DNA from: Candidatus Portnoybacteria bacterium
GTDB lineage: Bacteria; Patescibacteriota; Minisyncoccia; Portnoybacterales; GWB1-42-6
Assembly (NCBI GenBank): GCA_028688325.1
Contig: JAQTYI010000001.1
Location: forward strand, 31,088 to 95,087
DNA: 64,000 nucleotides
Reading direction: 5' to 3'
A model generated the notes under the pieces. It had not been told where the DNA came from. It saw nothing but the letters and a program-made list of their open reading frames with translations, and made no database searches. The position numbers were made by a program, and so were the translations under genes. Below, in pieces: positions 1 through 64,000 of this stretch. Positions within the stretch are counted from its first letter, which is position 1. Each line of letters opens with the position of its first letter.

Positions 1-1538
1 ATCGTGGCTGGATCTTTCGGATTGGGATAAGCAGGCCGCAGAAAGAAAATCACGGGCGCCAAATTCTTGGGCAAATCCACGCCTTCGCCGTAATTGGCAA
101 CCGTGCCAACAAGCACACTTCCTTCGCCTTGTTGAAATTTCCTGGCCGCTTCCCTTGGCTTAATGCCATTCCCGTAGCTGATGGCGTCCACGCCTTCCTC
201 GCCGGCCAGCATCAGAAACTTCTCCCGCTCTTTATTTGACACAACCACCACCAAAGAGCGCGAACCGGCATCCTGCAAATCTCGACAGGCCTTTGCTATC
301 TTGCGCAATGACCGGGTTAAATCCTGGCGGCTGCGCGATTTCACGGCCAGATTGGGAGTATCCGAGGGAATCAGTATCTTAGCGTTCTCAACCGGAAAAT
401 CTGATTCAAAAGCATAGAAAGGAAACTTGATCCCCGATTCAAATCCCAATGTCTCCGCGTCACCGATAGTCGCCGAATAAGCCAGAGTCCGAGACGCTAA
501 TATCTTTTTGATAAGCGGAGCCACATAATAAGCCCTGATGACCAAACGATACTGCGTCTTGCTGTTCTCGCCGATCTCTTGCTCATAATAACCGTAGGTA
601 TAATTTAACGGCTTGCGATTGTCCGTTTCCAAGGAATACTCCAGCGACCGCAGATAGCGCGTCAAGCTTCTTGTTATCACTTCCGCGCGCTTCAATGTTT
701 CGTGCTGTTTTAACGCGTCAATCTTGCCATTTTTCATGGCCTGACGAACAGCGCGCATCATCGACCTTGAATCAATGCCGTAAAGATCGGACAGAAGATT
801 GTTTATTTCCGCCGGTTCAAGTAAAGTGGCGGTTCCCGGCTGTCGTTTTTTTACGACCTTCATCATCTTCCGGCGAAAACTGTCCAAAATCTGCGCCTCT
901 TGAATATCGGCATTGTAGAATAGATCCACCGCTTTCTCAAGATGATAATCAGTGATTTCGTAGCTCAAAGAGCCGCGGAATACCCTGGCGATCTGATGCA
1001 CTTCGTCGATTACCAGCCCGGCCGTCTCTCCCCATTCTTCCGAAAAAAGATGAGTGAAAAGATAAAAAGCCATGGTGCAGACCACGATGCCGCCTTGTTT
1101 GGCGTTCCATTTGTCGCCCAAATATGGGCAGGGCTCGGCGCCAGCCACTTCCGTTTCGCCCGTTTCCGCATCAACACGATGAGGACAATCAAGCAAAGAG
1201 CAGGGCGCTGCTTCGGCGGAAATCTCTCCGTTGTAATACAAACACGGATACTCGTTCCGGCCATACATCACTTTGACGTCCGGATGCAGTTTTTTGGCCT
1301 GATCCACAAGGGTCTTGTTGGGCGTGATGTAAAAAAGCGAAGTTTGCCCAGCCGCTTCCAGCGTTTTCAAAAATGTGTAGCCGATAGCGGTTTTTCCGGT
1401 GCCGGTTGGCAATTCCAGCAGCAGCGAACAATCATGTTTTTCAAGCAACATCAACGCTTTTCCCTGATTACCCATAATCTTCGGGTAACGATTCTTCGGC
1501 CAATGCGCCAAAAAATCCAGATGTTCCAGATGTTTCAT
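1..1538 (-). CDS. DinG/XPD (Rad3)-family ATP-dependent DNA helicase with Fe-S domain; 3' end runs off the window
   Basis: Manual reverse translation gives a continuous ORF from the ATG at 1536-1538 to position 1. It has a Walker A-like PTGTGKT, a DEAH-type box VIDEVHQ, a four-Cys cluster (C..C..C..C) typical of XPD/DinG Fe-S helicases, and a C-terminal YGEGVDLP motif. It is missing from the ORF track because no stop lies inside the window. Confidence 0.8.
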   Translation of the reverse strand, partial: MKHLEHLDFLAHWPKNRYPKIMGNQGKALMLLEKHDCSLLLELPTGTGKTAIGYTFLKTLEAAGQTSLFYITPNKTLVDQAKKLHPDVKVMYGRNEYPCLYYNGEISAEAAPCSLLDCPHRVDAETGETEVAGAEPCPYLGDKWNAKQGGIVVCTMAFYLFTHLFSEEWGETAGLVIDEVHQIARVFRGSLSYEITDYHLEKAVDLFYNADIQEAQILDSFRRKMMKVVKKRQPGTATLLEPAEINNLLSDLYGIDSRSMMRAVRQAMKNGKIDALKQHETLKRAEVITRSLTRYLRSLEYSLETDNRKPLNYTYGYYEQEIGENSKTQYRLVIRAYYVAPLIKKILASRTLAYSATIGDAETLGFESGIKFPFYAFESDFPVENAKILIPSDTPNLAVKSRSRQDLTRSLRKIAKACRDLQDAGSRSLVVVVSNKEREKFLMLAGEEGVDAISYGNGIKPREAARKFQQGEGSVLVGTVANYGEGVDLPKNLAPVIFFLRPAYPNPKDPAT

Positions 1539-1634
1539 TGTATTCTCCTTTCAAAGAACTTTCTTGGGAATCTTTTCTAAGGAAAAGATGGCTCCCTTTC
1601 CAAAAATTCCATGGCTGAAATTCTTGGAAAGAGT

Positions 1635-2298
1635 GGTGAGAATCAGTTTTGATTCTCACCCCATAGATTGCCGGACTGAACCGTACACTGCGACACGGAA
1701 CGGTACCTATCCGGACATAAAATTATATAAAGAAAAGAATTTTAATGTAATAATGATGGTAGGAGTTCAAATGAACTCCTACCCCGCACAAAGCAATTCC
1801 GGACCGCACGCCACACTACCGAAGCGTAGCACGCATCACATTGCCTTCATTATTTTTAGTTATGGCAGAACATGATTATCAGAGGTTCTGCCCCACGCCT
1901 AGGTCCGCTAAACTACGCCCCGCACCAGCATGCTGGACATTACCTAACCCTACAAAAAAGAACTTTTCAAAAACTTCAATGACTTGAAATCTTTGAAAAA
2001 TTGACAGGAGTTCTTTTTAAAAAACTCCTGCCCCGAAGAACGCTGCGGCATACTCAACGCTACTGCACCAGAGCGAACTAAGCCGCGCGCAATCATATAA
2101 CATATATGGGTAGTTTTAAAAATTTAATTTTGGCGGGGATTAAATTTCACCCCGCCCCATGCAGGAGTGAAGATTGCTCCACTGCAGAATACTCTGCGCT
2201 GCGATACCAGATTTTTATAAAGAACTTTTCAAAAAATTCAAGCAAGTTGAATACTTTGAAAAATTGGCAGGGAATTTTTTAGATTCCCTGCCCCGAAC
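1635..2298 (-). repeat. Array of six periodically spaced GC-clamped hairpins (F 1635-1660, A 1759-1782, E 1864-1892, B 2005-2030, D 2133-2156, C 2268-2290), each followed on the plus strand by CCCC(G/A)NN; on the minus strand each reads GGGG-stem-loop-stem followed by an A/U-rich tract (terminator-like)
   Basis: Read directly from the sequence. The stems differ between copies but all keep Watson-Crick pairing, e.g. caggagtt/aactcctg versus cagggaat/attccctg versus ggcagaac/gttctgcc. Spacing between hairpins is 118-140 bp. Copies B and C share about 80 bp of flank (aagaacttttcaaaaaNttcaa..ttgaa..ctttgaaaaattgNcagg). Confidence 0.6.
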
Positions 2299-2353
2299 CG
2301 AACAGGAGCGAAACGCGCGATACTTAAGACCGCTTAACACTACTTAGCTCCGA

Positions 2354-2941
2354 TTAGACAGCTTTCTTTGATTCCCACGATTCGATCCTGAACCGACCGA
2401 AAGGTCCGCGCCGCGCCGGCCGAAAATCACCCAGACCGACAGATGAGCCGGCCCTTTCCACGAGCGTTTTGGCCTTGTCTTCAGCGCAGGCCTTCTCATC
2501 AATCGTGAAAGTCGCCGAGAAGACCCATTTGTCAAACCGAGGCCGCACGATGCAGACCGTGATGCCCTTGCCGGGAATAATCCCTCTTCTCTTGTCCGTT
2601 TTCCATTTTTCCTCCTGATTGTGGAAAGGAAAAAAGATTTCCTCAATGGCCAGGAAAGACGGTAACAAAGTCGTATCCTTGGTGGAGATGGCCCGTTTTC
2701 CCTCCAACTTCACCAAACGGCCGGCTTCCACCAGGCAACTGAAAAGATAGCTGGCCGGGATACCGATTATTCCATTTTCGTTCTTGATCACCTTTTTGGC
2801 TGCTTCCTGATCCGGCGTCTTGTCGGCATCCTTGGCTTTCCTGGCGCCTGCTCCGCCAAAAAGCTCGTTTAACATGTCATCCGTCGCCGGATTCATCAGA
2901 ATCGGCGATACTCCCGTGAATTTGGCCTTTACAGTAATCAT
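2354..2941 (-). CDS. Hypothetical 195-aa protein with RAMP-superfamily (Cas6/Cas7-like) hallmarks
   Basis: Strong Shine-Dalgarno site (aaaggagg, 5-nt spacer) before the ATG. The N-terminus is a beta-strand (ITVKAKFTGVSPILMN) followed by GIPASYLFSCLVEAG, which resembles the RAMP IPGSSxKGxLR box. Near the C-terminus is a glycine-rich loop, VGLGDFRPARRGPFGRF (GxG-x7-GxFG). The assignment comes from motifs only. Confidence 0.35.
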   Translation of the reverse strand: MITVKAKFTGVSPILMNPATDDMLNELFGGAGARKAKDADKTPDQEAAKKVIKNENGIIGIPASYLFSCLVEAGRLVKLEGKRAISTKDTTLLPSFLAIEEIFFPFHNQEEKWKTDKRRGIIPGKGITVCIVRPRFDKWVFSATFTIDEKACAEDKAKTLVERAGSSVGLGDFRPARRGPFGRFRIESWESKKAV

Positions 2942-3186
2942 ATTGCCTCCTTTGCGTTTAAGGTCCGTCGAGCATAAATTGTTTGAAAGAACCCCTAAAA
3001 TCCATCGCCAAAAGCGATTATATACAGTATCATATTATGAATATTGTGTCAACCTATTGCCAAAAACATATTTTATGATAATATATAGAAGCTAAAAACT
3101 AATTCACGCCAAATAAAATACACGCTACGCAAAACGCCATTTGGCGTAGATTAGCGTTTATTGATTAGCGTAAAGTAGCTTCTATA

Positions 3187-3444
3187 ATGAAAAAAGACAT
3201 CCATCCCCAGTATTATCCCGAAGCCAAGGCCACTTGCGCCTGCGGCAATTCGTTCATCACCGGCTCGACCAAGCCAGAATTGAATGTGGAAATCTGCGCC
3301 CAGTGCCATCCGTTTTATACGGGCAAGGAAAAACTCATCGACACGGCCGGACGCGTTGACCGCTTCCGCAAGATGCAGGCCAAAAAGACCGACATCTCCG
3401 CCAAAAAAGGCGTGAAAAAAGAACGGATAAAGAAACAGAAATAA
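3187..3444 (+). CDS. rpmE: 50S ribosomal protein L31
   Basis: [10 protein letters not shown] start and a CxxC...CxxC zinc-ribbon pattern typical of L31. Confidence 0.9.
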
Positions 3445-3454
3445 TAAAGACAAG

Positions 3455-3580
3455 ACATTTATTGTTCGAGTGAGCGCAACGAATCGAGAGCTGTAAAAGA
3501 CGGAAATTTAACTTCTCGACTTCAGTTTACCCTGAGCTTATCGAAGGGCTTGAAGAATGAATTTCCGTCTTTTTAAAATT
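3455..3580. repeat. Palindromic intergenic element: 13-bp perfect outer stem aaaagacggaaat/atttccgtctttt enclosing the ttattgttcgag..cttctcgact core; a related copy lies at 51775-51835
   Basis: Inverted repeats read from the sequence; the core is shared with the region at 51775-51835. Confidence 0.5.
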
Positions 3581-3582
3581 CT

Positions 3583-4323
3583 ATGGCCAAAGGCGTCATT
3601 TTAGAAATTCGCGCTGGAGCCGGCGGAGACGAAGCCGCGATTTTCGCGGCTAATCTTTTCCGGATGTATTCAAGATACGCCCAATCGCAAGGTTGGAGCT
3701 TTTTGGTTATAGACGAAAGCCGCAATTCCATCGGCGGGCTCAAAGAAATAACCATGGAAATAACGGGCGCGGAGTCCTATGAACAGCTGAAAAATGAAAG
3801 CGGCGTGCATCGCGTCCAGCGGGTTCCCAAAACCGAAAAGAACGGCCGGGTGCACACTTCCACCGCCACTGTCGCCATCCTGCCCAAAGTTGACGCGGCC
3901 GAGATTAGAATCAATCCGCAAGACCTGCAAATTGACGCGGTGCGCTCTTCGGGACCGGGCGGACAAAATGTCAACAAACGCTCCACTGCCGTGCGAATAG
4001 TGCACTTGCCCACCAACACGGTCGTTTTTTCGCAGACCGAGCGTTCGCAGGCGCAAAACAAAGAAATTGCCATGGAGATCTTGCGCGCCAAGGTCTACGA
4101 AAATATGCGCAACAGGGAAATGGCCAGCTTGAGCCAGGAACGAAGAGCGCAAATCGGCACAGCCGACAGGTCCGAGAAAATACGCACCTACAATTATCCG
4201 CAAAACCGCATCACGGACCACCGCATCGGCAAAAGCTGGCACGACCTGGAAACTATCATCGACGGAAAAATGGATCCGATAGTCAAGGCCTTCCGCATAA
4301 CCGCTGATAAAACGGATTTGTAA
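3583..4323 (+). CDS. prfA: Peptide chain release factor 1 lacking the N-terminal domain 1
   Basis: The sequence aligns to RF1 from about residue 108 onward. It has the PxT (PKT) anticodon-mimic motif of the RF1 type and a GGQ motif. An in-frame TAA lies two codons upstream of the ATG, so the ORF cannot extend 5'. Confidence 0.85.
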
Positions 4324-4463
4324 CGGATTGGCGGGATATTTCGATTCTATCCGTGATATCATCCAAAAAGCAGCAATGTCTGCGGCTTAGCTCTTAACAA
4401 TTCAATATCCAGGAGGAAGCAAAGGTCGTAAATTTTATTATCAATAATTTTTAATTTATCGCT

Positions 4464-5066
4464 ATGGACCCAGCCCAACAGAATTTCTCCATGCCCGGGC
4501 CTCAGTTTGGCAACGGCTCAAATGGCGACTGGCTCAAGAGAAACTCGCACAGGATAGCTTACGCCCTGGTAGCCCTACTGCTTGCCACGGGCGGATTCTA
4601 TTTCTACCGGAGCTACCAAGACAGAACCGCTTTGCTTGAACCGGATTTAAAAGGAATCGTCGCTTTGCCGGCGCCTTCCAGCAGCTCCCCTGCTCAAGCA
4701 AACACGGAAAAGGCAAAAGGCGCCCCGAGCCCGGCTCCGCAAGCCAAGCAAGCCGGCCAAGACATCGTCGCCATCGCCGCCAAAGGCAACGGCGCGACCC
4801 ATCTGGCCCGACAGGCGCTTAAAGAATACCTGAAAGACAAACCGGAACTTGCTCAGAAACTGAAACCGGAGCACCGCATCTTTATCGAGGATTATCTGCA
4901 AAAACATTTGCCCAACAAGCCAAAAACCCTGCGCATCGGCCAGCAACTGACTTTTTCCGCCGATGATTTCCAGGCCGCGATAGATAAGGCCTTGGCCTTA
5001 AACGACAATCAGCTCAAAAATCTCAACAAATATGTTCCCCTCGTTCCTTCTTTAATGACAATCTGA
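4464..5066 (+). CDS. Hypothetical membrane-anchored protein (one predicted TM, Ala/Pro/Gln-rich linker)
   Basis: ORF with a hydrophobic segment (IAYALVALLLATGGFYFY) and no recognisable family. Ends in TGA. Confidence 0.55.
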   Translation: MDPAQQNFSMPGPQFGNGSNGDWLKRNSHRIAYALVALLLATGGFYFYRSYQDRTALLEPDLKGIVALPAPSSSSPAQANTEKAKGAPSPAPQAKQAGQDIVAIAAKGNGATHLARQALKEYLKDKPELAQKLKPEHRIFIEDYLQKHLPNKPKTLRIGQQLTFSADDFQAAIDKALALNDNQLKNLNKYVPLVPSLMTI

Positions 5067-5167
5067 AATAGCATTGCTTGCCGTCCCGAATTTATTTCGG
5101 GATCTCTGTGATTCTGAAACAAGTTCAGAATGACAAATTTTAGACAATATCAAGAAACAATCCAAAC

Positions 5168-5206
5168 TAAAAACCGTCCCGCAACTGCGGGACGGTTTTT
5201 AGTTGC
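5168..5206. terminator. Bidirectional intrinsic terminator between convergent genes
   Basis: aaaaaccgtcccgcaactgcgggacggttttt: a perfect 10-bp stem with A-run and T-run flanks. Confidence 0.7.
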
Positions 5207-5212
5207 TTTCTG

Positions 5213-6526
5213 CTATCTGGCGATGATATTCAGCTGGTCCTGGATAACGCCCGCCATTTCCATCACCTTGTCCCCGTAGAAAGAATATGTGGGATTGTTC
5301 CAGCGCTTGCCTGCGAAATAAATTTGCGCGGCCTTCCATTCGGCATTATAAGTTTGTGCGGCCGCCCCCGCCTGCGTCAATTTAACGCTGGCCGCCACAA
5401 ACGCGTCTTCAATGTTCCAGGGATCGGGAGGATTGTGGCCGGTAAGTTGAGCGACTTTATCCGCATAAGACAGCCAGACCGTAGGCAAAAATTGCGCCGG
5501 GCCCATAGCCCCGCCCCAGCCGTAAGCCGGCTTGCGCGAAACCGGAGTTTTATCCGGATCGAGGTTCAACGAATCGCATATCTGAACGAATGCCTGTTGG
5601 TCCCTGGCATGCATATCGCGCCGCCAAGTGCCGGTGCCCACTTTTTCTCCCCAGCTGGACTCGTTCTTCAGCACCGCCAGCAAAAATGCCGGCCTGATAC
5701 CGGTCAAGTTGGACGCTTGTTTGGCATACTGATACGCTTTTTCCAGCGTCATTGACAACCCGACTCCTTCAAGCAAATACAGATTTTTTCTGATCGCCTC
5801 GGCGTCGGCCTTGGCCTTTCTTGCCAGGGCTTGATAGTTCGATTCTTGCCCTTTGGTTTGCGCCAATAAATTCTTCTTATCATTTTGCTGCGCAGCCAGC
5901 GCCCGGCGCTGAATTTCCTGCAACACATTCAATTGATTCATTTCGTCGCGCCTGTCTTCCAAAATTTGCCGGTCGTTTTCCAGGGTGATTTTTGATTGCT
6001 GTATGGCCGTCATGCTTTCCTGCATGCCTTTTTGGATGTTCTGCAAAGAACTCGCTCTGTCAAAAATATCCGACAATTTTTCGTTGCCCAATATCATCTC
6101 CAGCGTTCCCTGCTGGTCGGCCTCATACACCGCCCGGACATATTCGGCGAGCAGCTGTCTTTCTCTGTCAAGCTTTAATTCGGCCTGGCCCAGAGCTAAA
6201 TTCTTGTCTGAAATCCCGGCTTCAACCGCGCGGATATCCAGAGCGGTGCGCCGTATCTCGAGCCCGGCCGCTTTAATTTTACTGTCCAGCAAGGAAATCT
6301 CCCTTTTTAAAGTGCCGCCTTGTTGTTGCAAATCTGAAATATTGGCGCGATATATATCGATTTGCTTTTGAATCTCGTCTATCTGCTGGCGCAAATTATT
6401 TTTTTGATCATCGGCAAGCGTGGCTGAAGCAAAACCAAAAGGAGAAAAAACCGAAACAAAAAACCACCCCGCCGCAAAAAGCAGAGTGGCCTCGTGGAAA
6501 AATTTATTTTTAAAAAGTTTTCCCAT
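5213..6526 (-). CDS. Secreted coiled-coil protein with a C-terminal lytic transglycosylase (MltB-like) domain
   Basis: N-terminal signal/TM segment, a long Gln/Leu-rich coiled coil, then a C-terminal region with an ES catalytic motif (LKNESSWG) and GAMGPAQFLP resembling the MltB motif GAMGQxQFxP. Confidence 0.6.
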   Translation of the reverse strand: MGKLFKNKFFHEATLLFAAGWFFVSVFSPFGFASATLADDQKNNLRQQIDEIQKQIDIYRANISDLQQQGGTLKREISLLDSKIKAAGLEIRRTALDIRAVEAGISDKNLALGQAELKLDRERQLLAEYVRAVYEADQQGTLEMILGNEKLSDIFDRASSLQNIQKGMQESMTAIQQSKITLENDRQILEDRRDEMNQLNVLQEIQRRALAAQQNDKKNLLAQTKGQESNYQALARKAKADAEAIRKNLYLLEGVGLSMTLEKAYQYAKQASNLTGIRPAFLLAVLKNESSWGEKVGTGTWRRDMHARDQQAFVQICDSLNLDPDKTPVSRKPAYGWGGAMGPAQFLPTVWLSYADKVAQLTGHNPPDPWNIEDAFVAASVKLTQAGAAAQTYNAEWKAAQIYFAGKRWNNPTYSFYGDKVMEMAGVIQDQLNIIAR

Positions 6527-6547
6527 CCCGAAAAATTTTTAAAGCGA

Positions 6548-7231
6548 TTATTTTACTTGTTCCGCTTCCGCTTCGGCGGCAGCGGCAGCAGCCGCTTTTT
6601 CTTCCTCGCCGACGACCTTAACTTCGGCTACCGCTTCAACCGGCTTGACTTCCAATTCTTCCATCTCTTTGTCGGAACGCGGCGGCGACACCAAGGCGAC
6701 CGTTTCTTCCAAGTCGGCCAGAATCTTAACGCTGCCAGACAGCGCCAAATCCTTGATGTGAATTTTATCCTCGAATGTCGCCAGCGAAGAAATATCAACT
6801 TTGATTTCCTTGGGCAAGTCCTGCGGCAGCGCTTCAACTTCAACTTCCTGCATGGCGCGGACTAAAACGCCGCCGTCCGCCTTCACCGCCGGCGATTCGC
6901 CGATAAACACGAAAGGAACCTTGGCTTTCATCTTTTCATCCATTTTCACCTCAAAAAAATCCGCGTGTATCACCTGGCCGTTCAAAATATCTCGTTCAAG
7001 ATCGTGGATAAAAACATTGCGCTTTTTGCCGTCCACAGACAGGGACAAAAGAGTGGTTTCGCCGGCTTCCTTGAAAATGCCTTCAAAATCCTTGGCATTA
7101 ACCGTAATAGATATCGGTTTTTTCCCGTGGCCGTATAAAACAGCCGGAATAAATCCGGTTTTTCTCAAAGCGCTCACTTTTTTGCCAAGGATAATCCTTG
7201 GGTCGGCTTTTAGTTCCAACATGAAATTCAA
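6548..7231 (-). CDS. rplY: 50S ribosomal protein L25/general stress protein Ctc
   Basis: N-terminal L25 fold motifs (RKTGFIPAVLYGHGK..ISI) and an acidic/Ala-rich C-terminal tail typical of the Ctc form. Confidence 0.85.
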   Translation of the reverse strand: MNFMLELKADPRIILGKKVSALRKTGFIPAVLYGHGKKPISITVNAKDFEGIFKEAGETTLLSLSVDGKKRNVFIHDLERDILNGQVIHADFFEVKMDEKMKAKVPFVFIGESPAVKADGGVLVRAMQEVEVEALPQDLPKEIKVDISSLATFEDKIHIKDLALSGSVKILADLEETVALVSPPRSDKEMEELEVKPVEAVAEVKVVGEEEKAAAAAAAEAEAEQVK

Positions 7232-7328
7232 TTAACAATTAACAATTAACAATGTATCACAATCTTGGGGTAAAAACAAGTACCGCTTTTAAAAAGCGGC
7301 CTTATTGCTTATTACCGGCTGTTTGCCG

Positions 7329-7538
7329 TCAATTAACTTTGATTATTTGCACAGGGCAAATTTCCGCGCTTTCCTTGGCGCAATCGGCCGCTTCGGCTTC
7401 CAGTTCCATATTCTCGCCGTTCATTTTGCCGCCAACAATGGAAGCCAGGCCGTCATCGGCCATAAAAAAATATTTCGGGCAAACTGCGGCGCAACTTCCG
7501 CAACCGATGCATTTTTGTCTTTCTTGGGTTATTTTCAT
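7329..7538 (-). CDS. Small 4Fe-4S ferredoxin
   Basis: CIGCGSCAAVCP (CxxCxxCxxxCP) plus a second C..CP pair; 69 aa. Confidence 0.7.
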   Translation of the reverse strand: MKITQERQKCIGCGSCAAVCPKYFFMADDGLASIVGGKMNGENMELEAEAADCAKESAEICPVQIIKVN

Positions 7539-7656
7539 TCAACCCGGCGCCAATACGCGAACTTTACGAATGCCACGAAATTATTGGCGGCATTCATGCA
7601 TCATTTGCACATTGGCGTCGCTTTATAAATTACAAATTAAATTCTATCACAAATCT

Positions 7657-8769
7657 TCATAAAAGGCGATTCTTGTTTTTATGCTCCGCCAGCGACTCAT
7701 TCACGAACTTCTTTATTTTATCCTTAAAAACTTCCTTGTCGAACCTCTCTGCCTGCTGGCTGATGTATCTGGCGTTAAAATCAACCGGATTGAATTTCTT
7801 GAGCGCGCCAATCAATGCTTCGGGCGTTTGCTCGTCAAAAAATATGCCGGTTTTGCCTTCCTCCACTATTTCCAGCGCCCCGCCGCCGCGGAATGCTATC
7901 ACGGGCCGGCCCGCGGCCATGGCCTCAACGGCGGAAATGCCGAAATCCTCTTCTTGCGGAAAAATGAACGCCCGGCAATGCGCAAAATAATTAGGCAATT
8001 CCTTTTCCGCCACCAAGCCCGTAAATTCAATGTTCGGACCGGCTATTTTCCGAAGATGCCTCCTGTCCGGCCCGTCGCCGATAATTTTCAGCGGCCAGCC
8101 CAATTTGTTAAAAGCGACGATGGCCAGGTCGATTTTTTTATACGGCAAAAATCTGGCCAGCATTAAAAAATAGTCGTTATTTTTTCCGCTCAAATAAAAT
8201 CGCCTGGTTTTAACCGGCGGACAAACAACCTCCGCTCGCCGGCCGTAATATTTTTTAATGCGCGAAGCGACAAATCGGGAATTGGCCAGATAAACATCGG
8301 GCCTGGCCGAAGCCGCTTCGTCCCAAAGACGCAGATAATTCAAGAAAGGCGGGATGAACCGCTTGATCAGATTTGGATAACTGAACTCGTTTATGTATTT
8401 TTGGCTGTCGTCCCAAACATACCTGGTTGGCGTATGGCAATAGCAGATATGCAGCGTCCCCGGCCGGGTGATGATGCCCTTGGCGAAACTGGCCGAGTCA
8501 GAAATCACCAGGTCGTATTTCGCTAAATCGAACTGTTCAACAGCTAAGGGCATCAGCATCAAAAACGGCCGGTGATGGGATTTGACCATCGGTATCTTTT
8601 GCAAAAATGATGTTTTTATCTTGCGCCCTTCAAAAGCCGACCCCGTGCGCCGCCTGTCATAGACCAAAGTAAAAATGGGCGCTTCCGGCCAAATTTCACA
8701 AAAGGCCTCCAGCACCCGCTCGGCTCCGCCGTATTGATTTAAATAGTCGTGCACCAGCGCAACACGCAT
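7657..8769 (-). CDS. Glycosyltransferase family 4 (GT-B fold)
   Basis: N-terminal HDYLNQYGGAERV and C-terminal GT4 motifs (E..G.P.I; ..FPQEEDFGISAVEAMAAGRPVIA). Confidence 0.8.
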   Translation of the reverse strand: MRVALVHDYLNQYGGAERVLEAFCEIWPEAPIFTLVYDRRRTGSAFEGRKIKTSFLQKIPMVKSHHRPFLMLMPLAVEQFDLAKYDLVISDSASFAKGIITRPGTLHICYCHTPTRYVWDDSQKYINEFSYPNLIKRFIPPFLNYLRLWDEAASARPDVYLANSRFVASRIKKYYGRRAEVVCPPVKTRRFYLSGKNNDYFLMLARFLPYKKIDLAIVAFNKLGWPLKIIGDGPDRRHLRKIAGPNIEFTGLVAEKELPNYFAHCRAFIFPQEEDFGISAVEAMAAGRPVIAFRGGGALEIVEEGKTGIFFDEQTPEALIGALKKFNPVDFNARYISQQAERFDKEVFKDKIKKFVNESLAEHKNKNRLL

Positions 8770-8797
8770 AAAAAATTTAATAGTAAAATTGTATTTT

Positions 8798-8990
8798 CAA
8801 GCCGCCCATAGCGAAAAAATAATCAGAAAATCGAGATGAGCGAGTCGTTTAAAATCGCGTGCTATGGTGGGGCCCCAAGCGTCAGCTTGGGGCGTTGCGG
8901 ATAGCGATTTTAGATGAGCGAATCCGATTTTCTTTATTTTTTACGCTCGGGCGCGGTCTTTTGGCTACTTTTCTGCTGACAGAAAAGTAG
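8798..8990. repeat. About 200-bp structured intergenic repeat family, copy 1
   Basis: Shares ccgcccatagcgaaaa..aatcgagatgagcgag..cgtttaaaatcgc..ggggccccaagcgtcagcttggggcg..gcgattttagatgagcgaatccgatttt..ctacttttctgNNNNcagaaaagtag with the copies at 17907, 42311 and 49781, and more distantly with the copy at 62121. Confidence 0.75.
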
Positions 8991-9000
8991 CAAGATGATT

Positions 9001-10422
9001 TTATTTTCTCCTCCCCAACAGCACCACCAACGGCGTTTTAAATATTATCTTCAGATCCAGCCACAGAGACCAATTCTCGATATAATAAGCATCCAATTTC
9101 GCCTCTTCATCGAAATCTATTTCCGAGCGCCCAGAAATTTGCGCCAGCCCCGTGATGCCGGGCTTAACATTGAAAACTTTTTTATGCCACCTCTCATATT
9201 TGGCAACCTCTTTGGGCATATGCGGCCGGGGCCCGACCAAGCTCATATTACCAAAAAGCACATTAAAAAATTGCGCCAGTTCATCCAAGCTTGAGGCCTC
9301 CAGAAAACGGCCGAATTTCGTGCGGCGCGGATCGTTTAGAACCTTAAACACGGGGCCCTGCCGTCCGCTCTGCTTGGCGGCCAATTCATCTTCAAGCTCG
9401 CTGGCCTTGCCGTCTTTATCATACTGAGAACCGGTGCAATACTCTATTTTCATTGACCGGAATTTATAGGTATTGAAAATACCGTCCGGCCCGACGCGCT
9501 CATTTTTATATATCACGGGGCCCGGAGAATCCAGCTTCACCAGAGCCGCCACCACGGCCATGATGGGCGAAAAAATCACAATGCCGAAAATCGAACCGAA
9601 AAAGTCCAGCACTCTTTTGATTATTTTTCCCCAACCGTCAAGCGCCGTGCGCTTTAATTCAACCAGCGGAATTCCCGCCAGCGAGTCAAATTCGACATTA
9701 ATGGTCAGCGTCTGGAACAAATTGGGCACGAATTTAAAGGATAAGCGCCTCTCTTCGCAAAAATCGATCAGGCCCAAGACCTGCTCGCGGGCAAAATCGG
9801 GATTAGCCAGCATAACATCGTCTATCGATTCGCGCTTCACCGCTTCTTTTATTTTATCCAGGTCTAAATCCTGAAAATGTCCGGCCACATTATAGCCAAG
9901 AGATTTTTCGTCTTCCATTTCGCTTATCAATTCCTGCGATATCCTGTCTCCGCCCACGACCAAAATATTATGAACGCCGTATTTATAACGCGTGACTAAA
10001 AATCTTTGGATGGCGCGAACGACTATCCTGCCAAACAACACGAAAAATATCGCCAATATCCAGGCCGCGAATATCAAAAAACGAGAGTCAAACCATTCCC
10101 GGCGGATAAAACTATAAATAATCACCACGGCTAACCCCGCCGAAGCGCCAATGAGAATGCGCGCAAAGTTCTCCAAGATGCCGTTGGCGCGGCGTATCTC
10201 ATAAAGCCCGGACAGCGCGAAAATAATCAGCATAAAAAAGCCGATGAGCGCCGTTAAGCCCAGATATTTTTCCAGAGGCAAATTGATGCCAAAAAGCACC
10301 GGCCGCAAGCTGGCAACCAAAGAGCTTGTGCGCAGCCAATAAGCCGCCAGCCCGGCCAGCAATAGCATCAGATAATCCACCGGCACCAGCGCGGCTGTAA
10401 AAATTAGTTCGGATCGTTTCAT
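9001..10422 (-). CDS. Polyprenyl-phosphate sugar phosphotransferase (WbaP/bacterial sugar transferase family)
   Basis: N-terminal multi-TM region plus the C-terminal Bac_transf signature (VGPRPHMP..KPGITGLAQISGRSEI..WSLWLDLKIIFKT). Confidence 0.85.
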   Translation of the reverse strand: MKRSELIFTAALVPVDYLMLLLAGLAAYWLRTSSLVASLRPVLFGINLPLEKYLGLTALIGFFMLIIFALSGLYEIRRANGILENFARILIGASAGLAVVIIYSFIRREWFDSRFLIFAAWILAIFFVLFGRIVVRAIQRFLVTRYKYGVHNILVVGGDRISQELISEMEDEKSLGYNVAGHFQDLDLDKIKEAVKRESIDDVMLANPDFAREQVLGLIDFCEERRLSFKFVPNLFQTLTINVEFDSLAGIPLVELKRTALDGWGKIIKRVLDFFGSIFGIVIFSPIMAVVAALVKLDSPGPVIYKNERVGPDGIFNTYKFRSMKIEYCTGSQYDKDGKASELEDELAAKQSGRQGPVFKVLNDPRRTKFGRFLEASSLDELAQFFNVLFGNMSLVGPRPHMPKEVAKYERWHKKVFNVKPGITGLAQISGRSEIDFDEEAKLDAYYIENWSLWLDLKIIFKTPLVVLLGRRK

Positions 10423-10474
10423 TTACTTGTATTCTACTCCCAAAATCGCCTTAAAATCAAGATTACTGCCAGCT

Positions 10475-10502
10475 TGACAACATTTAAAACAAATTATAAA
10501 AT
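10475..10502 (+). promoter_or_regulatory. Sigma-70-type promoter for the RNase P RNA
   Basis: TTGACA, 16-nt spacer, TAAAAT; placed about 4-8 nt upstream of the GAAGTCC start of the RNA. Confidence 0.55.
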
Positions 10503-10505
10503 ATT

Positions 10506-10948
10506 GAAGTCCAAGCAAATCGGGCAATCGCCCTTCGCTACGCGAAGGGAGGAAAGTCCGAACTCTCTCTCCCTGCCACGGCGGGGTTAAAAAAGGTAGC
10601 GGCTAACAGCCGTCCATCGTAAGATGCGAGGTGCGAACAGTGACGATTTTATCCGAAAGGATAAAATCGCCCTCCGAAGCTTTACGCGTAGGAGGGCGCA
10701 ATTTGACCATAAGAAATTGCAAAATTTCCAAAGTCAAAATGAAACGGCAAAATCCTTACCGGGTGCAAGATCAAACTATGAGACCGCAAGCTTGGTTCTC
10801 ATAAGACAAGTAGATCGCCCGAGCCCCGCAGCAATGCGGGGCCCAGACAGATGATTGCCCATTCGCTCGTTGCATCGCCCAGGACTTGTCCTGAGCGAGC
10901 GCAGCGAGTCGAAGGACAAAATTCGGCTTATAGATTTGTTTGGACAAT
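10506..10948 (+). ncRNA. rnpB: RNase P RNA (bacterial type A-like)
   Basis: 5' GAAGUCCAAGC (P1); P3 hairpin cccttcgc-ta-cgcgaaggg; P4 5' strand AGGAAAGUCCGAAC; P4 3' strand ACAAAAUUCGGCUUAUA near the 3' end; the closing strand gatttgtttggac pairs with gtccaagcaaatc. A terminator hairpin follows at 10949-10980. Confidence 0.75.
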
Positions 10949-10984
10949 AAAAAATCGCTTCGAAAGAAGCGATTTTTTTATTTG

Positions 10985-11190
10985 AATTATTTTATGCCTC
11001 ACAACCAGTACTTCCCCGCCGGTGCGCTTAAGCATGGTCGTCAGAATTCTAATGCTGGTGGTTTTACCCGCGCCGTTCGGCCCCAAAAAAGCGAATATTT
11101 CGCCTTGAGCGACACTAAAAGAAGCGTGTTTTACCGCTTCAAAATCGCCGAACTTTTTGACCAGATCATTGACCTCTATGATATTCATAT
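10985..11190 (-). pseudogene. N-terminal fragment (about 68 aa) of an ABC-transporter ATP-binding protein
   Basis: MNIIEVNDLVKKFGDFEAVKHASFSVAQGEIFAFLGPNGAGKTTSIRIL.. (Walker A), then loss of similarity. The ORF runs into the rnpB 3' end and terminator. A normal ABC ATPase is longer than 220 aa. Confidence 0.5.
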
Positions 11191-11192
11191 TT

Positions 11193-11822
11193 TCAGCGCA
11201 TCTGCTCCAATTTTTGATCAATCACTTTTTTAAAATCATCGAATGGCAAGGCGCCTATGAGTTTTTGTCCGTTAATGAAAAAGGTTGGCGTGGAATCAAC
11301 TCCGCGGCCGGAGCCCTCCTCATACCACTTGGCCAGCTTGCCCTCATCTTTATTGGCATCGAAACAAGCGTTGAATTTTTGGCTGTCCAAGCCGGCATTG
11401 ACCGCCATATTTTTCAAGTCGCCTTCATTGGAAATCTGATCCTGGTGGGAAAAAAGATAGTCGTGATAAACGACAAATTTATTCTGCTCTTGGCCGCAGA
11501 GCGCGGCGCGGCCCAGCTCATAAGGCGGCAGAACATAGATTATTATTTTGACTTTCCCGGTTTTCACATATTCTTCTTTTATCTGTTCCAGCGCGCCGGA
11601 GGCGAAACGGGCGCAAGCGGGGCAAATGAAACTGGTATATTCTTCCATGGTTACGGGCGCGGAAGAATCCCCGATTAAAATTCCGGATTCAAAAGCGCCG
11701 GTCGGAGAAATTACCGGCTGAGACACTCTCGCAACGGGAGCTTGTTTTGAATAATACCAGCCGCCGCCTATTAATAAAGCGGCCAGAATAATTGCAATGG
11801 TGATAATTTTTTTATCGGACAT
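11193..11822 (-). CDS. DsbA-family thiol:disulfide oxidoreductase, membrane-anchored
   Basis: N-terminal TM segment and a thioredoxin-fold active site CPAC (FICPACARF). Confidence 0.75.
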   Translation of the reverse strand: MSDKKIITIAIILAALLIGGGWYYSKQAPVARVSQPVISPTGAFESGILIGDSSAPVTMEEYTSFICPACARFASGALEQIKEEYVKTGKVKIIIYVLPPYELGRAALCGQEQNKFVVYHDYLFSHQDQISNEGDLKNMAVNAGLDSQKFNACFDANKDEGKLAKWYEEGSGRGVDSTPTFFINGQKLIGALPFDDFKKVIDQKLEQMR

Positions 11823-12138
11823 ATTATTTGTTTTATGATATAAAATCCGTTTTTAAATCCTGCCCGGCCCGGCTATTCGTCAATTAATTGCTGCTGCGCT
11901 TTGCCTCGCTTTACCAGAATGTTCCGGTAATAATTTTCCGGGGAAGAAACAAAATCGTGATAAACATGCAAAAAATAAAAAATACTCGCCACTTCCAAAA
12001 TAATCACCGCCACCAGCCCGAATTTTATCGGCGTTCTTTCCATAGTTTCCGCGAACAACGCCAATGCCGGCCAATAACACCGGTAAGTTTATCTTTTTCG
12101 CGTTATTGGGCGTTAAGTTCGCGTTATTGGCAACTACC

Positions 12139-12807
12139 CTAAGCTCTAATATATTTTTCCCAGCGCTCAAAAAGCCCGGCGGTGGCCCGCACATCGTCGG
12201 CACAGTATTTGGCAATCTCCAAATATTTGCCTTTCTTGAAATATTCCTGCACTTTGTCGCCGCTCATGCCCTCGGTCTTGGCGCTGTCCAGTTTGAATGT
12301 CCGGCAATAAAAATCAAGCGAAAAACGCCGAAAGGCGCCGTAAAAAGTCAGTTGATCCAACAGATCGATATGCTCATCGTCTTTATAACGGTAAGGCATC
12401 AAATTCCTGGTCGGCCGCACCTTCAGGACGCCTGAGCGCAACATAATATATGGGCAATCAAAGCCCCGCCCGTTAAAGGTGATGAACTGGTTGTAGTTTT
12501 TGATTTCCTGCCAAAACTTTTCCAAGATTTCTTTCTCGCCCATAGCCAAATATTCCATGCCGCCCTCTATCACCGGTTCTGTGTTTTTCCCCGGCGACTG
12601 AAAATAAACCCGCCCCTTGTTCGTATCGGGGTTTAAAAGGCAAATGGCGGCGATTTCTCCGGTCAGGGGCCAAAGGCCGAGTTTTTCTTTGACCTCTTTA
12701 TTTTTCTTTTCGTCTTCGCCGGATTTTAAAATATACTTTTGCGCTTCCTCCGGCAATTCGTCAAAATTGGCGCCAATGGTTTCAATGTCAAAAACTATTC
12801 GACTCAT
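12139..12807 (-). CDS. DEDD-type 3'-5' exonuclease (RNase H-like, PolB-exonuclease-like/YprB family)
   Basis: Exo I motif FDIETIG and RNase H-like fold motifs further downstream; 222 aa. Confidence 0.6.
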   Translation of the reverse strand: MSRIVFDIETIGANFDELPEEAQKYILKSGEDEKKNKEVKEKLGLWPLTGEIAAICLLNPDTNKGRVYFQSPGKNTEPVIEGGMEYLAMGEKEILEKFWQEIKNYNQFITFNGRGFDCPYIMLRSGVLKVRPTRNLMPYRYKDDEHIDLLDQLTFYGAFRRFSLDFYCRTFKLDSAKTEGMSGDKVQEYFKKGKYLEIAKYCADDVRATAGLFERWEKYIRA

Positions 12808-12880
12808 AATGATAGATTTAAAAAAACAAACAAAAAAACATCCGTTTTTATTTCGCCTTTGATCAACTCTGTTGATTTTA

Positions 12881-13034
12881 TTAATCGCCCGCGAACTTTT
12901 GGCCCGGCTTGGCTTTGGTTTTGGCGCGGTGCGCCATATCTTGCCGTATACAGCGGTTTATTTCCTGCACATCGTCAAACTTGCCCTCTTTATCGCGCTT
13001 GACCCAAAAAGTTTTCTTGTGGGGCCTTAATTGG
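12881..13034 (-). CDS. Possible small basic protein (51 aa); not in the ORF track because it is shorter than 60 aa
   Basis: Manual translation: MKRTQLRPHKKTFWVKRDKEGKFDDVQEINRCIRQDMAHRAKTKAKPGQKFAGD. The intergenic location is otherwise empty. Confidence 0.25.
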
Positions 13035-13113
13035 GTTCTTTTCATTTCGCAAATAGGCACGAATCAATCACATATTTCACGAATATATTAGTGCAATTTG
13101 TGAAAAATTCGCG

Positions 13114-13893
13114 TTAATTAGCGATTGATACCTTTTTCATTATATCACCCTGCTGGATTTTTAGCACTACATCCATACCTTCAATCACCCGGCCAAAAAC
13201 CGTGTGTTTCCCGTCTAAATGCGACTGGGCCGATTCGGTCACGATGAAAAATTGGCTGCCGTTGGTATCAGGACCGGAATTAGCCATAGCCAGCACGCCA
13301 GCTTCCATTTTGTGCGAAGCGAGATCCCGCGTATATTTATATCCCTGCGCTTGATATGATTTTATGGTGTCTTCCGAGAGCCCCAGCGACCAAGGGTTTA
13401 TTTCATCCGCGAAAGAATATCCCGGCCCGCCCGTGCCGTCGCCCTTGGGGTCGCCGCCCTGGATGACAAAACCCGGCACTACGCGATGGAATGTCAGCCC
13501 GTTATAAAATCCCTTACCCGCCAAATTAACGAAATTCGCCACGGTTTTTGGCGCGTCTTTGGTGAAAAGTTCCAGCTTTATATTACCCCTCTCAGTTTGT
13601 ATCATCATTATTTTATTGGTTAAATTTTCTTGATTATTGCCGGCCTGCGGCGAGAAAGACGGGAATGCCTGCTCCGGCGAGACGCTCGCTATCGGCGAAG
13701 GCGAGAGCAAGGAGGGATTCAGCCCAGCCAGTCGCCAATTCAAGAATTTGGTTATGCCGAATATCAGTGCAGCCAGAACTACGAGTCCCGCCAGCACGCC
13801 GATAATAATGCTCTTATTGCGCTGCCGGCGCAATTCATCTTGCTGCTCGGCCTCTATTTTTTTCTGTTCGCGGATCTTTTGTATTTTTCCCAT
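13114..13893 (-). CDS. Cyclophilin-type peptidyl-prolyl cis-trans isomerase with N-terminal membrane anchor
   Basis: [25 protein letters not shown] and an [15 protein letters not shown] cyclophilin signature. Confidence 0.85.
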
Positions 13894-13894
13894 A

Positions 13895-14371
13895 TTATTT
13901 GCTTATCTGATATATTGCCGCGCCGAAAGCCACGGAAACATTCAATGATTCTTTTTGGCCCCTCATCGGTAAAAAAACGATTTTATCGCACCTTTTTAAA
14001 ATTTCCCTCGAAAGCCCCTTAACCTCGTTTCCCAGTACCAGCGCCAAAGGAAAGCGTGGCTTGAATTTAAAAATATTTTTCGCTTGTGAGTTTTTTTCCA
14101 GCGCCACGATTTGATAGCCATTCTTTTTCAAATCATCCAGCGCCCGCCAGGTCTGCCAAACGCGCTCATACGGCACGGCTTGTTCCGCGCCCAAAGCCGT
14201 TTTGGCCAGCTTGGAATGGGGCGGATGAGCGCTGTAGCCGCCTAAAATTATTTTACCGACGCCCGCCCCGTCCGCCGTGCGAAAAATAGACCCCACATTA
14301 AAAGCGCTGCGGATATTATGGCAAACAACGATTATTTTATTTGTCAATTTTTTCGTCGATTTCCTTGGCAA
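13895..14371 (-). CDS. SpoU/TrmH-family RNA 2'-O-methyltransferase
   Basis: SPOUT motifs: [25 protein letters not shown], and a C-terminal S.NVSVA.GAAIY segment. Confidence 0.8.
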
Positions 14372-14759
14372 TCTTTTCTTCTCCTTTCTTGACCGCGCCC
14401 AGCTGATTTTCTATTTTGCTGAGTAATTTTTTTATCTCATCCACTCTTTCAACCAGGGTTAGTGTTTCTTCAAGACGAACCTCGGTAACTTTTCTCCGAC
14501 CGCGCCAAGCGCCTATCAAAACTTCATCCCCAATGGCGATCGCCACCAGCAGGCCCGAAATCAATAAAATCGCTAACCCAAAAAAAATCGAAACCCAGGG
14601 ACTTAAGTTCACCCCGTCGGCCAAGTGCCAAACCCCCCGCCAGGTCAAAACGATGCCCACAATCCCGACCAGCGCATAAAGCAACGGCCAATGGCTCAGC
14701 CAATGACGGACCTTATCTTCCAGAATATCAAAAAATTTGTAAATTTTATCAAATAGCAT
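14337..14759 (-). CDS. Hypothetical membrane protein
   Basis: Two or three hydrophobic helices and a C-terminal coiled-coil-like tail. Overlaps the downstream gene by 35 nt. Confidence 0.45.
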   Translation of the reverse strand: MLFDKIYKFFDILEDKVRHWLSHWPLLYALVGIVGIVLTWRGVWHLADGVNLSPWVSIFFGLAILLISGLLVAIAIGDEVLIGAWRGRRKVTEVRLEETLTLVERVDEIKKLLSKIENQLGAVKKGEEKIAKEIDEKIDK

Positions 14760-14878
14760 GCTGTGTATTTTGACATCGTTCGGCTAATATGCCCCGTCGG
14801 ACGCATTAGCCTCCCTGGTCAAAAGAAAAAAGTGCCGACCCGACCTGCGGGCTTGTTAAAAAGATTATACTCGGAAAT

Positions 14879-15124
14879 TTATTCTCTGACAAATAAATTG
14901 TAAACCCAGGCGAAAAACCAGCCCAAAATAAAACCGATAACGGCGTGTTCTATCGCCATCACCAAAGCGCCGGCCCAGGAATAGGAAACCCAGTGCAACG
15001 CCGCGGCGCGGGTTAAGATATCGCTGGCGCGGCACGTCAGCAAAGAAAAAGCCATCACCAAAAACACGATAAGCGCGTCAAAAATCGCAAAAGCCCAGGC
15101 CAAAGCAATTTTATCAAATTTCAT
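14879..15124 (-). CDS. Hypothetical small membrane protein
   Basis: 81-aa ORF, predominantly hydrophobic. Confidence 0.4.
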   Translation of the reverse strand: MKFDKIALAWAFAIFDALIVFLVMAFSLLTCRASDILTRAAALHWVSYSWAGALVMAIEHAVIGFILGWFFAWVYNLFVRE

Positions 15125-15176
15125 ATGTTTATGTGGAAATATTAGTTTACCGGTTCGACCGCGCCGGCTAAATAGC

Positions 15177-16016
15177 TTATTTCTGGCAGGCGGGGCAAAA
15201 ATGCGCCGAGCGCCCTCCTATTTTTATCCTTGCCACCCTGCCTTTACATTTTACACAATTTTCCCCTTCTCTGCCATAAACTTTCAACTTTGCCAGAAAC
15301 CCTCCCTTGCGGCCGAAGGCGTCCAAATAGTTGTTGGCCGAGGTGCCTTTCGATCGTATGGCTTCGGGCAATATCTTTTTAATGCCTTGATAGATTTTTT
15401 TTATCTCTCCCTTCTTCAGCGACTGGTTGCGCCGCAAGGGATGAACGCCCGCAAAGAATAATATTTCATCCGAATAAATGTTGCCGATGCCGGCGATAGT
15501 TTTCGGGTCCATTAAAAATTGCTTGATTTTTGCTTTGGGCTTTTTGGCCAGCAACGCTTCAAAATCGGCTAAGGCGAAATCTTTTTCCAGGGGCTCCGGC
15601 CCCAAGCCCTCTTTTATGAAAAATTCACCGAGTTTATTCGTGTCTGCCAGCTTAATATACCCGAACTGGCGCAAGTCGTTGAATAACAAACGGGTTTTAT
15701 CGCTGAAATGAAAAACCAGATGCGTGTGCTTGCTTTCTGCCATTAACTGTTTATTGCTTGCCGTTGACTGATATACCATCTGCCCCGTCATTTTAAGGTG
15801 CGCCAAAAAACTCCAGCCATTATCCAGTTCAAAAACCAATAATTTAGCGCGCCGACCGACTTTTCTTATTTTTGCACCTTTAAGGGCGCGCTTAAATTGC
15901 GCCAGCGGCGTTTTAACCATTTTAGCCAAGCGCACTTCAACTTCTTTTATTTTTTTTCCGCCAATCAACTTGGAAAGCTGCCGGCTGATTGTTTCAACTT
16001 CGGGCAATTCTGGCAT
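15177..16016 (-). CDS. mutM: Formamidopyrimidine-DNA glycosylase
   Basis: The N-terminus after Met is PELPEVE, with Pro2 as the catalytic nucleophile; H2TH domain; C-terminal zinc finger CxxC..CxxC. The ORF-track start 30 nt upstream (MNIAEFLLPGM) lies inside a MITE. Confidence 0.85.
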   Translation of the reverse strand: MPELPEVETISRQLSKLIGGKKIKEVEVRLAKMVKTPLAQFKRALKGAKIRKVGRRAKLLVFELDNGWSFLAHLKMTGQMVYQSTASNKQLMAESKHTHLVFHFSDKTRLLFNDLRQFGYIKLADTNKLGEFFIKEGLGPEPLEKDFALADFEALLAKKPKAKIKQFLMDPKTIAGIGNIYSDEILFFAGVHPLRRNQSLKKGEIKKIYQGIKKILPEAIRSKGTSANNYLDAFGRKGGFLAKLKVYGREGENCVKCKGRVARIKIGGRSAHFCPACQK

Positions 16017-16150
16017 ACCAGGTAGTAGAAATTCGGCTATATTCATAAATCCAAACGGACTTAATTAGTTTTGCCAAATTCTATGGTTTTATCAAACTCT
16101 ACCAGTCAGCGATGATTCGGTTAAACCGCCGAATTTTCACTACCTGGTAT
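16014..16150. mobile_element. MITE copy 1a with 20-bp terminal inverted repeats (cataCCAGGTAGTAGAAATT ... AATTTTCACTACCTGGtat), flush against the mutM start codon
   Basis: Perfect TIRs read from the sequence; ATA flanks on both sides, consistent with a 3-bp target-site duplication; the internal sequence is about 80% identical to copy 1b at 48770. Confidence 0.65.
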
Positions 16151-16252
16151 AAATTCAAGCTTATATCTGTTGCTTATATTTTACTCGCCAAACGCCGTAA
16201 AGCCAAGGTATGGGCGAAATAAAAAAGGGAGCCGCATGGACTCCCCGACCGG

Positions 16253-16645
16253 TCATTCATTGCCGGCCACTTCATAAAAAAAGTACAAACACCGCGCTGT
16301 TTTTACGGCAAAATCCTTTCTTTCCCGGAGCAAGGACAGCGGCCGCAGCAGAGCAGAAGACACTTCTTCTATTTGGCCAAGCCGCTGATCAATAAAATAT
16401 ACCACGACCTGCCTCCCCCGCTTTTCTTCGCTCACGGCTATATAGACCTTCCCTTTGTCATAACTGACACAACCCGTCTCCCTGATCATCGTTTTTACTT
16501 CCCCAACTACTTCGTCGACTGTTTTCAGGTAGGCAGCCGACTTTTCGCCGCCATCGAACAAAATTAATCTTTCGGCCTCGCTTTTATCAGAAATCGCAAA
16601 AAGAGCAAAACAAACCGTCAACAACCACCATATTGCCTTTTTCAT
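16253..16645 (-). CDS. Hypothetical secreted protein (signal peptide MKKAIWWLLTVCFALFAIS)
   Basis: ORF using an internal Met that starts a classic signal peptide. Confidence 0.4.
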   Translation of the reverse strand: MKKAIWWLLTVCFALFAISDKSEAERLILFDGGEKSAAYLKTVDEVVGEVKTMIRETGCVSYDKGKVYIAVSEEKRGRQVVVYFIDQRLGQIEEVSSALLRPLSLLRERKDFAVKTARCLYFFYEVAGNE

Positions 16646-16676
16646 AGCTCCTCCTTTGCCTTTGCCGTAAAAAAGT

Positions 16677-17894
16677 TTATAAAAGAACCTTGCCGCCAAT
16701 AATCACCCCGCAAACATCCCCGCCTTGCGCCGCATAGACCAAATGCGAGACCATATTATGACGCGGCTTTAGGCGCGGTTTGTCAAAGTCAATCAATACT
16801 ATATCGGCCTGCTTGCCGATGTCAATGGAACCGATATTTTTATCAATTTTCAACGCTTTGGCGCCGTTTATGGTCGCCATGTCCAAAATTGTCTGTGCGT
16901 CGGCCGCAGCGGGGTTTCTTTCGTCCCATTTATGGATCAGCGCGGCGATTTTCATCTCGCCAAACATATCCAGACAATTATTTGACGCCGGTCCGTCTGT
17001 GCCCAGTGCCACATTAACCCCGGCCTTCAATAATTTTCCCAGCGGCGCGACACCCGAAGATAGTTTCAAATTGGAAACCGGACAATGCGCCACGCTCACT
17101 TTTTGTTTGGCTAAAATTTTTATTTCCTTTTCGCTCAACCAACAGCAATGGGCCGCCACAACATTACCGCCCAAAAATCCTATTTTTTCCAAATATTCAA
17201 CCGGTTGGCATTTGTGTTTTGCCAGGCAATTTTTTACCTCCTCCTCTGTCTCCGATAAATGAATATGCAGCAACAGATCGTTGTCATCGGCAAATTTTTT
17301 ACACCAGCGCAAGGTCTCCTCGCTCACCGCATAAATCGAATGCGGAGTCAAAACCAGTTTTATGTCTTCACCCGTTTTCGATTTTAAGCGTTCGTATTCC
17401 GCGGCAATTTGCGCCGGACCAATGTCCATTCCGCCGCTATCCAACGCCGTCAAACCGACAAAATCCTGCAAACCTATCTCCCGCGCCGCCCTTATTTCCT
17501 GCGCCGGCTGCCAATACATATTATTGAAAGTCGTCGTGCCGCTTTGCAGCATTTCTTGGCAAGCCATTTTCGTTCCCCGACAAATATCTTCCGGCCCCAA
17601 TTTTGCCTCGGCCGGCCAAATCTTTTTTTCCAGCCAATCATTAAGCGGCATATCGTCGGCAAAACCTCTCAATAGCGACATGGCTGCGTGAGTGTGCGCG
17701 TTGATGAGTCCAGGAATCGCCACTTTGCCGCGCCCGTCGATTGTTTTCTTTTTCGCCTTGGCATATTTTTTCTCTAATTTAGCACTTTGGCCGATATCGG
17801 CGATTTTATTCCCCTCAGCCAAAATAGCGCCATCTTCAATGATTTGGCGCTTGCTGTTTTGGGTTACGATGGTTGTGTTCTTAATGAATATCAC
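16677..17894 (-). CDS. Amidohydrolase-family deaminase (MtaD/SAH-MTA deaminase-like chlorohydrolase)
   Basis: Metal-binding HxH (INAHTHAAM), HLSE, and C-terminal D.G..DIVL motifs of the amidohydrolase superfamily. Confidence 0.75.
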   Translation of the reverse strand: MIFIKNTTIVTQNSKRQIIEDGAILAEGNKIADIGQSAKLEKKYAKAKKKTIDGRGKVAIPGLINAHTHAAMSLLRGFADDMPLNDWLEKKIWPAEAKLGPEDICRGTKMACQEMLQSGTTTFNNMYWQPAQEIRAAREIGLQDFVGLTALDSGGMDIGPAQIAAEYERLKSKTGEDIKLVLTPHSIYAVSEETLRWCKKFADDNDLLLHIHLSETEEEVKNCLAKHKCQPVEYLEKIGFLGGNVVAAHCCWLSEKEIKILAKQKVSVAHCPVSNLKLSSGVAPLGKLLKAGVNVALGTDGPASNNCLDMFGEMKIAALIHKWDERNPAAADAQTILDMATINGAKALKIDKNIGSIDIGKQADIVLIDFDKPRLKPRHNMVSHLVYAAQGGDVCGVIIGGKVLL

Positions 17895-17906
17895 CTTGTT
17901 TTTTCT

Positions 17907-18136
17907 CCGCGCATACGAAAAACTTTAAGACAAAATCGAGATGAGCGAGGCGTTTAAAATCGCGTGCTGTGGCGGGGCCCCAAGCGTCAGCTTGGGGCGT
18001 TGTGCATAGCGATTTTAGATGAGCGAATCCGATTTTGTTAAAGTTTTATCGCCGCACGGGAACTCTTTTGCTACTTTTCTGGTTACAGAAAAGTAGATTA
18101 AATTATATTAACCTGGATTCCCGCTTTCGCGGGAAT
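17907..18136. repeat. About 200-bp structured intergenic repeat family, copy 2
   Basis: See copy 1. This copy adds a terminal hairpin attcccgc-tttc-gcgggaat. Confidence 0.75.
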
Positions 18137-18150
18137 GACAGCCGGAGATA

Positions 18151-19185
18151 TTAATTCAGGTTCAACGAATGTATATCCAAAATATATCCCCGATAATCGC
18201 CGCTGCCGACATATTTATAGGTCGGCAAGCCGATGAGCTGGCCGGCCGAATTTATCGCCGCGCCGCCGGAATTGCCCCTGTCAATTTGCGCGTCCGTGCC
18301 AAAATATATATCGCCGGAAGTCAGATTACTGATTATCCCCTTGGTCACGGAAAAATTGAATTTGGCCGATTCCGGGAAGCCGACGATGTAAACCGGATCG
18401 CCGATCTGCGGCTGGCCAACAGCCGACCGAAAAAATTGAAAAGAGTTCAAAATGGGCGCGTTCTGCGTCTGGCCGCCGGCATCCTGATAGATTACATCCT
18501 GAACTTTCAGCAAGGCCGCATCGCGTCCGCTAAAATACCCTGCCACCACCGCCCGATATTCCCTTTTATAGCTCTGGCTGGCGGTGTCATAATCGCCGCT
18601 AAAAAGCACCAGGCAGTAATCGGGCGTTTGCCCGGAAGAAAGCTGCGCCACATGCTGATTGGTTAAGATTTTTCCATCGCTGCTTATCAAAACTCCCGAA
18701 CCCAATTGCCAGGCGCCCAGAGATTTATTTTCACAAGCGATTTGCACCACCTTTTCACTGGCTTTCCATGTTTGTATCAAATTAGCATCACCTCCCGCAA
18801 AGGGCGTTTGGCCGCTTTGCGCCTGAAGCTGCTGCAATTGTTTTTCCAGCGAACTGATTTTTTGGTTTGCGCTGCTTAACGCTTCTTGCGTTTTCAGGTC
18901 CGGCGCTGGAGAGGGCGAAGCGAAAGTCAATGCAACGGCCGAAGGTTGTTTTTTCAGCGCCTCAACTTCTCTTCTTAATTGATCAATCTCCGATTGAGTT
19001 GAAGTTCCGTTGGTATTCAACGATTTAGGAACCAAAGAAAAATCCAATTTTAAATTATTCTGGCCGCCAAAAACTGAGGTAATTTCCCTGAAGATCTTGG
19101 TTTGATATTTGTATATTAAAAAACCGGCCGCACCGACGGCCATTAAAGAAATGGTGACCAAAAAAATAAAATATCTCCTGCTCAT
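18151..19185 (-). CDS. Trypsin-like serine protease (HtrA/S1C-like, no PDZ domain) with N-terminal TM and coiled coil
   Basis: Catalytic triad contexts LTNQHV (His), DAALLKV (Asp) and GNSGGAAIN (Ser). Confidence 0.7.
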   Translation of the reverse strand: MSRRYFIFLVTISLMAVGAAGFLIYKYQTKIFREITSVFGGQNNLKLDFSLVPKSLNTNGTSTQSEIDQLRREVEALKKQPSAVALTFASPSPAPDLKTQEALSSANQKISSLEKQLQQLQAQSGQTPFAGGDANLIQTWKASEKVVQIACENKSLGAWQLGSGVLISSDGKILTNQHVAQLSSGQTPDYCLVLFSGDYDTASQSYKREYRAVVAGYFSGRDAALLKVQDVIYQDAGGQTQNAPILNSFQFFRSAVGQPQIGDPVYIVGFPESAKFNFSVTKGIISNLTSGDIYFGTDAQIDRGNSGGAAINSAGQLIGLPTYKYVGSGDYRGYILDIHSLNLN

Positions 19186-19189
19186 TTTA

Positions 19190-20422
19190 TTACAATGTAA
19201 ACAGATAATAAAACAATAAAACATCGCCCAAAACCAGAAGAACCATAGTCAGCCACCCGCCAAACACGCTTAAGCGCGTGCAGCAAAAATTTCCCATTAC
19301 TTTAGGTTCTCTGGCCAAGCGCAAAATTAAATAGATTATGACCGGCGTTATAGCGCCGACCATTACCTGCGAATAAAATAACGCCTTGATGGGGTTCAAG
19401 TCAAACAGCAACGCGGCCAGACAGAAAACAAAACCGAATGTTATCATCCCGTAAAACCCTTTGGCTTGGCTCGGTTTCCGGTTCAAACCCTCGGGCAGCT
19501 TGAAAAATTCGGCTATGCCATAAGCCGAAGAAACCGCCAAAATAGGAATTGCCAAAATACCCGAACCGATAAGGCCCAAACCGAACAGTTTCGTGGCCCA
19601 CGGCCCGGCCACCGGCGCCAACGCCCGGGCGATGTCTTTAACGGTCAAAATATTTATATCGGTCTTGAGCATAACGCTGGCGCTGGCCACGATGACAAAA
19701 AACGCCGCTAAGGCGCTGTAAATAAATCCCAGCACCACCGCCCGGCTCGAAGAGCTGATCTGCTTTGCGCCTCGCGCCTCTTCGATTTCCTGTTCCGTCT
19801 GCCAAAAAAACGCGTAGGGAGAAAAACTGGTTCCTATCAAGCCCAAGGCCGCCATAAAATACGCAATATTAAATTTTATCGGCGGATAAATGATCGATTT
19901 GAAAATCAAGCCCCAATCGGGCTTAGCCAGGATGCCGGCAAAAAAATAAGCCAGAATGATGCCGGCGAACCAGAAAAAATACCGGGCGATCTTTTTATAG
20001 CTGTCAAAAACTATCACATACCAGACGAAGATTATCAGCGGAACGATGAAATAAATATAATTCCAGCTGGTTAAAAGCTGGAAACCCGCGGCCATGCCGA
20101 TAATATCGGCCACCAGCGTCAGAAGATTGGCCACGACCAAAACCAACACCGCCAAAAGGGCCACGCGCCGGCCGAAATGTTCCTTTATCAAAGTTATGAG
20201 CCCCTTTTTGGTAACATCGCCTATTCGCGCCGTTATCTGATGGATGGCGATAAGCAGAGGAGTTGAAACCAAAAGAAGCCAGAGCTGAGAAAACCCCGTT
20301 GTCGCACCGATCACCGAGTAAGTGGAAATGCTTGACGGATCGTCATCCGCGCTGGCCGTTATGATGCCCGGCAGATAGGACCGGCGAAATCGTTTTATCG
20401 GTTTTAAAAAATAGTGGAGCAT
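19190..20422 (-). CDS. NRAMP-family divalent metal (Mn2+/Fe2+) transporter
   Basis: GIITASADDDPSSISTYSVIGATTGF..LWLL matches the NRAMP DPGN-region consensus; 10-11 predicted TM helices. Confidence 0.7.
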   Translation of the reverse strand: MLHYFLKPIKRFRRSYLPGIITASADDDPSSISTYSVIGATTGFSQLWLLLVSTPLLIAIHQITARIGDVTKKGLITLIKEHFGRRVALLAVLVLVVANLLTLVADIIGMAAGFQLLTSWNYIYFIVPLIIFVWYVIVFDSYKKIARYFFWFAGIILAYFFAGILAKPDWGLIFKSIIYPPIKFNIAYFMAALGLIGTSFSPYAFFWQTEQEIEEARGAKQISSSSRAVVLGFIYSALAAFFVIVASASVMLKTDINILTVKDIARALAPVAGPWATKLFGLGLIGSGILAIPILAVSSAYGIAEFFKLPEGLNRKPSQAKGFYGMITFGFVFCLAALLFDLNPIKALFYSQVMVGAITPVIIYLILRLAREPKVMGNFCCTRLSVFGGWLTMVLLVLGDVLLFYYLFTL

Positions 20423-20555
20423 ACAATTAAAGTATATCTAAATTACCGCTAAAAATAAAGATTCGGGCGCAAAACTTTAACCTGGCGCTAAAACCCCGCC
20501 ATGGCGGGGTTTTAGCGCTTTACTCAAACGCTTATTTATCCGTTAATTTACCGAT

Positions 20556-21524
20556 TCACTTCGTCTTCACCGGCGTCAACGGCGCCTCGCCAGATAGTAC
20601 CGCGATAATATTTTTGGCCGCCAATTCGCTCATGGCCGAGCGGGTTTCTTCCGTGGCCGAAGCGATATGGGGCACAAGTACCGTATTTGGCAACTCGGCC
20701 AATCCCGGCGCCATTTTCGGCTCTTGCTCATAGACATCCAAGGCCGCGCCTTTTATCTCGCCGGCTTTTAATGCCTCCACCAATGCGGCTTCATCAACTA
20801 TCGGACCGCGGGAAGTGTTGACCAGGTATGCCGTCTTTTTCATCATCTTCAATTTTTCAGCGTTTATCAGGTGCTTGGTTTCCGGTGTCATCGGGACATG
20901 GATAGAAACGAAATCCGATTGCTGCAACAAAGTATCCAAATCCGCGAACTGCAGATTATATTTTTTCTCCAGCTCCTCATTACGCTTGGCATCATAATAT
21001 AAAATTTTCATTTCGAAGCCATCAAACATCCTCTTGGCCACGGCCGCGCCGATCCGGCCAAAACCCACTAATCCTAAGGTCTTCCCCACCAAGTCATTCC
21101 CCAAAAACATCATCGGCCCCCAGCCCATATATTTGCCGTCGCGCATGAACTGGTCCGCCTCGACCACCCGCCGGGAAATGGCGAATATCAAGGCAATCGC
21201 CATTTCGGCGACCGACTCGGTCAGAACATCGGGGGTATTAGTAATAATCACATTATGCGCCGCCGCGTCTTTTAAATTTATGTTATCGTAGCCCACCGCG
21301 TAGTTGGCGATGATTTTCAACTGCGGCCCGGCCGCGTCCATCAATTCCGCGTCCATTTTATCGGTCAGTAAAGATAAAATTGCGTCCACGCCTTTAACTT
21401 TGGCCAGCAATTGTTCGCGCGGCAAGACCCCGTCAACGGCCGACACTTCCACTTCAAAGCCCTTTTCCTGGAGTATTTTTATACCGGCTTCCGGAAGGCG
21501 CCGGGTCACAAAAACTTTTGGCAT
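20556..21524 (-). CDS. D-isomer-specific 2-hydroxyacid dehydrogenase (glyoxylate/hydroxypyruvate reductase-like)
   Basis: NAD-binding GLVGFGRIG and catalytic motifs (R..G, E, H in PHIAS). Confidence 0.85.
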   Translation of the reverse strand: MPKVFVTRRLPEAGIKILQEKGFEVEVSAVDGVLPREQLLAKVKGVDAILSLLTDKMDAELMDAAGPQLKIIANYAVGYDNINLKDAAAHNVIITNTPDVLTESVAEMAIALIFAISRRVVEADQFMRDGKYMGWGPMMFLGNDLVGKTLGLVGFGRIGAAVAKRMFDGFEMKILYYDAKRNEELEKKYNLQFADLDTLLQQSDFVSIHVPMTPETKHLINAEKLKMMKKTAYLVNTSRGPIVDEAALVEALKAGEIKGAALDVYEQEPKMAPGLAELPNTVLVPHIASATEETRSAMSELAAKNIIAVLSGEAPLTPVKTK

Positions 21525-21560
21525 ATGTTTTACTTTCTTAATTTAAAATAATTATTCGTA

Positions 21561-22433
21561 TTATGCTTTACCGGCCGAACCGAACATCCTGATCTTTTCC
21601 GCCACCACTTTTTTAACCTCCTCAAAACTGTGCTCCAAAATCTTATACGGCGTGGTTTCGTCGGGTTTTTCCGCCAATTCCTTATCCAATCCGGCTTTAT
21701 AGGCCAAGCGAAGTTCCGTGTTGATGTTGACTTTCGCGATTCCCATCTCTATCGCCTTTTTAACATCTTCAGCTGGAATGCCGGAACCCCCGTGCAAAAC
21801 TAAAAACGCCTTATCGCCAATAGCTTCTTTAATCTCCGCCAGGCGCTTCAAGTGCAGTTTTTCTTCGCCCGCCGCGAAAACGCCATGCGCGTTACCGATA
21901 ACCACGGCCAAGGAGTCCACGCCTGTTCTCTCAATAAAATCCAACGCCTGTTCCGGGCTAGTCAGATCACTTTCTTTAATTTCCAGTTTTTCCTTATGCA
22001 AAGATGAGGCGCCCCGCAGATAACCTAGCTCCCCCTCCACGATAATTTCCCGGTCAAAAGTTTTTTCCACCTGCCGGATGTATTTTACGACTTCATTCGT
22101 CTGCGCCAAGTTCTTCTCATAGGGCAAAGAAGAGCCGTCAAAATGCACGGCGTTGTAGCCCGCGGCCACGACTTTTTTTATTATCTCCAGGCTCTTGCCA
22201 TGGTCCAGATTCAAAATTATCGGCAATTTGGTCGCCTCGCGCCAGGCCTCAACCAAAGCAGCGGCTTCGCGCATACCGATAAAACCCGCCTCCCCCTCGG
22301 AAGTTGAAACGATTATCGGCGATTTCAATTCTTGCGCCGCGGCCACAATGGCCTTTAAAATTTCCGCGGTGGAAAAATTAAAGGAACCCACGGCGTATTT
22401 TCCTTGTTGGGCTTTTTTTAGAATTTCTTTCAT
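21561..22433 (-). CDS. fba: Class II fructose-bisphosphate aldolase
   Basis: Zn-binding LNLDHG, VLHGGSG and the class II FBA/tagatose-bisphosphate aldolase family fold. Confidence 0.85.
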   Translation of the reverse strand: MKEILKKAQQGKYAVGSFNFSTAEILKAIVAAAQELKSPIIVSTSEGEAGFIGMREAAALVEAWREATKLPIILNLDHGKSLEIIKKVVAAGYNAVHFDGSSLPYEKNLAQTNEVVKYIRQVEKTFDREIIVEGELGYLRGASSLHKEKLEIKESDLTSPEQALDFIERTGVDSLAVVIGNAHGVFAAGEEKLHLKRLAEIKEAIGDKAFLVLHGGSGIPAEDVKKAIEMGIAKVNINTELRLAYKAGLDKELAEKPDETTPYKILEHSFEEVKKVVAEKIRMFGSAGKA

Positions 22434-22437
22434 ATTT

Positions 22438-22900
22438 TAACTACTAAATACTAATTTTTACGAATATACTAAAAATTATTTAATATTCAAAACTCTTTTA
22501 AATTTAACTCCAGTTTTTGAGAAGTGAGCAATAATTCCCAGCATCAAACCCTTGGCTTTTAAATAAGAATACAGCTGGCTAATATCTTTTTTAGAAAAAT
22601 AATCCCTGACTTTAATTTCTAAAACTATTTTGTCGTCGATCAAAAAATCGAAAAAATACTTTCCCACTATGCTCCCGCGATAGTTAATTTTTACCGGCAA
22701 TTGCTCAATAAAAACGATCCTTTCTCGTTCCAAATCTTTAGCTACTGCTCTTTGATAAAAAACTTCTTTGTGGTTGCTGCCAATATTGCTCCATACATTA
22801 AACAAAATACCCACAATCTTATAAGATAACTCCGGATATACCAAATCATCCCTTATCTTCACCATTTTGTATATTAGTACAAATTAGTATTTAGTAGTTA
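22438..22900. mobile_element. 463-bp cassette bounded by perfect 20-bp inverted repeats (TAACTACTAAATACTAATTT) that carries the GxxExxY gene
   Basis: The left TIR at 22438-22457 is the reverse complement of 22881-22900. The cassette fills the gap exactly between the fba start codon (22433) and the stop codon of the upstream 422-aa gene (22898-22900). Confidence 0.65.
22476..22865 (-). CDS. GxxExxY-family protein (PD-(D/E)XK-like)
   Basis: YPELSYKIVGILFNVW..G.....EVFYQRAVAKDLE..KINYRG matches the GxxExxY family pattern; 129 aa. Confidence 0.7.
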   Translation of the reverse strand: MVKIRDDLVYPELSYKIVGILFNVWSNIGSNHKEVFYQRAVAKDLERERIVFIEQLPVKINYRGSIVGKYFFDFLIDDKIVLEIKVRDYFSKKDISQLYSYLKAKGLMLGIIAHFSKTGVKFKRVLNIK

Positions 22901-24166
22901 CAACTCGATGAATCCTTTCTCAATATTGTTCAAAACTAATTCCCTCAACTTTTCCTCCCCCATAAATTCCATGAATATCTTATTCCACAGCGATTCCTGC
23001 TGGTGATAAAGATATTTTCCAAGACCCCCGTGGGTCAAGGCCACGATATTGTCTATCAGATCAAAGCTCACGATTTCTTCGCCTTTTTTACCGGCCAGGA
23101 ATATATCGCCGGCAAAATCATCGGCGCCACGCCAAAATTCCATATCGGCTTGCGGATATTTTTCCGCCAAAAGATCCATTTCTTTTTCCGCCCGCAGCCA
23201 ATGTAAATTCTCCGTGTTCACATGGGGCTCAAAAAGCCGCGGATCCTGAGGATCCGCCTTGGCCAAATATCTTTGGATAACTCTCCAAGATATTTTTCCG
23301 TCCTGCAAAGCGGCGCCCGATGCTTTGCCGGAAAGTAAATCCACAATGTTTTTTCCAAAGTCCGGCCGCTTTGCGTATCGCCTGAACAACTCGCAATAAA
23401 AATCGATTTCGTGAATATAGTGCAAGACCAAACTGAATGTTTCCGCGATCCGGCCGGGAGCGTAGACATGGACGCCGCCGTTCCCGTTAGAGGCCTCGGG
23501 GATGATAAAAACAAGGCCAAGCTCTTTCAAGTGGCTGATGTGATGAAGCTTTTTGCCGACAAATTTAGCGCCGATCTTCGCCCATTTTTCAGAAAGCACG
23601 CGCACTTTTATTTCCCTTTCTTCAAAATTATCCGCGGTTAAGTCATTATACGGCCTGAAAAATGTTTCGTTCAGCCAACGCTCGTTTTCCACAAAGCGCA
23701 AGGCGGCAAAAACTTCATACAAATTCTCCTTGGCCAGCATTTCTTGCACGCCGGCGTACCCTAAATCGCCCAAAATATTTTTGGGCGGATTCAAGAACAA
23801 AAAATCGCGCAGTTTTTCTTCTTGCAAAAAAAATCCGTTTTTTACGCCAGAAATTTCCTTTATCTTGCCTATCATGACTCCGCAGCCGTCCTGCTTGCTC
23901 AGATCCGGCTCGCCCAAAAATTCATAGAATGCCTTGTCGGCTTCTTTGGTTTTTTCAAAAAGCTTCGCCTGCACCAATTGAGCATCGGCTTTTTCTTCCG
24001 CTATGCCGAGTTCCTTTAATTTTTGCTTGACTATAGCTTCGTTCTCCTTGCAAATTTTTTCGGCCACGCCGGTTGTGCCGGTCAATTTTTCCATTTTGGC
24101 GAAAATCTCGGCCAAAACGCTTTCGGGCGAACGCAATAATGCGGCGATTTTTTGGACTGGTGTCAT
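22898..24166 (-). CDS. Hypothetical protein (422 aa), no family recognised
   Basis: Long uninterrupted ORF between the mobile cassette and the sugar-kinase gene. Confidence 0.5.
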   Translation of the reverse strand: MTPVQKIAALLRSPESVLAEIFAKMEKLTGTTGVAEKICKENEAIVKQKLKELGIAEEKADAQLVQAKLFEKTKEADKAFYEFLGEPDLSKQDGCGVMIGKIKEISGVKNGFFLQEEKLRDFLFLNPPKNILGDLGYAGVQEMLAKENLYEVFAALRFVENERWLNETFFRPYNDLTADNFEEREIKVRVLSEKWAKIGAKFVGKKLHHISHLKELGLVFIIPEASNGNGGVHVYAPGRIAETFSLVLHYIHEIDFYCELFRRYAKRPDFGKNIVDLLSGKASGAALQDGKISWRVIQRYLAKADPQDPRLFEPHVNTENLHWLRAEKEMDLLAEKYPQADMEFWRGADDFAGDIFLAGKKGEEIVSFDLIDNIVALTHGGLGKYLYHQQESLWNKIFMEFMGEEKLRELVLNNIEKGFIEL

Positions 24167-24176
24167 TTTATGGAAT

Positions 24177-25169
24177 TTATTTTTTTATACCCTGCGCGGA
24201 TACTTGCACCTTTTCCCAGGGCCCCCATTCTCCTTTTTTCAACAAGCCGTTTTTGGCGCCAAGCTTTTGAATCGTGCCAGTGGCGTTGGCTGTGCCGAAT
24301 TGTATGGCCTCGCTGACTGAGCCGCCGTTGATTATCGTTGCCGCAAAGCCAGAACCGAACGCGTCGCCCGAGCCCGTGCGATCAACATAGCCGGATTCGG
24401 GAATCCCGGCCCGATAAATGTTCTTGCCGTCCGAGACCGCCACGCCGTCTTTTCCCTTGCTCATCACTGCGATACCCGGCACCAGTTCGTCAAATTTTTT
24501 GAACAGTTCCTCTTCTTCCTTAAAATAAATGCCGGTTATCAGTGTGGCTTCTTCTTGATTAACCAATAAAATGTCTATTTTGTTCAAAAGTTTTTTTAAA
24601 ACATCCAGGTCTTTTGTTAGCTGATCGTGGCCGGGATTTACCGCCAATTTGATTTTATTATCCGCGGCAAAATTAATTATCGGCTCAAATGTTTTTGATG
24701 CCTCGCCCGACAACCCCGAAAGATAGAACCACCTGGACCGCTTCAGCCGCTCAAAAGGAATATCTTCCAGCGATAAAAGATGCGACGCCCCCTCATACAC
24801 CAAAATGCTCCTGTCTTTGCCGAGAGCGGATAAAATTATGGAATGGGGCGTGCTCGCCTTTTGAGTCGTCTTTATAAAACTGCAATCAACGCCCAAATCG
24901 TTCATTTCGCGAAATACTTCCAGCCCGCTTTGGTCATTGCCTATAAGCCCGACATACGCGGTTTCCAGCCCTTGCAGCGCAAACGACGCGGCACAATTTG
25001 TGCCGCCTCCGCCCGTGGCGAAAACCAATTCTTCAATGTAAATTTTCCCGCCCGCTTCCACGGCCAAGGCCTTGCCGGTCACAAATTCCGGACTATCAAT
25101 GATTTTAAATTCCTTGCCGCGCACGAAAATATCGCGTGTGGCCGAGCCGAAAGTTATTACATCATACAT
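24177..25169 (-). CDS. PfkB-family carbohydrate kinase (ribokinase/fructokinase-like)
   Basis: PfkB signature 2 DRTGSGDAFGSGF and an N-terminal GG motif (ATGGGGTN). Confidence 0.8.
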   Translation of the reverse strand: MYDVITFGSATRDIFVRGKEFKIIDSPEFVTGKALAVEAGGKIYIEELVFATGGGGTNCAASFALQGLETAYVGLIGNDQSGLEVFREMNDLGVDCSFIKTTQKASTPHSIILSALGKDRSILVYEGASHLLSLEDIPFERLKRSRWFYLSGLSGEASKTFEPIINFAADNKIKLAVNPGHDQLTKDLDVLKKLLNKIDILLVNQEEATLITGIYFKEEEELFKKFDELVPGIAVMSKGKDGVAVSDGKNIYRAGIPESGYVDRTGSGDAFGSGFAATIINGGSVSEAIQFGTANATGTIQKLGAKNGLLKKGEWGPWEKVQVSAQGIKK

Positions 25170-25212
25170 AAATTATGATCTGTCATTCTGGCGAAAGCCA
25201 GAATCCAGGTTT

Positions 25213-25470
25213 TTATAATTCGTAATACAAATCGCGCCATTGAGGATTTATTTTTTCAATCAATTCTATTTTCCATTTTCTTTTCCAATTTTTCAGTTGT
25301 TTTTCTCTATTTAAAGCGCTGTATGCATCATTGATATAATCATAATAAACAAGCGAATGTAACTTGTATTTCTTAGTAAAGCCCATCGACCGCATTACTT
25401 TTATGTTCCCAAATCCTTTTTTTCAAATTAGAAGTAACTCTTATATATAAAGTACCGTTTCACCCGCCAG
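25213..25470 (-). pseudogene. Degraded GIY-YIG nuclease-family gene (multiple frameshifts)
   Basis: The track ORF (MGFTKKYKLHSLVYYDY..REKQLKNWKRKWKIELI) matches the C-terminal half of small GIY-YIG proteins. Upstream, YYVYILAGG (the GIY-YIG N-terminus) and LKKRIWEHKSN lie in two other frames separated by stops. Confidence 0.5.
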
Positions 25471-25535
25471 CAAGAATATAAACATAATAATTCTTCAAAT
25501 TCATTCCTGGATGCCGGGTCAAGCCCGGCATGATA

Positions 25536-27791
25536 CTAATTGATAGCTTTTTTTATCTGCTCCAATATCCCCTGCGGATCAAATTGCGCCAGTTTATAAA
25601 CATCCGCCACCGGTCCGGATTTAAGAAATTTGTCTATCTCCAGAGTCCGCTTTTCATAATCGGCCGGCAGCATAAACGGGTCCAAAAAGCCCGACCAGCC
25701 GTTATGGATAGTGATGACAATTTTCCTGTCTTCATCCGAAAAGATTTCCTCGGCTTTGGCCGGATTGTTCCTGCGCAGTTCCACAAAAAGCTCAGGCGAG
25801 GTCACCGCCACGATCTTAACATCCGAGTCCTTTTCCAGCTCCGGCAGGATTTCCAAGGTATTGGCCAGCGATTGCCCGCCGCAGATCGCCAAACAAATCT
25901 TACGCTTGCCGTTGTTTGCAAACGGCTTAAAAACATACGCGCCGTTAACCGCTTCCCTGGCCGCGGGAACCGTAAAATCGCCATACGCCCCATCTCCGCG
26001 CTTCAAAACAGGCGTCAGCGGACGCATCACGGAAAAAGCCACCGGCTCTTGTTTGGCCATCGCGTAAAAAAGCATTTCTACCGCTTCGTTGGCGTCCATG
26101 GGCTTATAAACTTTGATGCCGGGATACGCGTCAAAAAGCGCCATCCAGAAAAGCCCCTGATGGGTCGGGCCATCTTCACCCGTCTCGGGGCCATCGTGCG
26201 CCGCCAACATGATGAAAAATCCGTTCATAGCGGGATTGACCATATTGTTGATTATCGCCATGCGCACCGCGTTGCCCATCATGGAAGTAAAAACGCCGTA
26301 GGTTGAAAAAATGCTCATGGCCTTAAAACCGCCCGGCAAAATATCCTGCGTGATAGTTGCCGACATCATCGCCATATTGGGCTCGGCGATGCCGAATCTG
26401 AATCCCCTGCCCAACGGATTTTTCGCATTGACTATGCCGTAGATATTTTCCGCGGCCGCCGTCAGGGTTGATTTTGCCAGATCATCCGAGCCGGCGTAAA
26501 AAAACGCGCTCTGCCCCATCATCCATTTAAAGAATGCCTCGGTCGCTTTCCGGACAGCCGCCGGCTCGCCTTCTTTGAAAACCAGCTCCGGCGGCAAAAC
26601 AGCCGGCCGCTTGATGGAACGGTAATCGGCCATGGGTCTGCCGGCCAATGCCGCTTTCATCTTTTCCGCCAGCTCGCTTTCGGGTTTCAACATTTTTTTG
26701 CTGACTTCCATGCGCTCCAGAACATAAAACACATCATCGCGCGTAAGCTTGGATAAAACGACTTTGACATCGTCGGCGGTTTGCCCTTCAACGCCCGGAA
26801 TATCAAAACCGAGTTTTTTCATTATCTCGACATATTCCGGGTGCGGCGCCGGCGTGCCATGCGAATCGGCCGTGCCTTCCAATTTTCCGTAATCCTTGCC
26901 TTTGATGGTATGACAGACAACCGCCGTGGGCCGGCCATTGCCAAAACCCGCGCACGCTTTTTTGTACGCTTGCGCCAATTCCAAAACATTGTGGCCGTCA
27001 ACTTCTATAACATTCCAGCCAAAACCCAGCCAATGGTTCAGATACGGAGTTGAAATAACATCGGTAATAGGACCGTCAATGCCAAAGCCGTTCCAGTCCA
27101 CCGAGACAATGATATTATCGCCGCCCATGGAAACGATGGTATTTCGCGCTTCGTAGCTTATGCCTTCTTCGGTTTCCGCATCGCCAGATAGAACGAAAAC
27201 TTTTCCATCCAGGCCATTGGTTTTTTGCAGCATCGCCAAAGCCAGCGCGCAGGAAAGGCCGTGTCCGGATGAGCCGGTTGATGCGTCAGCCAAAGGATAT
27301 TTTGACTCCACATGGCCGCTCGGGCCGTCGCAGCGCCGGAACTTTTCCAGGCAAACCGGCAAGTCAAAACCCAAAATTTCCTTATCGGCCTTGGTGCCGC
27401 CTTTTTCTATAACATCATATATTAAAGCCAAAATCGCATGATGCAGCGGCGTGCAGTGGCCCGCGGACCAGACAACCCTGTCGCGGCCGGGGTTTTTCGG
27501 CGCCATCGGATCAAAAGCCATCACGCCCGAAAATATCATCGCCAAAAGCTGTTCCACCTTGGAAGAAGAACCGCCTGGATGTCCGGATTTTATGCCATCG
27601 ATCGCGGCGAACGCCAAACCGCGGATAATTTTTGCCAGCCGATTTATTTTTTCCACATCGAGACCCTCGATCGGCGCCAATTCCAAACCTTTAATATTCA
27701 AATATACTCCGCCTTCGGATTTGAATTCAAATCTTTGCGGCTCGGCCCGTTTTAAAGCATCCAGGTCTTTTTGCTCGAGAATATTATACAT
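25536..27791 (-). CDS. tkt: Transketolase
   Basis: TPP-binding N-terminus GHPGGSSS, DGHN motif, and pyrimidine-binding and C-terminal domains. Confidence 0.85.
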   Translation of the reverse strand: MYNILEQKDLDALKRAEPQRFEFKSEGGVYLNIKGLELAPIEGLDVEKINRLAKIIRGLAFAAIDGIKSGHPGGSSSKVEQLLAMIFSGVMAFDPMAPKNPGRDRVVWSAGHCTPLHHAILALIYDVIEKGGTKADKEILGFDLPVCLEKFRRCDGPSGHVESKYPLADASTGSSGHGLSCALALAMLQKTNGLDGKVFVLSGDAETEEGISYEARNTIVSMGGDNIIVSVDWNGFGIDGPITDVISTPYLNHWLGFGWNVIEVDGHNVLELAQAYKKACAGFGNGRPTAVVCHTIKGKDYGKLEGTADSHGTPAPHPEYVEIMKKLGFDIPGVEGQTADDVKVVLSKLTRDDVFYVLERMEVSKKMLKPESELAEKMKAALAGRPMADYRSIKRPAVLPPELVFKEGEPAAVRKATEAFFKWMMGQSAFFYAGSDDLAKSTLTAAAENIYGIVNAKNPLGRGFRFGIAEPNMAMMSATITQDILPGGFKAMSIFSTYGVFTSMMGNAVRMAIINNMVNPAMNGFFIMLAAHDGPETGEDGPTHQGLFWMALFDAYPGIKVYKPMDANEAVEMLFYAMAKQEPVAFSVMRPLTPVLKRGDGAYGDFTVPAAREAVNGAYVFKPFANNGKRKICLAICGGQSLANTLEILPELEKDSDVKIVAVTSPELFVELRRNNPAKAEEIFSDEDRKIVITIHNGWSGFLDPFMLPADYEKRTLEIDKFLKSGPVADVYKLAQFDPQGILEQIKKAIN

Positions 27792-27803
27792 AACAAACTT
27801 TTC

Positions 27804-28538
27804 TTAAATTATTTTTTTAAAATCTTCCAGCGCCTTAGCGGGATCGTCGTCGGCAAAAATCGCCGAGCCAACAACTAAAAAACCAGCGCCGGCTTCAGCC
27901 AGCTTTAAAATATTTTCTTTATTCACTCCTCCATCCACTCCTATTTTAACATCGGGATACTTTTGCCGCAATAAAATAATTTTGGGGATAACGCTCTCTT
28001 CGAATTTTTGCCCGCCCTGCCCCGGCTTGACGCTCATCAGAAGAACCATATCAATCTCGCTGATGAAATTATTCAGCACGGTTATCGGCGTTTCCAGGTT
28101 CAGCGCCACGCCGAATTCCTTGTTGTTCCTGTGCGCTTCTTGCGCAAGATTGGAAATCGGAAAACCCGCGCCAACCTGCGTTTTATACGGTAAAATTTCG
28201 TGATTGTGTATTTTCTCTATCGCCTCCCAATGCAAAATGACTCGTCCGACCTTGCTGTTTAGCCACTCATTCAAAACCCGATGGGGATTATCCACCATCA
28301 AGTGCGCCTCCAAAAAAAGATTTGTTTCTAATTTTTCCAGATCATTTACTGAGGGTTTACCCTGAGCGAGTCCCGAGCCGTGGTCGAGGAACGAGTCGAG
28401 GGGCCAGGTTTTATCGGACACAAAAATACCGTCCATAACATCAAGCTGAACGGTCTTCGCGCGCCTCTCAACGAGTTTGATTTTTTCCTTTAACTCGTTA
28501 AAATCTTTAGCAATGATGGCGGGAATGATTTCTGACAT
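27804..28538 (-). CDS. rpe: Ribulose-phosphate 3-epimerase (with an extra segment that matches a palindromic repeat)
   Basis: IIPAIIAKDF, DVMDGIFV, HLMV and VDGGVN..GAGFLVVGSAIF motifs. It is about 20 aa longer than typical Rpe. The extra segment coincides with the repeat ccctgagcgagtcccgagccgtggtcgaggaacgagtcgagggg at about 28355-28400. Confidence 0.8.
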   Translation of the reverse strand: MSEIIPAIIAKDFNELKEKIKLVERRAKTVQLDVMDGIFVSDKTWPLDSFLDHGSGLAQGKPSVNDLEKLETNLFLEAHLMVDNPHRVLNEWLNSKVGRVILHWEAIEKIHNHEILPYKTQVGAGFPISNLAQEAHRNNKEFGVALNLETPITVLNNFISEIDMVLLMSVKPGQGGQKFEESVIPKIILLRQKYPDVKIGVDGGVNKENILKLAEAGAGFLVVGSAIFADDDPAKALEDFKKII

Positions 28539-28544
28539 AAATTC

Positions 28545-28640
28545 CTAATGTCTAATGAAATACCCAATGCCAAATGTCCAAATGTCCCGCAGAGCGGGAC
28601 TGAATTAGAAATTAGTAATTAGAAATTTGACATTTTTATT
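28545..28640. repeat. AT-rich ATGACA/TGTCAT-rich palindromic intergenic element
   Basis: Member of a family also present at 30965-31135, 31860-31990, 32805-32890, 36535-36715 and 62600-62695. All are tandem aaatgacNaa units arranged as long imperfect palindromes at gene boundaries. Confidence 0.5.
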
Positions 28641-29076
28641 CTTCCATCTCCTCCGCTTTCCTCAGCCGTCTTATATGCCGCTCGTCTTCGGAAAATTCCG
28701 TATCCAGCCAAATCTTCACGGCTTTCTTGGCGGTCTCGGCATCCGTCACCCGGCCGCCCAGGCATATCACATTTGCGTTCAGATGATCCGCCGCGTCCTG
28801 AGCCGTAAATTCGTTATAGACGACAACAGCCCGGATTCCCGCCACTTTATTGGCGGCCATGCACATCCCCTGCCCCGTGCCGCAGATCAAGATCCCGCCG
28901 GCGTTTTCATCCTGCACAACTTGCTCGGCTAATTTTAAAGCATAGTCGGGATAATCGTCCGCCAAGTCCAATTCGTCGGCACCCAAATCAACCGTTTCAT
29001 AGCCCTCTTTGGCCAAAAATTCTTTTAATTCCTCTTTTAGCGGATACCCGCCATGATCCGCGGCGATGTAAAGCAT
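28636..29076 (-). CDS. rpiB: Ribose-5-phosphate isomerase B
   Basis: RpiB/LacAB family: ADHGG, ILICGTGQGM, CLGGRV. Confidence 0.85.
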   Translation of the reverse strand: MLYIAADHGGYPLKEELKEFLAKEGYETVDLGADELDLADDYPDYALKLAEQVVQDENAGGILICGTGQGMCMAANKVAGIRAVVVYNEFTAQDAADHLNANVICLGGRVTDAETAKKAVKIWLDTEFSEDERHIRRLRKAEEMEE

Positions 29077-29084
29077 AATTAATC

Positions 29085-29172
29085 GTCATCCTGAGCACAT
29101 TCGCTCCGCTCAGTATAAACTCCGCGAAGGATCTATAATAGATTCTTCGGGCTACGCCCTCAGAATGACAAA
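29085..29172. repeat. Palindromic element of the gtcatcctga...cagaatgac family (intergenic copy)
   Basis: cgtcatcctgagcac..gaaggatctataatagattcttcggg..cctcagaatgacaa. An in-frame homologue lies at 43253-43356 inside the GT39 gene. Confidence 0.6.
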
Positions 29173-29177
29173 TTATT

Positions 29178-29822
29178 TTATTTTGACATTTTTCTTCTCC
29201 ATTCCTCAATCTCCTTATGATTCCCTCCCAATAACACCTCCGGCACCTTCCAATCATTAAACTCCTCGGGTCTGGTATATTGCGGATATTCCAGATAACC
29301 ATCAGATGAGAAACTTTCCTCTGCTAAACTATCTTCTTTACCCAAAACGCCTGGTAAAAGCCGCGCCACAGCATCCACCACTATCATAGCAGGAATCTCG
29401 CCGCCCGTCAGCACAAAATTACCCACAGACAGCTCTTCGTCCACTATATGCTCCGCTACCCGCTCGTCCACCCCTTCGTAGCGCCCGCAAATCATTATCA
29501 AGCGGTCATATTCGGCCAGCCGCCTGGCATCAGCTTGCGTGAACGGTTTCCCTTTGGCGGAAAACAATATTAGGCGATCATTACTCTTTTTCTTTATGGC
29601 TTTAACGGCTTTATAAATCACATCCACCTTCATCACCATTCCCGGCCCGCCGCCATAAGGACTATCATCCACTTTTTTATGCTTGTCGCTCGCCCACTTG
29701 CGCAAATCATGCGCCTTGATTTTTATCAACTTTTTCTTCTGCGCCCGCGCCAAAATGCTCTCGCCAAAATACGAGTCGAAGATTTTCGGAAAAATTGTAA
29801 TGATGTCAAATTTCATAGACAA
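29178..29822 (-). CDS. trmD: tRNA (guanine37-N1)-methyltransferase
   Basis: SPOUT/TrmD motifs: DIITIFP, YGGGPGMVM, GRYEGVDERV. Confidence 0.9.
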   Translation of the reverse strand: MSMKFDIITIFPKIFDSYFGESILARAQKKKLIKIKAHDLRKWASDKHKKVDDSPYGGGPGMVMKVDVIYKAVKAIKKKSNDRLILFSAKGKPFTQADARRLAEYDRLIMICGRYEGVDERVAEHIVDEELSVGNFVLTGGEIPAMIVVDAVARLLPGVLGKEDSLAEESFSSDGYLEYPQYTRPEEFNDWKVPEVLLGGNHKEIEEWRRKMSK

Positions 29823-29883
29823 AACAAAAGCCGCGCTATTTATAGAATAGCACGGCTTTTGCGTAATTGCGAAGCAAATTCGA

Positions 29884-30210
29884 TTAGAATTTCAGATCGT
29901 CAACCATCTGGTCGACATTTCTCGCAGGGGCTTCGGAGCGTTCGCGGACGACTCTGCCGCCTTCCGGCTCTTCGATCTTGAAATTGATGCGAGCGTTGTG
30001 CTTGGCACCAATGACTCGAAGCAGTGTGCGGATTGCGCGAGCTGTGCCACCCTGGCGGCCGATAACCTGACCCATATCCTGGGGATTGACCTTGAGAGTC
30101 AAAAGAACTCCCATTTCGTCAATCTTGCGGTCGGTTGAGACCTCTTCCGGGTGATCAACTAAACCCTTGATCACAAACTCCACAAACTCCTGATCGGCGT
30201 ATTTAGCCAT
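29884..30210 (-). CDS. KH-domain RNA-binding protein (YlqC-like)
   Basis: GxxG KH motif (VIGRQGGTARAIR) and the conserved rpsP-KH-trmD gene order. Confidence 0.8.
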   Translation of the reverse strand: MAKYADQEFVEFVIKGLVDHPEEVSTDRKIDEMGVLLTLKVNPQDMGQVIGRQGGTARAIRTLLRVIGAKHNARINFKIEEPEGGRVVRERSEAPARNVDQMVDDLKF

Positions 30211-30340
30211 ATCTTTCTTTCCGTATATTTATGTAATTTTTAATTTAGTAGCCGACCTGTCCATCCGTTTATGGCGGAGAACTGTCTACTATTATCCACA
30301 ATATAGCATTTTAAAAATGTAGTGTCAATTTTCTCGCATT

Positions 30341-30380
30341 CTCTCCCCTCTTTTCGTAAAGAGGGGTTGGGGGGGAGATT
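30341..30380. repeat. Poly-G/poly-C palindromic element (intergenic copy of the family inserted in miaB/gatB/gatA/miaA)
   Basis: ctctcccctcttttcgtaaagaggggttgggggggagatt. Confidence 0.5.
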
Positions 30381-30557
30381 TAGTTTCTTATTTTTTTACA
30401 AATAAAAAAGGAGAACGGTTTTCCGCTCTCCTCTCGCGTTATTCAAAAAAGTAAATAAAATTCACGCAGTCATAAAATTCACGCAGTCAGAGTGCGTGAG
30501 ATTACTCTATTATAGGTCCTTCGGTCGCTGCTGCTCCCTCAGGATGACAGAATACCG

Positions 30558-30962
30558 TTATTCTGTTTTAACTTCTTCCGCCGATTTTTCTTTTTTCGGC
30601 TCTTGCGCAACAGGGGCTTCGGCCGACTTGGCTTTGGCATCCTCGGCGGCCTTGATCGCGTCGGCTTCTTTCGCTTTTCTGGCTTCAACGGTTTTTTTCT
30701 TTGGGTGCCAGGCCTTGACTTTGGCGCCGGTGATTATTTTCTCGTTCACGAAAAGATTATGCACGGTGTCGGACATCTGCGCGCCCTTGGAAATCCAGTA
30801 CTGGATGCGTTCTGTTTTCAATTGCTTGGCTTTCTCTATCGGGCTATAGGAACCTAATATTTCGATGAACTTCCCGTTAACGGGATTTGTTTTCTCAGTC
30901 AAAACAACCCTGAACGAGGGTTGATTCTTTTTGCCGATCCTGGTCAATCTGATTACGAGCAT
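30558..30962 (-). CDS. rpsP: 30S ribosomal protein S16 with a Lys/Ala/Glu-rich C-terminal extension
   Basis: MLVIRLTRIGKKNQPSFRVV S16 N-terminus. Confidence 0.9.
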   Translation of the reverse strand: MLVIRLTRIGKKNQPSFRVVLTEKTNPVNGKFIEILGSYSPIEKAKQLKTERIQYWISKGAQMSDTVHNLFVNEKIITGAKVKAWHPKKKTVEARKAKEADAIKAAEDAKAKSAEAPVAQEPKKEKSAEEVKTE

Positions 30963-30964
30963 AA

Positions 30965-31135
30965 AATATAAAATTAATTAACTATTAAAAGATATACGAA
31001 AAACGATAAAATGTCAAATGACGAATGACTAATGACAAATCAATTTCAAAGCCCAAAATCCAAATTTTGACATTGGACATTAGGATTTTATTTGTCATTT
31101 GTCATTGGAAATTAGTCATTTAAGACAAGTTCCTT
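30965..31135. repeat. AT-rich ATGACA/TGTCAT palindromic intergenic element
   Basis: aaatgtcaaatgacgaatgactaatgacaaatc ... gacattggacattagg ... tttgtcatttgtcattgg. Confidence 0.5.
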
Positions 31136-31162
31136 CGCTTCGTTCAGGATGACAAATTGGCC

Positions 31163-31912
31163 CTACTTCCCGCTCGCCCCGTTCCACCCCTTGGCCGCCA
31201 GCGCGTTTTCAGCCGCTTTTTGCTGGGCATCCTGCTTGGAAACCCCCTCGCCCTCAGCTACCAGCTCATCATTCAAATATACCCCTATCTTAAAATTCTT
31301 TGCGTGATCCGGCCCCCACTCTTTCAAGACCTCGTAGCTCGGCGTGATGCCCGCCCGCTCCTGCGCCTCTTCCTGGAACATGCTTTTGGCGTCGCGATAC
31401 GCTCCTTCTTTCAGAATTTCCGGCAGATGAGCCAAGATATTTTTTTCTATGAACTCGCCCGCCACCTCGATTCCCTGGTCCAGGAATATCGCGCCGATAA
31501 GCGCTTCCATCGTGTTGGCTAAAATATACTGGCGCGCCCGGCCGATATCTTTGGATTCGCCGCGGCTTAACATCAAAAAATCATTAAGACCGATGGCTTC
31601 GGCGATTTCCGCTAATTTTTTAGCGTTGACCAAAGCGGCGCGCCAATTGGTCAGCTCGCCTTCGGGATTGGGATAGGTCGCGTAGAGATGCTTGGTGACG
31701 ACCAATTCCAGCACCGCGTCGCCCAAAAATTCCAACCGCTCGTTATGGGGCAACTGGAAATCAGGATTTTCATTCAGAAAAGACCGGTGCACGAACGCCT
31801 GCTGCAGCAGATCCTTATTTTTAAAAGATACGCCTATCTTATTCTCGAGTTTAAATAGCTCCTTCATTACAAAATCCAAATGACAAAATCCAAATGACCA
31901 ATCAATGACCAA
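31163..31912 (-). CDS. rnc: Ribonuclease III
   Basis: ERLEFLGDAVLELVV RNase III signature and a C-terminal dsRBD. Confidence 0.9.
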   Translation of the reverse strand: MVIDWSFGFCHLDFVMKELFKLENKIGVSFKNKDLLQQAFVHRSFLNENPDFQLPHNERLEFLGDAVLELVVTKHLYATYPNPEGELTNWRAALVNAKKLAEIAEAIGLNDFLMLSRGESKDIGRARQYILANTMEALIGAIFLDQGIEVAGEFIEKNILAHLPEILKEGAYRDAKSMFQEEAQERAGITPSYEVLKEWGPDHAKNFKIGVYLNDELVAEGEGVSKQDAQQKAAENALAAKGWNGASGK

Positions 31913-31990
31913 GCCCTAAATCCCAAAAATTCATTTTGACATTAGGATTTGGGATTTTATTTGTCATTGGGACTTTGACATTTGACATTA
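31860..31990. repeat. AT-rich ATGACA/TGTCAT palindromic intergenic element
   Basis: aaatccaaatgacaaaatccaaatgacc..cctaaatcccaaa..tttgggatttt..gtcattggg..gacatttgacatt. Confidence 0.5.
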
Positions 31991-31994
31991 AAAA

Positions 31995-32432
31995 TTACTC
32001 GTCTTTCTGCGGCTCGCCAATCTCGCGGTATACGGTTCCCAAAACTCCGTTGACGAATTTGCCCGATGATTCGCCACTAAAACTCTTGGCCAGTTCAATG
32101 GCTTCATTGATAGCCACTTTTGGCGGCACCTCCCGGCGGTCGCCCAGCAAAAGCTCATAAAGTCCCAAGCGCAAGATGTTGCGGTCGGTGATGGTTATCT
32201 GCTCCAAGGGCCATTCCGGAGCGGATTTTTCGATTATCTTATCGAGCTTGGGATAATTTTCCGCCACGCCCTTAACCAGCCGCTGGATGAAATCCGCGCC
32301 GTCCATTCCGGGCCCAAATTCAGCCGTATTTTTAGCCACCGCTTCCTTTAATTTATTCTCGTCCTTGCCCCAAAAATCCCACTCATAGAGCGATTGCATG
32401 GCGATGGATCTGGCAAGGTGTCTGTTGGCCAT
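31995..32432 (-). CDS. nusB: Transcription antitermination factor NusB
   Basis: R.R.AR..A.Q.LY N-terminus and the NusB fold; 145 aa. Confidence 0.85.
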
Positions 32433-32447
32433 ATTTTCCTTATGTCA

Positions 32448-32535
32448 TTCCGAGTATAGCGAGGAATCTCCCGCGAATGCGGGGCCGCCCATTCGGGCGA
32501 GATCCCTCGTCGCTACGCTCCTCGGGATGACAATC
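32448..32535. repeat. About 90-bp imperfect palindrome of the gtcattcc...gggatgac family
   Basis: gtcattccgagtatagcgaggaatctcccgcgaatgcgggg..gagatccctcgtcgctacgctcctcgggatgacaa. Confidence 0.55.
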
Positions 32536-32798
32536 TATTTATGCTCGTGTTCTTCATGAGCGGCTTCTTCCTGCGCCGCCAGCTCTTTCTGGCGCTTTTT
32601 CTGCTCGCGCTTGGTGAGCTTTTTCATCACATCCAAAACTTCGCGGCCTTTATAAGTGCCGCAATTTTTGCAGGCGATGTGCGGCAAAACGGGCTGGCCG
32701 CATTTAGGGCAACTCTTAACTCCTGTTGTTTTCAGCGCTTGGTGAGACCGCTGCCTGTTTCTTTTTGATTTGGTGTGTCGTTGTCGTGGTACCGGCAT
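32535..32798 (-). CDS. rpmF: 50S ribosomal protein L32
   Basis: MPVPRQRHTKSKRNRQRSH start, CPKCG..C..CG zinc ribbon; an acidic/His tail is added. Confidence 0.85.
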   Translation of the reverse strand: MPVPRQRHTKSKRNRQRSHQALKTTGVKSCPKCGQPVLPHIACKNCGTYKGREVLDVMKKLTKREQKKRQKELAAQEEAAHEEHEHK

Positions 32799-32891
32799 AT
32801 CTTTAAAATTTCTAAATCCTAATTTCTAATTTCTAAACCAATCCTCGCTCCGCGAGGACTTCATTAGACATTAGATATTAGAAATTTGTCA

Positions 32892-34970
32892 TTATTTAGT
32901 GAACGGTATCAGCCCCATATTGTCCAAATAGCTTCTGGCGCTTTTGTTGTTCGGCTCAATTTCCAAAACTTTTTGCCAGGCGCGGCGCGCTCCGGAAAAA
33001 TCCCCCTCCTGATAATAAATCCTGCCCAGCGGCAGATAAGCATCAATATATCCGTCGTCCAATTCTATCGCCTTTTTGAAATAGGCCTTGCTTCGTTCGG
33101 TATCGTTTTTTGCCTCGCAGAGCATCCCGTTCGCCAGCCAAACCTGCTTGGCGCCGGGATTTTGTTCCAGCGCCCGGTCAAATGCCTGAATGGCCAAATC
33201 GTTAAGGCCCGCTGTTTGGAAAAACGAACCCAAACGCACTGAATCAAAAAAATCATTGTCGACCAAGTATTTGTAAATATACCGGCCTAAATTTTCTTGA
33301 TTCAAGGCGTATTTGAGGATCAAGGGTTTATTGGCTTGATTGTCCCGGGCCCAGATAACGATTGCCGAGTCGAGATAAACCATCTTCCAGCCGCTCCTTT
33401 GCACCATCCGGCGAATAAATGATTGCCCCCAGGGAGTCGCGTCGGTATGGGCGAAAAAAACAAAATTTATCCCATAGGTATCATCTGCGTATTTTTGCCA
33501 GGCCGCATCGCCTGTCTGCATCGGAATATATACCGATTGAAAAAAATCCGCCGGATACGCTTCGGGCCGGCCGTCAATAAAAACTTTGTAATCGGGCCAG
33601 GCCTTCCAAATAAGAAAACCGCCGATATCAAAATTATTGAACATGGGGCCGGAAACCCTATTCTGTTTTAAAAAATCAATCGCCGCATCCGCTCCCGCCG
33701 GGATGCCCAAGCCGAAGCGCTCGCTTTCCATTGATTTTAAGTAAAAACGGTTGGAAACAACCGAGTAAATACTCCCAATTAAAATAACAAAAATAAGGGC
33801 AATGGTCAAGAGATGCGCGACGCCTCTCAGCCGGATTTTCTCCCATCTGGCAAAATATCTGGCATATTGCTCGCGAGCACAAGCAAAATTAGCCGATAAA
33901 ACCGGGATAGCCGCCAGCCCCAACAACGGAAAATTGCGTATAGCCGACCAAGAAGTTATAACGAAAAATACCGATAAAAACAAATAAAACGGCCTCATCT
34001 TGCGCCAATTGAACAAAAAAGAGACAGCCAGCGCCGCCAGCGTTATTTTAAAAAAAATGATCGCGGGATTGAACATCAGCTTCTCCAAAAAGAACGGCGA
34101 CTGATTTTCCGCGATGGAATAGCCGTAGTTGTTAAAAATATAAAAGGGATAAAGTGCGCCGCGCCAAACATTGGGGTTTGCCAGCGCCGCCGCGCCGGCG
34201 AGCAACCCAAGCAAAATAACCTGCGCCATATAACGGTCCAATTTTTTCTGCCGCGCCAAAAGATACACGGCGCGGCGGCGCATCCAGAGCCGATCCAGAA
34301 AAAAGAAAAATATCAGCGCAAGGCCGTAGATAAAAGAAATATGCAAATTGACCCAAAGCAGCTCCAGCGGGATAAGTAGCCAAAAAGACCGGGAGATTTT
34401 TTCTTTATTTTTGTCCAGGATAAAAAGAAACAGAGCGAAAAGCAAAAATCCGAAGGTCTCGGGCCTGATATCCGTGCGCTCCAAAATCAATCCCGCGCCG
34501 AGAATTGCCGCCAAAATGGAAAAAATTAAATATTTTTTTCGCCAAGCCAGCTTCCAGACCAGCGCAAACGCCGCCAAAATGATTAAAGCGTTAAAAATTA
34601 TGAGGCCCTTAATGCCAATGGCCAAAGACAGCAAATAATAAATGACTTCGCTCAGCCAGTGATGATTGACGAATGGAAAGTTGGGATTGGTATAAGAAAA
34701 AAAGTTGGTATCCGGGATCTGCTTAGTATGCCAAATTAATTCGCCCAATTTCAAATGCCGGCCCAAATCCTGATTCACGGCCGAAGCGCTGTGAATTAAA
34801 AAAACCGCCAATGTCATCAAGACCAGCTCGACTAATATCCACTTCGAAACGACCGGCCAGCCGAGATCAAACTGGCGGCGATCGACGCTTTTTTTATTTT
34901 TTGGCGCCTCGACCGGCTGCGAAAATCTTTGATCGTCGGGGATCAATTGAAACATATTTTTATTATACAT
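32892..34970 (-). CDS. Large polytopic membrane protein with C-terminal TPR repeats (putative glycosyltransferase/oligosaccharyl-transferase-like)
   Basis: More than 10 hydrophobic helices, then TPR-like repeats (AIQAFDRALEQNP, AYFKKAIELDDGYIDAY, ARRAWQKVLEIEPNN). Confidence 0.55.
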   Translation of the reverse strand: MYNKNMFQLIPDDQRFSQPVEAPKNKKSVDRRQFDLGWPVVSKWILVELVLMTLAVFLIHSASAVNQDLGRHLKLGELIWHTKQIPDTNFFSYTNPNFPFVNHHWLSEVIYYLLSLAIGIKGLIIFNALIILAAFALVWKLAWRKKYLIFSILAAILGAGLILERTDIRPETFGFLLFALFLFILDKNKEKISRSFWLLIPLELLWVNLHISFIYGLALIFFFFLDRLWMRRRAVYLLARQKKLDRYMAQVILLGLLAGAAALANPNVWRGALYPFYIFNNYGYSIAENQSPFFLEKLMFNPAIIFFKITLAALAVSFLFNWRKMRPFYLFLSVFFVITSWSAIRNFPLLGLAAIPVLSANFACAREQYARYFARWEKIRLRGVAHLLTIALIFVILIGSIYSVVSNRFYLKSMESERFGLGIPAGADAAIDFLKQNRVSGPMFNNFDIGGFLIWKAWPDYKVFIDGRPEAYPADFFQSVYIPMQTGDAAWQKYADDTYGINFVFFAHTDATPWGQSFIRRMVQRSGWKMVYLDSAIVIWARDNQANKPLILKYALNQENLGRYIYKYLVDNDFFDSVRLGSFFQTAGLNDLAIQAFDRALEQNPGAKQVWLANGMLCEAKNDTERSKAYFKKAIELDDGYIDAYLPLGRIYYQEGDFSGARRAWQKVLEIEPNNKSARSYLDNMGLIPFTK

Positions 34971-34996
34971 TAAAATAATGATAAATAAAAAATCGC

Positions 34997-35728
34997 TTAG
35001 CCATCAAAAGATTCTTTTTTACAAGGCACGAAACTCCGCCGATGTATGGAGCAGGCGCCGTATTGTCCGATGGCCGCCATATGCGCTCGCGTGCCATAGC
35101 CCTTATGAGAATCAAAGCCGTATTGCGGAAATTTGGCATGATATTTTAACATCAGCCGGTCGCGCGTGACTTTGGCGATAATGGAGGCCGCGGCGCAAGA
35201 CCAGATCTTTTCGTCTCCGCGAGTTACGGCTTTTTGGCTGACAGACAGGTCTTCCAATAAAAAATTGCCGTCCAGCAGGAGATAATCCGGCTCCCCTTTC
35301 AAGTCAACCAGCGCCCGCTTCATCGCCAGCTTTGTCGCTTCCAGAATATTTATCCGGTCGATTATTTTTTCCGAAACGATGCCGATGCCATATTTTATAT
35401 CGGGGCTGGCGGCCAAGATTTCAAACCACCTTTCTCGCTGATTGGCGGAAAGCTTTTTAGAATCGCGGATTTGAAGCCGCTTTTCTGTCCTTCTCGCGCC
35501 ACGCCCCTCGGTAGCCATGGGCGAAGGAGGGAAAGCGGGACTCCAGGGCCTGGATCCCGGGTCAAGCCCGGGATGACAAATCAGGACCGCCGCAGCAACC
35601 ACCGGTCCGGCCAGCGGCCCGCGGCCGACCTCGTCCAGGCCGACCACAAAATCATAGCCCTGCCGCCAAAGCTTTTGCTCATAACTGAAATCCGGATTTA
35701 TGGATTTTTGCTCTGCCAGTATTATCAT
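34997..35728 (-). CDS. rnhB: Ribonuclease HII carrying an in-frame insert of about 30 aa encoded by a palindromic repeat
   Basis: GLDEVGRGPLAGPVVAAAV...DSKKLS are RNase HII motifs. The extra CHPGLDPGSRPWSPAFPPSPMATEGRGARR maps onto the repeat ccagggcctggatcccgggtcaagcccgggatgacaa at 35530-35577. Confidence 0.85.
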   Translation of the reverse strand: MIILAEQKSINPDFSYEQKLWRQGYDFVVGLDEVGRGPLAGPVVAAAVLICHPGLDPGSRPWSPAFPPSPMATEGRGARRTEKRLQIRDSKKLSANQRERWFEILAASPDIKYGIGIVSEKIIDRINILEATKLAMKRALVDLKGEPDYLLLDGNFLLEDLSVSQKAVTRGDEKIWSCAAASIIAKVTRDRLMLKYHAKFPQYGFDSHKGYGTRAHMAAIGQYGACSIHRRSFVPCKKESFDG

Positions 35729-35793
35729 GGCACAATTCTAACATATTTTGCTGCTTGCTTGTGCGGCAAAGCAAAATTGCCTATAATATAAAG

Positions 35794-35930
35794 CATATGC
35801 CAGGTAGTGAAAATTTGACGGGTTATTTTTTCCGTAAAAATCCTGCCGAATCTTTACAACCTCGGCAAATATGTATATATAATAAATTTGACTTATTAAT
35901 TATTTAGTCAAATTTCTACTACCTGGTATG
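35794..35930. mobile_element. MITE copy 1c (same 20-bp TIRs as 1a and 1b, divergent interior), flush against the start codon of the 35928 ORF
   Basis: catatgCCAGGTAGTGAAAATT ... AAATTTCTACTACCTGGtatg; TATG/ATG flanks consistent with a target-site duplication. Confidence 0.6.
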
Positions 35931-36533
35931 GCGGAAAATAAATTAGGCCTCAATTGGTCGGCCGCGGAAAAAGCCCTGGCCGAAGGAACTTTTTCTGGCT
36001 ACAAAATCGGCATACTGGAAACCGAAAAGATATTCGAGGAGTTGCTCAAGAATAAGCAGATCCCCGGCGGCTCAACCGAACGCAAAATAAAATACATTCA
36101 GCGCTTTTTAAGCTTGCCGGATAAGCTGGATTACAGCCAGCATGTTTATGAGCGCATCCTGCACGAGCCGCATTTTGAGATATCGCGCGAAGAAACAAAG
36201 CACATAATTTCCGGCTACTGGCAGGCCATGCTGGACATTGAAGAAGCGGTCGCCTCTTTGAGCATGCGGGAAAAAATTTCACTAAGAGCCCGATATATTT
36301 CAGCTATGGCGGTAAAAAATGCGCGCAATGTTGTTTTGGCGATTTTGGGCGTCTCCGCTGTTATCTGGTTCCTGGCCGAAACGAATATCGGCAAAAAGAT
36401 CGCCTCTGTAATTATTGCCGCCAATCATTTTTTTATTTTTAAATTTCTGTTCTGGACAATGGTCATATTGGCAATACTGCTGGTCATCGGCGGCGTACTG
36501 TATTTTTTGACAAGAAGGAAGAAGCGCTTTTAG
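35928..36533 (+). CDS. Hypothetical membrane protein (C-terminal TM helices)
   Basis: ORF whose ATG immediately follows the MITE TIR. Confidence 0.5.
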   Translation: MAENKLGLNWSAAEKALAEGTFSGYKIGILETEKIFEELLKNKQIPGGSTERKIKYIQRFLSLPDKLDYSQHVYERILHEPHFEISREETKHIISGYWQAMLDIEEAVASLSMREKISLRARYISAMAVKNARNVVLAILGVSAVIWFLAETNIGKKIASVIIAANHFFIFKFLFWTMVILAILLVIGGVLYFLTRRKKRF

Positions 36534-36534
36534 A

Positions 36535-36715
36535 ATGCCAAATGACGAATGCCTAATGACTAATCAATACCAGCTTCGCTGGTATCCCGCAGTTGCGGGA
36601 TGATTGCCGAGGCAATCAAAGCTCAAAATCCAAATTTGACATTGAGGCATTGGGATTTTATTTGTCATTAGTCATTGGAAATTTGTCATTTCATAAAATT
36701 TTACCAAATCACATC
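36535..36715. repeat. AT-rich ATGACA/TGTCAT palindromic intergenic element with three central mini-hairpins
   Basis: ccaaatgacgaatgcctaatgactaatcaa..taccagcttcgctggta..tcccgcagttgcggga..gattgccgaggcaatc..gacattgaggcattggg..tttgtcattagtcattgg. Confidence 0.5.
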
Positions 36716-36720
36716 CGATA

Positions 36721-39700
36721 ATGAAGTTTACCCACCTCCATGTCCACTCCCACTATTCCCTGCTCGACGGTCTCGCCAAGATAGACGGGCTTGTCGACCG
36801 CGCGCTGAAATTAGGAATGGATTCGCTGGCTTTAACCGACCACGGCTCGCTTTACGGCGCGGTGGAGTTTTACAAAAAAGCCAAAGCCAAGGGGCTAAAG
36901 CCCATAATCGGTACGGAGCTTTATGTGGCGCCGGAAAAACTGACTGATAAGCGCCCTCGCATAGATGATAAAAATTACCATTTAATCTTGTTGGTTAAAA
37001 ACAAGACCGGATATCAAAATCTGGTTTTTTTGATGACCGAGGCCTGGCTCAAGGGATTTTATTACAAGCCCCGCATCGACAAGGACTTGCTGCGCGGCCG
37101 CGCCGAAGGCCTCATCGCCTCTTCCGCGTGTTTGGCCGGTGAAATTCCTCAGGCCATATTAAAAGGCAATCTCGATAAAGCGAAAGAGTTGGCTTTGGAA
37201 TACCAGGAAATTTTCGGCGCAGGCAATTTTTTTCTGGAATTGCAACACCATGCCAATTTGCCCGAGCAAGCCAAGGTCAACGCCGAACTTATAAAAATAA
37301 GCAAGAAAACCGGCGTGCCGCTGGTCGCGACAAACGATGTTCATTATCTAACTCCCGATCAGGCCCAAGCCCAGGATATATTGATGCTGGTCAACACCAA
37401 CGCGGATATCGACGACCCGGAACGCCTGTCGATGAGAGACAATGATTTTTCTTTGCGCCCACCACAGCAATTGATCGATTATTTCCAAGATGTTCCCGAA
37501 GCCATCTCAAACACACAAAAAATCGTCCAGCAATGCAACTTTGAATTCGAGCTGGGCAAATACCAGCTGCCGCATTTTAAAGTGCCGACCAAACAAACGC
37601 CCGAAGCGTTCTTGAAAGAACTTGCCTACAAAGGCATCAGCCACCGCTATCCAGGACAGACCAGCCAAGAAGTTCTGGAGCGGCTTGAATATGAGCTGGG
37701 AGTCATCAACAAGATGGGCTTCGCTTCGTATTTTTTAATCGTGCAAGATTTTGTCAATTGGGCAAAAAACCAGGGCATAGGTGTCGGCCCCGGCCGCGGT
37801 TCGGCCGCCGGCTCCATTGTCGCCTACCTTTTAAACATCACAGAGATAGAACCCTTAAAATACGACTTGCTGTTTGAAAGATTTTTGAATCCCGAACGCA
37901 TTTCCATGCCGGATATCGATTTGGATTTTGCCGACAATCGCCGGGACGAGGTCATCGCGTATGTGCGCCAAAAATACGGCGATGACCATGTGGCTCAGAT
38001 CATCACCTTCGGAACTATGGCGGCCCGCGCGGCCATCCGCGACACCGGCCGCGCCATGGGCGTGGCGTATCTCCTTTGCGACCAAGTGGCCAAAAGTATT
38101 CCCTTCGGCCTGACGCTGGACAAAGCTCTCACCGACTCCCAGGAATTCAAACAGCTTTATGATTCCGACGAGCAAGTCAAAAAACTTATAGATACCGCCT
38201 TGGTGTTGGAAGGCGTGGCGCGCCACGCTTCCACCCACGCGGCTGGAGTCCTTATTACCAAAGACCCGTTAAATACCATCGTGCCCTTGCAGCGGCCGAC
38301 GCAAGACAGGGAAAACGGCGGCAATGTTTCCCAATACGAAATGCATGCCATTGAAGACCTGGGTCTTTTGAAAATGGACTTTTTGGGGTTGAAAACCCTA
38401 ACCCAGATAGAAAATACTGTTAATATCATCAAAAATACCAAGGGCGAAAAAATAAATGCGGGCGCGCTGGCGTTGGATGATAAAAAAACCTACAAGCTTC
38501 TGCAAGAAGCGAAAACCACGGGCGTGTTCCAGCTGGAATCGGGCGGAATGAAACGGAATCTGAAGGAATTAAAGCCCACGGTTTTTGAAGATATTATCGC
38601 CATGGTGGCATTATACCGGCCCGGCCCGATGGACTTCATTCCGGATTTCATCGCGCGCAAACACGGCCACAAAAAAATCGAATATATCCACCCGGCGCTG
38701 GAAGGCATCATCGGCAACACCTACGGCGTCGTCGTCTATCAAGAGCAAGTCATGGCCATTGCCAGCCGCTTGGCCGGCTTTACCATGCCCGAAGCCGACA
38801 CGCTGCGCAAAGCCATGGGCAAAAAGATAAAAAAACTCATGGACGAGCAGCGCGAAAAACTCATCCAGGGCATGACGCGCAATAATATCACCGGCGGCAT
38901 CGCCGAAAAGATATGGGAATTCATCGAGCCCTTTGCCCAATATGGCTTCAACAAAGCGCACGCCACCTGCTACGCCCTGCTCGGATATCAGACCGCGTAT
39001 CTTAAAGCCCACTACCCGACGGAATTTATGGCCGCGTTGATGAATTCCGAATCCGACGATATCGAGCGCATCGCTTTTTTAGTGGACGAATGCCGACAGA
39101 TGAAGATCGATGTTCTGCCGCCCGACATCAATGAAAGTTTGGGTTCGTTTACCGTGATGAAAGACGGCGCCATCCGTTTCGGGCTGAAGGCCGTGAAAAA
39201 TGTCGGTTCCAATGTGGTGGATGCCATTGTTAAAGAAAGAAAACAAAACGGCGCGTTCAAAACCATCGCCGAAGTCATTGAAAGAGTGAAGGACAAGGAC
39301 TTGAACAAAAAATCTTTGGAAAGCTTAATAAAATGCGGCGCGCTGGACGCCATCGGCGAACGCGGCCAATTTTTGGCGAACCTTGAAGCGTTGTTAAACT
39401 ATGCCCGCGAAGTCCAACGGCCAAAGACCAACGGCCAAGCCAGCTTATTTGGCGGAGCGGAAAATAAAAATCTTCTGCCGCCGCTGAAATTGCAGGAGGC
39501 GGCTCCGGCCGGCAAGAAAGAAAAGCTGGACTGGGAGAAAGAATTGCTGGGGCTTTATGTTTCCGAGCATCCGGCCAGGGAATACGAAAAAGTCATTTTA
39601 CAGCGCGCTTTTATGCCGTCCAAGCTGACGCACGAAATGGTCGGCAAATCCTTGAAAGTCGGCGGCGTTTTGAGCCATGTTAAAAAAATAATCACCAAAG

Positions 39701-39915
39701 CGGGAAAGCCAATGCTATTTGTGGGGTTGGAAGATGAAAAAGCCAAACTGGAAATTCTGGTCTTCCCCAAAATGCTGGAGCGCACTCCGACTTTCTGGCA
39801 GGAAGGCAAAGTCGTGATTGTTTCGGGGCGACTGGACGACAAAGAAGGCAATTTCAAACTCCTTTGCGAAGAAGTGCAGGAGCTGAACGCCAACCACCTC
39901 AAAAACGCGCAGTAA
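36721..39915 (+). CDS. dnaE: DNA polymerase III alpha subunit
   Basis: PHP domain (HLHVHSHYSLLDG), polymerase core (GVGPGRGSAAGS), OB-fold; 1064 aa. Confidence 0.9.
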   Translation: MKFTHLHVHSHYSLLDGLAKIDGLVDRALKLGMDSLALTDHGSLYGAVEFYKKAKAKGLKPIIGTELYVAPEKLTDKRPRIDDKNYHLILLVKNKTGYQNLVFLMTEAWLKGFYYKPRIDKDLLRGRAEGLIASSACLAGEIPQAILKGNLDKAKELALEYQEIFGAGNFFLELQHHANLPEQAKVNAELIKISKKTGVPLVATNDVHYLTPDQAQAQDILMLVNTNADIDDPERLSMRDNDFSLRPPQQLIDYFQDVPEAISNTQKIVQQCNFEFELGKYQLPHFKVPTKQTPEAFLKELAYKGISHRYPGQTSQEVLERLEYELGVINKMGFASYFLIVQDFVNWAKNQGIGVGPGRGSAAGSIVAYLLNITEIEPLKYDLLFERFLNPERISMPDIDLDFADNRRDEVIAYVRQKYGDDHVAQIITFGTMAARAAIRDTGRAMGVAYLLCDQVAKSIPFGLTLDKALTDSQEFKQLYDSDEQVKKLIDTALVLEGVARHASTHAAGVLITKDPLNTIVPLQRPTQDRENGGNVSQYEMHAIEDLGLLKMDFLGLKTLTQIENTVNIIKNTKGEKINAGALALDDKKTYKLLQEAKTTGVFQLESGGMKRNLKELKPTVFEDIIAMVALYRPGPMDFIPDFIARKHGHKKIEYIHPALEGIIGNTYGVVVYQEQVMAIASRLAGFTMPEADTLRKAMGKKIKKLMDEQREKLIQGMTRNNITGGIAEKIWEFIEPFAQYGFNKAHATCYALLGYQTAYLKAHYPTEFMAALMNSESDDIERIAFLVDECRQMKIDVLPPDINESLGSFTVMKDGAIRFGLKAVKNVGSNVVDAIVKERKQNGAFKTIAEVIERVKDKDLNKKSLESLIKCGALDAIGERGQFLANLEALLNYAREVQRPKTNGQASLFGGAENKNLLPPLKLQEAAPAGKKEKLDWEKELLGLYVSEHPAREYEKVILQRAFMPSKLTHEMVGKSLKVGGVLSHVKKIITKAGKPMLFVGLEDEKAKLEILVFPKMLERTPTFWQEGKVVIVSGRLDDKEGNFKLLCEEVQELNANHLKNAQ

Positions 39916-39927
39916 GCAGAATTATTA

Positions 39928-39957
39928 TTGACAGCGTTCGCCTAAAAAGCGTAAAAT
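39928..39957 (+). promoter_or_regulatory. Sigma-70-type promoter (TTGACA, 18-nt spacer, TAAAAT) driving the thrS leader
   Basis: Read from the sequence immediately after the dnaE stop. Confidence 0.5.
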
Positions 39958-39963
39958 GTATTC

Positions 39964-40182
39964 ATAAACGAGCAATAAAGCGGACTCACCAACCCCTCGA
40001 CAGACCCAGGGCAAGCCGTCCAAAGCTGTCAACGCTCACGCGGGATACCGGCGCGCTGGTATTATAAAGAGTCCGGCTTTTATCTTAAAGCCGGAAAATT
40101 GGGTGGAACCGCGAGGTATAAAAATACCCCGTCCCAAATATCTTCTTAATTGAAGATTTTTAGGACGGGGCTTTCTTTTTAA
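39964..40182 (+). ncRNA. Putative T-box leader (Thr specifier ACC) upstream of thrS
   Basis: AAAATTGGGTGGAACCGCGAGG at 40095-40116 matches the T-box consensus AAUUAGGGUGGNACCGCG. A candidate specifier ACC-A lies in gactcACCAacc. An intrinsic terminator follows at 40127-40180 (ccccgtcc...ggacgggg plus a T-run). Confidence 0.5.
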
Positions 40183-40360
40183 TTCTACTGCGCACGGTCG
40201 GGATAAAAGAAATCCCATGTTTTCCGATCCATGGGCTCCAGATCGACGCAACCGCAGCTTCGGCAGTCCACGATCATCCTTACGACATTTAATTCTTTAC
40301 CGTCCGGACTTGCCTGCGGCCATTCCTGAAACATCGCTGAACATTGCCCTTTGTCAGCGA

Positions 40361-40468
40361 CTAATGTACCGCACACTGCGGACAGCACCAAACAACATCT
40401 TCCGGCAATTCCACTGAGCCGCCGCAAGCCAAATAGCCCAAACCTATCCTGGTTTTTACACCGCTCAT
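40361..40468 (-). CDS. Small Cys-rich ORF (35 aa, CxxC) with a strong Shine-Dalgarno site; may be a frameshifted, longer zinc-ribbon/rubredoxin-like gene
   Basis: aaaggaggagaat-ATG; MSGVKTRIGLGYLACGGSVELPEDVVWCCPQCAVH. The overlapping 80-aa track ORF (40185-40427) in another frame carries CRSCGC. Confidence 0.3.
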   Translation of the reverse strand: MSGVKTRIGLGYLACGGSVELPEDVVWCCPQCAVH

Positions 40469-40523
40469 ATTCTCCTCCTTTAAGAACTGTATTTATACCA
40501 CTTATTAACTTTAATAAAAAACT

Positions 40524-42278
40524 ATGTCAACTAAAAACGAAAGTCAATTGGAAATCCTCCGCCATTCTGCGGCTCATGTTCTCGCCGCCGCGGTTTTAGA
40601 GATGTTCCCCGAAGCCAAATTTGCCATCGGGCCAAATATTGAAGACGGGTTTTATTATGATTTCGATCTGCCCCGCACGCTAATACCGGAAGACCTGGCT
40701 TTGCTGGAAGAAAAAATGTGCGCGATAATCGGGCAGGATCTGCCTTTTGAAAAAAGCGAAGCGGATGCAAAAGAAGCTATAAAGCTGTTCAAAAAAGCCG
40801 GCCAGCCGTATAAGGTTGAACTGATAGAAGACCTGGCCAAAAATGAAGGCGCAGAGAATGTCTCGCTTTATAAATCCGGCCCATTCGTGGACCTGTGCCG
40901 CGGCCCGCATATTGAATCGGCCGGTAAGATAAAACCGGACGCTTTCAAATTGCTCAAAATTTCCGGCGCTTATTGGCGCGGCAGCGAAAAAAATAAGATG
41001 CTCCAGCGCATCTACGGCACGGCCTGGGAATCAAAAAAGGACTTGGCCGCGTATTTGAACCGCCTGGAAGAAGCGGCCAAACGCGACCACCGAAAAATTG
41101 GCAAAGACCAGGACTTATTTTCTTTCCATGATGTGGCCCCGGGCATGCCGTTTTTTCATCCCAAGGGAACCGTCATTTATAATCTGCTAAAAAACTTCTG
41201 GGTTGAAGCGCAAAAAGAATTTGGTTACGATAATATCCTCTGCCCCTCAATGCTGGATGTGGCCATCTGGAAAAAATCCGGCCACTGGGACCACTATAAA
41301 GACGATATGTATTTCATCAAAGCCGGAGAAGACGAGAAAGAATACGCCTTGCGGCCCATGGATTGCCCGGGCGCCATTTTGATATATAACAATTCTTTGC
41401 ATTCTTATCGCGAACTCCCCTTGCGCTATGCCGAACCGGGACTCATTACCCGTAAAGAAAAGTCCGGCCAACTAAACGGCCTCTTGCGCGTGCAGCAATT
41501 TGTGCAGGATGACGCGCATATCTTTTTAACTGAGGGACAGATAGAACAAGAAGTGAAAAATGTCATCAATTTAGTAGATAAAATATATAAGCCGTTCGGT
41601 ATCAAGTATAAAGCGTATCTTTCTACCAGACCCGATGATTATATGGGCGACATCAAATCATGGGAAAAAGCCGAAAACGCGTTAAAAAATATTTTGGATG
41701 AAGTTTACGGACAAGATAATTACGGCCTAAAAGAAAAAGACGGCGCATTTTATGGGCCCAAAATCGACTACCAGCTGGAAGACGCCATTGGCCGCACCTG
41801 GCAGTGCGCCACCATCCAGCTGGACTTCCAAATGCCGGAAAAATTCGGCTGCCGCTATATTGATAATGAAGGCAAAGAGCAACGACCCGTAATGATACAT
41901 CGCACTATTATGGGCGCATTTGAGCGCTTTATGGGCATCCTGATAGAGCATTATGCCGGCGCCTGGCCCGCGTGGCTGGCGCCTGAACAGGCCTGGCTCT
42001 TGCCCATCGGCGAAAAGCATACCGACTATGCCAACTCGGTCGCGCAAAAACTCCGCGCCGCCGGCATTCGCATTGCCGTCAAAAATGAAAGCGACACTAT
42101 CGGCAAAAAGATCCGCGCAGGCGAACAACAAAAGGTATCGTATCTTCTGGTTATGGGCGATAAAGAAATCGCCGCCGATTCCGTCGCCGTGCGCGAACGA
42201 GGCAAGGGAGACCTGGGGGCAATGAAGGTTGAAGATTTTGTTGAAAAAATAAAAGAAGAGATCGACAATAAATCATAG
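40524..42278 (+). CDS. thrS: Threonyl-tRNA synthetase (lacks the N-terminal TGS domain)
   Basis: Editing-domain HSAAH, class II aaRS motifs, C-terminal anticodon-binding domain; 584 aa. Confidence 0.9.
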   Translation: MSTKNESQLEILRHSAAHVLAAAVLEMFPEAKFAIGPNIEDGFYYDFDLPRTLIPEDLALLEEKMCAIIGQDLPFEKSEADAKEAIKLFKKAGQPYKVELIEDLAKNEGAENVSLYKSGPFVDLCRGPHIESAGKIKPDAFKLLKISGAYWRGSEKNKMLQRIYGTAWESKKDLAAYLNRLEEAAKRDHRKIGKDQDLFSFHDVAPGMPFFHPKGTVIYNLLKNFWVEAQKEFGYDNILCPSMLDVAIWKKSGHWDHYKDDMYFIKAGEDEKEYALRPMDCPGAILIYNNSLHSYRELPLRYAEPGLITRKEKSGQLNGLLRVQQFVQDDAHIFLTEGQIEQEVKNVINLVDKIYKPFGIKYKAYLSTRPDDYMGDIKSWEKAENALKNILDEVYGQDNYGLKEKDGAFYGPKIDYQLEDAIGRTWQCATIQLDFQMPEKFGCRYIDNEGKEQRPVMIHRTIMGAFERFMGILIEHYAGAWPAWLAPEQAWLLPIGEKHTDYANSVAQKLRAAGIRIAVKNESDTIGKKIRAGEQQKVSYLLVMGDKEIAADSVAVRERGKGDLGAMKVEDFVEKIKEEIDNKS

Positions 42279-42310
42279 AGTTCCTCGCGCATATAAAGAA
42301 CCTTATCATT

Positions 42311-42587
42311 CAAGCCGCCCATAGCGAAAATGGGGGTTGTTCTGCCGCGCATACGAAAAACTTTAAGACAAAATCGAGATGAGCGAGGCGTTTAAAATCG
42401 CGTGCTGTGGCGGGGCCCCAAGCGTCAGCTTGGGGCGTTGTGCATAGCGATTTTAGATGAGCGAATCCGATTTTGTTAAAGTTTTATCGCCGCGCGGGAA
42501 CTCTTTTGCTACTTTTCTGGTTACAGAAAAGTAGATTAAATTATATTAACCTGGATTCCCGCCCCGCATTTGATGCGGGGCGGGAAT
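42311..42587. repeat. About 200-bp structured intergenic repeat family, copy 3 (extended)
   Basis: Nearly identical to copy 2. The terminal hairpin is lengthened to attcccgccccgca-tttga-tgcggggcgggaat, with pairing preserved. Confidence 0.75.
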
Positions 42588-42600
42588 AACAATATATACG

Positions 42601-44103
42601 ATGAATCTCCTTAAAAAATCCTGGCCGTTCATATTCCTGACAGCTTTATCGCTCATAATCCACTTCTCCTTTTTAAGCTACCCCAGCCAGGTGGTTTTTG
42701 ACGAGGTGCATTTTGGCAAGTTCGCGGCCGCCTATTCCACGGGCCAGTATTATTTTGACATCCATCCGCCGCTTGGCAAACTGATGATAGCGGGTTTTAC
42801 AAAATTGGCCGGCATTGATCCGGTTTTTGATTTTAACAACATCGGCGAGAATATGCCCGCCGGCACTCTTTTTGCCATGAGATTTCTGCCCGCGCTTTTT
42901 GGCGCACTTTTTGTTTTGGCCTTTAGCTGGTTGGCGTGGCTCGCAACTCGCGACAAAAAAATCGCCCTACTGGCCGGTTTTTTGATATTGCTGGATAACG
43001 CTTTTTTAGTGCAATCAAAATTCATTCTGGTGGATATTTTTATGCTGTTTTTTGAAGTTTTAACGCTCTGTTTTTTCTTCCTGTGGCAAAGGCAAAAAAG
43101 CTTTGGCGCAAAATGGTTTTCATATTTATTCTTGACCGCAATATTTTTCGGACTGACAATTTCCATTAAATGGACAGGGTTGGCGACTATCGGCATCATT
43201 GGCGTTATTTTGTTTATAAAAATATTTAGCAAAAAAATATCTATCTACTTAAGTCATCCTGAACCGCCAGTGGGCGGTGAAGGATCTTTAATAGATTCTT
43301 CGGCCTCGACGGAGTTTATGCTGAGTGAAACGAATGTGCTCGGCCTCAGAATGACAAAATTAAACTTGCTCAAAGAATGGCTGGTTGGTTTTTCTGCTAT
43401 CATACTTATCGGTTTCCTCGTATACCTCATCCCCTTCTATATCCACTTCGACCTTCTCCCCAACTCCGGCCCGGGCGATGCTTTTATGAGCCCGCAATTC
43501 CGGCAGGAACTGCAATACGGCCGCGCCAATGTTTATCAGCCGCTGCCCTTTTGGCAAAAATTTACAGAGCTCAATAAAACCATGTATACGGCCAGTACCA
43601 ACCTGACCACCGAGCATCCTTTTGGCAGCAAGTGGTATAGTTGGCCGCTGAATAGCAAGCCCGTCTATTATTGGAATAGGGATGAAATTGCGAGCCGCCC
43701 CGACTGGCAAGCCAAGATATTTTTTTCCGGCAACCCTGCAATCTGGCTCATAGCGGCCATAGGCATAATTTTCGTTCTAATAAAACTAGCAACCAAAAAA
43801 GGTCGGCGCGATTTCGGTCCGTTTTTTTTTATTTTATTGATAGCTTATTTTGCCAATCTCCTGCCGTTCATTTTTATTAAACGGGTGGCGTTTCTATACC
43901 ACTATCTGCCCCCGGCGATTTATGCCAATTTTATTTTGACTCTGCTCCTGGCTAAGCTCTGGCCGAAAGAAAAAAACTTTTTTACCGCGGCTATAATTTT
44001 TGTTATTCTCGGATTCATCCTGCTCTCGCCGCTTTCTTACGGCTGGCCGATGCCGCCAAAACTCGATTGGGCGGAAACAAACTTCATCGGTCTTTTTCAT
44101 TAA
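42601..44103 (+). CDS. GT39/PMT-family (ArnT-like) membrane glycosyltransferase with an in-frame insert of about 35 aa encoded by a palindromic repeat
   Basis: The FDEVHFGKFAAAY PMT motif and many TM helices. The extra SHPEPPVGGEGSLIDSSASTEFMLSETNVLGLRMTKL maps to the gtcatcctga...cagaatgacaaa repeat at 43253-43356. Confidence 0.7.
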   Translation: MNLLKKSWPFIFLTALSLIIHFSFLSYPSQVVFDEVHFGKFAAAYSTGQYYFDIHPPLGKLMIAGFTKLAGIDPVFDFNNIGENMPAGTLFAMRFLPALFGALFVLAFSWLAWLATRDKKIALLAGFLILLDNAFLVQSKFILVDIFMLFFEVLTLCFFFLWQRQKSFGAKWFSYLFLTAIFFGLTISIKWTGLATIGIIGVILFIKIFSKKISIYLSHPEPPVGGEGSLIDSSASTEFMLSETNVLGLRMTKLNLLKEWLVGFSAIILIGFLVYLIPFYIHFDLLPNSGPGDAFMSPQFRQELQYGRANVYQPLPFWQKFTELNKTMYTASTNLTTEHPFGSKWYSWPLNSKPVYYWNRDEIASRPDWQAKIFFSGNPAIWLIAAIGIIFVLIKLATKKGRRDFGPFFFILLIAYFANLLPFIFIKRVAFLYHYLPPAIYANFILTLLLAKLWPKEKNFFTAAIIFVILGFILLSPLSYGWPMPPKLDWAETNFIGLFH

Positions 44104-44120
44104 AGGCGTTCTGTGATAAA

Positions 44121-44597
44121 ATGCGGTTATATATGCCGACCAAGAGAAAATATCCTTACAATCGCGAACGGCTCTTGTTGACCGCCCTGGTCGCGGTAAC
44201 ATTTTTCGGCTTCCTTTTGTGGTCCATAGAACAAACCGCGTCCGAACAAGAAGACCTTCTAACCGCCTCCGCGATCATCAGCTTTCCAAACAGCAACAGA
44301 TCGATCAGGGCCTTGTCACCAAAGATTGGCGCCGCCATAAAAAGCCCCGTGGTAATTTCAGGGCGCGCCTCTGTTTTTGAAGCGGTGTTGCAAGCAAGGA
44401 TAAAAGACGCTTCCGGCCTGACCCTGGCACAAACGAAAATCATGGCAAAAGAGGGGCAGAAAATGTCGCCCTTCAGCGCTTCGGTAAAATACAAAAAGCC
44501 GACCAGGCCCAAAGGAACGATTGAAGTTTTCTCTCTTTCCGCCAAAGACGGCTCCGAGATCAACAAAATAACTATTCCGGTCGTTTTTAAAGATTAG
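44121..44597 (+). CDS. Hypothetical membrane-anchored protein
   Basis: ORF with one N-terminal TM segment and no recognisable family. Confidence 0.45.
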   Translation: MRLYMPTKRKYPYNRERLLLTALVAVTFFGFLLWSIEQTASEQEDLLTASAIISFPNSNRSIRALSPKIGAAIKSPVVISGRASVFEAVLQARIKDASGLTLAQTKIMAKEGQKMSPFSASVKYKKPTRPKGTIEVFSLSAKDGSEINKITIPVVFKD

Positions 44598-44696
44598 TAA
44601 TCGCTAATTTGCGCGAATTGACACGAATAAAAAACGAATAATATCGATGCGGCGGCGCTTGTAAAAGAGCCGCTGTTTTGTTAGTATGCCAACGAT

Positions 44697-46022
44697 ATGA
44701 ACTATTTTACCATTACCTATGGCTGTCAAATGAATAGGTCCGACAGCGAGAAAATCACGACCCGCCTCCGTAAAATGGGTCACCAACCGGCCAAAAACGC
44801 GGCTCTGGCCGAATTAATAGTGGTTAATCTTTGTTCGGTCAGAGAAAGCGCCGTCCATCGCGCGCTGGACCAGATACATAAACTATCTGATGGTCGAAAA
44901 AAAATAATCGCGGCCGGATGCATTCTGCCGCAAGACAGAAAAAAGCTGGCTGCCAAAAATATCGCTATCTGGCACCCGGATGATTATTTTTCGCAAGTCC
45001 CCCTGCGGGAAAGCGAATTCAGCGTGTTCGTGCCGATAATGACCGGCTGCAACAACTTCTGTTCTTATTGCGCCGTGCCCTTCACGCGGGGCAGAGAAAA
45101 ATCACGCCCCGCCAAAGAAATAATCGCCGAAATAAAAAAACTGCTCAAAAACGGAGCTAAAGAGATAATTTTGCTTGGGCAGAATGTGAATTCTTATAAA
45201 GATACCGCCGAAACATTTAATCCCCCCACCCCCCTTTTGCGTAAGGGGGGCGAAAAACCCGTATCTGCCTCCCTTGTAAAAAGGGGGGCGGGGGGATTAA
45301 AAAATACCTCGATCGACTTTCCGGCCCTATTAATAATAATCAACGCCCTCTCCGGCAACTTCCGCCTTTCCTTCATCACTTCCCATCCCAAAGATATGTC
45401 GGATAAGCTGATTGAAACGATGGCCAAGTGTAAAAAAATTATTCCTTATTTGCATTTGCCCGTTCAAAGCGGCGACGACAAGATCTTGCGGGCTATGAAC
45501 AGACATTATAGTGTCGCGCATTATAAAAATTTGATAAAAAAGATCCACTCCTCCTTTGCCCGCTGGCGGGCTTCGGAGGACAAGCCGCCCTTTTCTCCCA
45601 TAGCCATCTCCACCGACATAATTGTTGGCTTTCCCGGCGAAACTGCTAAACAATTTCAAAACACGCTAAAACTGATAAAGAATGTTAATTTTGATATGAT
45701 ATATTTTGCCCGGTATTCTCCGCGATCCGGCACCGCGGCCGCCAAATTAAAAGACAATGTTTCGCCGAAAGAAAAAAGACGCCGGGCGCAAGTGATAAAT
45801 TCCCTGCTAAAAAAACAGGCACTGGAGTTGAATAAAAAATATATCGGGCAAGAAGTCGAGATACTGGTGGAAAAAGTCGACGCGAACTGGGCCCGGGGAA
45901 AAACTTCAACTAACAAGGAAGTGATGTTGCCGCGAAAAAAATTGAAGATAGGACAATTTACAACGGTAAAAATAACCGAAGCCGCCGCTTGGCATTTGAA
46001 GGGATTAGAAAAGCCGCGCTAA
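44697..46022 (+). CDS. miaB: MiaB/RimO-family radical-SAM methylthiotransferase (likely tRNA i6A37 methylthiotransferase) with an in-frame insert of about 25 aa
   Basis: N-terminal MTTase domain (YGCQMN), radical-SAM CNNFCSYC, TRAM domain. The insert TFNPPTPLLRKGGEKPVSASLVKRGAGGLK is encoded by the poly-G/C palindrome at 45218-45300. Confidence 0.85.
   Translation: MNYFTITYGCQMNRSDSEKITTRLRKMGHQPAKNAALAELIVVNLCSVRESAVHRALDQIHKLSDGRKKIIAAGCILPQDRKKLAAKNIAIWHPDDYFSQVPLRESEFSVFVPIMTGCNNFCSYCAVPFTRGREKSRPAKEIIAEIKKLLKNGAKEIILLGQNVNSYKDTAETFNPPTPLLRKGGEKPVSASLVKRGAGGLKNTSIDFPALLIIINALSGNFRLSFITSHPKDMSDKLIETMAKCKKIIPYLHLPVQSGDDKILRAMNRHYSVAHYKNLIKKIHSSFARWRASEDKPPFSPIAISTDIIVGFPGETAKQFQNTLKLIKNVNFDMIYFARYSPRSGTAAAKLKDNVSPKEKRRRAQVINSLLKKQALELNKKYIGQEVEILVEKVDANWARGKTSTNKEVMLPRKKLKIGQFTTVKITEAAAWHLKGLEKPR
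45218..45300. repeat. Poly-G/poly-C palindromic element inserted in frame in miaB
   Basis: aatccccccaccccccttttgcgtaaggggggcgaaaaacccgtatctgcctcccttgtaaaaaggggggcggggggatt. Confidence 0.7.
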
Positions 46023-46204
46023 CATTAAGTCAGCCGGCCATCTAATATACATGTATTCTGACCTTGCTTGAGCGGCGCGAATTTTGGCGTGCCGCCTTTG
46101 CCGGCCGTAAATAAAACGCGTTTTCCGCACAAAAGAACTATAACAACAAAAAAGTGCCGTTTTCGGCGCCTTTTATACACTCATTTTAACTTTTTACCGA
46201 ACCT

Positions 46205-47224
46205 ATGTCAAAGCCAACTTATCCCCAAAAACCGATAATCGTCGTGGTCGGCCCCACGGCCTCGGGAAAATCCGACTTAGCAGTTAAGCTCGCTAAAAAA
46301 TTCAACGGCGAGGTTATTTCGGCCGATTCGCGCCAGGTTTACAAAGGCATGGATATCGGCACGGGAAAGGTGCCTCTCTCAAGTCCCCCCCTTGCGCAAA
46401 GGGGGGCCAGGGGGGTTAAACCTGCTGGCTACTACGGCGGCATTGCACATTATTTAATCGATGTGGCCTCGCCAAGCCGCCGATTTACCGCCGGGCAATA
46501 CAAAAAACTGGGGCAAGCAGCAATAAAAAAGATACAAGACAAAAACAAGATTCCCATCGTTTGCGGCGGCACCGGATTTTATATCCGCATGCTTGTGGAC
46601 GATCTGCAAGTTCCGGCCGTCAAGCCGGACTTAAAACTGCGCGCCAAATTGGAGAAAAAGACAACACAAGAACTATTCGCCGAGCTTAAAAAACTGGATC
46701 CGCGCCGCGCCGCGGAAATCGACCGCGCCAATCCCCGTCGGCTCGTTAGGGCGCTGGAGATAATTTATCTAACTGGCAAACCCGTGCCGCCGCCCCCCCC
46801 CTCTGTCATTCCGGGCTTGACCCGGAATCCAGAACCTGGATCCCGCATCAAGTGCGGGATGACAAATAATAATGTATTGTTCCTCGGCATCCGCCTCCCC
46901 CGACCCAAACTCGCCAAACGCATCAAAGCGCGCCTGGCTAAACGCCTTAAACAAGGAATGCTCGCCGAAGTCAAAAAACTCCGCGCGCAGGGCGTTTCCT
47001 GGAAACGACTGGACAGCTTCGGCCTGGAGTACCGCTGGCTGGCGAAATTTTTGCAAAACAAAATCTCCTATGAGGAGATGGTTGAGCGCCTGCAAAAAGA
47101 TATAGAACATTATGCCAAACGGCAGATGACCTGGTTTGGCCGCGATGAACGGATTCGCTGGATAAAAAATTCTGCGCAAGCGGAAAAATTTATGGCCAAA
47201 TTCTTGAAAAAATCAGCTCTCTAG
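46205..47224 (+). CDS. miaA: tRNA dimethylallyltransferase with two in-frame repeat-derived inserts
   Basis: P-loop GPTASGKS, and SADSRQVYKGMDIGTGK. Insert 1 at about 46384-46420 is LSSPPLAQRGARGVKPA (poly-G/C family). Insert 2 at about 46790-46866 is PPPPPSVIPGLTRNPEPGSRIKCGMTNN (gtcattcc...gggatgac family). Confidence 0.85.
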   Translation: MSKPTYPQKPIIVVVGPTASGKSDLAVKLAKKFNGEVISADSRQVYKGMDIGTGKVPLSSPPLAQRGARGVKPAGYYGGIAHYLIDVASPSRRFTAGQYKKLGQAAIKKIQDKNKIPIVCGGTGFYIRMLVDDLQVPAVKPDLKLRAKLEKKTTQELFAELKKLDPRRAAEIDRANPRRLVRALEIIYLTGKPVPPPPPSVIPGLTRNPEPGSRIKCGMTNNNVLFLGIRLPRPKLAKRIKARLAKRLKQGMLAEVKKLRAQGVSWKRLDSFGLEYRWLAKFLQNKISYEEMVERLQKDIEHYAKRQMTWFGRDERIRWIKNSAQAEKFMAKFLKKSAL

Positions 47225-48772
47225 TTTTTTCTTCAACATCCCAACCACCACCTGAGGATTGGCCTTGCCCTTCGTGGCGGCCATGACTTTGCCGACAAGA
47301 AACATCAGCGAGTTTTGCTTGCCTTTTTTAAAGTCCGCCACCGGGCCGGGGTTGGCGCTTAAAACTTCTTCGATTGCCAGATTCAGCTCTTCCTCATCGC
47401 TCACCTGGCCCAAGTCCTTTTCGGCAATGACATGCGAGGGATCCGCTCCCGTGGCGAACATTTCCGCCAGCACCGTTTGCGCGCCGGAAGATGAAACCAC
47501 GCCTTGCGCTGTCAGTTTGATGAACTCGGCGAATTTGGCCGGTGTGATTTTTACGGCGGAAAAATCATTGCCCGACTGATAAACCAGCCGCTGGAGCTCC
47601 GTAATCAAATAGTTCACCGCCAGTTTTGCCGATTTGGCATAGTCAATTTTCGGCTCGGCCATTTTAGCCAAAGCCGCCAATTCGCTGGCCGTTTTTTCAA
47701 AATAATTTCCCAGATCGAAATTAACGACTAAAACATCGATATCTCCGGCCGACAAACCGTATTCTTTGGCGAATCTCTCCCTTTTTTGCGCCGGCAATTC
47801 CGGAAGCTCTTTTTTCAATTCCTCGCTCAAGATCACCAACCCCTTTAGCGGCGGCAGATCCGGCTCGGGAAAATAGCGGTAATCATGCGCCTCTTCTTTC
47901 GCGCGCTGACTGAATGTCTCGCCTGTTGCATCATCCCAACCGCGCGTTTCCTGAATTATCTTTTCGCCCGCTTCCAACGCCTCGGTTTGCCTTTTTATCT
48001 CATAGTCAATCGCCCGCTCAACTACTCGAAAAGAGTTTAGATTTTTTATCTCTACCTTCGTCCCTAATTTCTTTAACCCTCCTGCTTCCCCCTTTACAAG
48101 GGGGGCAGATACGGGTTTATCTCCCCCCTTACGCAAAAGGGGGGTTGGGGGGTTAAAGTCCACGGGCCGTATACTAATATTGACTTCGCACCTCATCTGC
48201 CCTCGCTCCATATCCGCATCGGAAATTCCCAAATATCTAAAAATTAATTGCAACTCCTGGCAAAATTTGCGTGCCTGAGCGCCGGATTTTATATCGGGCT
48301 CTGTTACCAATTCCATCAACGGCACGCCGGCGCGGTTTAAATCCACAAGCGAATAGTCAGCTCCCTTGGGATGCGTTAATTTGCCGGTGTCCTCCTCAAG
48401 ATGTATCCGGGTTATCCTGACGCGGGCTTTTTCATCGTTTTCTCCGATATCCAAATACCCGCCTTCAATTAGCGGCTGGTCGTATTGTGAGATCTGGTAA
48501 CCCTTAGGCAAATCGGGGTAAAAGTAGTTCTTGCGGTCGAACTTGGATGTGTCGCCGATCTGGCCTCCCAGGGCCAATCCCGCCTTTAGAACCATATGCA
48601 CCGCTTCCTCGTTGATGACAGGCAAGGTTCCGGGCTGGCCGGAGCAGACGGGGCAGATATCAACATTGGGCTCGGTTTCAAGGCCCAGCCCGTTGGGACA
48701 AGAACAAAACATCTTGCTCTTGGTTTTCAGCTCGGCGTGGATTTCCAGGCCTATAGTCGGTTCGTATTTCAT
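47213..48772 (-). CDS. gatB: Asp-tRNA(Asn)/Glu-tRNA(Gln) amidotransferase subunit B with an in-frame insert of about 25 aa
   Basis: Starts MKYEPTIGLEIHAEL and has GatB/YqeY domains. The insert DFNPPTPLLRKGGDKPVSAPLVKGEAGGLK is encoded by the element at 48073-48156. The track start (MNITEFLLPGM) lies inside MITE 1b. Confidence 0.9.
   Translation of the reverse strand: MKYEPTIGLEIHAELKTKSKMFCSCPNGLGLETEPNVDICPVCSGQPGTLPVINEEAVHMVLKAGLALGGQIGDTSKFDRKNYFYPDLPKGYQISQYDQPLIEGGYLDIGENDEKARVRITRIHLEEDTGKLTHPKGADYSLVDLNRAGVPLMELVTEPDIKSGAQARKFCQELQLIFRYLGISDADMERGQMRCEVNISIRPVDFNPPTPLLRKGGDKPVSAPLVKGEAGGLKKLGTKVEIKNLNSFRVVERAIDYEIKRQTEALEAGEKIIQETRGWDDATGETFSQRAKEEAHDYRYFPEPDLPPLKGLVILSEELKKELPELPAQKRERFAKEYGLSAGDIDVLVVNFDLGNYFEKTASELAALAKMAEPKIDYAKSAKLAVNYLITELQRLVYQSGNDFSAVKITPAKFAEFIKLTAQGVVSSSGAQTVLAEMFATGADPSHVIAEKDLGQVSDEEELNLAIEEVLSANPGPVADFKKGKQNSLMFLVGKVMAATKGKANPQVVVGMLKKKLES
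48073..48156. repeat. Poly-G/poly-C palindromic element inserted in frame in gatB
   Basis: The reverse complement is nearly identical to the miaB copy (ttaaccccccaaccccccttttgcgtaaggggggagataaacccgtatctgccccccttgtaaagggggaagcaggagggttaa). Confidence 0.7.
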
Positions 48773-48903
48773 ACCAGGTAGTAGAAATTCGGTTATATTC
48801 ATAAATCCATACGGATTTTTAAATTGCCGAATTCTATAGTTTTATCAAATTTTGCCAATTAGTGATAGTTAACTAAACTGCCGAATTTTCACTACCTGGC
48901 ATA
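48770..48903. mobile_element. MITE copy 1b with 20-bp TIRs, flush against the gatB start codon
   Basis: cataCCAGGTAGTAGAAATT ... AATTTTCACTACCTGGcat; the interior is about 80% identical to copy 1a; ATA flanks. Confidence 0.65.
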
Positions 48904-48911
48904 TCTATATT

Positions 48912-49754
48912 CTACTCTTTTTTTGAAGCCAAATAAACATTCCTCAAAAGCAGTGCTACGGTCAATGGGCCAAGGCCTCCCGGCACCGGCGTTAAAAACG
49001 CCGCCTTGCCTTCTACGCTTTTTGCGTCTACATCTCCTGCCACCTTACCGTCGTGATACCGAGTGACACCGGCGTCTACTAAGATTGCGCCTTCTTTTAT
49101 CATCTCTCCTTTTATCATCTGCGGACAGCCGCAAACCGATATCAAAATATCCGCTTCTTTTATTTTTTTTTCCGCGCCAAAAACCACGCAGGTATTGCGC
49201 ACCATATAATCAATATCCGCCCCTTCGCGCTTTAAAATTATTTTCAAGGTCTCTCCGAATTTTTCGGAGTTCACCAGCGCCAACATCTTCTTACTGTCAA
49301 ATTTATTTTTCATCGCCGCCTGCAATACCGCCAGGATGGCCGAGGGCAAGACCGGTATCAGATTTTCTTTGCTCCTTTCCAGCAGTTTTTTATTTTCCTT
49401 GTGAAATCCATCAACATCCTTGGCCGGATCAATGGCATCAATAATTCTGTCGACATTCAAGACCGCCGGCAAGGGCAGTTGGACGATTATGCCGTTAACA
49501 TCCGTATCCTCGTTTAAATGTTTGATATAAGAGGTTATTTCATCTTCCTTGGCTTGAGCACCGAACCTGTGCTCAACCGCTTCGATGCCCACCTTGGCGG
49601 CGGCCGCCTTTTTCAGTTTTATATAAAGCTTGGAGGCCTCATCATCGCCGACCAAAACAATCGCCAGCTTTGGTGCTCTTTTTTCCTTGCTCACACTTTC
49701 TTTCAATTCCTTTAAAATTTTATTGGCCAGTGCTTTACCGTTGAAAAGTTTCAT
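48912..49754 (-). CDS. folD: Bifunctional methylenetetrahydrofolate dehydrogenase/cyclohydrolase
   Basis: FolD motifs (K..A...GI, NGIIVQLPLP, GVTPGGVGP). The internal Met (MKLFNGKAL) is preferred because the upstream ATG lies inside repeat copy 4. Confidence 0.85.
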   Translation of the reverse strand: MKLFNGKALANKILKELKESVSKEKRAPKLAIVLVGDDEASKLYIKLKKAAAAKVGIEAVEHRFGAQAKEDEITSYIKHLNEDTDVNGIIVQLPLPAVLNVDRIIDAIDPAKDVDGFHKENKKLLERSKENLIPVLPSAILAVLQAAMKNKFDSKKMLALVNSEKFGETLKIILKREGADIDYMVRNTCVVFGAEKKIKEADILISVCGCPQMIKGEMIKEGAILVDAGVTRYHDGKVAGDVDAKSVEGKAAFLTPVPGGLGPLTVALLLRNVYLASKKE

Positions 49755-49780
49755 TAAATTTATAAATAATGATTCGGATT

Positions 49781-49973
49781 CCCCACCCATAGCGAAAAAA
49801 TAATCAGAAAATCGAGGCGAGTTGAGCGTCTAAATTTGCGTGCTGTGGTGGGGCCCCGACCGTCAGGTCGGGGCGTTGCGGATAGCAAATTTAGCGAGAC
49901 GAGCCAGATTTTCTTTATTTTTTACGCTCGGGCGCAGGTCTTTTGGCTACTTTTCTGCCTGCCAGAAAAGTAG
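49781..49973. repeat. About 200-bp structured intergenic repeat family, copy 4
   Basis: The central hairpin is ccccgacc-gtca-ggtcgggg here versus ccccaagc-gtca-gcttgggg in copies 1-3: compensatory changes with pairing preserved. The distal hairpin is ctacttttctg-cctgc-cagaaaagtag. Confidence 0.75.
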
Positions 49974-49985
49974 CGAGGAAAAAAA

Positions 49986-51215
49986 CTAATATCTAAAATC
50001 CTTATATATAGGAAACTTCTTTACCAGTATTTCCACTTCCTTTTTTATCTCACTCCGCAATTTTTTATTCTCAAAATCCTTAAGCAACTGAGCGATCAGC
50101 CCCGCTAAAAATGCCGCGTCTTTTTCCTTAAATCCCCTGGTGGTAATGGCCGGCGAGCCCAAACGGATGCCGGAAGGATTGAACGGCGGGCGCGGATCGT
50201 TGGGAATAGAATTGCAATTTAAATATATGCCGAGTTTATCCATTTCATTTTGCACTTGGCGCATATCCAAATTAAAATCAGTCAGATCCAAAACCATTAG
50301 ATGATTATCGGTGCCGCCGCTGACAACTCTTATTCCTTGCTCTGCAAATTCCTGCGCCATAGCATGGGCGTTTAAAATGACTTGGTGCTGATATTTTTTA
50401 AATGCCGGCGCCATCGCTTCCAAAAAACAAATCGCCTTGGCCGCCACGATATTATCCAGTGGCCCGCCCTGCGTGCCAGGGAAAACGCCTTTATCAATAA
50501 GACGCGCCAGCTCTTTTTTGCACAGTATCAGCCCGCCGCGCGGGCCGCGCAAGGTTTTATGGGTCGTTGAAGTAACAACATCGCAATGCGGAAAGGGATG
50601 ACTATGCTCGCCCGCGATAACCAGACCCGCGATATGGGCGATATCCGCCATCAGATAAGCGCCGACTTTTTTGGCGATCTTTGAAAAACCCTCGAAATCC
50701 AGCTTGCGCGAATACGAGGTCGTACTGACGACTATGAGCTTGGGTTTCTGCTCCAATGCGATTTTTTCCACCTTCGCCAGATCGACAAGCTCGGTTTTTG
50801 CGTCAACTCCGTAATGCGCAAAATTATACATCTGTCCGGAAAAATTGACTGGCGAGCCGTGCGTCAAATGCCCGCCGTTGGCCAAACTGAAGCCCAAAAT
50901 TTTATCGCCGGGTTTGAGCAGCGCCAGGTAAACCGCGGCATTGGCTTGGGAACCGGAATGCGGCTGAACATTGGCGTGCTCGGCGCCAAATAACTTTTTG
51001 GCGCGCTCCACGGCCACGCTTTCTATCTCATCAATGAACTCATTGCCGCCGTAATATCTTTTGCGCGCATAACCCTCCGAGTATTTATTGGACAAGGGCG
51101 TTCCCATAGCGCGCAAGACCTCCTCGGAAGCGTAGTTTTCCGAAGGAATCAAAGTCAGCCCGTCCCGCTGGCGAACAATCTCTTTTTTGATTAACTTGTT
51201 TATTTTTTTATCCAT
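49986..51215 (-). CDS. glyA: Serine hydroxymethyltransferase
   Basis: PLP-binding HKTLRGPRGG and SHMT N-terminal motifs. Confidence 0.9.
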   Translation of the reverse strand: MDKKINKLIKKEIVRQRDGLTLIPSENYASEEVLRAMGTPLSNKYSEGYARKRYYGGNEFIDEIESVAVERAKKLFGAEHANVQPHSGSQANAAVYLALLKPGDKILGFSLANGGHLTHGSPVNFSGQMYNFAHYGVDAKTELVDLAKVEKIALEQKPKLIVVSTTSYSRKLDFEGFSKIAKKVGAYLMADIAHIAGLVIAGEHSHPFPHCDVVTSTTHKTLRGPRGGLILCKKELARLIDKGVFPGTQGGPLDNIVAAKAICFLEAMAPAFKKYQHQVILNAHAMAQEFAEQGIRVVSGGTDNHLMVLDLTDFNLDMRQVQNEMDKLGIYLNCNSIPNDPRPPFNPSGIRLGSPAITTRGFKEKDAAFLAGLIAQLLKDFENKKLRSEIKKEVEILVKKFPIYKDFRY

Positions 51216-51264
51216 AATCTTTCCGCGTTAATCCGTGTATTGTTAAATCCGCGTCAATCAGCGA

Positions 51265-51690
51265 TTATATTATTCCGCTGCTCCCAAATCTTTTTTCTCC
51301 CCTATTGGTCGCCGGCATTTCCTGAACTTCTTCAATTTCCGGCATCTCTATCTTTTGGATAAGCAACTGGGCAATTTTTTGCCCCTTTTTTATCTCAAAG
51401 TCCTCTTGGCTCAGGTTAACCAGGCCTATCAGATATTCGCCGGTATAGTTGCTGTCATAAACCCCGCCCAGCGTCTTTATGCCGAATTTATGCGACGGCC
51501 CGCCTTTATCCCAAATAAGACCGACAAAGCCATCCGGAATTTTAATGGCTATTCCGGTCGGACAGGAAATCCTTTGCCCGGGCTTTAAAACAACATCTTG
51601 CGATGAATAGATATCCATTCCCGCATCCCCCTCGCTCCCAAAGTTCGGCAACTTCGCCTCGGCTGATAATTTTTTAACCTGAATTTTCAT
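51265..51690 (-). CDS. dut: dUTP diphosphatase
   Basis: dUTPase motifs (G.DIYS, GLIWDKGG, GVYDSNYTGE, RGEKRFGSSG). Confidence 0.85.
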   Translation of the reverse strand: MKIQVKKLSAEAKLPNFGSEGDAGMDIYSSQDVVLKPGQRISCPTGIAIKIPDGFVGLIWDKGGPSHKFGIKTLGGVYDSNYTGEYLIGLVNLSQEDFEIKKGQKIAQLLIQKIEMPEIEEVQEMPATNRGEKRFGSSGII

Positions 51691-51839
51691 CTTAAAATTT
51701 GAAACGGCGCAAATAAAAAAGGGGTTCTTGATATTTAATTTATACCAGAAAACCCCCGTTTAATCAATGACGCTATTTTTATTGTTCGAGCTTGTCGAGA
51801 ACTATTTTAACTTCTCGACTCCGCTCTAAGAATAATTGA

Positions 51840-53261
51840 CTATACCTTCCTTTCAGAAAAATAATCCCCCGACTTGCGCAAATCGATGTCGCGGCCGCAA
51901 TAACGCGCCCCCTCGGCGCATTTGCCTGTCTTAAAGCACGGCGGCTCAAGCACACTCAAAAGGGATGCTTTATTGCCGCGAATCGATTCTATGCCTTGAC
52001 GCAGACCACGACCGAGATGATATATCTCCTCCTGGGCGCACCAGCAAAGACGCTTGCCCTGCTCGTGAAAAATGGCATTGAGCGAGCCCTTCTTGTCGTA
52101 GGACACCATCGCCCCATAAGGCGCGATAGCCGCGGATAGGGTTGGCGGCAAGGATTTGGCCAAATCCAGCCATGCATACAGATATTCCTTGGCAATTCCG
52201 GCCATATTCGGCAGCATCGCGATAACCGGCGGCAGATAAAAATTGCCCGTCAAAACCGGCTTGCCGCGGCGAATGGTGCGATGGCGCTGGTCCTGGCCCA
52301 TGCAGGCCAAAGAAATTTCCACCGAGGTTTTCACATCATGGATATTGTTATCCATATATTCGGGCAGAAAATGAAGCAAGTCCACCGGATACATATCTTC
52401 CGGCTCGGGAAGGACAATCTGGCCATCAATATCGCCCAGATTTGCCAAAATTAATCCCGGTTTGAATTTTACCCGGCTGTCAATCCGCAAAATATTTGGC
52501 GACCAAGTCCGGCCCCGGCGGGAAAACATATAAGCGACTTCCGGGTGGCGCGCCAAAACCAGATCCGCCATTTTTTGCGTCAGATGCATTAAGCCCGGAG
52601 TCCAGGCCGCTTTATAAAGAGACACCAAACCGATCAGGTCAAAAGTATGATCAAACCCGGTCGGAAAAATCGCTGAGATGAACGAGCGCAGCTGTTCCTG
52701 TGCGATTTTGGGAGCATTGGCCTCTATATACTTTGCCGGGGCATTGGGCCGCTCCTTGGCGATGGTTTGGGCGGTTAGCTTCGTCGCCGCTTCGATATGG
52801 CGATGGTAAATTTCTACGCCATTTTTTGCGAAATCCATTACCCGCTTCAACGACTCCGCCGGCAAGTCCGGCCAGAGTATCCGGATGTATTCTTCGATGG
52901 AAGGAAAATCTGGATTCAAAAACATTTTGGCGCAAAAACGGCCGCTGCGCTGGTCGGAATTGTAGAAAGGATGATCCAGGTGCGCGCCGAGCGTGATATC
53001 GCTTACCGCGATGCCTTCGATGTCAAAGGTGAAATAATGATGCTCCAGGGTCGTGTGATGGCTGGTTTCAAAAAGACGGCCTTTCACATTGATCTGGCTG
53101 CCCAATTTTGGCGACTCGGCCTGATAACATTTTTGCGCCGCGTGGCTGGCCAAGAGCAAAAGACCGTCCCTCTTTTTAAACAACGCCGAAATCACACGAT
53201 AAATTCTGTCCTGCCATCTTTCCACTAATATTGTTTCTGCTCTTAATTTTACTTCTATCAT
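51840..53261 (-). CDS. Tandem ThyX-like (flavin-dependent thymidylate synthase family) fusion protein with a Cys-rich C-terminal tail
   Basis: N-terminal half: HHTTLEHHYFTFDIEGI..HLDHPFYNSDQRSGRF aligns to the ThyX segment HETPFEHIVFTF..FRHRIASYNELSGRY, but the RHR motif is replaced by LDH. C-terminal half: EISLACMGQDQRHRTIRRG retains RHR. The tail has CWC..CFKTGKC..C. Confidence 0.55.
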   Translation of the reverse strand: MIEVKLRAETILVERWQDRIYRVISALFKKRDGLLLLASHAAQKCYQAESPKLGSQINVKGRLFETSHHTTLEHHYFTFDIEGIAVSDITLGAHLDHPFYNSDQRSGRFCAKMFLNPDFPSIEEYIRILWPDLPAESLKRVMDFAKNGVEIYHRHIEAATKLTAQTIAKERPNAPAKYIEANAPKIAQEQLRSFISAIFPTGFDHTFDLIGLVSLYKAAWTPGLMHLTQKMADLVLARHPEVAYMFSRRGRTWSPNILRIDSRVKFKPGLILANLGDIDGQIVLPEPEDMYPVDLLHFLPEYMDNNIHDVKTSVEISLACMGQDQRHRTIRRGKPVLTGNFYLPPVIAMLPNMAGIAKEYLYAWLDLAKSLPPTLSAAIAPYGAMVSYDKKGSLNAIFHEQGKRLCWCAQEEIYHLGRGLRQGIESIRGNKASLLSVLEPPCFKTGKCAEGARYCGRDIDLRKSGDYFSERKV

Positions 53262-53285
53262 CTTTTCCTCCTTTTTATGATTATC

Positions 53286-53891
53286 CTATAAAACCGCTAA
53301 GATTTCTTGATGCACCGCTTCCGCGCTTTTTTCTCCGTCAACCACGGCAAACGCTTTGCTGAAACGCTTTGACCGAGCCAACATTTCGTAATTGGCCGCC
53401 ACCTTCCGCATCTTTTCCAACTTCTCAAAGATACGAATATTTGTTCCTCTGCCGTTTATCCGGCGCAAGCATTCTTCGGGATCAACACGCAAAAGAACGA
53501 CCTTATCCGGGCAGAGGAAATCATCGTTAAGCGACAACAGCTTGCGCAATGGCACATCGATGCTGCCAAACGCCACGGAAGAAAAGGCATATCGGTCGCT
53601 CACGACTATTTTGCCTTCCCGCAACATCGGAATAACTTCTTCTTCTAAGTGCTCGGAGCGGTCTTGCGCGAATAATTCCTGTAATTTTAAAGGAGCTGCT
53701 TGTTCCCTGCCTTCCAGAATATCCTTTATTTTCTTTCCCGCTCCCGTGCGCTGAGTCGGCTCTTTAGTTAAAAAAACAGGCAAGCCGCGCTCGGCAAAAT
53801 GCTTTTTCAAGCGCCTGGCCTGTTCGCTTTTGCCCGAGCCGTTCAAGCCCTCAAGAACGATAAATCTTCCTCCGTAAAGATTTTGTTTCAT
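53286..53891 (-). CDS. tmk: Thymidylate kinase
   Basis: P-loop GLNGSGKS, DRY-like motif, lid region. Confidence 0.85.
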   Translation of the reverse strand: MKQNLYGGRFIVLEGLNGSGKSEQARRLKKHFAERGLPVFLTKEPTQRTGAGKKIKDILEGREQAAPLKLQELFAQDRSEHLEEEVIPMLREGKIVVSDRYAFSSVAFGSIDVPLRKLLSLNDDFLCPDKVVLLRVDPEECLRRINGRGTNIRIFEKLEKMRKVAANYEMLARSKRFSKAFAVVDGEKSAEAVHQEILAVL

Positions 53892-53971
53892 AATTCCTCC
53901 TGCGTTATGAGATACACCTAATTTACTTCAATGGAACAAAAAAAGCAAGAATGATTTTTTCGCTTTTTTTA

Positions 53972-54490
53972 TCATTGCTTGTCATAATTTTCCAAAGAAT
54001 CGTCGATTATATCAAGCTTGACTTTCGCCTTCTTGAAAAGCTCCCGGCTTTGTGCGTCGGCGTGGTATCTTTTCTGCGCCACTACCCTTTTGATGCCGAC
54101 CCTGGCAATGCGCCTGGCGCAATTGATGCAGGGGGTCATTTTGCAATAAAGCGTGGCCCCGCGCAGAGCGATGCCGTCCATGGCCGCCTGTAAAATGGCG
54201 TTCTCTTCAGCGTGCAGAGTGCGCACGCAATGTTGGGACTGATTGCCTTTATTGTCAATAAGAGTAACCATCAAATGCCCCGCCTCGTCGCAATGCTTGT
54301 CTCCTGGAGCCGAACCGACATAACCGGTGGTTAATATGGTATTTTTATCGCTCACTATTATCGCACTGCTTCTCCCGCGATCGCAGGTGGCGCGCCTGCT
54401 CAACGGCTCTATTAATCCCAAAAAATACTCGTCCCAATTCGGCCGGCTGTATTTTATAATCTTTGATTCGAGTTTTGCTTTTTTTGCCAT
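53972..54490 (-). CDS. dCMP deaminase (ComEB-like)
   Basis: Zinc-binding HAE and PCINC motifs. Confidence 0.85.
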   Translation of the reverse strand: MAKKAKLESKIIKYSRPNWDEYFLGLIEPLSRRATCDRGRSSAIIVSDKNTILTTGYVGSAPGDKHCDEAGHLMVTLIDNKGNQSQHCVRTLHAEENAILQAAMDGIALRGATLYCKMTPCINCARRIARVGIKRVVAQKRYHADAQSRELFKKAKVKLDIIDDSLENYDKQ

Positions 54491-54605
54491 AAAGATAGTG
54501 ATTGGCTGCTTAAAAAAGACAAATTATTGTCATGCCGAACTTGTTTCGGCATCTCAGCCATGGATCCTGAAACAAATTCAGGATGATAAAAATATAAAAA
54601 ATGCT

Positions 54606-55151
54606 CTAATTCTTTAAAATCTCGTCCACTTGTTTATACAATTCCTCATAACTCCCATTATTGTCTATTAAAAAATCAGCGCGGTTTTTCAGATCCTTTA
54701 TTTGCAGCTCCGACTCATCTTCATTCGCCTTCTTGAAATCATCGAAGGTTTTCTTGGCATCATCCGCATTTTCTCCTCTCTTCACGATACGCTCATAACG
54801 GATATTCATATCGGCCTCCAAATAAGTCAGCTTGAATTTCGGATTGGCTTTTAAAAATTTTATATCGGCCAAACGGCGGATACCGTCGATGACTATAACT
54901 TCGCCGGCCTCTTTTTTTACGTCTTCCGCCATGACCTGCGCGAATAGATCTTCGCCGAAGCTCTGGCGCAAGACAGTAGACAATTTTTGCATGTTGTCGC
55001 GCGATTGTTCCAGCGACAACCTGTCCAGCACATCGCGCAGCATTGTTGAAAAACGCCGGGTTTTGGCGCTATATTTTTCCGTCGCGTATTTGGCGACAGT
55101 CCCCTTACCCGAAGCCATTTCTCCCGCCAGCCCCAAAATTATTTTCATCAT
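54606..55151 (-). CDS. P-loop nucleoside/nucleotide kinase-family protein (dNMP/adenylate-kinase-like)
   Basis: Walker A GLAGEMASGKGT; its position in the thymidylate cluster suggests a nucleotide kinase. Confidence 0.5.
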   Translation of the reverse strand: MMKIILGLAGEMASGKGTVAKYATEKYSAKTRRFSTMLRDVLDRLSLEQSRDNMQKLSTVLRQSFGEDLFAQVMAEDVKKEAGEVIVIDGIRRLADIKFLKANPKFKLTYLEADMNIRYERIVKRGENADDAKKTFDDFKKANEDESELQIKDLKNRADFLIDNNGSYEELYKQVDEILKN

Positions 55152-55264
55152 TTCGATAGAGTTTATCTTCGTCAGTATACTAAATTTACACCGCCCAAAA
55201 ACAAAAAGCAAGCTCCGCTGGAAGCTTGCTTTTATGCCCAACTATTGATGTCTGACATCAATAG

Positions 55265-55687
55265 TTACTCTACCTTAATGCCCATACTGCGCGCCGTTCC
55301 TTCCACTATTTTCATAGCGGCTTCGATGTCGTTTGCGTTCAGGTCGGCCATCTTTTTCTCGGCTATTGTCTTGATCTGATCTTTTGAAACTTTGCCGACT
55401 TTTTCCTTTAAAGGATTGGCTGCGCCTTTTTCAATGCCGGCCGCCTTGCGCAGCAAATCCGCCGCGGGCGGGGTCTTGAATTTCAGCTCGTATGTCCGGT
55501 CCTCGTAGATTATGACTTCCACCGGAATGACATCGCCGATGTTCTTTTTCGTGCCCTCGTTGAAACGGCTGCAAAATTCCATCAGGTTAAGCCCGTGGGG
55601 GCCCAGCGCTTGGCCCACCTTTTGGCCGGGAGTCGCCTGTCCCGCGGGCAACTGCATTTTCAATAATGTTTTTACTTTTTTTGCCAT
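55265..55687 (-). CDS. rplK: 50S ribosomal protein L11
   Basis: [26 protein letters not shown]. Confidence 0.9.
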
Positions 55688-55734
55688 AAATTTATTTAAT
55701 ACGCGGCCAGAAGCGTGCGGCGTATTTTTACTGT

Positions 55735-56277
55735 TTATATCTTTTTAATCTGTAAAAAGTCCAGCTCCACCGGCGTTTCGCGCCCGAACATGGAAATCAG
55801 CACTTTCAGGCGGCCGCGCTCTTCATCAACCTCCGCCACCTTGCCGTCAGTGTCCTTGAACGGCCCGTCCACGATCTTAACCGAATCGCCCAAAACGATA
55901 TCCATTTTATATTTGGGCTCTTCAACGCCCATCCGTTTTTGCAATTCTTTTATCTCTTCGGGCGAAATGGGAGTGGGAGTTGTGCCTGAGCCCACAAAAC
56001 CCGTAACTCTCGGGGTATTGCGCACAACATACCAGGAGTCGTCCGTTACAATCATTTCCACCAGGACATATCCGGGATAGATCTTTTCTTCCACCACTTT
56101 CCTTTTACCCGCTTTAATTTTGATCTTTTTCTCAATCGGAACCAGAACACTGAAGATCTTATCTTCCATGCCCATTGAGTCAATGCGCTGGCGCAGATTG
56201 CGCGCCACCGCTTCTTCGTATCCGGAATAAGTATGCAGAACATACCAATTCCGCCCCCTTGAGACCTGTTTTGCCAT
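55735..56277 (-). CDS. nusG: Transcription termination/antitermination factor NusG
   Basis: NGN domain ([11 protein letters not shown]) and a KOW motif (GD.V.I..GPFKD..G.V). Confidence 0.9.
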
Positions 56278-56291
56278 AATAAAAATTTTTG

Positions 56292-56477
56292 CTAAATAAT
56301 GAACTTATTCATCAACAGTTGAAAGACGAAATCCGCCAAGCCCAAAAACAAAGCCGCGCCCAGTGAAATTCCAACCACCGTCAAAGTATAGTTGTAGGTT
56401 TCCTGGCGCGTGGGCCAGGTGACTTTTTTAAGCTCAGCTTTCACCTCGCTGAAGAATGTGATGATGCGATTGAACAT
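56292..56477 (-). CDS. secE: Preprotein translocase subunit SecE
   Basis: 61 aa with a single TM segment, KKVTWPTRQE, and the conserved secE-nusG-rplK order. Confidence 0.8.
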   Translation of the reverse strand: MFNRIITFFSEVKAELKKVTWPTRQETYNYTLTVVGISLGAALFLGLADFVFQLLMNKFII

Positions 56478-56534
56478 ATTCGTATTTTTTTGTTTTTTAA
56501 AACCCCCTCGCGGGGGTTAAAGTATCTATGCTGT

Positions 56535-56563
56535 AGAATACTCTCCGCCGCTTTATCTGTCAA
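56535..56563 (-). promoter_or_regulatory. Sigma-70-type promoter for secE-nusG-rplK (TTGACA, 17-nt spacer, TATTCT); the 5'-UTR carries a poly-G/C hairpin (56497-56522)
   Basis: Read on the minus strand. The UTR hairpin aacccccgcgagggggtt belongs to the poly-G/C repeat family. Confidence 0.45.
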
Positions 56564-56588
56564 TAGTTTATAAACAACAACATAATAT

Positions 56589-56700
56589 GTCATTCCCGCC
56601 CCACATCAAGTGGGGGTAAACTCCAGCGGGAATCCAGGGCCTGGATCCCGGGTCCCGCCTTCGCAATGCTTCGGCGAGGCAAGCAAGCCCGGGATGACAA
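56589..56700. repeat. Composite palindromic repeat (gtcattcccgc..gcgggaatcc + agggcctggatcccggg..cccgggatgacaa), intergenic
   Basis: Same modules as the in-frame copies in rnhB (35530-35577) and miaA (46804-46866). Confidence 0.6.
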
Positions 56701-56712
56701 AATTATATATAT

Positions 56713-58872
56713 TTATATATCCAAATTCACAACATTCTTAGCATGCGTTTGAATAAATCTCTTCCTAGGCGCGACTTCATCGCCCATCAGAATATCGAAA
56801 ACTTTATCCGCTTCTTTGGCATCGGCGATGTTCACCTGTTTTAACATGCGCCTGGCCGGATCCATAGTGGTTTCCCAAAGCTGCCCCGGATTCATTTCTC
56901 CAAGACCTTTATAGCGCTGGACGCTGACGCCGCTGATTTTTTCTTCATCTTCCATAACCTCGCTCTCGCTTTCTTCCGCTTCTTCTTTGGCCACCTTGCC
57001 GCCTTTGGCCGCAGCTTTAGCCGCCGCTTTATCCGCTTTCAACTTTTTGAATTCCCCTATCAATTTATCCCTTTCGGCTTCATCATACGCATATCTAACA
57101 TCTTTGCCTTTAGCCACGCGAAAAAGTGGCGGCTGGGCGATATAAATATTTCCCGCGTCTATCAAGGGCTGAAAATATCGGAAAAACAAAGTCAAAAGCA
57201 AGGTGCGGATATGCGCGCCGTCCACATCGGCATCGGTCATAATGACGATGCGGTGATAACGCAATTTTGATATGTCGAAAGAATCGGCAATAGCCGTGCC
57301 AAGGGCGATTATCAACGCCTTAACTTCTTTGGAGGTTAAGGCCTTATCCAGCCGCGCTTTTTCCACATTCAAAATTTTTCCGCGCAACGGCAGTATCGCC
57401 TGGAATTTCCGGTCGCGGCCTTGCTTGGCCGAGCCGCCGGCCGAATCCCCCTCAACTATGAAGAGTTCCGATTCTTCCGGCTTGCGCGAAGAGCAATCGG
57501 CCAATTTTCCCGGCAAGGCCAAGCCCTCCAGAATGCCTTTTCGCAAAACGGTATCCTTGGCCGCTTTGGCCGCCTGGCGAGCCTTGGATGCCAAAATACA
57601 GGTGCCTAAAATTTCCTTGGCGTCATTGGGATTTTTTTCCAGATATTCTTCCAGGCCGTAGGCCACAACGGTATCTACCGCCGTGCGCGCTTCTGGATTG
57701 CCCAGCTTCGCTTTGGTTTGGCCTTCAAATTGCGGCTCGCGCAATTTCACGGAAATCACGGCCGTTATTCCCTCGCGCACATCATCGCCCGTCAGATTCT
57801 CGTCGGAACTTTTCAGGAAATTATTCTTGCGGGCATAATCATTGAGCCCGCGCGTCAAAGCGGTGCGAAAACCCGTTAAGTGCATGCCGCCTTCAATGGT
57901 ATAAATATTATTGGCAAAGCTCATTTCGTAGCCCTGCAGATCATCGGTGTATTGAAACGCAACTTCCACTTGAAGACCCTCTTCTTCGCGATTAACATAA
58001 AAAATGTTGGTGTGGCGGACTTCGTTGTCATTGTTCAAAAATTTTACATAAGAGACGATTCCGCCTTCAATGAAAAAGCCGTATGAGCGCTCGCCCTTGT
58101 CTGGGCCGCGCTCTTCCATGATGATTTTTTTCTTGCCAGCCACCTGGCAGACGCCGAAAAATTCCTCGGCTTTTTTATTAACCTGGCGTAAGTCGCGGAT
58201 AATTATCTTGGTGCCCTTCACAAGGTATGCCTGCTGGCGTAAATGCCCGATAATGGTGTCCCGGTTGAATCTGATATCTTTGAAAATTTCCGGATCCGGT
58301 TCAAAATAAATGGTGGTGCCCTGCGCGTCGCACTTGCCGACTTTTTTCACACTGTGCTTGGGCTTGCCTTTGGAATATTCCTGAACATACAAAGAGCCGT
58401 CGCGGCAGACCTCCGCGCGCAGCCAAATGGACAAAGCGTTGACCACAGAAACGCCCACTCCGTGCAAACCGCCGGAAATTTTATATGACTCTCCTCCGAA
58501 TTTTCCGCCCGCGTGCAAGGTGCAAAGCACGGTTTCCAAGGCCGATTTTTTCGTTTGCTTGTGAATGTCCACCGGAATGCCGCGACCGTTGTCTTTCACG
58601 CGAACGCGATTTTGCGGCAAAAAAGACACTTCGATTTCCGAAGCGAAGCCGGCCATGGCCTCATCGAGAGAGTTATCCACCACTTCCCAAACCAGATGAT
58701 GCACGCCGTCTATGCCCGTTGAGCCGATATACATTCCCGGGCGTTTGCGCACCGGGTCCAAGCCCTCCAAAACATAAATATCCTTGGCTTCATAAGAAGC
58801 GTTGGCAACATTGCCATCGCCGCCATCGCCGCCGTTGCCGTTCTTGCCGTTTTGGCCGTTATTTTTTGCCAT
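56713..58872 (-). CDS. gyrB: DNA gyrase subunit B
   Basis: GHKL ATPase, TOPRIM (EGDSAGGS), and a Gly/Asn-rich N-terminal extension. The start is taken at MAKNNG. Confidence 0.9.
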   Translation of the reverse strand: MAKNNGQNGKNGNGGDGGDGNVANASYEAKDIYVLEGLDPVRKRPGMYIGSTGIDGVHHLVWEVVDNSLDEAMAGFASEIEVSFLPQNRVRVKDNGRGIPVDIHKQTKKSALETVLCTLHAGGKFGGESYKISGGLHGVGVSVVNALSIWLRAEVCRDGSLYVQEYSKGKPKHSVKKVGKCDAQGTTIYFEPDPEIFKDIRFNRDTIIGHLRQQAYLVKGTKIIIRDLRQVNKKAEEFFGVCQVAGKKKIIMEERGPDKGERSYGFFIEGGIVSYVKFLNNDNEVRHTNIFYVNREEEGLQVEVAFQYTDDLQGYEMSFANNIYTIEGGMHLTGFRTALTRGLNDYARKNNFLKSSDENLTGDDVREGITAVISVKLREPQFEGQTKAKLGNPEARTAVDTVVAYGLEEYLEKNPNDAKEILGTCILASKARQAAKAAKDTVLRKGILEGLALPGKLADCSSRKPEESELFIVEGDSAGGSAKQGRDRKFQAILPLRGKILNVEKARLDKALTSKEVKALIIALGTAIADSFDISKLRYHRIVIMTDADVDGAHIRTLLLTLFFRYFQPLIDAGNIYIAQPPLFRVAKGKDVRYAYDEAERDKLIGEFKKLKADKAAAKAAAKGGKVAKEEAEESESEVMEDEEKISGVSVQRYKGLGEMNPGQLWETTMDPARRMLKQVNIADAKEADKVFDILMGDEVAPRKRFIQTHAKNVVNLDI

Positions 58873-58888
58873 AATAATTTTACTTGTT

Positions 58889-59266
58889 TTATTGTTCTTT
58901 CTCTTGGTATAAAAACGCCATTTCAATGGCAGCGGTTAAGATCAAAAAGATCAGCGCCGTCCACCAATAAAAAACCCGGTAAACATTCATTATTAAAAAT
59001 CCGACCAGCAACAAAGCGAGCAGGGTCCCTTCGCGGAACGAAACCGTCAGCAAGCTGTCGGACAACCTTCCCGCGCGCCGGCCGCGCCAGTAAAAACCGG
59101 CCAGACCGAACCCCCCGCACAGCGCCAGAAATAAGCTGGAAAACAGCAAAATTAAAATACCGGCGCCTCCGCCGTCGGGCGAAACAAACCATAAAATTGC
59201 CGTAAAAGAAATTAGAGCCAAAAAACTGGCCAGACCAATGCCCCAGAGATACGATTTTAAGGTCAT
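58889..59266 (-). CDS. Hypothetical small membrane protein
   Basis: 125 aa, about four hydrophobic helices. Confidence 0.45.
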   Translation of the reverse strand: MTLKSYLWGIGLASFLALISFTAILWFVSPDGGGAGILILLFSSLFLALCGGFGLAGFYWRGRRAGRLSDSLLTVSFREGTLLALLLVGFLIMNVYRVFYWWTALIFLILTAAIEMAFLYQEKEQ

Positions 59267-59436
59267 TTTCCGCGTTTATTTTATACTTTAATTTTAGTAT
59301 ATTTTCAATCAAAAAACAAGCACCGAATGTGGATAAAACACGCAGCAAACACACAGGGTAAAATAACCTAAAAAACCGCCCAAACAGGCGGTTTTCTGCG
59401 GCGGGGCTTACACCCCTTCGCTCACTTTGTTCGCTG

Positions 59437-59512
59437 CGGGCCGTACGGGATTCGAACCCGTGGTCTTCTCCGTGACAGGGAGACGCGTTAAGCCTGGCTA
59501 CGCTAACGGCCC
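59437..59512 (-). tRNA. tRNA-Asp (GTC)
   Basis: Manual fold: acceptor GGGCCGT/ACGGCCC, D arm GCGTAGCCAGGC, anticodon loop CTGTCAC, T arm GGTTCGAATCC. CCA is not encoded. Confidence 0.85.
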
Positions 59513-59537
59513 ATAAACATTTTCACGATAAAACTCG

Positions 59538-59611
59538 TAGCTGCGAGTGGACTCGAACCACTGACCTGGCGCTTATGAAGCGCCCGCTCTAACCGACTGA
59601 GCTACGCAGCC
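59538..59611 (-). tRNA. Elongator-type tRNA-Met (CAT), or Ile2 if the C34 is lysidinylated
   Basis: Acceptor GGCTGCG/CGCAGCT with G1·U72, D arm GCTCAGTCGGTTAGAGC, anticodon loop TTCATAA, T arm AGTGGTTCGAGTCCACT, pyrimidine11:purine24. Confidence 0.85.
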
Positions 59612-59805
59612 CAACTACGCTCCGATTTTCATCGGAGCTTCGATGGGCAAGTGATGTAATAAATAAACTTCTTGCCCTTCCGAAGCTCAAATGCAATTTG
59701 GGCGAAGGAGGGAGCTACGCAGCCATGCACCCTCTCTATAAAAAATAATAACGCCTGAACTAAATTCTGTCACCATTTAATTTACGGCGCTAATATTTTA
59801 ATATG

Positions 59806-59876
59806 TTGCGGGGCCCGGAATTGCACCGGGGTCTGGGGCTTATGAGACCCCCGAGATACTTCTTCTCTACCCCGCG
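59806..59876 (-). tRNA. Initiator-like tRNA-Met (CAT) with atypical D and T loops
   Basis: C1xA72 mismatch, A11:U24, and an acceptor/anticodon arm very similar to E. coli tRNA-fMet (CGCGGGG..CTCATAA..CCCCGCAA). The D loop AGAAGTA lacks G18G19 and the T loop is TGCAATT (G55). Confidence 0.6.
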
Positions 59877-59892
59877 ATAAGTTGACCTTGAC

Positions 59893-59921
59893 AGTATAAC
59901 TAAAAATATTGAATTTAGCAA
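59893..59921 (-). promoter_or_regulatory. Promoter for the tRNA cluster (TTGCTA, 17-nt spacer, TATACT) 16 nt upstream of the initiator tRNA
   Basis: Read on the minus strand. Confidence 0.45.
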
Positions 59922-59971
59922 GCTGAATTAAATAAAAATAACCTGCAAAATAATGAGGTTATCTTTATTTA

Positions 59972-60003
59972 AGCACTTTTAAGCTATAGCTTAAAAGTGC
60001 TTA
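59972..60003. terminator. Perfect 15-bp palindrome aagcacttttaagct-at-agcttaaaagtgctt downstream of the 60021 gene
   Basis: Read from the sequence; the flanks are A/T-rich. Confidence 0.5.
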
Positions 60004-60020
60004 AATGCGCTTATTCGCCC

Positions 60021-60545
60021 TTACGACAAATACTCCAATTCCCTCAATGCCGCTTCAAAATCGGCGATTGTTTTTTCCGCTTCTTCCTGCGATAAATGGA
60101 AATTGGGCTGATGCACTATCATATCGCGGGTCCTGTGCCCTTCCCAAACTTTATCCACGCTCCCAACTTCTTGAACCTCTATTTGTTTCAATCGCTCTTC
60201 AAAAGTGGCGCCGGGCAGACCCATGCGCTTTAAAATTTCGTCCATTAAATTGTCGGCCTCAATGACCGCCAGTTTCAAGTTCGCCTCGTCCCCTTTTTGC
60301 AAGCGCGCTTTCACTTGCTCCCAGCGCTGATTGGGATTCAGCCCGTAAGCAAAATTTTTAGCCAAAGCGCCCTCCCTTATCCACCAGCCCGCGTCCGATC
60401 GTTTCAGCAAAACCACTATCATCCATAAAAGCAATACGGAAACCAGCCAGCTGGTAATTTGCAATATCAAAACTATCGCGCTGATATTGGCAGAGCCGAA
60501 ATAATTGACTATCAGGTCATAGAGATCCAGAAAATATGTGATCAT
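60021..60545 (-). CDS. Hypothetical membrane protein
   Basis: 174-aa ORF with an N-terminal TM pair. Confidence 0.45.
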   Translation of the reverse strand: MITYFLDLYDLIVNYFGSANISAIVLILQITSWLVSVLLLWMIVVLLKRSDAGWWIREGALAKNFAYGLNPNQRWEQVKARLQKGDEANLKLAVIEADNLMDEILKRMGLPGATFEERLKQIEVQEVGSVDKVWEGHRTRDMIVHQPNFHLSQEEAEKTIADFEAALRELEYLS

Positions 60546-60596
60546 ACTTACAATTATTATATAAAATTTCTACTTTATTTGCTACTCGCCCCATCT

Positions 60597-60627
60597 TGTC
60601 ATCCCGGCTCAAGGCCGGGATGACAAA
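60597..60627. repeat. Short perfect palindrome ttgtcatcccggcc-tcaa-ggccgggatgacaa (gtcat family)
   Basis: Read from the sequence. Confidence 0.55.
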
Positions 60628-60655
60628 AAAAGAAAAAATAGATGCTATTCGCAGA

Positions 60656-62113
60656 TTAGAATCGCATTGCGTCTTCAATGGTTTGAGCAACCCGAAAAAT
60701 CAAGTCCTCCGAAAAATGCGGGCCGATTATTTGCAGACCGACGGGTAATTTTCCGATCTTGCCGCAAGGCATTGATAGGGCCGGCACACCGGCCAAATTC
60801 ACCGGCACGGTGTAGATATCGGATAGATACATCGTCACGGGGTCGTTGATCTTCTCGCCTATTTTAAAAGCGGTCGTTGGCGCCACCGGCGTCATTATCA
60901 AGTCAACTCCGGCAAACGCCTTTTTAAAGTCATCGGCGATCCTGGTGCGCACTTTTTGCGCGCGCAGATAATAAGCGTCGTAGTAACCGGAAGACAAAGA
61001 ATAAGTTCCCAGCATAATGCGCCGGCGCGCCTCCGCACCCAAATACTGGCCGCGACTTTGCAAATAGACATCCAGTAAGCCGCTAAGCGCTGATTGCTTA
61101 TCGCTAATCGCGGATGTGCCGTATTTTATCCCGTCAAAACGCGCGAGATTCGCCGAGACCTCCGAAGCCATAATAATATAATAACAGGCCAAGGCATACT
61201 CGGAATAAGGCAAACTTATTTCCACGATTTTAGCCCCAAGCGCGGTCAATTTGCCGATGGCGGCGCTTACCAGTTTTTCCACCTCCTTATTAAGGCCTTT
61301 GGCAAAATATTCTTTGGGGATCCCAATTTTCAAATTATTAACCCCCTTTAATCCCCCCTTTAAAAGGGGGGCTGGGGGGTTAGCGCTGGTCGCGTCGCGC
61401 GTATCTTTTCCTTTTATAGCGTCAAACACCATCTTGCAATCGGCCACATTCTTGGCTAACGGCCCTATCTGATCCAAAGAAGAAGCCATCGCCATAACGC
61501 CATAGCGCGACACCGCGCCGTAAGTCGGTTTAAATCCGACAACTCCGCAAAAAGAAGCGGGCTGGCGGATGGAACCGCCGGTGTCCGAGCCCAAAGAAAA
61601 AACGCATTCATCCGCCGCCACGGCCGCGGCCGAACCGCCCGAAGAGCCGCCGGGCACCCGCTCTAAGTCGTTGGGATTTTTAGTCGCCCCGTATGCCGAG
61701 TTCTCCGTGGAAGAGCCCATGGCGAATTCATCCATATTGGTCTTGCCTAAAAATATCACGCCCGCCGATTTTAATTTCCTGATGACCGTGGCGTCGTAGG
61801 GCGCCACATAATTGGCCAATATTTTGGAAGCTGCGATGCATTTTTCTCCTTCAACCAAAATATTATCTTTGATGGCGCAGGGCACGCCTTCAAGCGGCCC
61901 GATTTTCAAACCGGCGGCAATTTTTTCATCGACTTTTTCGGCTTGTTCAAGCGCCAGCTTTTCCGTCGTCGACAAATAAGCATGGACTTTGGCGTCCTCT
62001 TTTTTTATATATGACAAAAACCCCTTCACCAATGCCTTGGCGGTGAATTCCTTATTTTTAAGCCCATTGTGGACTTGGGAGATTGTCAGATTTTTTAATT
62101 CCATGGAGTTCAA
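60656..62113 (-). CDS. gatA: Asp-tRNA(Asn)/Glu-tRNA(Gln) amidotransferase subunit A
   Basis: Amidase signature (GGSSGGSAAAVA) and Ser-cisSer-Lys triad. The segment TSANPPAPLLKGGLKGVNN is encoded by a poly-G/C palindrome at 61338-61384. Confidence 0.9.
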   Translation of the reverse strand: MNSMELKNLTISQVHNGLKNKEFTAKALVKGFLSYIKKEDAKVHAYLSTTEKLALEQAEKVDEKIAAGLKIGPLEGVPCAIKDNILVEGEKCIAASKILANYVAPYDATVIRKLKSAGVIFLGKTNMDEFAMGSSTENSAYGATKNPNDLERVPGGSSGGSAAAVAADECVFSLGSDTGGSIRQPASFCGVVGFKPTYGAVSRYGVMAMASSLDQIGPLAKNVADCKMVFDAIKGKDTRDATSANPPAPLLKGGLKGVNNLKIGIPKEYFAKGLNKEVEKLVSAAIGKLTALGAKIVEISLPYSEYALACYYIIMASEVSANLARFDGIKYGTSAISDKQSALSGLLDVYLQSRGQYLGAEARRRIMLGTYSLSSGYYDAYYLRAQKVRTRIADDFKKAFAGVDLIMTPVAPTTAFKIGEKINDPVTMYLSDIYTVPVNLAGVPALSMPCGKIGKLPVGLQIIGPHFSEDLIFRVAQTIEDAMRF

Positions 62114-62120
62114 GTTTGCA

Positions 62121-62310
62121 AACCGCCCATACGAAAAATTTTGTTATAAATTCGCGATGAGCCGAGCGTCTAAAATCGCCGGCGGGACGAGAAAGCGAAA
62201 CGAGTTGTTCGCGGTGATTTTAGCGAGGCGAATTCGAATTTGTCAAAATTTTATCGTCAGGCGGCGGTTTTTCCGCCGCTTTGGCGTTTACCCCGTTCTA
62301 CGGGGCCGGC
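62121..62310. repeat. About 200-bp structured intergenic repeat family, copy 5 (divergent)
   Basis: Shares the 5' box aaccgcccatacgaaaa..gcgatgagc..gcgtctaaaatcgc and a two-hairpin 3' architecture (gcggcgg-ttttt-ccgccgc; ccccg-ttcta-cgggg), but with different stem sequences. Confidence 0.55.
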
Positions 62311-62329
62311 AAAAAAGCGGCAAAAGATT

Positions 62330-62611
62330 CTAATCAAAGACAGCTTTAACTTTTATATAATTATCTTTCGCCTCCGGCGCGTTGGCCAAAAGTTTTTTCC
62401 GGCTTTCTTCCTGCCGCTTGATTCCTTCGTCGCGGCGCATCACACTATTTAAGCCCGTCGCCTGCAAAGTCGGCTCAACGCCTTCGACATCAACTTCCTT
62501 TAATTTATCGATAAAATCCAAAATCGCCGTCAAATCTTTGGCGAATTTTTTTTCGTCTTCCCGACTCAATCCTAAGCGGGCTAATTTGGCGATATGGGCT
62601 ACATCAAACAT
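62330..62611 (-). CDS. gatC: Asp-tRNA(Asn)/Glu-tRNA(Gln) amidotransferase subunit C
   Basis: 93 aa; V.HIAKLARL..E.....DL..IL.F...L GatC pattern; directly upstream of gatA. Confidence 0.85.
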   Translation of the reverse strand: MFDVAHIAKLARLGLSREDEKKFAKDLTAILDFIDKLKEVDVEGVEPTLQATGLNSVMRRDEGIKRQEESRKKLLANAPEAKDNYIKVKAVFD

Positions 62612-62695
62612 ATAAACCCGACACTAATCCACGAATTGGCACGAATGACACTAATTGATTCGTGCCATTCGTGTGTCATTTGTGTATTGGTGTCG
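62600..62695. repeat. AT-rich palindromic intergenic element (ggcacgaatgacac / gtgtcattcgtgcc)
   Basis: Overlapping inverted repeats between the gatC start and the ligA stop. Confidence 0.45.

Positions 62696-64000
<1,305 letters not shown>

Follow-up and report, generated by a model that had tools for sequence, protein, structure and literature searches.

A fused ThyX of Candidatus Portnoybacteria with two ThyX-fold domains and dUMP-site residues divided between them

Many pathogens cannot live without flavin-dependent thymidylate synthase (ThyX, FDTS), and the enzyme is a target for antibiotics. The canonical enzyme (PF02511, TIGR02170), as represented by Thermotoga maritima (Tm) TM0449 (PDB 1O26) and Mycobacterium tuberculosis (Mtb) Rv2754c (PDB 2AF6), has one domain per chain and forms a homotetramer with four active sites. 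The dUMP site of the Mtb enzyme combines Arg95 and Arg199 of subunit A with Arg87, Ser105, Arg107 and Tyr108 of subunit C (PMC6514825); in general terms, one subunit of the canonical enzyme provides the site with the RHR arginine and the C-terminal arginine (Tm R78/R174, Mtb R95/R199), and the two-fold-related subunit provides the Ser-x-Arg-Tyr loop (Tm S88/R90/Y91, Mtb S105/R107/Y108). The roles of Ser88, Arg90 and Tyr91 in canonical ThyX have been described, and Tyr91 was termed strictly conserved and important (PMC11940539). According to a later paper that cites the work (PMC3498832), mixed ThyX heterotetramers located the active site (Leduc et al. 2004 PNAS). A ThyX-like UMP/dUMP methylase of polyoxin biosynthesis, PolB (PDB 4P5A), is a single-domain protein encoded in a natural-product cluster. 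A domain duplication in the ThyX of Chloroflexi was remarked upon as 'not characterized' (Valas & Bourne 2009, PMC3224940); fused forms are unmentioned in the ThyX reviews and in the Asgard ThyX phylogeny paper, a literature search for ThyX with DPANN or CPR yielded nothing relevant, and no experiments on any member of the superfamily described below were found in the accessible literature.

The window, i.e. the whole stretch of 64,000 nucleotides analysed here, encodes a fused two-domain ThyX (Table 1). The preliminary description had placed a 473-aa ORF at this locus, and its exact coordinates, minus strand and ATG start were confirmed; the strings that it had quoted are also present in the translation, i.e. 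HHTTLEH at residues 68-74, HLDHPFYNSDQRSGRF at 94-109, QDQRHRT at 323-329, KRLCWCAQEEI at 403-413 and PPCFKTGKCAEGARYCGR at 440-457. The ORF is intact and is preceded, directly 5' of the ATG, by a strong Shine-Dalgarno sequence (AAAGGAGG). The product is identical (100%) to MDD2753073.1 of Ca. Portnoybacteria, named "FAD-dependent thymidylate synthase", and to MDD4982917.1.

Table 1. Positions in the window of the fused thyX, its parts and its neighbours
Feature	Position	Strand	Basis and remarks
Fused two-domain thyX	51840..53261	(-)	473 aa + stop; ATG start; ORF list
N-terminal ThyX-fold domain, residues 1-250	52512..53261	(-)	PF02511 and hhalign vs Tm ThyX
Inter-domain linker, residues 247-268	52458..52523	(-)	AF2-model secondary structure; variable in alignments A1 and A2
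C-terminal ThyX-fold domain core, residues 269-437	51951..52457	(-)	
HHTTLEH (68-74)	53040..53060	(-)	Counterpart of canonical HETPFEH (Tm H53-H59)
AHLDH (93-97), degenerate RHR position	52971..52985	(-)	Profile alignment
SGRF (106-109)	52935..52946	(-)	Counterpart of Tm S88-G89-R90-Y91
AQEQLR (187-192)	52686..52703	(-)	R192 = counterpart of Tm R147
QDQRHRT (323-329)	52275..52295	(-)	Q323 = Tm Q75; R326-H327-R328 = Tm R78-H79-R80
HEQGKRLCWCAQEEI (399-413)	52023..52067	(-)	R404 = Tm R174 (Mtb R199); AQxEI = Tm AQWEI; includes C406
C-terminal tail, residues 438-473	51843..51950	(-)	Extends past canonical ThyX end; holds C442, C448, C455
tmk (thymidylate kinase)	53286..53891	(-)	24 nt upstream of thyX; PF02223 E 1e-42; adjoins fused thyX in 20/80 loci
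dCMP deaminase, dUMP source	53972..54490	(-)	PF00383 E 4e-19; 20/80 loci
P-loop (AAA_17/AAA_18) kinase	54606..55241	(-)	Pfam; 18/80 loci
dut (dUTPase), dUMP source	51265..51690	(-)	PF00692 E 4e-32; 13/80 loci
glyA (SHMT), makes 5,10-methylene-THF	49986..51215	(-)	PF00464 E 7e-148; 10/80 loci
folD	48912..49790	(-)	PF00763 and PF02882; 4/80 loci
Terminator-like hairpin, 13 pairs and T run, after rplK	55204..55233	(-)	Consensus scan only

The chain contains two ThyX folds, as the preliminary description had claimed, in place of the single domain of canonical ThyX. PF02511 matches one stretch of the protein (residues 38-218, E 2.3e-10, 41 bits, above the gathering score of 24.8), and the N-half aligns with Tm ThyX by hhalign at a probability of 97.8% (E 1e-12); the C-half has a ThyX fold as well. 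Compared with each other by hhalign, the two halves show a remote similarity (72%, E 3e-5) when the diverse alignment A2 is used, and this signal needs A2, since with close CPR homologues only the probability is 0.5%. No signal came from pairwise BLASTP when the C-half was compared with either the N-half or Tm ThyX, Pfam found no match to the isolated C-half at E<=10, and a phmmer search of the PDB with the query returned no relevant match. TIGR02170 scores 30.8 bits on the query, below its equivalog cutoff of 87.9, and 84-110 bits on longer relatives (below), in which both TIGR02170 and Pfam match two stretches. The PF02511 scan proposed earlier as a check thus returns one domain in the query and two in those relatives; the CPR C-half has diverged too far for Pfam, which therefore finds a single domain here, so that taking a one-domain scan against the two-domain reading would be misleading. 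The term 'tandem duplication' is borne out as to the two folds, and as to origin it is conjectural: halves so remotely alike do not tell here whether one thyX was duplicated long ago or whether two diverged thyX genes became fused. Two candidates for naturally split N-half and C-half genes, which would have backed a two-subunit model, were rejected; P0184 is a truncation at a contig end, and the adjoining 190-aa and 238-aa ORFs of L084 are one frameshifted gene, overlapping at query residues 205-209 in different frames, on a metagenome contig from an old short-read assembly.

In the profile alignment, the active-site residues of Tm ThyX are partitioned between the halves. At the positions of Tm R78/H79/R80 the N-half has A93/H94/D96 and the C-half has R326/H327/R328. 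For S88 and R90 the N-half has S106 and R108, and the C-half a gap and G333. R147 is matched by R192 in the N-half and A377 in the C-half, and R174 by A219 and R404, respectively. The N-half thus lacks Arg78, Arg80 and Arg174 (Tm numbering) and keeps Ser106, Arg108, Phe/Tyr109, Arg192 and the His68 motif, and the C-half lacks Ser88, Arg90, Tyr91, Arg147 and the H53 motif (Tm numbering) and keeps Gln323, Arg326-His327-Arg328 and Arg404. The full dUMP-site set (Tm Q75, R78, R80, S88, R90, R147, R174) is therefore present, but split between the halves, and the signature RHRxxxxxxS, which canonical ThyX keeps together, does not occur within either domain: RHR (326-328) is found in the C-half only, and S106/R108 in the N-half only. 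Retention of RHR in the C-half had been noted before; of its reported replacement by LDH in the N-half, the loss of both arginines holds, but the alignment reads A93-H94-(L95)-D96 with the central histidine kept. By the same alignment both halves, and not one as previously described, are degenerate, and they are so in a strictly complementary manner.

This partition is conserved among 343 full-length relatives: every retained site residue is 99-100% conserved (H68, S106, R108 and R192 each 100%; the QDQRHRT motif 99-100%), H94 is invariant, and the lost positions, including the degenerate RHR position of the N-half, are never Arg; a HHTTLEH-type motif is missing from the C-half. The same partition is found in relatives at 21-24% identity, archaea included. 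The conserved Tyr91 of canonical ThyX is replaced by Phe (F109) in the query; position 109 is Tyr throughout the long clade (100%), and the CPR clade is mixed, with Tyr in 61-66% and Phe in about one third.

The gene product is probably the flavin-dependent thymidylate synthase of the cell, with two ThyX-fold domains, one composite active site per N:C pair and a metal-binding Cys4 site; we infer catalytic activity, oligomeric state and metal binding from sequence. The reaction would be dUMP + 5,10-CH2-THF + reduced FAD -> dTMP + THF. The C-domain is predicted to contribute the residues of the 'subunit A role' (Q323, R326-H327-R328, R404), and the N-domain those of the 'subunit C role' (S106, R108, F/Y109, R192 and the H68xTxxEH motif). 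Since the two sets come from different subunits in the canonical site, each N:C pair would form one composite site and the reciprocal site would be inactive. Two such chains together, as a homodimer, would amount to a pseudo-tetramer that has two active sites in place of the four of the canonical tetramer, and the working N:C pair could lie within one chain or between chains, as both fit. The logic would be that of the Leduc heterotetramers, as far as these are described in the citing paper, namely a working site assembled from subunits with different defects; those were engineered, whereas here complementary defects would have been fixed by evolution in one polypeptide.

The preliminary description, in contrast, took only the N-half as degenerate, and the hallmark RHR survives in the C-half alone. 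C-domains might accordingly assemble among themselves into a tetramer of the canonical kind, leaving the N-domain as a scaffold or regulatory pseudo-enzyme, but we regard this as very unlikely: the C-half lacks Ser88, Arg90, Tyr91 and Arg147, which are critical or strictly conserved according to the literature, so that C-domains alone cannot complete a site, and the N-half holds exactly those residues, 100% conserved down to 21% identity, for which a scaffold would have no need.

Compared with canonical ThyX, the query also carries a C-terminal Cys-rich extension. The CWC...CxxxxxC...C tail reported for it is indeed a conserved addition, but of the CWC only the first cysteine (C406) is conserved superfamily-wide. 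The invariant set comprises C406, two residues past R404, and C442, C448 and C455 of the tail (99-100%; the three tail cysteines 100%), with E450, G451 and G456 conserved alongside; the tail is modelled at low confidence (pLDDT 56-68, AF2 model). These four cysteines form a putative Cys4 metal site, which would most probably bind a metal, as a structural Zn or an Fe-S cluster. A redox-active Fe-S cluster that passes electrons from ferredoxin, or from a donor like it, on to the flavin, which would make the superfamily a ferredoxin-linked, half-of-sites thymidylate synthase, is doubtful; canonical ThyX, unlike such an enzyme, oxidises NAD(P)H and does so without a dedicated pyridine-nucleotide domain.

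The fused form had been called unusual, which its distribution contradicts. There are at least 770 close homologues, and 686 cluster representatives (50% identity) matched at E<=1e-3; given these counts, the fused ThyX occurs far beyond chance. The 343 full-length relatives come from CPR, DPANN archaea and gut Alphaproteobacteria MAGs and include a large clade of 510-540-aa proteins (Chloroflexi and others), and the superfamily, with thousands of members, also includes Kryptonia, Armatimonadetes and Bacteroidota. The fused form is the standard ThyX across Patescibacteria (CPR), and the query belongs to a very large 'duplicated' ThyX family that is ordinary in distribution, is annotated already (the NCBI and JGI name of superfamily proteins being "FAD-dependent thymidylate synthase") and has had its duplication in print since 2009 (PMC3224940).

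The CPR profile matches proteins of 440-562 aa over profile positions ~2-450 (E 1e-25 to 1e-34), and the profile of the long clade recovers Ardenticatena, Chloroflexota, Kryptonia and others, the invariant columns being common to both in A2. The long Chloroflexi-type ThyX (e.g. Ardenticatena maritima WP_054493252.1, 524 aa) belongs to the same superfamily: the CPR profile matches it end to end at 100-135 bits, and its asymmetric residue partition and four cysteines are identical to those of the query. Partition and four invariant cysteines, as a definition of the family, were derived here and have no literature source. The long clade differs from the CPR clade in its longer inter-domain insert, in a C442-C448 spacing of ~12 residues against 5 in CPR, and in its retention of the 'GISR' arginine (Mtb R87), of Tyr at 109 and of a second domain that Pfam and TIGR02170 still detect; CPR members are shorter and have diverged further (21-24% identity). 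The chlamydial ThyX (CT632), which we take to be about 529 aa long and which Griffin et al. are said to have characterised biochemically in 2005 (J Biol Chem), may belong to the long clade, as its length matches; its membership, if true, would anchor the thymidylate synthase activity of the superfamily in experiment.

The genomes of CPR are reduced, and the organisms rely on their hosts, which could suit a decaying or inactive ThyX relic in cells that obtain dTMP from salvage, as could the frameshifted copy on contig L084. Such decay is nevertheless extremely improbable, because the motifs are invariant over hundreds of lineages in two domains of life, an intact ORF follows a strong ribosome-binding site, the operon setting is kept in other genomes, and the lone frameshift comes from a single old short-read assembly.

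The predicted thymidylate synthase is encoded in a same-strand dTMP cluster (kinase, dCMP deaminase, tmk, thyX, dut, glyA, folD), whose members had been named in the preliminary description and were confirmed by Pfam (Table 1); dut also adjoins the fused thyX of an archaeal relative. Within this cluster, dCMP deaminase and dUTPase would supply dUMP, GlyA and FolD would supply CH2-THF, and Tmk would consume dTMP. The real start of the P-loop kinase is probably the ATG at 55151; the hairpin after rplK falls within the mechanical ORF extension of this gene, and it likely delimits the dTMP transcription unit on its upstream side. Apart from this hairpin, the cluster was scanned for promoters and terminators, and sites were no commoner in it than in shuffled sequence. 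In agreement with the earlier statement that thyA is absent, tblastn of the window found no thyA (best E 0.3); a second thyX is likewise absent from the window.

This gene context bears on the alternative of a ThyX-fold flavoenzyme with another substrate or chemistry, e.g. a PolB-like UMP/dUMP C5-methylase or a (hydroxy)methylase of another pyrimidine nucleotide. The query resembles PolB in fold only, and sits in core dTMP metabolism, in contrast to the natural-product cluster of PolB. The recurrent neighbours are dUMP suppliers, CH2-THF suppliers and a dTMP kinase, no other thymidylate synthase is encoded in the window, and all of the canonical dUMP-contacting residues listed above are present and invariant across the two halves, which makes another substrate unlikely. 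One CPR genome carries thyA-folA directly upstream of its fused thyX, so that the latter is not always the sole thymidylate synthase; ordinary bacteria are known to carry thyA and thyX together (PMC6514825), and this also weakens the case for a different substrate.

For annotation, the domain-based approach leaves the second domain of CPR members undetected (one Pfam domain; TIGR02170 below its cutoff), and the family models could be improved. The fused form bears, beside an active-site helix, an invariant and unexplained putative Cys4 site. If the proposed working is true, the dTMP synthesis of CPR, DPANN, Chloroflexi and several other phyla would rest on a form of ThyX for which the accessible literature holds no structural or biochemical characterisation. 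The fused protein would then represent a natural half-of-sites ThyX, in which two complementary 'mutant' subunits are fixed in one chain, and would provide a ready system to dissect the catalytic contribution of each subunit.

The fused, two-domain thyX gene is an intact ORF with an ATG start, preceded directly by a strong ribosome-binding site (AAAGGAGG); its 473-aa product is identical to the public entries MDD2753073.1 and MDD4982917.1, annotated as FAD-dependent thymidylate synthase and encoded on a 788,852-bp contig. All of the neighbours listed in the preliminary description were borne out by Pfam (table below), and the genes of this dTMP cluster all lie on the minus strand, 24-195 nt apart. 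No thyA gene was found in the window by tblastn with E. coli ThyA (best E 0.3). The P-loop kinase also gives a weak DNMK match; its mechanical ORF start (TTG 55241) overlaps a terminator-like hairpin, and the true start is probably ATG 55151 (MMKIILGLAGE...). A promoter/terminator scan of the cluster gave nothing informative apart from one strong hairpin, which follows rplK and probably makes the kinase gene the start of the transcription unit. In the ThyX of the query, as in that of the nearest Portnoybacteria relatives, there is an N-terminal insertion of about 23 aa (ETILVERWQDRIYRVISALFKKRDG, residues 9-31), which is absent from most homologues and modelled at low confidence (pLDDT 54-61).

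Features of the dTMP gene cluster and of repeats and RNAs in the window
Feature	Position	Strand	Remarks
folD	48912-49790	-	two Pfam domains, E 3e-35 and 7e-35
glyA (SHMT)	49986-51215	-	Pfam E 7e-148
dut (dUTPase)	51265-51690	-	Pfam E 4e-32
fused thyX	51840-53261	-
N-terminal insertion of ThyX	53169-53237	-
tmk (thymidylate kinase)	53286-53891	-	Pfam E 1e-42
dCMP deaminase	53972-54490	-	Pfam E 4e-19
AAA_17/18 P-loop kinase	54606-55241	-	Pfam E 5e-10
terminator-like hairpin	55204-55233
89-nt element	45216-45304	+	in MiaB-like ORF, 44697-46022
89-nt element	48069-48157	-	in gatB, 47213-48802
~200-nt repeat	8793-9019, 17898-18124, 42336-42562, 49774-50000		last copy fills the glyA-folD gap
44-nt REP-like repeat	25495, 35538, 46824, 54548, 56629, 60585		46824-46867 in MiaA ORF (46205-47224); 54548-54591 between kinase and dCMP deaminase genes
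RNase P RNA, bacterial class A	10512-10946	+	109 bits
tRNA-Asp and two tRNA-Met	59437-59876	-

The domain scan proposed in the preliminary description yielded a single Pfam Thy1 stretch (residues 38-218, profile 13-164 of 191, E 2.3e-10), and the C-terminal half on its own had no Pfam match at a threshold as loose as E<=10; the query scored 30.8 bits on TIGR02170, below the cutoff of 87.9. No signal was obtained by pairwise BLAST of the two halves, nor by hhalign with close homologues only (0.5% probability). The single stretch is misleading, and the two halves were nonetheless borne out by profile comparisons. With an alignment that takes in relatives at 21-24% identity, hhalign matched the N-half (97.8%, E 1e-12) and the C-half (94.3%, E 1e-7, 153 columns) to Thermotoga maritima ThyX (reference sequence 219/220 identical to PDB 1kq4), and the halves to each other (72%, E 3e-5). 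A C-half-only profile gave 19 matches in PDB at E<=1, every one of them ThyX (best E 9.8e-9), in which QDQRHR pairs with ELVRHR and H..kkRlClnAqeEI with HFIGMRASEHADVEI. The more conservative relatives of the long clade (510-540 aa) show two matched stretches each by Pfam and TIGR02170 (e.g. 167.7 bits on Thy1 for P0335 and 109.7 bits on TIGR02170 for P0248). These independent lines of profile evidence show the C-half to be a ThyX domain.

Active-site residues of T. maritima ThyX (Tm) and their counterparts in the two halves
Tm ThyX	N-half	C-half
H53, T55, E58, H59	H68, T70, E73, H74	E301, M303, N306, I307
Q75	T90	Q323
R78	A93	R326
H79	H94	H327
R80	D96	R328
S88	S106	no counterpart
R90	R108	G333
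Y91	F109	K334
R147	R192	A377
R174	A219	R404
AQWEI	no counterpart	A409, Q410, E412, I413

The RHR motif had been described as lost from the N-half and replaced by LDH. The loss of both arginines stands; the motif position reads A-H-(L)-D with the central His kept, as R78, H79 and R80 map to A93, H94 and D96. Nor is the degeneracy one-sided: each half has lost residues that the other keeps, and the two complement each other. According to a review of ThyX structures (PMC6514825), two subunits of Mycobacterium tuberculosis ThyX hold one dUMP: subunit A contributes Arg95 and Arg199, and subunit C contributes Arg87, Ser105 and Arg107 together with Tyr108, which acts as a lid; R95, R199, S105, R107 and Y108 correspond to Tm R78, R174, S88, R90 and Y91. 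By these subunit assignments, the C-half has retained precisely the residues that subunit A supplies, and the N-half precisely those that subunit C supplies. Because a two-fold axis relates subunit A to subunit C, a canonical A:C pair makes two reciprocal sites. On the residue map, an N:C pair would hold one complete dUMP site, with a reciprocal site devoid of all the arginines and the serine; such a complementary partition would make the protein a half-of-sites enzyme by construction. The working N:C pair may form within a chain or between chains.

Conservation was scored over 343 full-length members: S106, R108, R192, H68 and H94 are conserved in 100%, and Q323, R326, H327, R328, H399 and R404 in 99-100%, and Arg never occurs at positions 93, 96 and 219. 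Position 109 is Tyr in every long-clade member and Phe in the query and about a third of the Patescibacteria-type (CPR) members, which is notable because, according to PMC11940539 and PMC8316439, Tyr91 of ThyX is strictly conserved and matters for the kinetics.

The Cys-rich tail starts at the canonical ThyX end (hhalign with the diverse alignment) and is modelled at low confidence (pLDDT 56-68). Four cysteines are 99-100% conserved (n=343): C442, C448 and C455 in the tail, and C406 on the active-site helix, two residues past the catalytic R404. Of the "CWC" noted initially, the first Cys is invariant throughout the superfamily and the second (C408) is kept in the CPR clade only. The CPR clade spaces the three tail cysteines as C-x5-C-x6-C and the long clade as C-x(~12)-C-x6-C; an invariant E-G lies between the second and third of them, and a Gly follows the third. 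Since the four are invariant over such evolutionary depth, they argue for a metal site, which may be structural Zn or an Fe-S cluster; no literature on this Cys4 site was found.

The architecture, initially regarded as unusual, proved to be common and already annotated. More than 770 close homologues, all of about 450-480 aa, are from Patescibacteria, and in species-representative genomes the CPR-type gene occurs in Portnoy-, Moran-, Parcu-, Pacei-, Wolfe-, Nealson-, Campbell- and Magasanikbacteria. An exhaustive profile search over 1.84 billion cluster representatives matched 686 of them at E<=1e-3, of which 129 reach E<=1e-30; one match is RME53089.1 of a Woesearchaeota archaeon, and end-to-end matches continue to about 100 bits among proteins of 440-562 aa. 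Another relative, P0262, lies in an archaeal context (ABCE1, TrmB, translin), likewise adjoining a dUTPase gene. The long-clade profile recovers at least 4,977 proteins on contigs of up to 4.9 Mb, from Chloroflexi (including the cultivated Ardenticatena maritima, WP_054493252.1), Kryptonia, Armatimonadetes and Bacteroidota. In the species-representative set, CPR-type genes at 43-47% identity in about 30 gut/rumen MAGs labelled Alphaproteobacteria, Rickettsiales or Ca. Enterousia suggest either horizontal transfer or mislabelled bins. Apparent split N-half/C-half genes were artefacts (one contig end, one frameshift). The gut/rumen loci (within L041-L080 of the related loci, e.g. L062, L065, L077, L078) are without dTMP-cluster neighbours.

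Over 80 loci, the genes that share the strand of the fused gene and lie no more than 6 kb away from it comprise tmk and dCMP deaminase (20 loci each), the P-loop kinase (18), dut (13), glyA (10) and folD (4), i.e. makers of dUMP and CH2-THF, plus dTMP phosphorylation. As the neighbours supply dUMP and CH2-THF and phosphorylate dTMP, synthesis of dTMP from dUMP is the parsimonious function of the fused ThyX. It is not always the sole thymidylate synthase: in a CPR genome (Ca. Moraniibacteriota MAG JAVEXR010000014.1; locus L013:4510-8610), a canonical thyA (PF00303, 395 bits) and folA (DHFR_1) lie directly upstream of fused thyX, tmk and dut in one row, which shows both types side by side. Co-occurrence of thyA and thyX is known in ordinary bacteria (PMC6514825).

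Several repeats were also observed in the window. The two sites of the 89-nt element are 85% complementary. Both insertions are in frame and run the same way along the coding strand of their gene, and they add nearly the same peptide of about 30 aa (FNPPTPLLRKGG[ED]KPVSA[SP]LVK..AGGLK) to housekeeping proteins that are unrelated to each other; the element resembles the in-frame palindromic elements of Rickettsia. The ~200-nt intergenic repeat folds into a near-perfect hairpin of ~150 nt and a second hairpin of 12 bp, with compensatory changes in 15 of the 72 predicted pairs (four copies only) and no match in Rfam; it may be either a palindromic element of the MITE kind or a structured RNA. The REP-like palindromic repeat (GGATCCCGGGTCAAGCCCGGGATGACAAAT) codes for ...PGLTRNPEPGSRIKCGMTNN... 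within MiaA.

The protein thus belongs, as a diverged representative of the CPR clade, to a known but uncharacterised superfamily of duplicated ThyX; the ThyX reviews and phylogenies searched make no mention of the duplicated form. The initial observation of two ThyX halves is confirmed and its interpretation was largely right, corrected in two respects, the complementary degeneracy and the common architecture. Chlamydial ThyX has about 529 aa and was reportedly characterised enzymatically in 2005; if it does belong to the long clade, activity of the superfamily is already proven. For a ThyX specialist, the complementary partition and the invariant Cys4 site may be the features that deserve experimental work.
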